Source: Octopus bimaculoides
Lineage: Eukaryota
Direction: 5' to 3'
NCBI RefSeq assembly: GCF_001194135.2
Contig: NC_068986.1
Location: forward strand, 77,275,003-77,339,002
DNA length: 64,000 nucleotides
Shown here: piece after piece, positions 1 to 64,000 of the stretch
Numbering within the stretch: the stretch's first letter is position 1
Layout: every line of letters begins with the position of its first letter
Translations under genes and position numbers: made by a program
The notes under the pieces: model-generated
Databases searched by the model: none
What the model saw: only the letters and a program-made list of their open reading frames with translations
What the model was told of the DNA's origin: nothing

Positions 1-689
1 ATATGTGAATATGTGTGTGGGTTTTTTTACACGGGAGCAGAGGATGGAAGATGAAAAATAAAATTTAATGATATTCATGGATTTCTTTATCAGCAAAAAT
101 GTACATGTACTTCTTTCTAATATTTGTGGTTAATAGAAAACACTTGGTCCATAAAATGTTTGAATCTATAGTTTAACTAACTTAACAGTTAGGCTAAATA
201 AGACCTTTTGATATTTAAGTACTCAATTTGATTTTTACTTAAGAGCACTTAACTCTGTTTACGATCACTAATACTCCTAGAAAGACATCATTGCCACAAA
301 ATCACATGCTCCCACATCTAAACACGAAAATATTCACTTGTCAACAAAATATAAACAAGAAACAACTAATTTGTACTAGCTTTAAAGCTGCCTGATAAGG
401 TGGCTTTTAAGCTAGTGGGATATAATTCTTACAAGAAACCCTTGCTGTGATTCACTTTATCTCTGCTCAAAATACTTGTTTCATCATCATTTAAGGAGTT
501 AGCTTTTTTCTAACTTTTTACATTTTGCATTCAAATCCAGCTGGCGTCAATGATGCTTGTCATCCTTTCAAGGCTGATAAAGTACCAGTGAAATACTGGG
601 GTCAATATAAGACTTGCCCCCTCCACTCAAACTGCTAGCCTTGTGCCAAAATTAAGATTTATTTTTATTATTACAGTGAACCTCATTTC

Positions 690-1672
690 GAGGTTCTGCC
701 AGTTTTTGTCAAATACAGTCTCACACTCAAGGCAGTGTACACAGGTGCATTGTTGTGATGAAATCACCACTCCCCACTTTGCCACTGATTGGGGCGTTTT
801 CATATCACCTCATCTTGCAGACACTTCAGAACTGCCAAGTAAAATGTCTGGTTAATAGTTTGACCTGAACAAACAAATTCTGTGTGAACAATTCCTTTTG
901 TATTGATAAAACAAATCAGCATTGTCTTGACATTGGACTTCACTTGACACACTTTTTTGGGGTATGGTGACATTAAGTGTTTCCATTGGCTTGATTGCTG
1001 CTTTGTTTCTGGATCGTATCTGTAGCACCAGCTTTCGTCACCACTGATAACTTTCAAAAAATGGTTCAGATCAACTTCCAACTGTTCTTTCAGTTTGTGA
1101 CCTGCATTTAGTTGTGAGCAAGCAAGGCACAAATTTTGCTGCAACTCTTTTCATTTGAAATTCCTTGCTCAAAATTCATTGGCAGGAGCTCCAAGACACA
1201 CCAGTCGTATCAACAAGTTTGTCAGTTGTTCAGTGACAGTCTTCCAAGATGAGTTCATGAATTTTCATGATGTTTTCGTTTATTTAGGAAGTTGATGGTT
1301 GTCCTAAACCGGGTTGGTCTTCAAGTGGCCATTCCTAAAGTGTGAAAACCACTTGTAAGCTTGTTTTGCTCATGACAACATCCTTATAAGCTGTTTGAAG
1401 CATGACAACTGTTTTGGCTGCCATTTTCCCCAGCAGGAAACAGAATTTCATGGAAGCATGCAATCCCTTCCTTTCAGCCATCGCCAAAATTCAACAGGCG
1501 AGAATCACTGCCAAACAGATGCACCATGTGGCAGTATGACGACACATGATGCCACTGGTTGGCAGATTGATGCCTGAAGGTCGCATCAAGTGGCTTCTAG
1601 CTGTGGGAGCCTGAACTACAACGGGCTTGTCTCATAGAACATTTCCAGTTACTTTTAGGTACCTCTTCATAG
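690..1672 (-). mobile_element. Mariner (Tc1/mariner) transposon relic
   Basis: ORF 800-1144 gives ISGDESWCYRYDPETKQQSSQW...KTMLICF; downstream HHNNAPVYTALSV (second catalytic D mutated); frameshifted and truncated. Confidence 0.85.
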
Positions 1673-1889
1673 TTGATTACATTGATCCCTGTGCTCAATT
1701 GGTACTTTATCAAGGATGAAAGGGAAAGTCAACCTGTTAGGAATTTGGACTCAGAACGTTAAGCTTATAATAATAAAAAATAAAGTAAGAAGGTTCCAGC
1801 AATTATTGCATAACCTAGACTTAGTAATGGAATTCCTTTTGTATTTTAATGATGACTAAAATACTTTTTCTTTTATATTTCTTTTGCAG

Positions 1890-3035
1890 CTTGCGATCCA
1901 AGCCAAGAATTCTCAAGAAGTACCATGCAGGGAAAGAATATCAACACAATTAAAAACACACCCTGCCACCTGTGAAATGGGAAATAAAGAATTCTGTTAT
2001 AAAAAAGATAAAATTAATAGTTCCCAGGTTGAAAAGATAAATAATATTTGTGTTTCTGAGGACAGTCTAAAACTTTCATGTAAAACTAAAAAATTACTGA
2101 ACATTCCTTCCAATTCTATTGAGCAAAAAACTGATCCCATTAAAACTGAAATTGCTTCTGATTTCAAAACTAGCTTTCCCTTACCCACAAACTCATTTCA
2201 AATGGTTGAAAGTGATTGTCAAACATCTGGGAATTCTGATTGTTCATCTGTATCTTTAAATACCTCTAAAATCTTATTAAAAACTAGTAATGACACTCAA
2301 CATAAATGGAAAACATGTTTATCTAATTCCTTTGCTTCTGGTGAATCTACAAAGAAAATGACTCCCAATGAAACTAGTGAAACAATGGAACCACAAATAA
2401 CCATTTCTACAAATGTAAGGGAAAGTTCTGATTTAGTATGTTCCTCAAAACGAGTTAATGAAGAAAGATTGGCAGTTCCTTTATTACAAGAATCATCACA
2501 TATTGAAAAACAAAATGATTTCAAACATAATCAACTTGAAATCGATAACAGTTTAAAACGTTCTAATGAAAATCCTTTTGACTCCAACCATATTTCAAAA
2601 TCTGATGAGGAACTAATTTCAAGTGAAGCATTGCGTTGTGCTATGGTCAATATTCCACTTAAGTGTCAGGAAGTAAGTAGTAGTTTACAGACTGGTGATG
2701 ACTGCATAAAGAATCAAACAGCTTTATTGAATCGGAAAGAGGTAAATAATGATACAGATTCCCTCCAGATAATTAACTCTTCAGCTTCTCTCTTCAACTC
2801 AGATCAGAAAATTTCATCCCAGTCTTTGCAATGTTGTCACTTAAATCAAAGTAGTAAGAATCAGCCTATTGAAATAATGGGTAGTTTATCTTCAGATCAT
2901 ACTAAAAACTCTGATGCTAAAGAAAAGCAAACTGAGATTCTGGATAAACTAGTTGTAAGACAGTTTCAAAAAGATCCTTTTTCTGTATGTGATTTTCAAA
3001 CAATCTGTGATTTAAAATTAACAAGAACTGAAAAG
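1890..3035 (+). CDS. PALB2: PALB2-like large low-complexity exon (382 codons, phase 0/0)
   Basis: Polypyrimidine tract + cag acceptor ending 1889; open S/N/K/E-rich frame; AAG|gtaaat donor at 3036; in phase with the next exon. Confidence 0.8.
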
Positions 3036-6000
3036 GTAAATATATTTTTATTGCATGTATTATTTTCCCCTAAAATACACACATGATTATATACCAACTG
3101 AAACTTCAAAATGTTTGTAGCTCTCTTTCAAAAACTTAATATCAAGTTTAAAAGATTCTTGTTTAGCCCTGACCAAGCAGATCTATCATCAAAAGGATTC
3201 CAGCCATGACTGTCCCCATTGCTCTTTGTATTGAGATAGTAGTGTAAAATTTGGCTGCTAACAAGTTGTGTGACAACGTAGAGCTTCCTCATTGACTCGA
3301 TATGGAAATATAATGCCATAATTGTGGAATACAATTTCTTTTTAATAAAATGATGACTTAGTTCATTTGTTGAGAAAATATCTCAATTGGTGTATTGGTT
3401 CCTTGAAATGTTTCAAATCATATTTTATCCTATCAAATACAATGTAAAGCTTTCTTACTTTAACTGCAGTTTAGTTCTGTACAAAGCCATTAATTAGTTT
3501 AGTAGTCACTTTTCATTATCAGTCAAAAGTAGTGTTTGAAGCATGATTACAATTATAAACTCCATTTAAAAAAAAAGAAACCTGGATATTTTCATTTCAT
3601 AAAAAGCATGTTTCTTTTAAGATGTGTATGTTGATTTTCATATTGTTTCACTTTTACAGATTCCTGATAACAATGAAGTTGTCAGTCTTTTGAACACAAG
3701 TTGTAGTGTTTCCATTCATAGAGACTTTACTGTATGTGAGAATTATTTAGTGGGTGTCACCAAATCGGAAATTCTATTCTGGACATATACTAAAAATGAA
3801 GACTGGCACATAATTTATCAGTGGAAAGTTTCTGATTATGTAAGTGTTATTTTTATTAAGTTTAAGAAGCTGGAAGAGAAGTCTTTCAGTTTACACAGGT
3901 TTGCCTTTAAAATGACATATTTATTTTCTGAAACATTATCATTGACTTGCTGTAATACTTTCATTCACTTTTAAAGTATCTGTAATGCAAGGTTATTTAA
4001 ATATAAGGGAAATATTTCGAAATATGTCTCATTATCATAGGCAGTCTGTTGGTGGTTGATGATTATTTGCCATGTGAAATATCACTAGTTGTATTAAAAG
4101 GAAATTGTTCTCTCCTGGTCTCTGTCCTCAGCTGCAGATATTAATGTTCAATCTCTTTGTGTTATATTTATCCACTTGCTTCTTAGTCAGTGGTTGGTTG
4201 GGTGTAGCCCAATTTACTCCTTTCTTTCTATGATACTGGTTGTTCAAAGATCAACTATATTGATGTTATATATTTCCAGCTCCGATGCCATAAGTGTAGT
4301 ATGCTCCTCTAATGTTCTAACATAACATTGAGCTATATAAAGGTTTGATGTCTTGCATCCAAGTGAATTTTTTTGCTGTTGTTCAGAGCAGGAGACAGCT
4401 GGTGAAATCCTTGTTAACCGAGGTTGCAATAGATCTAATATACTTTTGACTTATCGGCATTATTTCATAGGATTCCTTTAACCCATTTGATATCAACCTG
4501 CCTGAAATTGCCTCTGACTCTGTAGTACAAATGTCTTGTTTTCAAAAGTTTTGAATTAAAATCTTCCATTAAACCTTAGTTACAATTTATGTTCCTAACA
4601 CTAGCTTAATGATAACTAAGTTATTTTACTAAATTTGTTATATTTAAAATTAATTGAAAGAAACTTAGAGCATCTCAACAGAAATATGGTAACAAAAAGG
4701 TTAAGTACTAGTTTCTTTTGCAATTAGTAGCAATGCTTTCTCAGCTATAGTATACAAAACTGACAAGGATAGGCCAAGTCATTGATTCTACAACCACTAG
4801 TGATGGGCTAGTAGATACATGGTGACACAGCTGTTGACTCGCCTGAATTCATTTGTTCCCTTTTGACAAGTTTTGATTTTTATCCTGCAGGGTGTCCCAA
4901 AACCACCCTCCTACCAAGCAAGCATGATGGGGCTGCCAGTTTTTTCCTCAACAGTTTGACTATACACATTGTATTGGCTTGCAGGAAACATATCTAATAG
5001 CCTATTAAAACAAATATTTTTAGAAAGTTTTGGTATTCAAAATGCTATTAAGATTGAGTGGTAAGAAATCTGTTGTGATGTAAGTACAGTTTGCTGCATC
5101 AAACAACTTAATACATGTTCTATTAGAAATTTTTTTAAATTCAGTATTTTTATATAGTACTTATTGATTCATTTATATGTAATTGGGTAGTAATTCAAGA
5201 CCAATTCCCATTTAATTTTATATTGTATTTTGAGTTAAATGGTATTGCAAACTTATCACTTTCCATCAAGAAACTTCCTTTTCATTGTCCTTTAACGTCT
5301 GTTTTCCATGCTGGTATGGGTTGGACGGTTTGACCAGAACTGGAAAGCTGCACCAGGTTCCAGTCTTATTTGGTTAGGTTTCTATGGCTGATGCCCTTCC
5401 TAATGCCAACCACTTTACAATCTGTGCTAGGTGTTTTTAACATGACAGCACTTAGACGTGGCACCAGCACGAATGCTGGCACAGGACTCTAGTAGGCCAA
5501 TCCTCTTCACAAGGGGGAGCAGCCCTAACACTTCTGCTGTGGAGGATAGGTCCTGAGTACAGCAAAGTGACGGTATCTTGGTCCTTTGTCATCTTGTCTG
5601 GTGGTTTGTTAATCCATAAAAGTACATACTAATCCTTGAAATAAGATATTCTGATAGTTTTGTTTTTTACGGAGAAGTCATATCACAGAGTAAGTAAATG
5701 TTGGTTTTTAAATTCATGTTTTAGGGATTGTATCTCTTCACACAAAATGAGTAGTGCAAGTAAAAAAAAAAGTTTGTCAATATTCAGAGGCATATTTAAA
5801 ATTTGGATTTATACCCGCTATCCATGATAAACGGTCACCTTTCTGCCTCTTATGCTAACAATGCTTGACCAACGAATCAGTGAAACCAAATCGTCTTGAG
5901 TTGCATTTGAAGACAAAACATAGTGCGTATGTAAATTCAGTTTTGAATTAGTCTTTGAAGAAGTTTGCAAAAAGAACAACTGTAATGTCTCTGTTTACTA

Positions 6001-9000
6001 CACAAACTGGTGTTAACACCTGTTGTACTCTTGAGGCTAGTTATGAAATTTCATTACTCATTGCTAAATGTGGAAAAAATCATACTATTGGAGAGGATTT
6101 AATTAAACCATCAATATCAGCATTTTTTAAAACAGTCCTGGAAAAAGATAAGTTGTTCAAGCCATGCTACTCGGTAACAATACTGTTAGAAGAATAGATG
6201 AAATGAGTGAAGATATTGAAGTACAACTTATGGAAAAGCTGAAATCAAAAAAATTCTCATTACAAATGGATGAGTCAACTCTGAGACAGCGAGGTCGTAT
6301 TGCTAACCTATGCAAAATATATTGATAAAGGTGAATTTGCTGGAGAAATCATATTCTGCGAATCATTAACAAATATCTTTGAAAAACTGAATATGTTAAA
6401 TAAACAACTTCAAGGATCAAATAAAACTCTTATTGATGCTAAGATGAAGATATTTGGCTTTGTTACATTCATTGAGTTATGTCAAAAGAATATTTTTGCC
6501 AAAATTTTTAACCAGTTTCATTGGCTAAAAAAAATGTGTGGTGACCGATACTGCTGTACTTGTCATTGTGGATCATATGAAAATATTGGCCTCTGATTCG
6601 AAAGAAAAATTTTCTGATTTAAAACAAATTGATTTTCCAACTTGGGTGCTGCTGCCAATGCTAGTGGATATATGATGTTTCGATACAGTACCAAGAAGAA
6701 CTCTCGGAAATGCAAAATGATGAGGCAGTGAAAACTTTATTCAATATAAAAGGAGTGATGTCATGGCTTTGTGATGAGACAAGAACTAAATGCCCAAATT
6801 CAACCAACTTTGCAAAAAAATTGTTGTTACCGTTCCCATCTTCATATTTAGCTGAATGTGGCTTTAGTGCTGTAAATGATTTGTTATTGAAGAAAAAAAA
6901 AATCAACTGGATATCACTAAATGAGAAGACTTGAGACTAAAGCTGACTAAATTGGTGCCTAATCTAAAATCTCTCTGTAGCAGGCATGAAGCACAAGGAT
7001 CTCCCTAACTTTAGTATACTTATTTTATATATCTGCATTTCAGTTTTCTTGCTCGACACTGTTCTGTTTGGTATTATGATAGCGTACTTTGTCGTCGGCC
7101 CGACTGGATGAGTGACTGAACTGTGTGCCTCACCAACTGCCCCACTCATTATGTCTGTTAACTATTTATTTGTAGTGAAACAGCCCACTTCTCTGGCTTG
7201 GAGGTGTCCTCCACAACACCTCCAACTTGAGATTTTTTTCTACACAGTATATTTTTTTTCTCCCTCTATCACATAGAACAAAATCTTTTTTCAATCTCTT
7301 ATCACAGAGAAATTTCATACAGTTCTTCGATATACACCTGTCAACAATTATTTTTTTTCAACCCTATCTATTACACAGAACAAAATCCTTTTTTTAATTT
7401 CTAATCACAGAAGCATTAAATTATTACATAGTTCTCTGACACACATCCATTGGCAATTATTATTATTCTTATTTTTCAACTCTATTACACATTCAAACCA
7501 CGCTATTCGGATATATTCCACATACTAACACATGAGCTACCTGACTGAATTCCTTCATCAGACTTGTATTATTATGAAAGAAATATGTAATCAATCTGCC
7601 CATTTTCAGTTCCACAAATACACAATGTTTTGTTCTGGTCAAATGATTCTCTTTAATTTCACTTTGTCACAGTATTTCTTTGCTATTTTTACTTTTCTTT
7701 TTTCAAAGGAGTTTGCTGTTATTTCTGCACTCCTATTTTTTGTAACTTTCAAAGCTAAACGCAAAACAACAAAAAATGAATACTTTAATTTCACATAAAT
7801 TACTTAGTCATATTACTGCAGGAAATTACTCTGAAAGAAATTTTTGCAGAAAGGTGAATAGATTGATTACATATTTCTTTCGTTATGTTATCGCAGTTTT
7901 GTGAGATTTGGCTGTTATTTCTAGCATATGGATAGCCTGCTTGAAGGGCAAGGACGTAGAATTGGGAGGAGAGGGTGTTAGGNNNNNNNNNNNNNNNNNN
8001 NNNNNNNNNNNNNNNNNNNNNNNNNNNNNNNNNNNNNNNNNNNNNNNNNNNNNNNNNNNNNNNNNNNNNNNNNNNNNNNNNNNNNNNNNNNNNNNNNNNN
8101 NNNNNNNNNNNNNNNNNNNNNNNNNNNNNNNNNNNNNNNNNNNNNNNNNNNNNNNNNNNNNNNNNNNNNNNNNNNNNNNNNNNNNNNNNNNNNNNNNNNN
8201 NNNNNNNNNNNNNNNNNNNNNNNNNNNNNNNNNNNNNNNNNNNNNNNNNNNNNNNNNNNNNNNNNNNNNNNNNNNNNNNNNNNNNNNNNNNNNNNNNNNN
8301 NNNNNNNNNNNNNNNNNNNNTCTAAGTTATGGGTGAAAACCTCGGATCTTGTGAATTTTCCAAAGTCCTTTCCCCACCCCTTCGGAAAAGATTTTCCCCT
8401 CAAATTTCTTTATTACTGTAACGTTTGTTGTTTGAAAGGCATTTATATGAAATTTCATTAAAAAACCATTTTCCTAAAAGTTTTGAGAGAAAAACTTGGA
8501 TCTTGTAAATTTTCTGAAGTCCTCTCCCCACCGCCCCTATTACTTCCTGCGCATTTTTGTTTTCATATTCGTTTCCTACACATTTTTTACACCCGTTGCA
8601 CTATTTTTTTTTTTTTTTTCGTTTCTGGGTAATATTGTAAACATTTCTCTTTAATTTTTAATTCATCACCAAATTTTTCCTTGTATTCTGCGGTCATTGT
8701 TGTATCCTGCATATTTTTGAATTCTTGTCACCAAATTTCTTCTTGTATCCTGCGATCATTGTTGTATCCTGCGTATCTTCGAAGACTCATCGCCACTGTT
8801 GTGTCTTGCGTGTTTTTGAATTCTTGTCACCACTTTTACAAAGTGTTATGATTTTAAATATTTTCCCCTACATGTTGTTTAAATCCTTGTCGCCACTGTT
8901 GTCTTGCTTGACCCTGTTCTGTGTGGTATTATGACGACTTATTTCGTTGTTGGCCTGACTGGCCCAAACTGTGAGTGGCCAAACGGCGTGCCTCGCCGAC

Positions 9001-12000
9001 TGCCCCACTCATTATGTCTGTCAACAATTTAATTGTAGTGGAACCGCCCACTTCTCTGGCTCGGGGCTGTCCTCCACAACAATGTTTTTGAAATTATGTT
9101 TAACTGCCCTTTTGTGTTTTTTATTTTTCTCTTTCATCAGTGCTATGTTCTTTGGATGCTTGTTTAGAGACCAAATTAATAGCTTTTTAAGCTTCCTCCA
9201 AGTGAATCATCATCGTAGTAAAATTTTGAATAGCAAAAATTAGATATCACAAGCATCAGGATTTTAGAAATGTTTCGATGGGGCATGGCCAAAAATCGGT
9301 TTAACCTTAGAAGAATGACAGGTAGTCCTCAGTTTTGCACAAGGCTACCAATTTTTTAGGGTGTTGTTGGTGAATCAATTCACTTTACTGGTACTTTTTG
9401 GGGACCTGGAAGGATGAATAACAGTCAGCCCTGATGGATTTGAAATTAGAACATAGAAAAAGGCATAACTAAATATTGTATAGTGTTTAATCCAGCACTT
9501 CACCATTTCTCCCATTCCATTTGCTTTTTCATTTTATTTAGTTATTACTGAAAAACCTCTTCTGTTTTCAGCTTGAGGAATGTTCCACTGCAAGTCTTCA
9601 TCCTTATGAAAGTGCTGTGTGTGTTGCTGTTCTAGGGTTGAAGGCTCAAATGCATCACAGTCTAATACTTTCTACATTCCAAGGCCTCAGTAAAAGAAGC
9701 ATATCTGTAGTAGTTACATCTGTTGTCTCCCTTCCAACCAATCAGTATGTTACTAATATTTTCTTTTTAATCTATCAATTTTTTATATTCTGGTAGTTTT
9801 TGATCTAATAGGTAAGAAAAAAAACTATAAAGTAGATGATGCAATAGTTTATTAAATATCATAACCTATTAATTTATTTCAGATATTAGTGAGCTCAATT
9901 ATTTTCTATTCATCTTTCGTAGGTAGGTCATCATCATCAAAGAAACTATCAAATACTGGTGGGTTTTTTTTAATTTTTTTTAATCCACAATACCCTCTCT
10001 GAAAACTGATGTCCTTGTCCCAATGTTAGAAATCAATAATTTATTAAATATATAAAACAGAAAATTAAAAAGCTTATTCTGGGTTAGTTGCACAAGTTAA
10101 ACTAAATGATCACATAAACCAAAAGGGAGTCTATTGGTTTGTTATCGAATTTTTCTTTTTAATGACACTAGGCAATATGTATATTTTGGTAACAGTTGAA
10201 TTTTGTAGAGGGTTAGTGGTGGGCAAGGGTAACGATTTAATAGGGAGACTTTGGGCATTGAAATTTAACTGAACAATCTATTTTGGTAGACTTTCAGCCT
10301 AGGGACAGTTTCCAGAAACTTCTCTTCTGGAAAATGTTGGGGTAAAAAGCATTTCTACAGACATGGTAGAACTGCAGCTGAGCAACAAAACCTTTTGTTT
10401 ATGCAGTTGTTCAATGTCCAAGTATTGTTGACTTGTGGAGTTGTGTAACAAATCTTTCAATTTGTTGGGTCTTTTGTGAAGATCACCTGCTGCCTTCCTT
10501 GAGAAGGGACAAGCAGTTTTCCTCTGTCTTAAGGCTATAACAAAAGAGTTTGTATGGTGGACAAGACTGAAAGGATTGAGGGCAGTTTCTTCTTTGGCCA
10601 AGCCTTCATAAACTTCAAATTCTACTTGGAGACGAAAGTAGAGAGATATGGAAGTTTGTCCCTCTAGTAAATTTGCAGAGGAGTGGGTGTGAGGGGCAAT
10701 GATGGATCAGATAAATGGCCTTACTCTTAGCATGCACCTTGCAGGCTGTACACAGCTGGAAGAAATAATTACCCTTTATAGTCAGGGGTTAACCTTGGAT
10801 CTGTGGTATTCTTTGATTGGCTTCAGTTGATTTTCCTATTGTAATGTCTCATTTTATTCCTTTTATATGTACCATTATTTTTCATAATCAGTTCTGTATA
10901 ACTCTCTATTGCTTCTGTAATTTATCCTTATGTTTTTTCTCATCCTAATTCTTGTGGCAAATAAATGATTTTTACTTTTTACAGAATAATCTACTGCTCT
11001 TTGAACAGCTTTGAGCTTGCTGTCGCTTCATCATCAAACAATGAGAATACAAAAATCTCTAAAATCTATCTTTTGGAAGATTTTACTGCTGTCAAAGAAC
11101 AACAGAGTTTAGAATCTACTTCTGAAAAACTTCTCTCATTAGCTGCTATTCAAAGATTGCCTGCTGGTCTTATTGGACTAACAGTTACCAATGTTTTATT
11201 GATATGGTAAATTTAACTCTTGACTTTTAAAAAAAAATTTAGGCAATACTAGTGTCCTGGTAATTATTTTGGTTTAATATGGTAACATTATCTGTTGATG
11301 CTTAGCTGAGCAAATATGTTTGATACCAAACTAAAGAAGGTTGCCAGTAAATGACCATGTTATGTTTATTGCAGGTATGTTGGCAATAGTTCCTATTTCT
11401 TTTATCACTATAAATTATTAGATGCAAAATTGGTGCCTTGGTATGAAGAGTAAGCTGAAACCAAACTCCGAGAGTGTAGTGGGTGCTTTTACGTGCCACC
11501 GGCATGAGGGCCAGTCAGGCGGTACTGGCAACGGCCATGCTCAAAATGGTGTTTTTTACATGCCACCTGCACAGGAGCCAGTCCAGCAGCACTGGCAACG
11601 ACCTCGCTCGAATGTTTTTTCACATGCCACTGGCACAAGTGCCAGTAAGGCGACGCTGATAACGATCACGCTCAAATGGTGCTATTTACATGCCACTGGC
11701 ACGGAAGCCAGACAGCTGCTCTGGCAATGATCACGCTCGGACGGTGCTCTTAGCGCTACACTAGCACAGGTGCCAGTCATCAAATTTGGTTCAATCACAA
11801 TTTCGATTTCACTTACACCAACAAGTCTTCGCAAGCCAAGTTTAGTGTCCAATGAAGGAGAGGTTGGCATGGGTGCCAGTCGTCGAATTTGGATCGATTT
11901 CATTTATCTCAACAGGTCTTCACAAACAGAGTTTAGTGTCCAATGAAGGAAAGGTACACATAAGTGGGCTAGCTACACCCCTGGCAGAGGCCTCGAATTA

Positions 12001-14296
12001 TGGTCTCACTTGGCTTGCCGAGTCTTCTCATGCACTGCAGATTTCCAAAGGTCTCGGTCACAGTCATGTTATTTTAATCAGAAAATTCAGGTGACTAAAT
12101 AATTTCTTAATGACATATGTATTTTGTATAATCCTAATACTAATGTTTGTAGACTTTTAATATTGTTATAACTCAAATGAATTCTAAATCATTTTGCTGT
12201 CTTGAATTCATGTATAGTATTAATGATACCTAATTTAAAATAGTGTATGACTTCTAATTTATAATACAATAACCTATAATTATTGGGATTTTTTCTATTT
12301 CTAGGAACCATACCACAAACTTGTTATTGATAAAAGTACCTTTGACTGATATCAACGAAAATTGTTGTAATATACCAACAGCTATGAATTTGGAAGTAAG
12401 TAAAAAAAAACTCTATTTTGCATTAAACACTTTATATTTTAAAATTTTGTCATGATAGTTTAATAGTGAAGTACTGGCTTATCAGTTATCTCTATAGTTA
12501 CATAAAGCACTGTATGTTTCTGATAAAATGTAGTGGGACAGCAGCTATTGTGATTTGGTCGCATCAAATTTGTACAGAGCAGTGGGGGAAGAGGGAGAGA
12601 GAGCATGCCTTTCAAAAACCAACTGTATGTTGGAGTGAACAGCATTGTTTTTCAGTTACACAAAAGCACAGTGAAGCTATATCAGAAAGGTATGTGTGTT
12701 GCACCTTGTTTGCTGACTGACTGCATGAGTGCCATAGGCTTGCTCCATCAGAGCTGATATAAGGCTACACAGCATCAAAATTAGCAGTTTATATGATACG
12801 GGTTGGAATAGAAATATATATTGTATACGTGACTTTTGAGTGATCTTTGTCAATGCATTTTGACCTTTTGACTTGAAAATGTTTAATAAAAATTCACATA
12901 GTTTGAACAGGAGAGATGACCTGGAGATTGTGTTATTTAGTGGGGGGTCAGTCAACTAATATTTTAAATCGTTAATTTCTGAGAAGAAAACAAAAGTAAG
13001 GATGAATTTCTAGAGAAAAAGGATTAGTCCAGTGATTAATTGTTGACCATCCCCTTCTTTCTATTTAAGAAATGGTCTACTTAAGACCACTTGATCTAAC
13101 AAATCTTATGATGCTAGGGGAAATTTTGCGATTATTTATAACAGGTTGTGCAAACATGTAGAGGCTAGCTTCTTTATGATTGTTGGAGTAAAAGAGGGAA
13201 GTTGACTTACCTGGAGGTCAGAGGAAGCTAGGGAATGGATGTGTCAAGTGCATTAGGTGCAGGTTGATATTTCATGAAGAACAGCCCATTGTATTAGAAG
13301 ATGTAGTCAGAGATCAGTTTGATGGTGGGACAATGTTTGGAGAATGTTGATGTAATTTCTTGAATGCCTGTTTAGTGTTTGGAAGGGGATTGATGACAAA
13401 GCTCAGTCGTTCAACACCTTAAGCACTGGTCCACCATGGCAATTGTAGCTTACATCAGGAAGAATTTGCAATGTAGTTATGACATCTATTTCAAAGTATA
13501 CAGTTATCCAAATTACCATACAAAAGCACATAGAATATTGACCCAAAATTTATACTTCTAATTCTTTTTTTTTTCTTTTTTTTTTTTTTAAGGGTCATGT
13601 AATATTTCCAGTATTATTTAAAGAGGGCTTGCAACTAGGAAGCTTTGTTGCTTTGAATCCAACAACATCGACGGTCAGCAAACTACTTTCATATGAAAAG
13701 ATTCCACACTTCAATACAAGGTATGAATTCTATAACCTTCTTTCAATTACATTGCTCTAAATGTTACAATTTTTATTCTTTTGTTGATGCTGATGTAGAT
13801 TTTTATGACTTTTGTGGTTTCGATCTTAGAATTGCAACTGCAACATTGTCAATCACTTTACAGCTTGGACTGGGTACATTTTATTGCACCCTTCCTCTCA
13901 GCCCTAGACAGATTATCTACCATTACCAAATAGACCCATATTAGAATGTATATTTCGACTGATATTTTCTTATGCATATTCACATTGTCTGTTAATAATT
14001 TTTGCTTGGATTTATTTCATGTCCTCTTAGATAAAAACGTCTGCTTCAGTATGAAAATATACTTTTTTTTTTCTTTTCCATTTTTTAGCTTGAAACTGAC
14101 GTCAGCTCATGTATTTGACAAAACATTTGTGTCATTTAATGAAAATATCCTTGGACTTTGGGACCTGTTCTCTGGTTATTTAATGGCATCTATTTATTGT
14201 TCTAATATTTCTAGCGTCACAGTTTTCCATTCTGTCAATCAATTATGGCTTATAACAAGTCAGAAAGGAGGTTGCATACACTGGTATAGCTCATAA
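1890..14296 (+). CDS. PALB2: PALB2-like (partner and localizer of BRCA2), 3' portion: join(1890..3035,3660..3839,9572..9744,10985..11206,12305..12395,13593..13720,14089..14296); 5' exons not found in window
   Basis: Seven GT-AG exons splice in phase to 2148 nt (715 aa + stop). The C-terminal part matches the PALB2 WD40 propeller as recalled for human: LLSLAAIQRLPAGLIGLTVTNVLLIWN ~ [35 protein letters not shown] ~ LIVINPKT; LGLWDLFSG ~ IAIWDLLLG; QKGGCIHWYSS* ~ QKDGNIFVYHYS*. Confidence 0.85.
3660..3839 (+). CDS. PALB2: PALB2-like exon, start of WD40 region (IPDNNEVV...WHIIYQWKVSDY)
   Basis: ttttacag acceptor, gtaagt donor at 3840, 180 nt; LFWTYTKNEDWHIIYQWK ~ PALB2 SLWKALDAWQWEKLYTWH. Confidence 0.85.
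4230..4440 (-). mobile_element. RTE/BovB-type LINE, endonuclease N-terminal fragment
   Basis: NLYIAQCYVRTLEEHTTLMASELEIYNINIVDL ~ RTE consensus IxTWNVRTL...TALVARELxRYNIDIAAL. Confidence 0.55.
4478..4704. mobile_element. piggyBac-type MITE (TTAA...TTAA), family A
   Basis: TTAACCC...AGGTTAA ends; homologous in opposite orientation to 46431-46606 (GATATCAAC segment). Confidence 0.6.
5289..5600 (-). mobile_element. RTE-type 3' tail / SINE tail
   Basis: Reverse complement of the recurrent tail gtggttggcattaggaagggcatc...catgccagcatggaaaacagacgttaaa seen many times in the window. Confidence 0.7.
5747..7008 (+). mobile_element. hAT (Buster/Charlie, ZBED5/SCAND3-like) transposase relic, internally deleted, in PALB2 intron
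   Basis: QYSEAYLKFGF; ASYEISLLIAKCGKNHTIGEDLIKP; SLQMDEST; C-terminal LLPFPSSYLAECGFS dimerisation motif; many frameshifts. Confidence 0.85.
7047..9081. repeat. Unclassified composite repeat with ~175-bp direct repeats (7047-7218, 8902-9081) and internal degenerate tandem repeats; spans N-gap 7983-8320
   Basis: Shared ctgccccactcattatgtctgt...gcccacttctctggct...gtcctccacaac; ~115-bp dimer at 7263-7485; ~45-60-bp units at 8660-8900. Confidence 0.55.
7983..8320. other. Assembly gap (others: 21140-21658, 26680-26738, 57436-57445, 61865-61915, 63527-63559)
   Basis: Runs of N. Confidence 0.99.
9572..9744 (+). CDS. PALB2: PALB2-like WD40 exon (LEECSTASLHPYESAVCVAVLG...)
   Basis: ttttcag acceptor, gtatgt donor at 9745, phase 0/2; AVCVAVLG ~ PALB2 LVCVALG. 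Not in the ORF track. Confidence 0.8.
10100..10820 (-). mobile_element. Degenerate LINE 5' fragment (ORF1-like plus start of endonuclease)
   Basis: Minus-strand LNFNAQSL at ~10270 resembles the APE start; otherwise heavily decayed. Confidence 0.3.
10985..11206 (+). CDS. PALB2: PALB2-like WD40 exon (IIYCSLNSFEL...NVLLIW)
   Basis: ttttacag acceptor, tg|gtaaat donor, phase 2/2; strong motif match. Confidence 0.88.
11460..12070 (-). mobile_element. RTE-type LINE 3' UTR with internal ~60-65-bp tandem units
   Basis: Colinear with 52530-53130, which is attached to RTE coding sequence. Confidence 0.75.
12305..12395 (+). CDS. PALB2: PALB2-like WD40 exon (NHTTNLLLIKVPL...MNLE)
   Basis: tttctag acceptor, gtaagt donor, phase 2/0, 91 nt. 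Confidence 0.82.
13593..13720 (+). CDS. PALB2: PALB2-like WD40 exon (GHVIFPVLFK...[17 protein letters not shown]...)
   Basis: Long polyT + taag acceptor, ag|gtatga donor, phase 0/2. Confidence 0.82.
14089..14296 (+). CDS. PALB2: PALB2-like terminal coding exon (LKLTSAH...GCIHWYSS*)
   Basis: ttttttag acceptor, phase 2, stop TAA 14294-14296; candidate AATAAA at 14636. Confidence 0.85.
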
Positions 14297-14521
14297 CACA
14301 CTTTGACAATGTTTTAAGACATAAAGTGTCTGGTATATAATATTGCAAACTTTCTTTATCAAGAAAGAAAGAAAAAAGGAATTCACCAATACAATTTCTC
14401 CTGAATTTCAGTTCTGTATATATAAAATCATTTATTTATAGAGATATGTGAAAGTGGAGGAGAAAGAACAGAGGATGAAATATAACAGCAAAGCAATGTT
14501 ATTTTCACTTCCTCCTAGAAC

Positions 14522-14522
<1 letters not shown>

Positions 14523-14572
<50 letters not shown>
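14523..14572. repeat. Poly(T)50 homopolymer
   Basis: Seen directly. Confidence 0.95.
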
Positions 14573-14573
<1 letters not shown>

Positions 14574-16765
14574 TTTTAGTGTCATGAAATTTTAGTTTTC
14601 TAATGAACTTATCTTCAGTAGTTCCAGTACAATTAAATAAAACTTTAAGATTATGATCACAAAGAAAGACTCAAATATTTGGTTAATGTGCTGGGCTAAT
14701 AATTGCATGATTTCAAGCTGTTAAGGAACCATTAAAAAAAAAAAATCTATTTTGTTGTATAGACTCAGGTTATCTTCTGCTTGAGCAGTTTTATGACGAA
14801 TGATATTCCAGCCATCATAAGTTTTATGTTTTGGTATATCATGGACTTGTCTAATGATTTTTATTTTTTTTGTTTGAAATGATTAGGTGGAAATTTGGGT
14901 GTTATTTCTAGCAGGTTGAAAATCTCCATAGGGATGGCCTGTGGAGTTTTGTTTTGTGTCTTTAGCAAGATATATAACCCTACTTGACTCAGTTTGCTGG
15001 CCTGATATATTCTCTTAGACTGGGTGTTTTGTGGTAGAAAAAAAAGCAGTCAGCTACAGAGTCAGTTGCTCCAATTTGTAAATCAGTAGAGGAGGGAAAG
15101 AATGATCAGTAGGAGCTGCAGAGAGATAGTGCCAATGAGATGTCCAAGTAGCCCCTTAAGGTATGAGGTGAGAAGTGGATGGGATGATTTGCGAGATTGT
15201 ATGGAGAAGAGGAGGAGATGGGGAGGTACCTTACAATTATTATAAAAAAAACAGGTGAGGAGGCTGAAGATTGATGAGTCATGGCAGATAGGATGCAGAT
15301 AAATGTAGGGTGAGATGGGGAGAAATGACAGACAGTAATGGTGTAGTTGACAGTGGGATAACAAGAGATAAGGTGGGGTACACTGCAGGAGAAGTTGGGG
15401 AAGAGGTAGATGTAGTGCATGATGAGAGTAGTTTGGGTTAGTGGCAGTAGAGTGAATTAGTGTGTCAGTAGAGAGCACAATATCCACACTGCTTCCAAAA
15501 CTCAGTTTTACTGGGGTGGGTATATCTTTCTGAGAACTTCAGGTCTGACATCTCAGTCCTTACACACACGCTCACAATGCTTTGGCTGAGTAGGAGCTAT
15601 AGTAGAAGACACATGCTCAGGTTGCTATCCAGTGGTACTAAACCCCAAACCATGTAATTGGGATGCAGACTTTTTAACCACTCAGCCATTTCTGCACCTG
15701 TATTATGTTATTGATAATACCTAGAAGGCATTTCTTTTCCATTCACCAAAGTGAAAGGAGCTTTGGCCAGGAGGAATTGATGTCATCAGATGGTATCCCA
15801 CAATCATTGGGTGTTTTGTCTCTGAACTGTGATACCCTCCTGTTGGTGGGTCAGCAAAAGTGGCCAAATCACTGCTCATCATCTCTTGGCTTCCAGGTTA
15901 ATTTCTCTCTCTTGCTCTATAACTTGCAAGAAATTCTTTTTGCTGCCTCTTCCATCCTGTGCACGACCACCCTTCACTCTTTCCTTTCATTCCGGTGGTT
16001 GTAAGCATCCTTCACACTGACCAGCAGGGAATCCCCTACAGCTAATCTTGACTGAGAAAAGCAATAACTACCATCCCTTCTTCATGCAATCCTACAGAAG
16101 GCTCTTGTATTTGGCAGATTTCCATTCAAAGGCCTAATCACATCCTTCTTCACATGGGACTGCCAGACATTTTGCTTATGAGAAACCTACTACTGCTGAA
16201 GTGATGTCAACTAGAATTACATGTTCATACATGTGTCCACACATATTCATGTGATGGGTTTTTGCCTACCAAATTACAAGTCATTGGAATTGAAATTTAA
16301 TAGAGGCTATAGTAGAAATTTGCCCAAAGTATCATGGTTGGTTTGAACCAGAAACCATGTGTTTGCAAAACGAACTTCTTAACCATGCAGCCATACATGC
16401 TTGTGTATATGCATGCATGTTAACATACATGAACTAGCATCAGCTGTACAGGTTCTCGTGCTTTCATCATTCTAGTGCTTTTGGTCTTTTATTAACTTGG
16501 CATTCAAATTGCTCTTGATAATTCTCTCTACTTACACACTCCTGCTGTGATACAGAATTTTAAAAATAAGACTCTTAAAAGCAGAGAGAGTTTGCTGCTA
16601 TTTCTTGTTGGTTAAACAATTGTATAGAAGCTCCCTTGTTGGTTTAACATTGCAAAGTTACTTTTAGCTATGTCAGCAGAAAGTGTCTATAAATTCTTGT
16701 TTATTGAAATGTGAATTATATCTATTGTTTTTCCTGGGTTCATTACTGCAGTCAGTGTTATCAAG

Positions 16766-16875
16766 GTGGTGAGCTGGCAGGATTGTTATCATGCCAAGTA
16801 AAATGCTTAGCTGTATTTTGTCTGTCTTCTCATTCTGAGTTCAAATTCTGCCAAGGTTGACTTTACCTTTCATCC
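16766..16875 (+). mobile_element. tRNA-derived SINE fragment (ggtggtgagctggcag...gagttcaaatt...ttcatcct family)
   Basis: A/B-box-like head; homologous to 47121-47337, 51615-51819, 520-615 and (reverse) 1672-1765. Confidence 0.7.
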
Positions 16876-17049
16876 TGAGACTGGAGGGAAGAAGCTAGCC
16901 TCAAATCAGAGGTCTGGCATTTGAATGCTTCTAACAAAATGTCAGCTGATGTTAAACTGGGTAATGGTTTTTACTTGCTCACTCTGAAAGAGGTTGCAAT
17001 ACCCATGACTCTTATATGCCTTCCAAAATTGTAATAGACCCCATTTTCT

Positions 17050-19500
17050 GTTTAAACTGTTGCAGGTCAGCATCTATGGGCTCCACTTGAGCAGGTGGAG
17101 ATAGTCCAGAGGATCGATGTTCTGAAGAAAGGGTTTAATGGTTAATGTGGGGCTGGTGGGTGGATATAACAAGGGTAACAAAAGACATCTGAGTGGTGAA
17201 AGTACAAGGCCAACTAGCTCCAAGAAGCAGAACCCATTATAGTGTACTGTCTCTGGATTTGGTCCAGGATGTCATTATGTATAGCATCTACTTCATCCCA
17301 GATGTGAGAAGTACTCTATTGTGGACCTCATTTGAGCCTTGGGGAGTATCAGTCACTGTTGGGAACAGAAATATTTGCTGATCCTAAAGAGAAGGTTTAG
17401 TTTTGGGGGATGTGATCCTAATTATGTTTTTTTTTTTTTTCCTCGAAATCTTTAATGACAGTGAGGCCTGACGCTTGGAGTGACTGTGAGGGCTCTTGTT
17501 GAGTGCTGCTCATGTTTAGAGGGGACTGTGGTGTAGTAATGTTTTCTTGATATGAGTAGTGCTTGATTTTTTTTTGTTGCATGACTTCACTGGAGGATGA
17601 TCTCAAGGTCTCTGTTTATGGAATTGGTGAAGATTTGGTATGTGGTATCCATGCGTGTGTGTGTGACTGAGGAAGGAACAGTGTTGTGTCATCAGCATGA
17701 GTGGACATTGCTGGATGTGGTGGTAAATTGGTCAAGATGTAGAAGGAAGAGATTAGGGAACAAAACTGAACCCTGAAGAGTTCCAGAATTAAGAGTAGGG
17801 GAGAAAGAGCTCCATCAATATATGCTCCAGTGGTGTAATCTGATAGAAAGCTACCCATCCAATAAGTTAGATAGGTGGAGACTGAAAATTGGTTTTGTTA
17901 GATTTGAATACCAAATATGCTGCCAGCTTTGCTAATCTCAAGAGCAACAACATTGTCAGAAACCACTGATATGTGATGTAAGAAATTATTTTCTCCAGTG
18001 GATATGGCTCTGCAAAAGCTAAACTGGTGGTCACTGAGGAAAAGGAGAGAGAGAAATTTAAGGTAAAGGAAAACATTTTTAATAGCTATCTCCACTATCT
18101 TGCAGATGTTAGCTGGGTTGGAGGTGTTTCCTTTTCTTAGAATAGGACACACTGAAGTCTATTTCTAAATGCCTGGGTATATCCCCTTAGAGAGTAAGAG
18201 ATTAATTAGGTGAGTATAGGGGCAAATTCAAGGATGCATTGTTTAAGTGTAATGGAAGGGGCATTGTCAGTGATTTGATTTGTTTAAGGTAGCAGAAAGT
18301 ATTTCTGCACATGGCATGTGTGTAAGTAGGGTGGGAAGGTTGTTAGAAGAGATTGGTCATGGGTATGTAGAGTGGGCTGTGAAGGTGGGTGCTTTCTCTG
18401 TAGCAGTACTGCTTAATGAGGCATCATTGTTTAGAAAAGGAAAAGAGGACTCTGCAAAGTCTGTAAAAATCCTTTTGGTAAAGATCAAAAGGGTTGACTA
18501 TAGTTTGAGAGGTGAGAAAGCTTGAGACCTTTGTAATGCATGAAGGCAACCTTTACACACCTGCTAGTGGATTTACAAGAGTTTCTACCCAGTTTTAAGG
18601 TGTAAGTTTCTCTGTGTTGTAGGTCTTGTTTTTTTTTTTTGTTTTTTTTAAAAACAAACAGCTGCAATGAAACTGTGTAGACTACTTGGGGTGTTTGAGA
18701 CAGTTTTTGTTGAGTGAGGAATGTGAAGAGATGTGGCTACAAGGATTATTTCAGTCATTTGTTTAGCTGTTTCTGAAGTATCAGGAGTGAAGCCAGTGTG
18801 CTGCTATGGCTAAGTGGCATAAAACTGGTGGAGCACCAACCACGTGACCAACTTGAGGTACCATAGGGTCCAAAGGGAAGGAGTTGTGTAGTATGTGACT
18901 GTATGGTGGGCAGTTGTGATCCAGTGGTTTGATGTCATATGTGCAGAGACAGTTATGGTTTCCTAGAGTTCTGAGGTAAGAGTTGAGGTCTTTTGAGTTA
19001 TGTAGCAGCTGAAATGAATTGGTGTAAAGAGTTCAGAATAGCAAATGATTTGGTTTCTTTACTGACAGCACTAGTGACGGAAGAGTGTAAGAGCTATGAT
19101 GAATTGTGAGCGTTGAAGTTACTGAGGCCAATAACTTCAGAGAGGGCACAAGTGAGATAGATGTTCTCAATACAGGAGGAGATATAATCAAAGAGTTGCT
19201 GATGATTTGAGGAATTAAGATACCCTATTCCCCCAAATATGTCTACGAGACTTTGAGCCAGAGTGAATGGAAGTCATTGTTGCTGAAATCTAAAGTAAAC
19301 TAGAGTCTGCATATGTGCAGACACCACCTTTTGGAGAGAAACTTGACTAGAGGGTGTATCCGAGACAGTAAAGGGATGATTGGTTTGCATGTGAATAAGA
19401 AGTGATACGTAGGATATATGTTGGAGCGAATTGATTGCTTTGATGATTTCAGATTTTAAGGGAAGTTCAAGCTGGTATTTATTTAAAGTGACCACAGGTC
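17050..19500 (-). mobile_element. Decayed APE-RT LINE ORF2 (Jockey/I/CR1-like group)
   Basis: Minus-strand remnants in the correct order: EN (EVIGLSNFNAHN ~ GDFNxH), RT (ICKIVEIAI, LSDHQFSF, GALSPLL, STHADDTTL), C-terminal SHIWD...LDQIQR. Confidence 0.7.
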
Positions 19501-21749
19501 ATCTTTCATTGGCATGGAAATGTTTCTAACTTTCCTTGGTCAAAAGTGAGTTGCCAGCCTCATCTTTAAGATTGGCACTGGTCGTTATTTGTCTGCCAAT
19601 CAGATGGTCTGTAGTATCAAAATATCTGCAGATCATTGGTGTTGGAAACGTTCTCTACAGCAACCTGATCATTTAATCATGACCTAGATTTGCCATGCAG
19701 ACTCTCCTCTTTGTATTAATGAGGCATTGATGGTCAGTTGTTTGTGAAGAGAGTTGTGGTCTGCTTTTACTGTTCTCTTCTGTGTGACTTGCTCTAGCCA
19801 TGATTCTTTGTGGAGATGTGACTGCTTCTTTCTTTTTCCCCATGCAGGCTGTTGGTTTTCAGTATTTTGATGATTGACTACAGATGCTTTATTAGTTGAT
19901 GTAATTAGATCTGGATGTTGTAGAAAGGATGATGGTTGATGTAGAAAGCTCTAAAGGAGCAATAATCAGCAAACTACAAATGCAGTTTTGGGAGACATGT
20001 ATATAACATTCTCCATGTTTTTCACTTTGAGTCCAAATGATTTTTTGGTCTGTACATTTCTTAACCTGGGTACATCATAATCAGACCGACAGTTTCAGAA
20101 ATTGAAAATACCACAGCAACTGAACTATTTAGTGTATGCATAGAAAAATAAATGATAAACTAAGTTGATGGGTGGAGACAAAAACTCCTCCCCAAAACTA
20201 GAAGTGATGTCAAGAGAGCCCAGATGTGTGTTGTTGATGAGAAGAAAATGGCTTGCATTTTTCTGGGGGTGGATGGCGGTCATCAGAATTTAATTTCTCT
20301 ACTTGTTTTGAATTCAAGTGAGTTAAGAGTAGTATTTTTTTCTCCATGAGCACCCTGGAATCTCTGCAGAAGGTTGATATTCAAAGGTAGAATGAGATTG
20401 TTAAAGTACAGTTTGTTACTGGTTTCCTTGATTACATTTTAGTAGAGATGCTGTAATTGCCAGATAGTGGAACCATGATTGTGGTAGATTTGGTGACCAG
20501 TGCTAGATTATTAAACAAAACTCAAAATCTTGCAGCAGTGGCCATGATGGGACAATATAGTGAGATGACATACTTTAAGCAGAAATAAAAAGTGGGACAA
20601 CTGAACATTCCAAAAGAGGTGTTTTAAGTGTTGAGGGCCACATATGGTCAAGGAATTTCAAGAGCCCAGCCTAAATTGTTTTACTACTGATGGAATAGGA
20701 CAGGTTTTGTAGCCAAGGATATGGTCAGTCATGTGCCAAGAGCCACCCCATCATCAAGTACAGGCATTTCTTTATTGCCCACAATGAAAGTTTTGGTGAG
20801 GGGGAAAGAGGGGATCGATATTATCGATATGGATTGCATAGTCACTACAATGACTAAAGATGATACACCAGACGAGAGCCCATCTCACAGCCGGGATGAC
20901 CTTAATTATCGTTAAAAAAAAAAGAAACAACTAAAAAAGATGAGACATATTTTCCTGTTTCTTCGACAATCATCGCTTTTTGTCATAGTCGTAATATTTC
21001 TTTTTTTTATTTAATTTTACGTCATTAGGTCATATATTTGGGGAAAATATTGATGTATCTTCCTCTTCGTCCAAAAAGAAAAAAAAGAAAGTTTGGAGCC
21101 ACTCACTTCTTCTCTCTCACCCATCCACTCTTCATCCAANNNNNNNNNNNNNNNNNNNNNNNNNNNNNNNNNNNNNNNNNNNNNNNNNNNNNNNNNNNNN
21201 NNNNNNNNNNNNNNNNNNNNNNNNNNNNNNNNNNNNNNNNNNNNNNNNNNNNNNNNNNNNNNNNNNNNNNNNNNNNNNNNNNNNNNNNNNNNNNNNNNNN
21301 NNNNNNNNNNNNNNNNNNNNNNNNNNNNNNNNNNNNNNNNNNNNNNNNNNNNNNNNNNNNNNNNNNNNNNNNNNNNNNNNNNNNNNNNNNNNNNNNNNNN
21401 NNNNNNNNNNNNNNNNNNNNNNNNNNNNNNNNNNNNNNNNNNNNNNNNNNNNNNNNNNNNNNNNNNNNNNNNNNNNNNNNNNNNNNNNNNNNNNNNNNNN
21501 NNNNNNNNNNNNNNNNNNNNNNNNNNNNNNNNNNNNNNNNNNNNNNNNNNNNNNNNNNNNNNNNNNNNNNNNNNNNNNNNNNNNNNNNNNNNNNNNNNNN
21601 NNNNNNNNNNNNNNNNNNNNNNNNNNNNNNNNNNNNNNNNNNNNNNNNNNNNNNNNNNAGTGTGAATAGCAATATAAAGGCAATTGATGGAAGATATGTT
21701 GTTCTGTAGAGTGAATAGTACTGAAATATGAATGTCAGTTCTGGTAATC

Positions 21750-22620
21750 ATAATTAAATGTGTTATGATTGCAGAGATTGGCAGTTGATGTGACACTAAA
21801 TCTGTGGTTATATGGGGAGATTAGGGTAGAGACTGATTAAATATGATGGGTACTGAATTACATTTCCTTGGCGAGAGGGGCCCAGTGAATGAAATATTTA
21901 CAGACAACTGTAGCACATTTCATCCAAAATTACTGAAGGGTTGCTAAACAAGTGGAATTTCAAATATTTCTTTTGAGAGAGTGGGAATTGTTTCCTAGAA
22001 AGAGACATCCATGAACAATTAAAGCCATGGTTGAAAGTATATGTATCTTTCCAATTAAAGCAGTGCTTTTGATGTTACCTAAGTGAAGGCAGATGGAACC
22101 TCTAAGAATGATGTATGAATATGAGTGTATTAATGTTGGGCATAGAAAAATGAAAGACCTACATTTGTCTCTGTTGGGGATGAGGTTTGGGTGAGGCCCC
22201 CTTGATGCCTGCCATACATTTCAATGGCACAAAGAACAATATTTGATAGAATGCCATGTCATATTTTGACTGTCTATAGCTAAAAGATGAAGATAATGGT
22301 GATAGTTGAAATACAGACAAGGCCAACATTGTAGCACTGCAAAAGTTAGAGGGAATTATGTCCACCTTGGCAAACAAGTGGCTATGAAATGATATGTGGT
22401 GGTGGTAGGTTAGAGTGAATTTTTCAATTGTTGATGGGTATACATCGAAATGGTTTATTAATTTTTCTGTTAGCTTGGTATGTGAAGTGATCTTTTGATG
22501 AGGAGTGGGGATCATGTAAATGTGATGAGCAGACAGGAAGTGAGCATAGAAATAGGAGATAAAAAGATGGGAGTGACCTAAGGAGAGCCAAACTGTTTGG
22601 AGTTGTTGAGGAAAAAAAAG
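21750..22620 (+). mobile_element. Gypsy LTR retrotransposon integrase relic with possible PPT and 3' LTR start
   Basis: RLAVDVT (first D), ERGPVNEIFTDN (second D), VGDEVWVRP, MPCHIL and PPW...YEM* pol-end motifs; purine tract gaggagtgggga at ~22499-22510. Confidence 0.7.
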
Positions 22621-22949
22621 CAGAACCTGCATCTTTTTCTGGCATTCATAATTTAAATTTTAATTTTTGGAATAGGATGATATTTGCTAAGGTAAAACCA
22701 ATTCAGTTGTCTTCATTTACTTACTCGTTCACTAAAAAACTTGTTTTGTTAGTTTAAATTATTGTGATCTCTGAAGCACCACCTTATAATATCTTATTGC
22801 CTTTGTGATTTTGATTTTTCTAGTGTTTGTGTATATGCATACACCAAGCATTTGTAGATAGTGTAGCAGTGAAACTGCTGAAAATAAGTCAATGATTATT
22901 CTCTGGTGATGATGACTCATGTAGTAACTTACCGTGGTGATCTCCAAAG

Positions 22950-23380
22950 AATCTCCCGACTTCTTTATTAAACAAGTGGGGTCTTTTAAGGCTCAGATTA
23001 TAATAATATACCATTTTCTCCATCTTTCAACTGTTTGGCAATTGACTGTATTTTCCTTTCTCTGTTTTTGTTTAGCTCCAGCCTTAAATTTGACCAAATC
23101 TGTCTTCTTTGGGTTATCTAAAACCATATTATCTATGTCCTTCCTAGTGATGCCTGTCCTCTTCTAAGGTATGGTTGGGCACTAGATTCTCTGTTGTAAG
23201 AAGCCTTTTTGTTTTTTTTTGATAGGTTTTATTTTTAATCCCTCTAGTTGCCCACATGTTGTTCTCATCCCAAGGAATTGGGTGGGGTTCATAACTGTGA
23301 GATGGGCTGCATATTAAATGACATTGTTTGGCTCCAGGCCAATCCTGATTAAGCAGATCTATGCTCCAAGGCATTTCAGT
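22950..23380 (-). mobile_element. LINE endonuclease fragment
   Basis: Minus-strand ...NSLG/WDENNMWATRG region resembles GDFNAHxxxWG...RG; highly decayed. Confidence 0.3.
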
Positions 23381-24670
23381 CATTTTAAAAGTATGCCTAG
23401 TATCACATACATTAATCAGTGTGTTCTTTCCTTTTGCAAAGCAGTAGGCTGTGATTTGAGGAAGATTTGGTTTCTATTTCTAGCAGGTTGAGCAAATACG
23501 TTTGTTGAGGCTCTCTTATTTCCTTGTTAGTTATATGGTGTCAGTAATAAGTAGAACCTGACCATAGGAAAGCGACATACTGAAAACAATGGAAGTTTTT
23601 TTTTCTCTACTTGTTAAAGAAAGATCTAAGTTAGTGAAGATAACTTTAATTCAGTTCAAAGAACAGTATAGACCTAAATGCAAAACACACAGTATAATGC
23701 AAAGCAGTGAACAGACAATGATTAAATATACTGAGGTGATTTTAAGTTTCAATTTCACAAAGAGAATAGGATAATTGTCTCATTTTGATCCATTCCTCTG
23801 TTGATAGAACTTTTATCTTAAAATCCATTCATAGAGTGGTTTGCTTGCTGGATTATGGTGGTTATACTGGATTTAGCTGTTGGGCAGCAGTTGAAAAAAA
23901 TATTCAGAAGGCCCATAAGGCTGTCAACAGTAAAGAAACTGGTTGGGTCTGCCTTCAACTGTCAGATTTTCCTGTGATGTGAACAGCCTGGTGCACTTTC
24001 AATCAGGTGTCAGAAGATGTAGCACCCACTGAGCAAAAACCTTCATCATGCCAAGTTCATTGTACAGAATATCTTCAACTCACTCATGGGATATGTCTTC
24101 AAATATGTTGCAAATGCACCATTCTTATGTCTTTCTTTATAATGTTGAACTAAATTTTTTTGTGAGATTGTTTCAGTGTTCATATTTTGTAGCTGAGTTT
24201 TTTGTTGTTAAATTCCAGCTCTGAAGTATATGGGACAGTTGGAATTGTAAAGTTTTGTAATTTGCTAATTTCATAAGTATTGGTATAGGAACAAAGATCA
24301 AATAGCCGTAAACTGCCAATTTGTATCTTGCTGTAGCAGAAGCACAATCAACAGCAGAACATATGAGAAGGGGTAACAACATCAACCGTGATCTGATAGC
24401 AATAGAATTAACTGTTGATTCTTTATTGTCTACAAAGGGACTAAACAAAAAGGGGACAGTACAGGACATTACAAAGTGGGGTAAAAATCGAATGAAAAAT
24501 GATTATATAAAAAGAAAGGTGAAATGATAGTTACCTGGGCCCCAAGACCCAGGTAACATCACTGAACATTTTTAAAATGTACATAAATTTTCAAAAGATT
24601 TTCTTTTTTATTTTGCTTGGTGTTGTTTGTGAAGTCACTACAGTTTTTATCTTTTCTTTTTTGAGTGTTT

Positions 24671-25190
24671 TCATCTATCTCTGATGTCATTTGTTCTTGT
24701 GTGTTCATGTTTGTATATTCTTGTCTTTAAACTTTCTTTGTGAGAGGGAGAGAATGAGCATTTTTCTTTTCTCTTCCTCCAAGCAACCTTCCATTCACTG
24801 TCACTTACCTCTGCAAACATAGATGTTAACAGTGTCTTCCTTTGTTGTGACCATTTCTTTCTCCCCTGGGACCTCCTCTTCAACTCTCTCCTGCTGCATA
24901 CTAGCCGCCTCCTAACTTTCTCCCTGTACTTCAGATTGTAGGGCCTGGGGGCACATTTTTCTTAAGTGCCCCTTCTATCCACACCCAAAACACTTTGGGA
25001 TTCTGCCCTGCACAATGATTTTTAACTTCGTTTCATCCAGAAGAATGATGAATTCCAGTATATCATCAATGTCTGCTGGTGTCGCTTGAATCATTGTTCT
25101 TAAGCTCTTGCCACACCAGTTCTGGACACTTCTCTCCTCAAACTCCAGAAGTGTTACTTTTTTATGTTGAAGGTGGCTGCTAGGAGCCAT
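24671..25190 (-). mobile_element. Tx1/L1-like ORF1 relic (copy 2) with CCHC knuckle
   Basis: IIVQGRIPKCFGCG*KGHLRKMC; homologous to copy 1 (VVVEGRKSHCYKCGQKGHIRTEC). Confidence 0.7.
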
Positions 25191-25520
25191 GTTGGTTTAA
25201 TTAACAGTGCAAATACATCTGTAATTATTTTTGTTCTTTTGCTGAGGTATGTTAACAAAAGAGCCATTTCATTGGTCTGCAGGCATCACTCTCGGCTATA
25301 AACTGAGCCTCCACAGTACCATATTTCCTTCCATGTCTCACAAATGCTAGTTTGTACATAAACAGGAATATCAATTTTTTTAAAAAATTTTTTTTTTACC
25401 AAGGCCTTTATCTTTTCTATCTCCTATCAGCCCTTCTTTCAAGGCACTATACAAAATGCCGCACTTTTTTCAGGCTGGGGGGCTGGGGAATTTGAGGCTC
25501 CTGTGTGTTTGCTTGTTAAT

Positions 25521-26570
25521 CTATAAGGGTAGGGATGGGATCAATGTTTGGCAGGGCAGGATGAGGGTTAGTGTCTGTATGGGAAGGGTTGGGGTTAACA
25601 TCAACGGATTGGGTTCTCTTTTATCAACTGTCTTCCACTCATTCTTTGTTACTTCTTCCACTTGGTTTTCCTTTTCTTCACAAGGCTCTTCACTCACTCC
25701 CACTGAATTTGTTATCGCAGGAGGTGGAGGTGTGGTTTCTTTTCTGACTGGCAGGACCACTGGTGCACTTTTGGGCAGTGGAGGGCACTCTGTTCTTATG
25801 TGGCCTTTCTGGCCACACTTGTAACAATGGGACTTCCTGCCCTCCACCACAACCTTCAGTCTTATTTCGTCACCCACTATGATGGTGTCTACAATACTTT
25901 CCAAATTCTCTGGGGCAGCCTGGATGACCATCTCCAGTCCTTGCCCATGCCAGTTTCTCTGCAGTATCCTTGTAGCCTGGAGGCCCACAATTTTATCCTC
26001 CATCCCAAGCAGTATTGCCACCACAAGACCTCTGGAGGGATTTCCTCAACCCTTATTCTGGAAGCATGCCTTCCAAGGTAAATTGGCAGAAGAACCACCT
26101 CATCTGCCCTAAGGGAGGTCACAGAATGCTGCCTGGCTTTCTCCTCAGATTGCAACCGCACCGCTACCGTTGTGTACTTCTTCCCTCTAGCAAGGTATGT
26201 AACGTCCTGCCAGATGGGTTCCAATCCCATTTCCACTTGTTGCCTTGTTGCAACCTCACTTCTTTTTGATTTCAAATTGTACATTCTGTATGCAATTGTT
26301 TTTGCCATTGTTGACCTTGTAACCTCACTAGGATGGGTCACCTTGTCTTCGTGGCCCTCTCTTCTCATAAAATTCTTATACCTCTCCAACTCCCAACTTT
26401 GGTCTGTGTTTAATCCAAGGTTCCAATTCATCGGAACCAGTGAACTGCGGGAGTATCAGTTTGGCAAACGGAGACCACACCTGCTCACTATCCAGGTAGA
26501 GCCAAAGATGCCTCAGTAAATCTCACCAGGAGCAACATTCGTCCTAAACCAGGACTGCCATGTTATGTTG
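25521..26570 (-). mobile_element. Tx1/L1-like ORF1 (copy 1), one frameshift near 26020
   Basis: ORFs 25889-26431 and 25521-26024 join; C-X2-C-X4-H-X4-C knuckle followed by P/E/K-rich tail with EWKTV motif. Confidence 0.75.
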
Positions 26571-27224
26571 GCAAACAATCTTTACTCCAAAGTACTGTTG
26601 CTGAATATCTCTCATGAGATTTACAAACAGTAATTTTCTAATTTATAGATCAGTGACAAGTTGTCACTTTGAAAACTATNNNNNNNNNNNNNNNNNNNNN
26701 NNNNNNNNNNNNNNNNNNNNNNNNNNNNNNNNNNNNNNTATTTTCAGTGAGAAGATTTTTTTTTTTTTTGAAGGGGAAACACTCCGAGAGTGCTCTATCT
26801 GAGTGGTTGTATTTGCTGTGTCCCTCTTGTCACTTTGTGAGGGAGATGCAAATGAAGTGCTGGGATAGGTTTAAGAGAAGTGTCATTGAGTAGACAGATC
26901 ACTCACATTTATGTAGAGCTGTGTGTTCATTAAGAGAAGTAAGACTGTGACCTTTCAAGATGTTTGGTAAGAAAGATAGCACTTTATGCTCATTACTAGA
27001 AATCATTTGATCTGGGTAGAAAGATGTATGCTTGGTAAGTTCACCATCATGAATTTTTTTTTTTTTTTTTTTTTTTTCAGTAAAATAGTTTTTAACTATT
27101 GATGGTGAGATACTATGGATATATTTTCTCAGTAAACTTTCCTTGCAGTGAACATTCATGTTCAACTTTCTTTGGCGAATTGGTGGCAGTGAACTTTCTC
27201 TGTGGTAAATTGATGGTGGTGGAC

Positions 27225-27570
27225 TTAATTAGAAAGAAGCAACTTGCAGTTATATTTGATGTGGACAAGGAGGAGGAGTCTCTTGTTTCCATGACTGAAA
27301 TTGAGTTGTTTTATAGAGGCAAGTTCTCCAGTCCAGACCTGGAGGTAGATTGAAGCATGTATCTGGCCTCCATCAAAATGGACAACAGCATGCTTTTAAA
27401 ACCACTCACCATTTTTGAGGTTTTGGTTGTATATTGTGGTATGAGATCCACTTCTGCAGGACCAGATGGAGTAATGTTCAGGGTGGTTCAATCATTGGGT
27501 CTTGTTGTCCTTCTTAATATATTTAACAGCATGTTGCTGGTTGGGAAGATGCTTGATGTCTTGAACCTAA
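27225..27570 (+). mobile_element. Old R2-like RT N-terminal fragment
   Basis: EIELFYRGKFSSPDLEVD*...LLKPLTIFEV...SAGPDG...LLNIFNSMLLVGKMLDVL aligns with IEDFYGGRFSTPGPEVDL...ILRPFSLEEI...LANICNCMLLARKVPDIL of the R2 at 32834. Confidence 0.7.
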
Positions 27571-28055
27571 GCATCATACATTCTATATCATATTGTTCTT
27601 TTCCATCTGGGTGAGATGTATGTGATTTTGAGACCAACATCCTTAACTTCTTTCTAGTTACTCTCGCTCACCCCATACATTATGCATGGTCACTGTGTAT
27701 CTCTTCTAGAGCAAGGTACTTTGTCTGACTCTATCATACTTTAGTCTCTCAACACTTAACATAAAGCTACCTCCCCATCTACTACAATCTAACTCAGTTG
27801 AGGGGGCTTTTTCTTTTTTTGTTTTTTTTTTTTGTTTCTTTGTCTTGAAAGTTACTTGGCAAAAACCCTGGTGTTGGTATTATGGAAAAAAGCACCCAGT
27901 ACAGTCTGTAAAGTGGTTTGTGTTAGGAACCAACCTTAGAAGCCATGCCAAAGCAAACATTGGAGCTTGGTGTAGTCCTTTGATTCATTGGATCCTGTGA
28001 AATTGTTCAATCTATGCCAGTATGGAAGACAGAATTTAAATAATGATCATCAGTA

Positions 28056-28056
<1 letters not shown>

Positions 28057-28124
<68 letters not shown>
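28057..28124. repeat. (CA)34 microsatellite
   Basis: Seen directly. Confidence 0.95.
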
Positions 28125-28126
<2 letters not shown>

Positions 28127-28539
28127 ATAAAAATATATAAGGATTAAAACTATTGAAAGAATATTTGTTAAGTGTTGGGTAAGAGAAAAATATCTGATCA
28201 ATTTCTATTAAATCAGTTTTTAGCAGAATGAGCAACGTGTAGAGATATACTAAGCATGTTATGCATTGGAGTGGTTGCTAATCATCTATACTATATATAA
28301 AACTTGAGAGTTATAAGGAGGACTATCCAAAATCAGTTTTTAGTTACTTCCTTACGTCAATGTTACTTACAATTCTAGGTCTCTGAGATAAGGATTTTAT
28401 ATTATGTACAATTTACATTAGTCAGACAAGATGTTCTCCTCTTGATTGTTGCTTTCATTAGGTTTTTCAGGTGTCTTGCGTTGAATGCTGTTGTTATATC
28501 AGAATTTTGAACTTAACCCATTACTTGATCTAAGGGGGA

Positions 28540-29160
28540 ACACTTCTTATTTTGCTCTGTGTTTTATGACATTTTTTGTGAATTCACCTTAGTGTCTTGC
28601 CTTTCATTGAACTCAGGACCTCTAGGTGACCCTCCTTTAGCATTAGTTACCGCTTTTATACGGTTAGGCATTGAATCAACTGGTTTCTTGCAGGTGCTAG
28701 GCACAATTTTACTCCATTCTTCTCTCAGCTTTTGGTACAAATGCTCTTTATTTTTTGTGTTCCTGATAACTTTACCAAGAGTCCCACATGGGTGCACAAT
28801 GGGATTTAGATCAGGACTTTGAGCTGGCTAGTCCATGGGAACAATACCCTGTGTCTCAAACCATTGATGAGTATTCTTTGCTGTATGACATGGAGCGTTG
28901 TCCTGTTGAAAGATAACACTGTTTTTCAACACGCCTGGATGCAGTTTAGCAATTGATGGCTCTAAAACATCTGATAATATAGAAACACAAGTAGCTGAAT
29001 TTATCCTTCCCTGACATAAAAACATTTCTCCGGGTCCTGTGTCAAACATGCAGGCCCACACCATGATAGAACCACCCCCATGTTTTACGGTTAGTACCAG
29101 ACATTCAGCCTTAAATGCTTCTCCAACTCTGCAATGCACAAAAGTTGCACCATATGTACT
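28540..29160 (-). mobile_element. Tc1-like transposase relic
   Basis: TVKHGGGSIMVWAC; FQQDNAPCHTA; *PAQSPDLNPIV (catalytic E lost); RIKAVTNAKGG. Confidence 0.88.
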
Positions 29161-29959
29161 GAAAACCTGAGTAAAAACATGAAAAATAGTATTAGCTTTA
29201 TGTTGGATACTTTTTTATATATTTTGGGCAACAAGCCAGTTACATTGTTTATATGTTGATTGATTACATATACTATCTTACCTCATAGTTACTTTCATTA
29301 AATCATATGACCTTTGACCATTGCTCACTGGTCCAATTTGAGTGGTTTTTGGCCCACTGAAGACGTTTTTCCATATTCGCTTCAGAAACCCATGGCTTCT
29401 TCCTGTATCTTTATTATAACCACAAGGGCTCAACATAGAGGAAGATGAGCAAGGATGGACAGGACACTGAAGGGACAACACATAGAACGAATATGAATGA
29501 AATAGTTAATATAACAATGAAATTATGAATGGTTGCATGTGCCCTTCATCACATACAGTAACATTAATCTTGTTTACAATCAATTGTTATCGAATTTTTA
29601 ACTAACATATAACTAACATGTAATATACCTTTGCAAGTCATTAATCTGTGTATTATCTGGCGGGTCACATTGGATTAGTGACGCATTGTCTTTCCTATGA
29701 AAACAGTTTTATTACTCGCTAAACTGTATATCCATTAACTGAAGGTTATCTGAAGGACAGCCCCTTATTAGCAGTATCACATCGTCCCAGTCGATTACTG
29801 ATTCCAACTTTTCGAAATCGACTTCGGACTGCATCATTCCTATGTTGCACCTTTTTGTCAACTCCTCATAGCAGTTCGGCTCTATTATTATTGCTTTTGT
29901 CTTATCCTAGTCATAATCCTTAGTTAATTTCACCTGTATTACTGATCTCATTTTCAAGA

Positions 29960-30256
29960 ATTCTGTTTCTGTATTTATATTCTTTTGGTACTCTATATAA
30001 TACTATCTCTTCTTCCTCTGATTTTCAGCCCCTCCTTCATTCCTTTGTTCTTCACCTCTCTTCAACTTCACCTCTGGAGGAGAAACTTTCCTCTTCTGTT
30101 TTTCTTGTCACCATTTCCATTGCCTCTTTTTTTCTTTTTCAACTTCTCCGGTGGAGAACCCCTCCTACTTTTTCTTTTCCATGGTTTCACCTCCACGAAC
30201 TCCTCTTCTGTATCCACTGTTTCAGTTCCTTCTTCACATTCCACCATGTCTGCCTC
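29960..30256 (-). mobile_element. Tx1/L1-like ORF1 C-terminal piece (part of mosaic)
   Basis: E-rich, then EFVEVKPWKRKSRR, K-rich tail; fused directly to the post-RT segment. Confidence 0.5.
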
Positions 30257-31195
30257 TCTCCGCTCCAGCTTGTTCAGCCACAAACCAGGGCAAGGCACGA
30301 CGGTTAGGCAAAAGGTTATCACCGATGCTATGAACACCTGCGCAACTTCTGCCCTTCCCAACAAGGATAACCTCCCAGACTACTTCTGGGCTATCTCTGT
30401 CACCTTGCTCGCCACCTCACTCCAGTTCTTCTCCACCTGGAGGTCCGGTCCAACCCAGGCCCCAAGCATTTTAACCAGGCCCTCCGTCCAGTGCCCGATG
30501 ACGCTGTTGGGAGGCATTGACTTGCCTCTCCAGGTGCCGAGTTGCAAGCTGACTGATTTTTCCTGGTTAATTTTCACCCTGCCACCGTCTTGTATCCTTT
30601 GATGGTGTCTTCTATGCGAGGTAGATGCCCTTCATCCGACATGATGATGGTGACATCATCCGCATATGCCGTCACATTTCTCCCATAACAAAGATCATGT
30701 GGGTCCACCCCCCACATCCCTCAATTTCCGCAGCAATGGCTCGAGCGCCAATACATACAGAATCGGGGACAGGGCAGCCCTGGCAAACCGAACGCTCGAT
30801 TGCGATGGGGTTTGAGAAGAACCCATTTACCCAGACTATTGATTCGATATTACCGTACATGGCTTTAATCCAGCCTCGGGAGGTTGGGCCAAATCCGGCC
30901 GTCCGATGGACCGCCGCCAGGTATCTGTGGTCAACCCTGTTGAACGCCTTTGACTGCTCTAAATGCACCAGTGCCCCACTGTTGCCATGCATTTTACCCA
31001 TCCGCTCTATGGTGTATCGAATGAGGTGAAGATTGTCCTGTATCGTGCTTCTCCCACCAGGTCGCCCATGACAACCCTAACTCTCTTTGTGAGCACCTTG
31101 GCCAAAATCTTTAACTCTGTGTTTAGCAGAGTTATGGGCCTAAAGTTATTAACATTATCCCCCTTGCTCGGGTCTTTCCTAATCGGTGTCGTCAT
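30257..31195 (-). mobile_element. Tx1/L1-like RT segment b (part of mosaic)
   Basis: FRPITLLNTELKILAKVL; LEQSKAFNRVDH; YADDV; KINQEKS; RAEVAQVFIASVI; frameshifted. Confidence 0.85.
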
Positions 31196-32090
31196 CCAGA
31201 AAATGCTGTAAGGTATCCCCATGGTCCAACGTCCCATCCCTCCCGAACAACACGACAAAGTGCTTGTGAAAGGCCTTGCATATCTCCTCTTGTCCTTGGA
31301 TCTTCTGTCCGGACTCATCTGCCAAAGATCCAATTGTAGCATTGATGCCACGACGGGTTTCTTCCAAGTGAGCCCATCTAGCAACATTGATACCTTCACG
31401 GCCCATTGCACGTGTCCTAGAAGTCTTGTTCAGCTTCCAGTAGCCAGATCCCTGTCTATGTATCTTGTCTATATTCATCCTACATGTCACTAACTTGTGA
31501 TCTGTGTAGGGTACGTAGGTAAACTGTGGACAACTAAAACTATGTCTATCTCTAGTACTTACGACTATCCTGTCTATGTAAGACCTGACCATTCCGTTGT
31601 TTCTTGCCCAGGTCCACACTAGAACGTTTGGGTGGTCAAGTCTATATCGATCTGCCAGCCTGAAACGCTTCAGCAGATTGATGAGGCATGAGTTTCCCTT
31701 TATATCTTTTGAGCCCACGCTATCCAGGCGTGCATCCACATTGAAGTTACCTAGTACAACGACTGTCCTCGATGTCATCAGGAAATTCTCCAGGTGTTGA
31801 AAGAAGTCAACCCATTTGCCTGCATTATCAGGTGCGTGGATGCCCACCAGCCTGAAGGCCTTACCACTGTCTGTCAGATCCAGAACAAGCAACTTGCCTT
31901 CTGGATCCACGAAGATTGTACATGTCTGCATGACCAGGCTTTTTCGGATCAAGACAGCCACCCCTCCGCTTCCTCCCTCTCGGCTAGGAGAAATTATATT
32001 CTTGTAGCCGTTCAGGAGTGCCAAGAAGGCCTGCAGCTTGTCCAGCTTGGTCTCTGTAACAACCATCACATCTATATCATGTGGCCTTGT
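31196..32090 (-). mobile_element. Tx1/L1-like APE endonuclease plus deleted linker (part of mosaic)
   Basis: VVTETK; GGVAVL; LVGIHAP; GNFNV; SYIDRI; TDHKLV; GYWKLN. Confidence 0.88.
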
Positions 32091-32094
32091 ATTT

Positions 32095-32830
32095 TTTTGA
32101 TGGCGTCTTCTACCAAAGGTAGCTGCCCTTCGTCCGACACGATGATGGTGACATCGTCCGCGTATGCCGTCACGCCTCTTCCATAACACAGATCATGAGG
32201 ATCGCCCCCAGTCGCCTCCAACCTTTGCAGTAATGGCTCAAGAGCCAGTACGTACAGAAGCAGAGCCAGGAGAAAAACCTGTCGCACCGAACCCTCAATC
32301 TCAAATGCCTTTGAGAAGAAACCATTCACCTGGACCACAGACTCGATGTTGCTATACATAGCATTGATCCAGCCACGAAAGGTTGGCACCAGTCCAGCAG
32401 CCGTGAGGACAGCCTCTAGATACCAATGGTCCACCCTATCAAATGCCTTAGACTGGTCCAAATTCACCAGTGCACCACCCTTGCCAGGAACTTTACTAAC
32501 CCGATCTAAGGTGTAGTGTACAAAGTGAAGATTGTTGTGTATCGTCCTTCCTAGGATGGCACAGGTTTGTGTCTCCCCAACCAGGTCACCCTCGACAACT
32601 CTAACTCTCTTGGCTAAAATCTTTAACTCTGTATTTAACAGAGTTATGGGCTGAAAATTATTAATGATATCTCCCTTGCTCAAGTCTTTCCTGACGAGTG
32701 TCACAACTCCCCAGCTCACAGATTTGGGAATTCTCTCATTCTGCTGCCAGTTCACATACACACCAGCCAGTATTTCCTCGAACAATTCTGGCATACTTTT
32801 ATAAAATTCGTAAGGAGGCATGGCAAGCAT
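32095..32830 (-). mobile_element. Tx1/L1-like RT segment a (part of mosaic)
   Basis: PYEFY; FQPITLLNTELKILAK; LDQSKAFDRVDH; YADDV; open frame. Confidence 0.9.
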
Positions 32831-32833
32831 AAA

Positions 32834-35460
32834 AATTATGCCATAGCGCAAAGTTTATATAGGACAAATAAGAGGAGGCTCCTTGCAATGATATTAGAGG
32901 AGGATGTAGATCAGGGATGCCCAATCCCTATGTATGCCATAGAGGATTTTTATGGTGGTAGATTTTCTACACCTGGCCCTGAGGTGGACCTTTCTGGCAG
33001 TCCTTCCTCCTCCATTGTCGATAGCGGTCCTATCTTGAGACCATTTTCGTTGGAGGAAATAAAAATTAGCCGTAGAAAGATGGATACCACCTCAGTGGCG
33101 TGCCCTGATAGTCTCACAGTTAGTGAAATTAAAGCAGTGGACCCATCCATCCTTGCTAACATTTGTAATTGCATGTTGCTGGCCAGGAAGGTTCCCGATA
33201 TCCTGAAGCAGGGTAGATCCGTTCTCATCCCTAAGAGGGCGGAAGATCCTTATGATCTTACCAGTTGGCGACCGCTAACGATATGCTCTGCGGTATATCG
33301 ACTTTTTTCAAAAATGGTCGCCAAACGCATGCTTCAGGTAACTCCCCTTAACCCGATACAAAGAGGTTTTAACCAGTCCGACGGCTGCAGTGAGAACACA
33401 TTTCTCCTTCAACAGCTCGTCGGTTGTGCGATGGGAAGACCAGCACAACTGAGAATACCGCGGTTAGAAGTGGCTTTCATGGATCTCGCCAAGGCCTTCG
33501 ACACAGTCTCACACTCTTTGATGTATGTGGGACTGCGGAGACTTGGGTTTCACGAGCACGTAATAGTGCTCGTGGAGGGGATTTATGAAGGTAGCACGAC
33601 TAAATTCTCAGTAGGAGGACAGATTAGTGAGCCCATTGATATTCACCGGGGTGTCGGACAGGGGGACGCGCTCTCGCCGATCCTCTTCACTATTGCAATT
33701 GATCCGCTGCTAGATACATTATCTGGTAGCGGGGATTTGTGTGTGGAGAGGATCCGGATGGATGGAATCGCGTATGCGGATGACTTGGCCCTAGTCACGG
33801 TGACGCGTGGGGGTCTCCAGGCTCTAGTAAATAGATGCTTGGAGTTCTTCCGCGATGTCGGGTTGAGGCTTAATGTCGGCAAGTGTGTGTGGTTCTCCAT
33901 CCGCGGCTTGAGCAAGACCTACCTTGTCAACGACAGTACCCCGCCGAGTGTTGATGGTATCACTATTAAGTCAGTAGAACCAGGGGAGAAAGTTTCATAT
34001 CTAGGATTAAATATACCCACGTGGAATTCTGACTCGAATCGGGAATTTACTTTAGATTCAGTGGAGCAAGTGTCGCTAGATATCAGTAGGATAACTAGGA
34101 CTCCGCTGAAACCCTGACAGAAATTCCTCTTGCTGCAGCAACTTTATCTGCCGAGACTTTTTTATAGTCTCGTACAGATACTGCCGTCAAGAGGAATTCT
34201 CGAGAGGCTTGACACGGCCATCTGCGTGGGTGCTAGAAAAATATTACATCTCCCCGAAACTACTTCCTCTTCTTTTCTTTACTGCAGCCGGCTTGATGGC
34301 GGGTTAAGTCTTCACCAAATGGTGAGACTTATACCAAAATGTGTCATCCGCCAAAATCTTCGCCTGCTGACCTCGGGGCATGTCTCAGTTAGGAAAGTTG
34401 CGGATTCTGCAGGATTAGCCGAACAGAACCAGCAACTTATAGTTTCCTTCAATTTGCCGTTGCTACCTGAGGGCGCTACAGAATACGACCCTGATATCCG
34501 GCTGATCCATACCCATAGATGGGCGGCTCAGCCGGTGCATGGTGTGTGTGTGGCGGCGTACCGAGGGGACACAAATGGCAATAGTTGGATTAGTAGGCCG
34601 GGTAGGATTGCTGAGGGGTGCTACTTGGGATTACTCAAGATGCGCTCCAACATATCCTAACCGTGAAACTCTGACGCGTGGAGCCCTAGGGGATCCCACG
34701 TGTCCGAGATGTAGATTAGGAGCGGAGACAATATCCCACGTCAGTGGAGTCTGTGTTGCTCTTAAAGCACCACGGCTTGCCAGACATAATAAAGTCTGTA
34801 ATCTGGTGGTGAAAGAGGCTGTAGCTCATGGTTGGAGTGTCAGTGTGGAGCCTTCCTATATTATAGGAGGCTCCAGGCTGATACTCGACCTGGTATTTAG
34901 CTGTCCGGATAAAGTAGTGGTCATTGACGTGACTGTCCGATTGGAGCAGGGAGATGCTTTGAAAGAGGCGTCTCTTGAGAAAGTGCATAAATACCGTCCG
35001 CTCGTTCAAATGCTTTTGCAGGACTTGGACCGGCTGGTAGAAGTGCATGGACTCCCAATCGGTGCCTGTGGTGCCTGGTGCCGACCTGCGAGTGTGGCAC
35101 TGGACACCCTGGGCATTCGTGACAGACCATTTCGGCGACTACTCAGCCGGACAGTTATGATATGTACATATAACATGCTGAGAGACTAGCTCCAGCATGT
35201 GAGGACTTAGGTATATACTGATCTTAGATCTAAAATACTTGAAAAGACAAAATAAAAAGAAAACCGATTAGGACAATCTGCAACCCACAAAAATAATACC
35301 ACACATCTTATTTTAGTTTGTTTTATTATTTTACAGAAGTGGTGTCGCCTCGGCTTTGAGCTGGGCCTTATGTCAAAAGTGTGCGGCACCAGGGCAAAGG
35401 ATTCAGTGGGACCACCCACAGAAAATAAAGGGAAAATGAAGACGAAAGTCAAGAAAGAAA
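32834..35460 (+). mobile_element. R2 non-LTR retrotransposon, 5'-truncated (RT, CCHC, restriction-like endonuclease, 3' UTR); one nonsense codon (34115) and one frameshift (~34650)
   Basis: YAIAQSLY; WRPLTI; QRGF..DGCSEN; DLAKAFDTVSH; GVGQGDALSP; YADDL; PLKP*QK; CPRC..ETISHVSGVC; RHNKV; DLV..VIDVTV..KVHKY; stop at 35189; 271-nt 3' UTR with A-rich end abutting the 28S R2 site. Confidence 0.93.
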
Positions 35461-35550
35461 TAGCCAAATGCCTCGTCATCTACTTAGTGACGTGCATGAA
35501 TGGATCAATGAGATTCCCACTCCCCCTATCTACTATCTAGTGAAACCACA
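35461..35550 (+). rRNA. 28S rRNA fragment (90 bp, pseudogenic) starting exactly at the R2 cleavage site
   Basis: TAGCCAAATGCCTCGTCATCTACTTAGTGACGTGCATGAATGGATCAATGAGATTCCCACT...GAAACCACA matches the conserved 28S sequence 3' of TTAAGG^TAGCC; three CpG>TpG changes; no further rDNA in the window. Confidence 0.93.
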
Positions 35551-35552
35551 CC

Positions 35553-35900
35553 TAATTTCAGGTGGTGGGGAGAATTTACTTTCCCCATTACTTTTGGTTA
35601 TTTTACCAAAAAGCAGTTGTATTTCTGCCTTTTTAACCTTAATATTTTCCTGTTGTTGACCAACAGCAGCGGCATAGTTCATTGTTACTGCTTCTGCAGT
35701 TGATGCCATAACGGCACTCAAAATTAATCCTCTACAACGAGGTAAACAAATACAGTTTATACAAATCCTTCCCCCATGGGGGAGGGTAACAAAAAACAAT
35801 ATCACAATAACACTATCCAAGCTGTTAAACGAACTTTCCAACAACAATAAATCCTGCAACAGGCAACAATAAATTAAACTCACCTACAGATCTCGAAACG
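35553..35900 (-). mobile_element. Putative Tx1/L1-like 5' UTR and ORF1 N-terminus
   Basis: MASTAEAVTMNYAAAVGQQQENIKVKK; the YAAAV motif is common at LINE ORF1 starts; cut off at the 28S junction. Confidence 0.4.
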
Positions 35901-36099
35901 TTATTCAATATCCAGAAAAACAAGATGATTGTAACTACGGTGAAAAAATATCAATGTTAATTTATTGATGCATTTGGCCAAGTCTATGTCTGTATTATCA
36001 GACAATTGCAAAAAAAGTTAAAAACTGCAAAAATCTGGTACAAATTCTTCATGGTTCAAAACGTTGCTTACTTTTTACTCAACCTGATATATTGTTGAT

Positions 36100-36720
36100 A
36101 ATGTGTCTGCAGTAGTTTCATAAACTGTATCCTACTCCACCAGATATTTTAAGCATCTCAGCAGCAGTTCCTAATGGGCTTTCCCCTATCTTTACTTATC
36201 TATCATATTGCTATCAACTAGGACAGCTGGTATCTCTGTTGGGTCCACACTGGGAAGATCCTCTTTCTCCTAGACAATCTCCATGTTTAAAAACCTTTCA
36301 TAGTAACACTTCCATGCTTTTACTTTTCATGATCACTAAATGCAAACGTACCATTATCTATCTGCATACACTTCTCATTTATGACATCTTCTTGCAATCT
36401 GAGCACCTTGAGCCTCTGATACTCACACTGTATGTGAGTTACATTTGCTATGTAAACCTGTTGCCTGGTTTCTCTTCTTATCTGGCATATTTCCTTATTG
36501 CTCCCATTCTCTAGCACCAGCCACAGATTTTGTCTGTTCTCTTGGTAGGTTGTCCTGCAGGAACTTCCAGTTGTTCTCCATACTCTATGCCTGTATCACC
36601 TTCTTTTTGCTAAAAACTTTGACTAGAATGTCTCTAAATTTCTGACTGTGGTGGATCTTTGAGTTTCCATATCTTTTCCAGACTGATTTGTTTCTCTGAA
36701 TTCTTCTAGCTCTAAGTTTG
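36100..36720 (-). mobile_element. RTE-type LINE ORF fragment
   Basis: RQQVYIA...DVINEKCMQIDNG...TAAEMLKISGGVGYSL remnants. Confidence 0.6.
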
Positions 36721-37041
36721 GAGTCACTTACATGTTTCTTATAGCCTTTCAATAACATTTTTAAACCTCTTTAAACCTAATAATGTAATTCACTATATTA
36801 AATAAAATTGATTTAATAAATGAAATAAAGATAACATTCTATTAATATTGAAAATGCTAGAAAGTGAATGTGCTAACCATTTTCTAGAAGACAACCTGAG
36901 GATAAATTGCCAAAATTTAATGTATCAATCTGTTTATTTTCCAATTCTCTTTCCTTTTATTATAAAATTTTTCCACATCTTTTTAATATATACCACTTTG
37001 TCATGGTTCTGTTCTATATTTATATAGAATGGTGTGTGTAT

Positions 37042-37501
37042 GAAGGCACATGGCTCAGTTGTTAGTGTCAGGTTCACAATCATGAGGTAGTGCATTCAAT
37101 TTCCAGACTGGGCTGGGTATCGGCCTTGGGCAAGACACTTCATATTGTGTTGCTCCAATTCACTCAGCTGTAGAAATGAGTTGTGATATCACTGGTGTCA
37201 AGCTGTATTGGCCTTTGTCCTTCCCTTGGACAACATCGGTGGTATGGAGAGGGGAGGCTGGTATGTGTGGGCAATTTTGAGCATGGCCATTGCCAGTATC
37301 GCCTGACTGGCCTTTGTGCGGGTGACACGTAAAAGCACCTATTACACTCTTGGAGTGGTTGGCGTTAGGAAGGGCATCCAGCTGTAGAAACTCTGCCAAA
37401 TCAGATTGGAGCCTGGTGTAGCCTTCGGGCTCCACCAGTCCTCAGTTAAATCGTCCAACCCATGCTAGCATGGAAAGCGGACGTTAAACGATGATGATGA
37501 T
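37042..37501 (+). mobile_element. tRNA-derived SINE head/body joined to an RTE-type 3' end with (GAT)n tail
   Basis: First ~230 bp match the SINE at 46670; the remainder matches the RTE 3' UTR at 52392-52620 (reverse). Confidence 0.75.
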
Positions 37502-40500
37502 TATATATATATATGTATATTTATATATGATTCTATTTTACCAATGCTTAGAAAACTCTCCTAGAGGAGAAACTGGTATAAAAGTAAAACATTTAATGTT
37601 TTTAATTAAATTATGTACTTCACTGAGTCCTTTTGATAGTTTGTGGTCTACATTGATCTTTTTAACGAGCATTAACAAAAAATTTATATATTTATTGCCA
37701 GATTCATAAGTGAGGCAATTCAGATAGAAAATAAACTGCTAAAATACCAATATATGAAGAAAATTAGAACAAAAAAAATTCTTATTTTTACTGATTAGTA
37801 AGTTTTTAGCTTTCTTTCATTTGAACCAATTTTTTCCATAGCTGCAAACAAGTTTATGATTATATTGAAACAACAGTTAAAACACTCCTATATGAAAAAT
37901 CCTTGCCTGCTCAATTCCTTTATTTTTAAGGCACTAATTGAACTGTTTAATATTACAGCTGAAGCAAAAATTGGATGTTCATTAATTTTTAAAAATAAAT
38001 ATTCTGTTCAACTAGAACATTTATATGCATATCAACTCTATTTCAATAGACAAGTATTTCGATGAGTGAGAAAGTGAATGTGAGTCGGTGTGTCTTAAAT
38101 GTGTTGTGTTGAATCAGCATACAAAGGTCTATATACAAGCACAGATGGACCATATGCTTATGTATTTGAGAAAAAAAAAAGACTTCACAAGGTTGAGCTC
38201 ACATGCCTTTATCAAAGTGTTTGATTGAAATTGAAAGAAGTGAATGGCTCAAGCATGGTGTTAAGTTTTTCATGCTAAGTGACAATAGAATTATAGGTCC
38301 AGAGACATGGTAGTGGTATGTGAAAACTCAAAAGCTAAATGATAACAATATGTGTACTTATGAAAGAAAAGCTTAAATCTATTGTTGCATTCAATTTTGT
38401 ATAATTTATGAGACTCTAGATGAATGCATATGGTTTTATTTGCAAAATTCTTTGCTCAACAGTCTCAAACAAAAAGTATCTAGCTTTCACTCAGTGTTGC
38501 CATTTTAGAGAACTGATGTGGGCTGAAGCCAATAGTGGTGAATTGCAAAGTGAGACCATTATTGCTTGTATTCTATTAATTGATGTATTGATAGGAGTCT
38601 AACTATCAGTAGAAGGGTAGGTACAGATGGCTACTGCAAACCATAGGAATAGTGAAGTTGAATCATCTCATGATTGTTTGATAAGTGACGGATTTGTCAT
38701 CATACAGTTCTATCATTTTTAAGTTCTGAAACAATGCCTTTGAATAGGGTTAGTGACTGGAATTAATCCTGCTTGATATTATTCATCAATTATATCGGTT
38801 GTCTACAATATTGATAGTCTTTATCATTTTCTTTTTTCATCTGATGGGATTAGGCAAAAAAAAATGTGACAGAGTTTACCTTGGTGATCTTATCCATCAT
38901 GTATCTTAAACATCTTTTCAAGAACACAGTTAAGCCCTACTGAAATAAAGGGCTTGATTAAATTGACTGAATTGTCTCCCAAAATATGTGATTTAGTGCC
39001 TATATGGAAAGCAATTATATTGCTTGTTTAAATTTTCACATATTTAAAACCAGATATGTCTATCCATTACTTTAGTAAACAAGTGGAATTGTCAAGTAGA
39101 TAAGATAGTGAACATTGTAGGTGGTTTCTTTAGAATTTAGTATCTTGTCAGTAAATACTTCTTTACCAAGAGAATTGAAGCTAAGTTGTGCGATAGGCTA
39201 GAGTATTTATCTAAGTGCTTACTGGAGTAACAGCCAGAGTTTTAAGCACTGGACCTAAATGCTTTTTTAAATTCAAGTATATATTTTTAGGAAGGAAATC
39301 ATAACAAAATTTGTACATTTCAGTTTATTTCCAATTTGATACTTGGCAAAACGACTTTTCTCCCAGCAGTCAATGGAATGTAATGTAAACATATACTCAG
39401 ACACACACAGTAAGGAAAAAAAAAACAAAAAAACTATAACTTTCTACCTCAAATACTGATATATTTCTAATTTATCATTTGCTCAATGCCATTTAACCCA
39501 ATTACTCCTACATTTGTAACTTCTTCAAAATGAAAACGATTCAGAATTTTTTGTTGATAATTTGTATGTTGGATTATTGATATTTATTAGGAGTTACATT
39601 TTTTTTTTTTTACATTAATATCAGACAAGAAAAACTGAATTAAAAAATTTTTTTTTTTTTTTGTATTCTTATCAAAACTCTGCAAATATTCAAACCACAA
39701 GTTTTATTTACAATCTTTTGTATTTCATATGTAAAATCATTCTAAATTGCTAATGAGATATCAATTAAAAAAAATATTTTGTAAAAAAAATATCTAATTT
39801 CTGTTTTATTTTTATGACAACATTAATTTTGTAAAAAAATACTGAATATTTGTATATATATATATATTTTAATTAACTATTATTAAAATCTATACTTGGC
39901 CTTTTTCTGTTCATCAGTTTTGAATTTGGCTCTTTGACTAAAAAATAATTTCAACATTACTCATTGAGCAAATGTCTAATATATAGTAATATGAATGGAT
40001 AAATATCTCACTTGCATAGAAAGACTGCTGCAGCATTTTTTTTTTGTTTTTTATCTATCTGCTCAAATTACTGCCTGCATATATGGTAGAATCTATGATG
40101 ACAACGTAGCTCATCTATAAAGTATCTTAGGCCACACAGGAGTAATGACATGACAGACATGGTAATACCAAATAAAATACCTTTGTCATGTTTTGATTTC
40201 ACATCCTTCCACCACTATAAATGTTTACCTTTTTAACCACTTGGGAGATGGAAAAAAGTTAATAAAATAAGCACTTGTATTACATTGAGATCAATTCAAT
40301 CAGTTGTACTCTGCTTGGTTAGTAATCAATACTGATACCTAACCATGACATATTGCTGCAAATTTGAGGGACAGGCATATCCCACTCCCTATTTCATAGG
40401 TACTTTATTTCATTGACCTCACACTTTCTGGAAAGGTAAAATTGGCCTTGATAAGATTTGAACCCAAGTCATTATCTTTGATGTCCTCATTTGAGTATTG

Positions 40501-42177
40501 ATTACTTACAATTGGCAGTCACTTTGTTTTAATGATGTGTATGTTTGGGGATACTCAATACTAAATAGAAAATTCTGTGATTTCTTTGTGTTGAATGCAA
40601 ATGTATGAACCTAATTTCGAAAATCCCTAATGTGTGTCCATGAGGATACAACCGATTCTTCATGCCCCTAAGTTAAAAATTAGTTCAACTATAATAATAT
40701 ATACATCCAAACTTAACTGTTTTCCATGTGATGTTCAACCCTATTTCAAGACAAGTGATCAAACTAGAAATTGAAACTGGGTCACAGACTTTGTTCCCTG
40801 AGATTTTACTGTAGCACTAAAATAACCACTTATTTCTTTAATGTATAGAAACGATATTCTAATCATTAAGATAGCATATTTATAAGATACAATTGAATAG
40901 TCCAGTGTATTCTCTTCACATCTACTAATGAACAATCTCTTCCATATTCTTAGATCCAGAGCAACACAGTAAGCTTGATAAAAATTACAAAATTAAATAA
41001 AAAGGTTCTCTATATTTTTCCAATGAAACAGAGTAGGAATTTATGTCTTTACTTTTCCTTTGAGGTAAAATATCCACCATATTTAACTTTGAACATCAAC
41101 CAGTACTATTATTGGGGATGAATCAAATCTGCAAAGGAACATCTGATTACCAGCACACTTACACCCACTAACTAACTGACTGATGTGTGGTTTCTTCTCT
41201 TTTTGCCTGTTCTGTCACTGTTATGAAGGCTTTTCCTCTAAACTAGCTATCTAAATACTCCTTACAACACACTCTGTACTAAATACTTTCTACCCAAAAC
41301 TGTAACACTGAAATTCTCCAATCTGCTCACATTTTTTTATGCCTAATATGTTCAAACTGAAAATCGACTGCATTAATTATATTAGCTTTAGAGGGCCCAC
41401 AACAGTCATCATCACTGATGTCCTCTTCTGATTTACTTGGGAGGTGGGGGGAAGAAACTCTTTTACAAGATATAGTCACTTGACTTAGAACAATTAGCAG
41501 TCAAATCTTAAATTATATCATACCATCTTAAATAAAGAGAACACACTGGACAGTCTAGCTCTTGGAGAAGAAAAACAAAAAGGCTATGGCTTGGACATAT
41601 TTGATCATAGGTCCTGGGGTTATACAGATAATGTAGGTATGAAGTGGATGATTAAATGTCAGAGATGAGTTAATAAGATTATATTTCTGTAACTAACAAC
41701 CTAAGTAATATCCTTATTGTAAATATTAAAAGTATAACATTTATCCACGTACTTTCTTCAGTCATTTGACTGTGGCCATGCTGAAGCACATTGAGAAATA
41801 AGATACTTGATGATCAAATCAACTGTAACGTAATGTAGATGCAAATAATGAATCTGAAGAGATTAGTGGTTTGGAAAAATATCATCTTATAAAATGGAAG
41901 TAATGCATACCTCTCAATAAACTGAATACACAGTCCAGTTGTTTGAAAATAATTTTTCTCTCAAGTGTTTTAGTGAAAATTCAAAATAAAAAGGTAACAA
42001 AACAGATTCAACAAATTTTAAAAATTACATATAAAAATAGTCATATGCAATTTAAAAAAAAAATGAGAAAGAAATCACCATTGTATATAAAAGTTCCTGG
42101 ATGGTATCAAATATACAGCCAAAGCCAATAAATTACAGTAGAAATGACTAAGGAGCCATAACAGAACTAGATTAATG

Positions 42178-62691
<20,514 letters not shown>

Positions 62692-63148
62692 CTGCATAAC
62701 AAAACAATAAAGAACAAAATAAAATAATAAAAATACTAAAGCAATAAGAAAAAAAAAAGAACAAAATAAAAATTAATTAAAATATCATTTTTACTCCTGG
62801 TTTGATAAAAGTTAATAAAATTGTTAAGAATTAATAAAATTAAGTAAAATATTACTCTTAAAACATTTTTATAATTCAAATTTTTCTTATATTGGTTTCC
62901 ACAAGAAACACACTTGGTTTATTTACTTATTTTGTTTTTATGGTTGGTGACTGAAGTTGGTATGGAGTGAAGATATTTCTTAGGTTAATGAAGAGGTTCT
63001 GCTGAAAGTATCATGGCAAACATAACTTAGCATGCCCCGCTAAATAAGGGCATCTACTCGTAAAGTCTCCAGGTAAAACTTCAGAAACACAACCAAATAT
63101 GCAAAAGAGCCAGCACAGGCAAATATGGTAGCCATTCAGTATACAGTG

Positions 63149-63419
63149 TGTGGTATGACGTCAGTGTCTGGGGAGGCTGACCGGAAGGGGGAAAAGAGCA
63201 GAGAGAGCCTCGATCAGGATTTGTGCCCTTTTCGAATGGGGTTGTGGTCAGGACAAGACGTGTTAAGCGACGGTCTAGGTTTGGGAGAAGCAGCTGCTAT
63301 TCCTGGTGTACTTTGGGTCGGGGTAAGCTTCAAGGATTGGATACCGCAAGACAGACTCGCAGTCGACGAAAGGAAAACCGAGGTAAGGCGATTACATCTA
63401 CTCGTACGCACACACCACA
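63149..63419 (+). mobile_element. 5' LTR (271 bp) of a Gypsy-type LTR retrotransposon
   Basis: Starts TGTGGTATG and ends CACACCACA (TG...CA, 8/9 inverted terminal match); GC/CpG-rich; lies directly upstream of gag. Confidence 0.8.
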
Positions 63420-63435
63420 AGCTATTTCGGCACCA
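63420..63435 (+). promoter_or_regulatory. Putative non-canonical primer-binding site AGCTATTTCGGC(ACCA), complementary to tRNA-Phe(GAA) nt 1-12
   Basis: Reverse complement GCCGAAATAGCT is the conserved 5' end of metazoan tRNA-Phe (recalled); abuts the LTR-terminal CA with no spacer. Confidence 0.65.
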
Positions 63436-63454
63436 CGTGCAGAAATTCGCCGTG

Positions 63455-64000
63455 ATGGCAGCCACCAAGATTAGGATCGCCAGCGATGTGATCAGGCCTT
63501 TTAATGGCGAAGATGTGATGGCTTGGNNNNNNNNNNNNNNNNNNNNNNNNNNNNNNNNNGGATACGAAAAATTAGGCTCGTTGGCAAGCTGCAAGGAATA
63601 AGTGATGTGGCGAGTCTCATGGCTCTATACTTGGAAGGGAGCGCCCTGACCCTCTACCTAGAAATGGACAAGGAAGAAAGATTAAGTGCAGAGAACGTCA
63701 AACGGAGGTTGAGAGAAGCGTATATGGAGAGCGAGTACACTGCCTTCGTAAAACTAGGAACGAATAGATGGGGGGGAGAACAGGTGGATGAGTACGCGGC
63801 GGAAGTGCGAAGACTGGCCACGCTGGCTGGGTTTACAGGAGAAGGCCTGGACAGAGCGGCGCGGCTGGCGTTTGTAAATGGATTCCCCGACAACGTAGGG
63901 ATCCGATTGCAGCAGTTGCCTGGCGGGAGAAAGATGGCGCTCAGCGAGCTAGTAGCGCAAGCTCGCGTGTTGACACAGCATGTCGGACGGAAGTGGATAG
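63455..64000 (+). CDS. Gypsy-type gag, runs off the window end (interrupted only by the 33-N gap)
   Basis: MAATKIRIASDVIRPFNGEDVMAW|IRKIRLVGKLQGISDVASLMALYLEGSAL...RWGGEQVDEYAAEVRRLATLAG...FVNGFPD...LQQLP; no stop after the gap. Confidence 0.85.

Follow-up and report, generated by a model that had tools for sequence, protein, structure and literature searches.

The R2 clade comprises 28S-specific elements, among them the mollusc and cephalopod R2s of PMC13188248, that possess one ORF with a reverse transcriptase (RT), a CCHC motif and a C-terminal RLE, and whose 3' end is joined to the 28S gene at ...TTAAGG/TAGCCAAATGCC; all the mollusc R2s consulted in Table S2 of that source end directly before TAGCCAAATGCC. 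R2 copies are commonly truncated at the 5' side (PMC13580325). In five Drosophila species R2 copies have also been documented outside the rDNA; these copies and the ectopic R1 insertions of the same survey are often incomplete and diverged, and some of the R1 insertions carry co-transcribed 28S sequence at their ends (not more than 14 nt of downstream and 7-28 bp of upstream 28S), the R1 cases showing recognisable target-site duplications (Stage and Eickbush 2009, PMC2718515). Related arrangements are LINE-1 3' transductions, in which an intact 3' end is followed by donor-locus sequence in a 5'-truncated copy, and rDNA orphons or R2-bearing 28S pseudogenes, in which diverged 28S sequence is attached to R2 outside the functional array.

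The locus described here lies within a gap-free block (26739-57435, 30.7 kb) of a 64-kb window, i.e. the whole stretch of DNA that was analysed. It shares with the R2 clade the single ORF with RT, CCHC and C-terminal RLE, the 3' junction to 28S and the 5' truncation, and consists of the following features:

32813/32837-35189, plus strand: R2 ORF remnant, which retains the pre-RT region, RT, thumb/linker, CCHC and RLE
33227-34015, plus strand: reverse transcriptase domain (Pfam RVT_1, residues 114-376 of the ORF starting at 32888)
33773-33784, plus strand: YADD motif of the RT
34115-34117, plus strand: in-frame TGA inside the conserved PLKP(S)QK motif
~34650-34656, plus strand: frameshift, read ...KMRSNI / YPNRETLTRG
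34701-34754, plus strand: CCHC zinc knuckle, CX2CX8HX4C (CPRC...H....C), aligned to the CCHC of R2 proteins
34884-34994, plus strand: RLE core (I)LDLVF ... VIDVTVRLE ... EKVHKY, aligned to 9nl2 and 9nl3
35187-35189, plus strand: stop codon TAG of the R2 ORF
35190-35460, plus strand: R2 3' UTR, 271 nt, complete, with A-rich end
35461-35550, plus strand: 28S rRNA gene fragment, from the canonical R2 3' junction TAGCCAAATGCC to +90

The element is a dead R2-clade pseudogene whose progenitor occupied the canonical 28S R2 site. Its ORF contains RVT_1 (Pfam, E 1.8e-26), and the best matches among solved structures were all R2: the top five structure sequences (nine PDB entries; E 1e-107 to 1e-61) were headed by 9nl2 (E 7.8e-107), followed by 9nl3, 9dou (R2Tg) and 8gh6/8ibw (R2Bm), whereas the L1 ORF2p match reached only ~1e-10. 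The PDB alignments fell into two blocks, RT/thumb and CCHC plus RLE. According to the second block (E 6e-26 against 9nl2/9nl3), the CCHC and the RLE are C-terminal, the nuclease being of the PD-(D/E)xK type rather than an N-terminal APE; the first RLE motif shows Leu instead of the Pro of 'PD', while the acidic residues and the Lys are retained. The in-frame TGA corresponds to the Ser of PLKPSQK in R2 proteins, and the frameshift fits a 2-nt loss in an ATAT run.

The remnant lacks ~310-340 N-terminal residues (zinc fingers and Myb) and is thus 5'-truncated: in the PDB alignment, residue 9 of the ORF starting at 32888 is matched with residue 317 of 9nl2, a protein of 1121 aa, the alignment with Eledone R2-1_ECi extends to 32783, and that with Arion R2-1_ARu begins at 32837. 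The start is accordingly uncertain and was placed within 32813-32837. No N-terminal zinc finger or Myb sequence was found in the 64-kb window by tblastn with full-length R2 proteins and seven mollusc R2 N-termini; this part is absent because the copy is truncated at ~residue 310-340. An HDV-like ribozyme was likewise not found in the window by Rfam, the 5' end of the element itself being missing. Unlike intact R2s, the copy has neither the N-terminal DNA-binding region nor the 5' ribozyme, and its ORF is broken.

The element scored higher against 9nl2, 9nl3 and 9dou (R2Tg) than against the Bombyx R2Bm, and the N-terminal edge of the remnant resembles Eledone R2-1_ECi, Octopus R2-1_OSi and Arion R2-1_ARu. 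In a neighbour-joining tree, which is rough, has no bootstrap values and leaves out NeSL, R4, HERO and CRE, it was placed among R2-family proteins, two of which (P0021 in L002, P0035 in L003) were verified to belong to elements at the 28S R2 site. In a search of 5.8 billion proteins, the nearest matches were ~32% identical to the remnant; the element represents a mollusc, probably cephalopod, R2 lineage that is only this similar to the proteins in the databases searched.

A sequence-only reading of this stretch had proposed an R2 ORF with RT, CCHC and RLE, one stop and one frameshift, beginning at 32834. Pfam, the PDB alignments and the positions of motifs and lesions bear out all of this apart from the exact start, which is refined to the above interval. 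Its identification of the element as R2 is right. Its suggestion that the genome is probably that of a cephalopod is plausible, given the similarity of the N-terminal edge to Eledone and Octopus R2, the cuttlefish origin of the sole named relative of the flanking LINE and the GGATC variant in the 28S piece; its claim to document a cephalopod R2 lineage is no longer new, as six cephalopod R2s are contained in PMC13188248 (2026).

The 3' UTR (terminal sequence ...GAAAGTCAAGAAAGAAA; predicted fold no more stable than shuffled sequence, z = -0.99) passes at 35460/35461 directly into the 28S fragment. The same junction is found in three R2-family elements in real rDNA (L001, L002 and L003), which end directly before TAGCCAAATGCC, and in published cephalopod R2s and the mollusc R2s consulted in Table S2 of PMC13188248. 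The fragment aligns to positions 2280-2369 of Rfam LSU_rRNA_eukarya and to real 28S with a blastn E of ~1e-27; 82-83 of its 90 positions are identical, the 7-8 differences depending on the reference. Three to four of these differences are CpG>TpG changes (33C>T, 49C>T and 81C>T, with 41C>T as a fourth should the host carry the cephalopod-type ACGG). At 5 positions the fragment differs from all of the 28S references; its variant bases include 23C and 62-63CC, and it contains the GGATC variant known in cephalopods. The 28S piece has diverged in step with the R2 pseudogene; therefore, both decayed together as one insert.

Continued 28S similarity past +90 was considered and is marginal (12-14/26 for 35551-35576; empirical p ~0.001 for best reference and window length, weaker with mollusc 28S). 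The GC content drops from 44% in the 28S piece to 32% in the flank, and the CpG o/e of the flank is 0.24, which identifies the latter as host DNA and not as decayed rDNA. Another rDNA-specific element inserted at +90 was rejected as the cause of the sharp end, since no 28S resumes within 28 kb and R1 sits at +60/+74.

Unlike the 28S-resident R2s, the copy lies outside an rRNA gene, has no upstream 28S and has no rDNA nearby. With real 18S, 5.8S, 28S and 5S queries (blastn with word size 7 and nhmmer), the sole match in the window was 35461-35575; the rest of the 64 kb gave no hit to rDNA, and no upstream 28S was found either next to the left end of R2 or elsewhere. Rfam applied to the whole window at two thresholds gave no match; its E-value scan, which failed to pick up even the 90-bp piece, is therefore weak for short fragments. 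The copy is consequently not resident in the 28S gene of an rDNA unit, a statement that concerns its present location and not its ancestry. The sequence-only reading had anticipated the A-rich 271-nt 3' UTR, the exact join at the R2 28S site, the end of 28S identity after 90 bp, the CpG>TpG decay and the lack of other rDNA, all of which were reproduced here; the DNA beyond the 90 bp is AT-rich, CpG-poor host DNA. Its central claim, an R2 stranded outside the rDNA and once at the canonical site, stands.

To the left, the R2 copy adjoins further transposon relics:

32099-32815, minus strand: LINE-B, a fragment of an APE-type LINE with RT residues ~461-702 only, truncated at both ends
30260-32090, minus strand: LINE-A, with APE domain and RT residues ~25-814, 3' third missing
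27231-27566, plus strand: second, older R2-like relic, 112 codons long, interrupted by one stop and separate from the main copy

The 5' end of LINE-B meets the 5' end of R2 head-to-head, with at most ~22 bp that belong to neither; LINE-A and LINE-B are 71% identical at the nucleotide level, and the sole named relative of the flanking LINE is from cuttlefish. The region as a whole is a patchwork of transposon remains, with two LINEs, a gag-like ORF, a Tc1-like transposase and, besides the main R2, a further R2-like piece 5.3 kb upstream of it; the window also contains a host ABCC transporter exon. The sequence-only reading had missed the head-to-head join of R2 and inverted LINE, the LINE 3' truncations and the older relic. 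By CpG o/e (0.77 for R2, 0.58 for the adjacent LINEs, 0.18-0.32 for the background), R2 looks like the youngest resident of the locus. The 3' truncations of LINE-A and LINE-B cannot have been produced by reverse transcription; deletion or rearrangement must therefore have acted at this spot, and either could account for the two boundaries of R2.

Neither a target-site duplication bracketing 32813-35550 nor an A-tail, A-run or other terminal signature after 35550 was found, the repeat search returning only low-complexity chance matches. Capture inside a DNA transposon was rejected, as terminal inverted or direct repeats were also restricted to such matches, and simple insertion into LINE-B was rejected, as LINE-B does not continue to the right of 35550. 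LINEs inserted into a longer R2/rDNA segment were rejected as well: on the far side of the LINE block, tblastn with 45 R2 proteins and 7 mollusc R2 N-termini, and blastn and nhmmer with real rDNA, revealed neither an R2 5' part nor upstream 28S. LINE-A is cut at residue ~814, and a later deletion could have removed R2/28S sequence from that side.

As the origin we tentatively favour that an R2/28S read-through transcript was reverse-transcribed at a break outside the rDNA. R2 RNA comes naturally with a downstream 28S tail; at a site other than the 28S, the R2 ribonucleoprotein, or its RT acting at a pre-existing break or off-target nick, would have started the cDNA ~90 nt into this tail. Copying would then have run through the tail, the 3' UTR and ~2.4 kb of the ORF, the early stop corresponding to the usual 5' truncation, and the cDNA end would have been joined beside, or into, the older inverted LINE fragment. 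The copy has decayed since then, with one stop, one frameshift and the CpG>TpG changes. The shape of the insert is that of a target-primed reverse-transcription product, with intact 3' end, truncated 5' end and no upstream 28S at the left junction, and an intact 3' end (271-nt 3' UTR) followed by 90 nt of donor 28S in a 5'-truncated copy is the arrangement of a retrocopy with 3' transduction. Precedents are the R2 copies outside the rDNA of five Drosophila species and the ectopic R1 insertions with 28S flanks (PMC2718515). Moreover, the R2 RT is known to switch templates in vivo (PMC3414825). In contrast to LINE-1 3' transductions, however, the transduced piece is followed by no poly(A) and the insert has no target-site duplication, which also sets it apart from the Drosophila R1 cases; furthermore, the template would have been made by Pol I, as a co-transcript of the pre-rRNA, and not by Pol II read-through.

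Several observations count against the retrocopy. The missing duplication, A-tail or other terminal signature lowers its probability without excluding it, because R2-type and break-primed insertions need neither duplication nor tail. The left junction lies at the 5' end of the inverted LINE and LINE homology is not resumed to the right of 35550, so that a clean insertion into the LINE is not seen; the truncations of LINE-A and LINE-B show deletion or rearrangement at the very same spot; and the 90-nt tail, here on an R2, is several times longer than the 14 nt published for ectopic R1 (PMC2718515).

The first competing explanation is a relocation at the DNA level, by which a piece of an R2-occupied 28S gene would have been moved to, or captured at, a chromosome break, with an rDNA fragment, an extrachromosomal rDNA circle or ectopic recombination as the source; alternatively, an entire displaced rDNA unit would have been whittled by deletions to 2.7 kb. 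Although rather unlikely when taken by itself, it is nearly as likely as the retrocopy because the neighbouring LINEs carry truncations that only deletion can produce: LINE-A without its 3' third and LINE-B without both ends are proof of deletions or rearrangements here. The absence of a duplication or tail, the abruptness of the insert at both ends and the relic mosaic fit relocation. A further point in its favour is the published flank of the Eledone R2 (R2-1_ECi, Table S2 of PMC13188248), a decayed 28S with internal deletion in a chromosome-level assembly; that copy keeps both 28S flanks, whereas the present one has 90 nt on one side. For relocation, two breaks must have arisen independently, within R2 and at 28S +90, and one of them would have to mimic by chance the classic 5'-truncated, 3'-intact retrocopy. 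Diverged 28S attached to R2 outside the functional array is shared with rDNA orphons, but no adjoining upstream 28S, spacer or 18S was found, further rDNA left no trace in the 64 kb despite sensitive searches, and the composition turns host-type immediately past the 28S piece. Both mechanisms, already named in the sequence-only reading as read-through retrocopy and captured DNA fragment, thus survive the tests; the sequence cannot separate them, since it offers no target-site duplication, A-tail, empty site or second copy.

It is improbable that the 90-nt tail had been fixed as the 3' end of an R2 lineage spreading outside the rDNA, of which the copy would be an ordinary family member. Non-target-specific R2 families provide a precedent, as do some fish R2 families with 28S-derived sequence in the 3' UTR, and R2Hm-B may carry 15 nt of 28S sequence (PMC5035012); the fish precedents, however, involve 28S upstream of the site, not downstream. 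The second R2-like relic hints at dispersed R2-like sequences in the genome, and the 5 differences shared against every 28S reference could be family-specific instead of decay, but the 3-4 CpG>TpG differences are expected of in-place decay in a methylated genome. Exact-protein look-up, homologue search and two pattern scans of metagenome contigs, with tail-specific and junction probes, revealed no other copy in collections that apparently lack, or mask, the host genome; as the databases appear not to contain the host genome, this absence counts for little against a dispersed family.

An assembly artefact, in which a short-read assembler misjoined the contig end of an rDNA-resident R2/28S to unique DNA, is highly unlikely. 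The scaffold has N gaps and resembles a short-read assembly, 90 bp is about one read length, and assemblers classically struggle with rDNA and R2 (PMC13580325). Against this, 7-8 of the 90 positions of the 28S piece deviate from functional 28S, and the R2 is a pseudogene; hence the locus does not derive from high-copy functional rDNA reads, and its k-mers would be unique. Both junctions are, in addition, located inside the gap-free block.

Equally remote is a twin-priming-like hybrid, in which the ends of a staggered break were primed on LINE RNA and R2/28S RNA and the cDNAs met 5'-5': the two 5'-truncated elements in head-to-head orientation with so few base pairs between them do have the topology of twin priming, but LINE-B has no 3' end and stops at ~residue 702, where LINE-A begins, so that the outer end demanded by the model is missing, the CpG content points to a greater age of the LINEs than of R2, and no case of two different elements linked in this fashion is known to us.

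R2 copies outside the rDNA, ectopic R1 with short 28S tails and cephalopod R2s have all been published, and the locus is a new example. The relic is real but fairly ordinary and shows that R2 sequences on occasion move out of the rDNA together with part of it; the 90 nt of downstream 28S are direct evidence that the progenitor was at the canonical site. Should the move have been RNA-mediated, the locus would also show that its template bore a long rRNA tail. Quite possibly, though on balance with some doubt, R2 ribonucleoproteins carry pre-rRNA tails of at least ~90 nt, copy from within them at non-28S breaks and so transduce rDNA; in a stronger form of this proposal, the tail would be the fixed 3' end of an escaped lineage. 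Beyond the evidence on lineage and tail, the locus is one decayed relic of modest interest. R2 is the textbook site-specific retrotransposon and is now engineered for gene insertion, and for this reason its natural off-target landings and the form of its template RNA are of some value.

The sequence-only reading had described an R2 open reading frame with reverse transcriptase (RT), CCHC knuckle and restriction-like endonuclease (RLE), broken by one stop and one frameshift, and this description was borne out: the main copy forms one long frame whose only interruptions are the TGA at 34115-34117 and a frameshift near 34650-34656, with a Pfam RVT_1 match (E 1.8e-26) and the following features (window positions):

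32813-32837 (start) to 35189, plus strand: R2 ORF remnant (translation and homology)
33773-33784, plus strand: YADD motif in the R2 frame
34701-34754, plus strand: CX2CX8HX4C motif in the R2 frame
34884-34994, plus strand: acidic and lysine residues of the endonuclease, kept (alignment to R2 proteins)
35187-35189, plus strand: R2 stop codon (read from the sequence)
35461-35550, plus strand: 28S piece (Rfam, eukaryotic LSU rRNA positions 2280-2369)

Among all solved structures, the top matches to this frame were R2 proteins (9nl2, E 7.8e-107, then 9nl3 and 9dou (R2Tg); R2Bm structures 8gh6/8ibw, E about 1e-62), and LINE-1 ORF2p reached about 1e-10 only. The alignment to R2 proteins fell into two blocks, one spanning the pre-RT region, RT and thumb, the other the CCHC knuckle and the RLE; in the 'PD' motif of the endonuclease, Pro is replaced by Leu. 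Teleost R2s (about 32% identity) were the closest proteins in a 5.8-billion-sequence collection, and a rough neighbour-joining tree grouped the element among R2-family proteins, two of which were confirmed at the 28S R2 site in the contigs inspected. Residue 9 of the ORF starting at 32888 aligned with residue 317 of an R2 protein of 1121 residues, which shows that the copy is truncated at its 5' side and has lost the zinc-finger/Myb region together with the 5' UTR. Of the R2 hallmarks that could be tested, the main copy shows the R2-type RT, the CCHC knuckle followed by an RLE, and the canonical junction at its 3' end, and lacks solely residence in a 28S gene; the N-terminal domains and the ribozyme belong to the end that was lost.

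The 271-nt 3' UTR terminates in ...GAAAGTCAAGAAAGAAA, and the sequence from 35461 onward reads TAGCCAAATGCCTCGTCATC... The precision of this R2-28S junction, already noted from the sequence, was corroborated by the Rfam alignment, by the R2 relatives on fetched contigs, all three of which directly abut TAGCCAAATGCC of a genuine 28S gene (in contig L003, upstream 28S, 5.8S and 18S are also present beside the relative), and by the TAGCCAAATGCC flank given for Octopus, Eledone, Sepia, Sepiola, slug, mussel and scallop R2s (PMC13188248 Table S2). The R2 progenitor was inserted at the canonical 28S site, and the R2 and 90 nt of 28S moved and decayed together. Compared with every reference, the 28S piece carries 23A>C, 33C>T, 49C>T, 62-63GT>CC and 81C>T and, should the host carry the cephalopod ACGG, 41C>T as well; three or four of the 7-8 changes are CpG>TpG, in agreement with the decay first proposed. 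The piece has the GGATC variant of cephalopods, which is also found in the rDNA contig L001. Together with the octopod-like R2 edge and the cuttlefish LINE-B relative described below, this variant points to a host that is probably a mollusc and plausibly a cephalopod.

The rDNA unit of L001 (ENA contig ctg105520) contains, at 4754-9795, an R2-superclade ORF of 1264 aa (P0026) starting just past 18S model position 1116; it therefore seems to occupy the 18S gene and may be an R8-like element. That unit also has a second R2-type element, whose end abuts TAGCCAAATGCC in 28S, and its spacer carries a 5S gene.

Past +90 the 28S match falls away, GC is 32% instead of 44%, and the CpG o/e of the flank (0.24) is that of the host background. 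The 26 nt at 35551-35576 agree marginally with 28S +91 to +116 (12-14 of 26; empirical p about 0.001 at best, weaker with mollusc 28S), a similarity that could be chance, priming-aiding microhomology or a badly damaged 28S continuation. Further rDNA, including upstream 28S, was absent from the 64 kb, as the sequence-only reading had stated, in searches by blastn (word size 7) and nhmmer with real 18S, 5.8S, 28S and 5S queries. Rfam likewise gave no other rDNA in the window; its whole-window E-value scan missed the 90-bp piece too, so that short fragments were judged by blastn/nhmmer.

The surroundings of the R2 copy are rich in further relics:

32815 down to 32099, minus strand: LINE-B, RT residues about 461-702 only
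32090 down to 30260, minus strand: LINE-A, residues about 25-814
27231-27566, plus strand: second R2-like relic, 112 codons, one stop (homology)
25521-26431 and about 28600-29400, minus strand: gag-like ORFs with CCHC knuckle (CYKCGQKGHIRTECP) and Tc1-like transposase relic
28057-28124: (CA)34 microsatellite
62291-62764, minus strand: ABC-transporter transmembrane-domain exon (PF00664)
7983-8320, 21140-21658, 26680-26738, 57436-57445, 61865-61915, 63527-63559: N runs (scaffold gaps)

LINE-A and LINE-B, directly left of the R2, are end-to-end fragments of one APE-type LINE family (71% nucleotide identity); just one relative of LINE-B is named, and it comes from the cuttlefish Acanthosepion pharaonis (42%). 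Where the LINE-B relatives have ...SPGLDGL|PYEVY, homology in the window begins exactly at PYEFY (32815). On the R2 side, similarity to Eledone R2-1_ECi, Octopus R2-1_OSi and Arion R2-1_ARu is clear-cut at 32837 (YAIAQSLYRTNKRRL...) and plausibly extends back to 32813, a 5' edge like that of octopod R2s; the two 5'-truncated elements thus stand head-to-head, separated by no more than about 22 bp of unassigned sequence, and upstream 28S is absent. No LINE homology reappears right of 35550, and a homology search with R2 proteins gave no R2 N-terminus anywhere in the window. The 3' third of LINE-A is missing, as are both ends of LINE-B. Since target-primed reverse transcription is unable to truncate an element at its 3' end, deletions or rearrangements have acted at the locus.

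Gag-like ORFs, Tc1-like relic, LINEs and R2s form a 10-kb transposon-relic cluster. The second R2-like relic, on the same strand 5.3 kb upstream, matches residues 20-132 of the main copy at 34% identity (E 4e-13) and other R2 proteins at about 30%; from its AT-rich composition it looks older. Two such relics in one non-rDNA window suggest dispersed R2-like families in the genome or a region collecting transposon debris. Given the ABC-transporter exon at 62291-62764, the main copy may lie near or inside a host ABCC-type gene. The R2 ORF has a CpG o/e of 0.77; that of the LINEs is 0.58 and that of the surrounding DNA 0.18-0.32 (genome-wide about 0.3, at about 37% GC). Taken with the single stop, the single frameshift and the roughly 4% of non-CpG change found in the 28S piece, this indicates a moderately young pseudogene, probably the latest arrival in the cluster if initial CpG contents were alike.

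As to the route out of the rDNA, R2 identity and 28S origin stood, and both mechanisms offered by the sequence-only reading were kept. Retrocopying of a read-through RNA is tentatively favoured, at a little short of an even chance. R2 is produced solely as a pre-rRNA co-transcript (PMC12203849; PMC3414825), and since the ribozyme cuts only the R2 5' end, a 28S tail is natural on the template, which would be such a co-transcript; target homology is unnecessary for cDNA synthesis (PMC12203849). The copy has the classic shape, with intact 3' and truncated 5' end, and there are documented precedents: extra-rDNA R2 copies in five Drosophila species, and ectopic R1 insertions in which the downstream 28S reaches 14 nt at most (PMC2718515). 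However, target-site duplication and a terminal A-tail are both absent at the insert, the left junction is unusual, and the 90 nt of 28S far exceed the R1 precedent. The main rival, only somewhat less probable, is that a fragment of an R2-occupied 28S gene was relocated at the DNA level, or that a unit was so relocated and later trimmed by deletion: deletions are evident in the adjoining LINEs, and the published 3' flank of Eledone cirrhosa R2-1_ECi is 28S in decay, bearing several substitutions and, beyond about +97, an internal deletion (PMC13188248 Table S2), so that R2-bearing 28S pseudogenes exist in octopod chromosome assemblies; yet other rDNA is wholly absent from the window, and two breakpoints would be needed that by chance resemble a retrocopy. 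That a dispersed R2 family has taken up the tail as a fixed component is improbable; Kojima et al. (PMC5035012) report R2 families that are non-specific, and fish R2s whose 3' UTRs hold 28S-derived sequence. A twin-priming-like hybrid event with the LINE is very unlikely. Misassembly has equally little probability: the N runs point to a gapped, probably short-read assembly, but the whole R2 locus lies within the gap-free block 26739-57435, and the divergence of the 28S piece from functional rDNA argues against a chimera with reads of the latter.

Extra-rDNA R2 copies and R elements with 28S flanks go back in the literature to 2009 or before, and a 2026 catalogue lists R2s from six cephalopods (PMC13188248); what is mildly new is only the length of the 28S tail on an ectopic R2.

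What the first reader, a model, noticed from the sequence alone, without database searches (positions are those of the whole stretch)
63149..63435. LTR retrotransposon whose primer-binding site pairs with the 5' END of tRNA-Phe
Seen: the 271-bp LTR (TGTGGT...ACCACA) is followed with no spacer by AGCTATTTCGGC, and there is no TGG-type PBS. Known: metazoan tRNA-Phe(GAA) begins GCCGAAATAGCTCAG, so this is a perfect 12/12 complement of tRNA nt 1-12 (4^-12 per position by chance). The geometry suits minus-strand priming, because the 3'-OH of a 12-nt 5' fragment would sit at the U5 boundary. Canonical elements use the tRNA 3' CCA end; copia and Ty5 use a half tRNA-iMet cut in the anticodon region; Tf1 self-primes. 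Inference: this Gypsy lineage may prime from a very short 5' tRNA fragment cut in the D-arm, possibly generated by the element's own RNase H. I do not recall this mode being described, but I cannot check the literature.
Basis: partly seen in the sequence, partly recalled or inferred. Interest (0 to 1): 0.82.

Follow-up and report, generated by a model that had tools for sequence, protein, structure and literature searches.

The report
Retrotransposon primer site matching a tRNA's 5' end
A widespread family of small LTR retrotransposons in cephalopods and crustaceans carries, exactly where the reverse-transcription primer should bind, an invariant 12-base site complementary to the first 12 bases of a tRNA (tRNA-Phe in this window) instead of to a tRNA's 3' end, which points to a way of starting DNA synthesis that I could not find described.

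Summary
A 271-bp LTR (63149-63419, TGTGGT...ACCACA) is followed without spacer by AGCTATTTCGGC (63420-63431). This is the perfect complement of nt 1-12 of bilaterian tRNA-Phe(GAA). gag starts 23 nt later, and there is no TGG-type site.

The window holds only the 5' LTR, so I tested the boundary and the site in relatives. Thirteen independent elements share 39-68% gag identity and have unalignable LTRs and leaders. All have (LTR end)|AGCTAT-NNN-GGC. Four full-length copies have 5-bp target-site duplications that place the LTR end exactly at this 12-mer.

Only tRNA positions 4-6 vary:
- TTC in two cephalopod elements.
- CTA in crustaceans and marine plankton contigs.
- CCC in one unidentified host.

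Self-priming of the Tf1 type was tested and found no support.

The best reading is a family-wide primer-binding site for the 5'-terminal 12 nt of a host tRNA. This implies a primer cut inside the D-stem. The cut, the enzyme and the primer itself are inferred, not shown. The tRNA matching the crustacean variant is unverified. Ten literature searches found no description of this mode. Placement of the family in Ty3/Gypsy is unresolved.

The parts
63149..63419 (+). 5' LTR, 271 bp, TGTGGT...ACCACA. The 3' LTR lies beyond the window end.
   Evidence: Sequence. Family LTRs begin TGTGG/TGTTG after a conserved AGATCA..G polypurine-like tract and end (T/C)ACA. No second copy in the window.
63156..63163 (+). 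TGACGTCA palindrome (CRE-like) near the LTR start. Possible promoter element, function not tested.
   Evidence: The same octamer is in the Argonauta hians LTR (L136 5788-5795).
63420..63431 (+). Primer-binding site AGCTATTTCGGC, the perfect complement of tRNA-Phe(GAA) nt 1-12 (GCCGAAAUAGCU).
   Evidence: tRNA-Phe 5' sequence from PMC7038984 and PMC10505166. Nine of 12 positions are invariant in 13 elements and the flanks are not conserved (alignment A2). Predicted RNA duplex -18.7 kcal/mol.
63432..63454 (+). Short leader (23 nt) between the primer-binding site and the gag start. Its first four bases, ACCA, are not conserved in relatives.
63455..64000 (+). gag ORF, 5' part. It is interrupted by an assembly gap of 33 N (63527-63559), resumes in frame from 63562 and runs off the window end.
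   Evidence: Translation. 43 homologues of about 250 aa with zinc knuckles at 43-58% identity. The gag profile finds 269 clusters at E<=1e-30.

Best explanation
The window holds the 5' end of an LTR retrotransposon from a large family of about 4.2-kb elements in marine invertebrates: a gag of about 250 aa with two zinc knuckles, and a pol ordered PR-RT-RNase H-IN.

The family's primer-binding site is a fixed 12-nt sequence that abuts the LTR and is complementary to the 5'-terminal 12 nt of a host tRNA. In this window and in another cephalopod element that tRNA is tRNA-Phe(GAA).

Proposed mechanism (inferred):
1. The PBS invades the acceptor stem and D-stem of the tRNA and pairs with nt 1-12.
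2. The tRNA is cut between nt 12 and 13, inside the D-stem. The cut happens either before annealing, giving a tRF-5-like fragment, or after annealing at the end of the RNA duplex. The second route is what the Tf1 RNase H does to its self-primer.
3. RT extends the 3'-OH of U12 into U5.
4. Later, plus-strand strong-stop DNA copies the 12 RNA bases and runs off the tRNA's natural 5' end.

Step 4 would explain why conservation stops exactly at tRNA nt 1 in every element. It would also explain how the site tracks the host tRNA.

Shown here: the anatomy, the exact complementarity, the conservation, the LTR boundary, and the absence of a canonical or self-priming alternative. Inferred: the identity of the primer, the position of the cut, and the nuclease.
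For: - **Complementarity.** 12/12 match at the one position where a PBS belongs, against a tRNA-Phe 5' end verified in fly and human.
- **Conservation.** Thirteen independent elements show invariant A-G-C-T-A-T...G-G-C directly after the LTR. Columns on either side are unconserved (A2). Their gag proteins are only 39-68% identical and their LTRs are unrelated.
- **Boundary.** LTR ends are fixed by LTR pairs plus 5-bp target-site duplications in L001 (ACTGC), L136 Argonauta hians (TCAGT), L137 Oratosquilla oratoria (CAGAA) and L138 Petrolisthes manimaculis (TAAAC). In each, the PBS starts at the next base.
- **Where the site varies.** Only the three bases pairing with acceptor-stem positions 4-6 differ. 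The invariant bases pair with G1-C2-C3 and A7-U8-A9-G10-C11-U12, which include the near-universal U8 and G10.
- **Two cephalopod elements.** They share only 39% gag identity yet have the identical TTC site.
- **Crustacean and plankton elements.** Eight distinct elements, two from identified crustaceans and six from marine or unidentified samples, share the CTA site.
- **GCCTAGATAGCTCAG is a real tRNA-Phe 5' end elsewhere.** Of 78 bacterial tRNAs with this start, 71 are Phe(GAA). One eukaryote-type tRNA-Phe with it sits in a viral contig.
- **A decayed copy.** L009 has no detectable LTR pair and differs by a single CpG-to-TpG change.
- **No self-primer.** No LTR contains a complement of its own PBS above shuffle expectation.
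- **Activity.** The LTR pairs of L001, L136 and L138 are 100% identical, and L136 also has intact ORFs, so such elements were recently active.
Against: - No primer, cleavage product or strong-stop cDNA was observed. Everything about the mechanism is inferred from DNA.
- The host tRNA sets were not available. No tRNA-Phe gene was found in any fetched eukaryotic locus.
- Insects have the canonical GCCGAAA start. The crustacean CTA variant therefore needs a crustacean tRNA with GCCUAGA, which I could not verify. Against canonical tRNA-Phe it would pair at only 10 of 12 positions.
- On the gag tree, PBS type partly follows phylogeny. Inheritance rather than adaptation to the host tRNA could therefore explain the variants.
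- A cut inside the D-stem giving a 12-nt primer has no direct precedent that I know of.
- In the Argonauta copy the LTR ends ...CAAG rather than CA, and complementarity extends to 13 nt. The primer 3' end may therefore not be fixed at nt 12.
Confidence: 0.6

Rival explanations
1. Self-priming of the Tf1/sushi type. The 12-mer pairs with the 5' end of the element's own transcript, which is then cut to give the primer. The resemblance to a tRNA 5' end is incidental.
For: The PBS is short (12 nt, against 11 in Tf1) and abuts the LTR, as in self-priming elements (PMC4600332). The Argonauta LTR contains GCCGTGATAGCA, which could form 10 of 12 pairs with its PBS.
Against: In all 13 tests across 12 loci, the best complement to the PBS inside the LTR is no better than in shuffled LTRs. 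The fraction of shuffles reaching the observed score was 0.07 to 1.0, and 0.78 for the Argonauta case. No candidate co-varies with the TTC/CTA/CCC variants. Self-priming also would not explain why unrelated LTRs keep the same tRNA-like 12-mer.
Confidence: 0.05
2. The 12-mer is a conserved cis-element with another role, such as RT/IN recognition of the U5 end, packaging, dimerisation or strand transfer. Its match to tRNA 5' ends is coincidental, and priming occurs some other way.
For: Conservation alone does not prove pairing with a tRNA. The tRNA for the commonest (CTA) variant is unverified in its hosts. PBS type partly follows the gag tree.
Against: The chance of a perfect 12/12 match to one of about 50 tRNA 5' ends at this single position is about 3e-6 (my estimate). 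The invariant bases are those that are conserved in tRNA 5' ends, and the variable ones fall on acceptor-stem pairs 4-6. All three variants keep the form GCC-NNN-AUAGCU. No other candidate PBS lies in the 4-50 nt between the LTR and the gag start.
Confidence: 0.15
3. The primer is a different RNA that ends ...GCCNNNAUAGCU-3'. Candidates are a longer 5' tRNA half trimmed after annealing, a pre-existing tRF-5, or a transcript of a tRNA-derived SINE. In that case no intact tRNA is cut by the element's RNase H.
For: The sequence evidence is the same as for the main explanation. tRNA-derived repeats are common in these genomes; for example, a tRNA-like unit lies beside the L137 element.
Against: None of my data separates this from the main reading. 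It is a variant of it that differs in the source of the 3'-OH.
Confidence: 0.15
4. A canonical 3'-end tRNA PBS was missed because the LTR boundary or the strand was misread. On the minus strand the site reads TGGTGCCGAAATAGCT, and its first 11 nt are complementary to the 3' end of tRNA-Phe.
For: In the window, ACCA follows the 12-mer. So ATTTCGGCACCA contains 11 nt identical to the tRNA-Phe 3' end as I know that sequence.
Against: gag lies downstream on the + strand, so the minus-strand orientation is wrong. ACCA is absent from all 12 relatives, where the following bases are AAGA, CATT, ACGA, CTTG, AAGG, GTTT and so on. LTR ends are fixed by target-site duplications in four relatives. No TGG lies between the LTR and gag.
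Confidence: 0.02

Closest known systems
Tf1/sushi-group self-priming LTR retrotransposons (Tf1, Tf2, Tj1)
   Same: Both have a very short PBS (11 nt against 12 here) directly abutting the 5' LTR. In Tf1 the primer is a short RNA 5' end released by an endonucleolytic cut at the end of an RNA duplex. Plus-strand strong-stop would end by run-off at an RNA 5' terminus (PMC4600332; Levin 1995/1996 as cited there).
   Different: In Tf1 the paired RNA is the element's own 5' end. Here no LTR holds a complement of the PBS, and the site matches a host tRNA 5' end. There is no sign of relatedness either: no chromodomain hit, and the pol is remote from Ty3-like proteins.
Half-tRNA priming (copia, 1731, Ty5; plant Osser, Bryco and Bianca lineages with 1/2 tRNA-Met or 1/2 tRNA-Ile)
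   Same: A 5' fragment of a host tRNA, not the 3' CCA end, supplies the primer, so the tRNA has to be cut (PMC6317226; the copia and Ty5 details are from my own knowledge).
   Different: In those elements the PBS pairs with the anticodon stem-loop region and the cut is in the anticodon loop, giving a fragment of about 39 nt. Here the PBS pairs with nt 1-12 and the implied cut is in the D-stem, so the whole primer would be paired. Those elements are Ty1/copia and use tRNA-iMet or tRNA-Ile. This family has C-terminal integrase and matches tRNA-Phe.
Canonical tRNA 3'-end PBS of retroviruses and most LTR retrotransposons, including tRNA-Phe-primed ERVs
   Same: A host tRNA is the partner. The site sits directly 3' of U5. 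The same tRNA species (Phe) is used by some endogenous retroviruses (PMC7472051).
   Different: Canonical sites begin TGG and pair with the 3' 8-18 nt including CCA. Here there is no TGG, and the opposite end of the tRNA is matched.
Fungal GalEa 'conserved hairpin site'
   Same: It is another case where a lineage-wide conserved short motif replaces a recognisable PBS next to the 5' LTR (PMC5445492).
   Different: That motif is a palindrome or hairpin with no tRNA match. Here the motif is not palindromic and does match tRNA 5' ends.

Membership tests
LTR retrotransposon (general) | Two direct LTRs flanked by a short target-site duplication | tested here: inconclusive
   The window holds only the 5' LTR; the 3' LTR lies beyond base 64000. 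The feature is met in four relatives: L001, L136, L137 and L138 have LTR pairs at 97-100% identity with 5-bp duplications.
LTR retrotransposon (general) | gag and pol ORFs between the LTRs, and a polypurine tract before the 3' LTR | tested here: met
   gag starts at 63455. Relatives have gag plus pol and a conserved AGATCA(A/G)G..G tract before the 3' LTR.
Ty3/Gypsy (Metaviridae) | pol domain order PR-RT-RNase H-IN | tested here: met
   Pfam hits on three relatives' pol run in this order: aspartyl protease, RVT_1, DUF7047, RVT_3/RNase_H, Integrase_H2C2, rve. The window itself does not reach pol.
Ty3/Gypsy (Metaviridae) | RT, RNase H and IN cluster with Ty3/gypsy rather than with other LTR superfamilies | tested here: inconclusive
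   RVT_1 falls below its curated cut-off in two of three pols. No Gypsy-type RNase H family appears among the Pfam hits. No chain named Ty3 is among the PDB hits listed; the best integrase hit is 5cz2, 'Pol polyprotein', at 5e-16 with the family profile, and from memory I take that entry to be a retroviral (MMTV) integrase. No phylogeny against reference elements was possible.
BEL/Pao | BEL/Pao-specific Pfam signatures (Peptidase_A17, DUF1758/DUF1759, DUF5641) | tested here: not met
   None of these appears at E<=1 in three pols and two gags.
Canonical 3'-end tRNA priming | PBS beginning TGG and complementary to the tRNA 3' end, within a few nt of the LTR | tested here: not met
   No TGG lies between the LTR and the gag ATG in the window. 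None of the 13 elements has one at the junction.
Half-tRNA priming (copia/Ty5 type) | PBS complementary to the anticodon stem-loop region of a tRNA | tested here: not met
   Complementarity is to nt 1-12 (13 in L136) and ends at tRNA nt 1.
Tf1/sushi self-priming | PBS complementary to the first 11 or so nt of the element's own transcript (within the LTR) | tested here: not met
   The best LTR complement is no better than in shuffled LTRs in 13 tests across 12 loci. Transcription starts were not mapped.
Tf1/sushi self-priming | RNase H cut of an RNA-RNA duplex creates the primer 3'-OH | not testable with these tools
   Needs biochemistry.
Proposed: 5'-terminal tRNA priming | The host encodes a tRNA whose first 12 nt match the local PBS variant | tested here: inconclusive
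   The TTC variant matches tRNA-Phe of fly and human, but no cephalopod tRNA-Phe was seen. For the CTA and CCC variants no host tRNA could be retrieved. There is only indirect support: bacterial tRNA-Phe and one viral-contig tRNA-Phe with GCCTAGATAGCT. A scan for GCCGGGATAGCTCAGTTGGGAGAGC in viral contigs found nothing.

The most novel reading that the evidence does not exclude
A large, recently active lineage of LTR retroelements in cephalopods, crustaceans and marine plankton starts reverse transcription from the 5'-terminal 12-13 nt of tRNA-Phe. The primer is released by a cut inside the D-stem, probably by the element's own RNase H acting at the end of an RNA-RNA duplex. Plus-strand strong-stop synthesis ends by run-off at the tRNA's 5' end. 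That would be a third tRNA-based priming mode, beside the 3' end and the anticodon-cut half. Mechanistically it would link tRNA priming with Tf1-type self-priming.
Probability: 0.5. Interest if true: 0.8.

Novelty: new variant of a known kind. Interest (0 to 1): 0.72.

Why it matters
How reverse transcription is primed is a defining trait of retroelement lineages. Only a few modes are recognised: the tRNA 3' end, the anticodon-cut half-tRNA and self-priming. A 2019 survey of 13,863 plant elements lists only these, plus 'none found' (PMC6317226).

If this family primes from a tRNA 5' end, several things follow:
- Annotation tools that look only for tRNA 3'-end complements would presumably score this family as lacking a PBS. 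This is my inference; I did not test any tool.
- The host defence that uses 3'-tRFs against primer-binding sites would not see these elements, whereas 5'-tRFs could.
- It would give a concrete substrate for studying RNase H cuts in RNA duplexes and the origin of Tf1-type self-priming.

The claim is directly testable. Copies with 100% identical LTRs exist in sequenced animals (Argonauta hians, with intact ORFs confirmed, and Petrolisthes manimaculis).

Tried and rejected
- **Second LTR copy or other PBS copies in the window.** None found.
- **tRNA genes.** None in the window or in any eukaryotic locus, except a tRNA-like unit near L137 that looks like a SINE head.
- **Rfam scan of 62800-64000.** No hit.
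- **Pfam on the window's gag fragment.** No hit.
- **Scan of viral contigs with the gag profile.** Nothing. The metagenome scan gave only one locus.
- **Self-priming.** Rejected.
- **Minus-strand TGG-type reading (TGGTGCCGAAA).** Rejected, because ACCA is not conserved and gag is on the + strand.
- **Extra complementarity between the rest of tRNA-Phe and U5 or the leader.** Nothing consistent; z from -2.5 to +1.6 and different regions in each element.
- **Steamer-like (Mag) identity.** Rejected. Those elements have one ORF and a tRNA-Asn PBS (PMC11046912).
- **BEL/Pao identity.** No signature domains, and the BEL/Pao survey paper does not discuss primer sites.
- **Eukaryote-type tRNA-Phe genes with GCCGGGA or GCCGAAA starts in viral contigs.** None.
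- **Literature.** Ten full-text searches found no paper describing a PBS complementary to a tRNA's 5' terminus. Older subscription papers (Levin 1995/96, Butler 2001, Le Grice 2003, Havecker 2004) were not held, so an earlier description cannot be excluded.

Full report
**What is in the window.** Bases 63149-63419 form a 271-bp block that begins TGTGGT and ends ACCACA. It is followed at once by AGCTATTTCGGC (63420-63431), a 23-nt leader and an ATG at 63455. The ORF from that ATG is interrupted by a 33-N assembly gap (63527-63559), resumes in frame and runs off the window end. The part after the gap has 43 homologues at 43-58% identity. They are about 250 aa long, and many carry CCHC zinc knuckles, so they are gag proteins. 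The window is AT-rich eukaryotic DNA with SINE-like repeats, LINE fragments and an ABC-transporter exit just upstream. It contains no second LTR copy and no tRNA gene. One of its SINE-like repeats also occurs beside an element in Argonauta hians, so the host is probably an octopod.

**Check of the observation.** The 12-mer occurs once in 64 kb, where about 0.008 exact matches are expected. I checked the tRNA claim against papers rather than memory. A Drosophila tRNA-Phe-GAA 5' probe reads GCTCTCCCAACTGAGCTATTTCGGC (PMC7038984). A human Phe(GAA) primer reads GCCGAAATAGCTCAGTTGGGAG (PMC10505166). The site is therefore a perfect complement of nt 1-12 of a tRNA-Phe that is identical in fly and human. 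There is no TGG between the LTR and the gag start.

**Relatives settle the boundary and the conservation.** Using gag and pol homologues, I fetched contigs from marine metagenomes, Logan assemblies and three named genomes. Four loci hold full-length elements of about 4.2-4.5 kb with LTR pairs at 97-100% identity and 5-bp target-site duplications:
- L001: ACTGC
- L136, Argonauta hians: TCAGT
- L137, Oratosquilla oratoria: CAGAA
- L138, Petrolisthes manimaculis: TAAAC

In every one the base after the duplication-defined LTR end is the A of AGCTAT.

An alignment of the junction from 13 independent elements (A2) shows invariant AGCTAT and GGC, separated by three variable bases and preceded by (T/C)ACA in 12 of the 13. 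Argonauta ends CAAG. Nothing is conserved beyond the GGC. The gag proteins of these elements are only 39-68% identical, and their LTRs and leaders cannot be aligned. The 12-mer is therefore under strong selection.

**Pattern of variation.** The variable triplet pairs with tRNA positions 4-6.

| Variant | Where found | tRNA 5' end implied |
|---|---|---|
| TTC | Window; Argonauta element (39% gag identity to the window); L007 | GCCGAAAUAGCU (canonical tRNA-Phe) |
| TTT | L009, which has no detectable LTR pair | One CpG-to-TpG step from TTC; still pairs through G-U |
| CTA | Mantis shrimp, porcelain crab, six elements from Tara Oceans and other marine samples | GCCUAGAUAGCU |
| CCC | L001 and L006, host unknown | GCCGGGAUAGCU |

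All variants keep the form GCC-NNN-AUAGCU, which is the shape of tRNA-Phe 5' ends. Among bacterial tRNAs beginning GCCTAGATAGCTCAG, 71 of 78 are Phe(GAA). A eukaryote-type tRNA-Phe with this start (GCCTAGATAGCTCAGTTGGGAGAGCG...) exists in a viral contig.

I could not obtain tRNA sets for the crustacean hosts. Whether they have such a tRNA is an open and decisive question. Against canonical tRNA-Phe the CTA site would pair at only 10 of 12 positions.

**Rivals.**
- *Tf1-type self-priming.* It predicts a complement of the PBS in the LTR. In 13 tests across 12 loci the best match was no better than in shuffled LTRs.
- *Minus-strand TGG site.* In the window, ACCA follows the 12-mer, so the minus strand reads like a TGG-type tRNA-Phe site. 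The ACCA is absent from all relatives and gag is on the + strand, so this is coincidence.
- *A cis-element unrelated to tRNA.* This cannot be excluded without experiments. It is hard to reconcile with the perfect match at this position and with variation confined to acceptor-stem positions.

**Mechanism (inferred).**
1. The PBS would displace the tRNA's 3' acceptor strand and its D-stem partner and pair with nt 1-12. The predicted duplexes are -18.7 to -23.5 kcal/mol.
2. The LTR end (ACA) cannot pair with tRNA nt 13-15 (CAG), so the helix ends at nt 12, or at nt 13 in Argonauta.
3. A 3'-OH must be made there, inside the D-stem. The closest precedent is Tf1, whose RNase H cuts an RNA duplex after nt 11 of the self-primer (PMC4600332).
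4. Run-off of plus-strand strong-stop synthesis at the tRNA's 5' end would explain why conservation stops exactly at tRNA nt 1.

None of these steps was observed.

**Comparison with known systems.** The element is an LTR retrotransposon with pol order PR-RT-RNase H-IN. I could not confirm that it is Ty3/Gypsy:
- RVT_1 scores at or below its cut-off.
- The RNase H matches RVT_3/RNase_H rather than a Gypsy-type model.
- No chain named Ty3 is among the PDB hits listed.
- The integrase profile is closest to PDB entry 5cz2 (labelled 'Pol polyprotein', E 5e-16), which I take from memory to be a retroviral (MMTV) integrase.
- BEL/Pao signature domains are absent.

The family is large. The gag profile finds 269 clusters at 50% identity with E<=1e-30, and more than 600 pol relatives were found.

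It works most like a cross between half-tRNA priming (copia, Ty5) and Tf1 self-priming, and it fails the defining test of each. It is not a canonical 3'-end PBS.

**Novelty.** Ten full-text searches found no description of a PBS complementary to a tRNA's 5' terminus. A broad plant survey lists only 3'-end, half-tRNA and self-priming types (PMC6317226). Several older key papers were not available, so prior description cannot be ruled out. I rate it a new variant of a known kind (tRNA-fragment priming), with interest 0.72.

Noticed in passing
window 63432-63435: ACCA follows the PBS, so ATTTCGGCACCA contains 11 nt identical to the 3' end of tRNA-Phe, and the minus strand reads like a TGG-type PBS. 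It is not conserved in any of the 12 relatives, so it is probably chance.
   Followed up: yes
window 62291-62764 (-): An ORF fragment with an ABC-transporter transmembrane domain (Pfam ABC_membrane, 6.7e-12). It is probably an exon of an ABCC-like host gene about 400 bp upstream of the LTR.
   Followed up: partly
window 30000-35200: A GC-rich block (0.45-0.49 against about 0.35) holding LINE-like pieces on both strands: Exo_endo_phos at 31179-32189(-), RVT_1 at 32072-32851(-), and RVT_1 at 32888-34117(+). Direct repeats are spaced about 1.5 kb apart.
   Followed up: partly
window 37317-37504, 44960-45167, 56501-56595, 58629-58698, 60465-60652 and others: A SINE-like repeat family in both orientations. 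One copy (37453-37501) is 88% identical to the flank of the Argonauta hians element (L136 5013-5062), which hints that the window comes from an octopod.
   Followed up: partly
window 63156-63163; L136 5788-5795: The palindrome TGACGTCA (CRE-like) occurs in two cephalopod LTRs that are otherwise unrelated. L008 has TTGACGTCG. It may be a shared promoter element.
   Followed up: no
L136 5970-5988 and 10026-10036: The Argonauta LTR ends ...ATCAAG rather than CA, as judged by a perfect 5-bp duplication (TCAGT). Complementarity to tRNA-Phe then spans 13 nt, including the last LTR base.
   Followed up: partly
L008 ~225-240, L011 ~450-458, L012 ~2420-2430, L002 ~335-345: The motif TAGGCTAGC recurs in the leaders or LTRs of CTA-type elements. 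In L008 it is part of a perfect 12-nt palindrome, TAGGCTAGCCTA. It could be a dimerisation-type palindrome or a partial PBS duplication.
   Followed up: no
L137 5095-5167 (-): ARAGORN calls a tRNA-Val(CAC) 196 bp from the Oratosquilla element. The sequence sits beside long microsatellites and looks like a tRNA-derived repeat rather than a standard tRNA gene.
   Followed up: partly
L009 9978-9989: The PBS reads AGCTATTTTGGC, one CpG-to-TpG change from the TTC type, in a copy with no detectable LTR pair. This is consistent with decay after inactivation.
   Followed up: partly
L139 2329-2403 (-): A 134-kb IMG/VR contig carries a tight tRNA cluster (Ser, Phe, Ser, Thr). Its tRNA-Phe is eukaryote-like, with GGGAGAGC in the D-arm, and begins GCCTAGATAGCT.
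   Followed up: partly
family pol (L007 802-3603, L136 6656-9652, L011 1189-4104): All three share a strongly matching DUF7047 between RT and RNase H. RVT_1 matches weakly, the RNase H is of RVT_3/RNase_H type, and the integrase's best PDB hit is 5cz2 ('Pol polyprotein'; from memory a retroviral MMTV integrase). Superfamily placement is unresolved.
   Followed up: partly
window 63527-63559 and five other N runs (7983-8320, 21140-21658, 26680-26738, 57436-57445, 61865-61915): These are assembly gaps. The one at 63527-63559 removes part of the gag N-terminus, so the intactness of this copy cannot be judged.
   Followed up: yes
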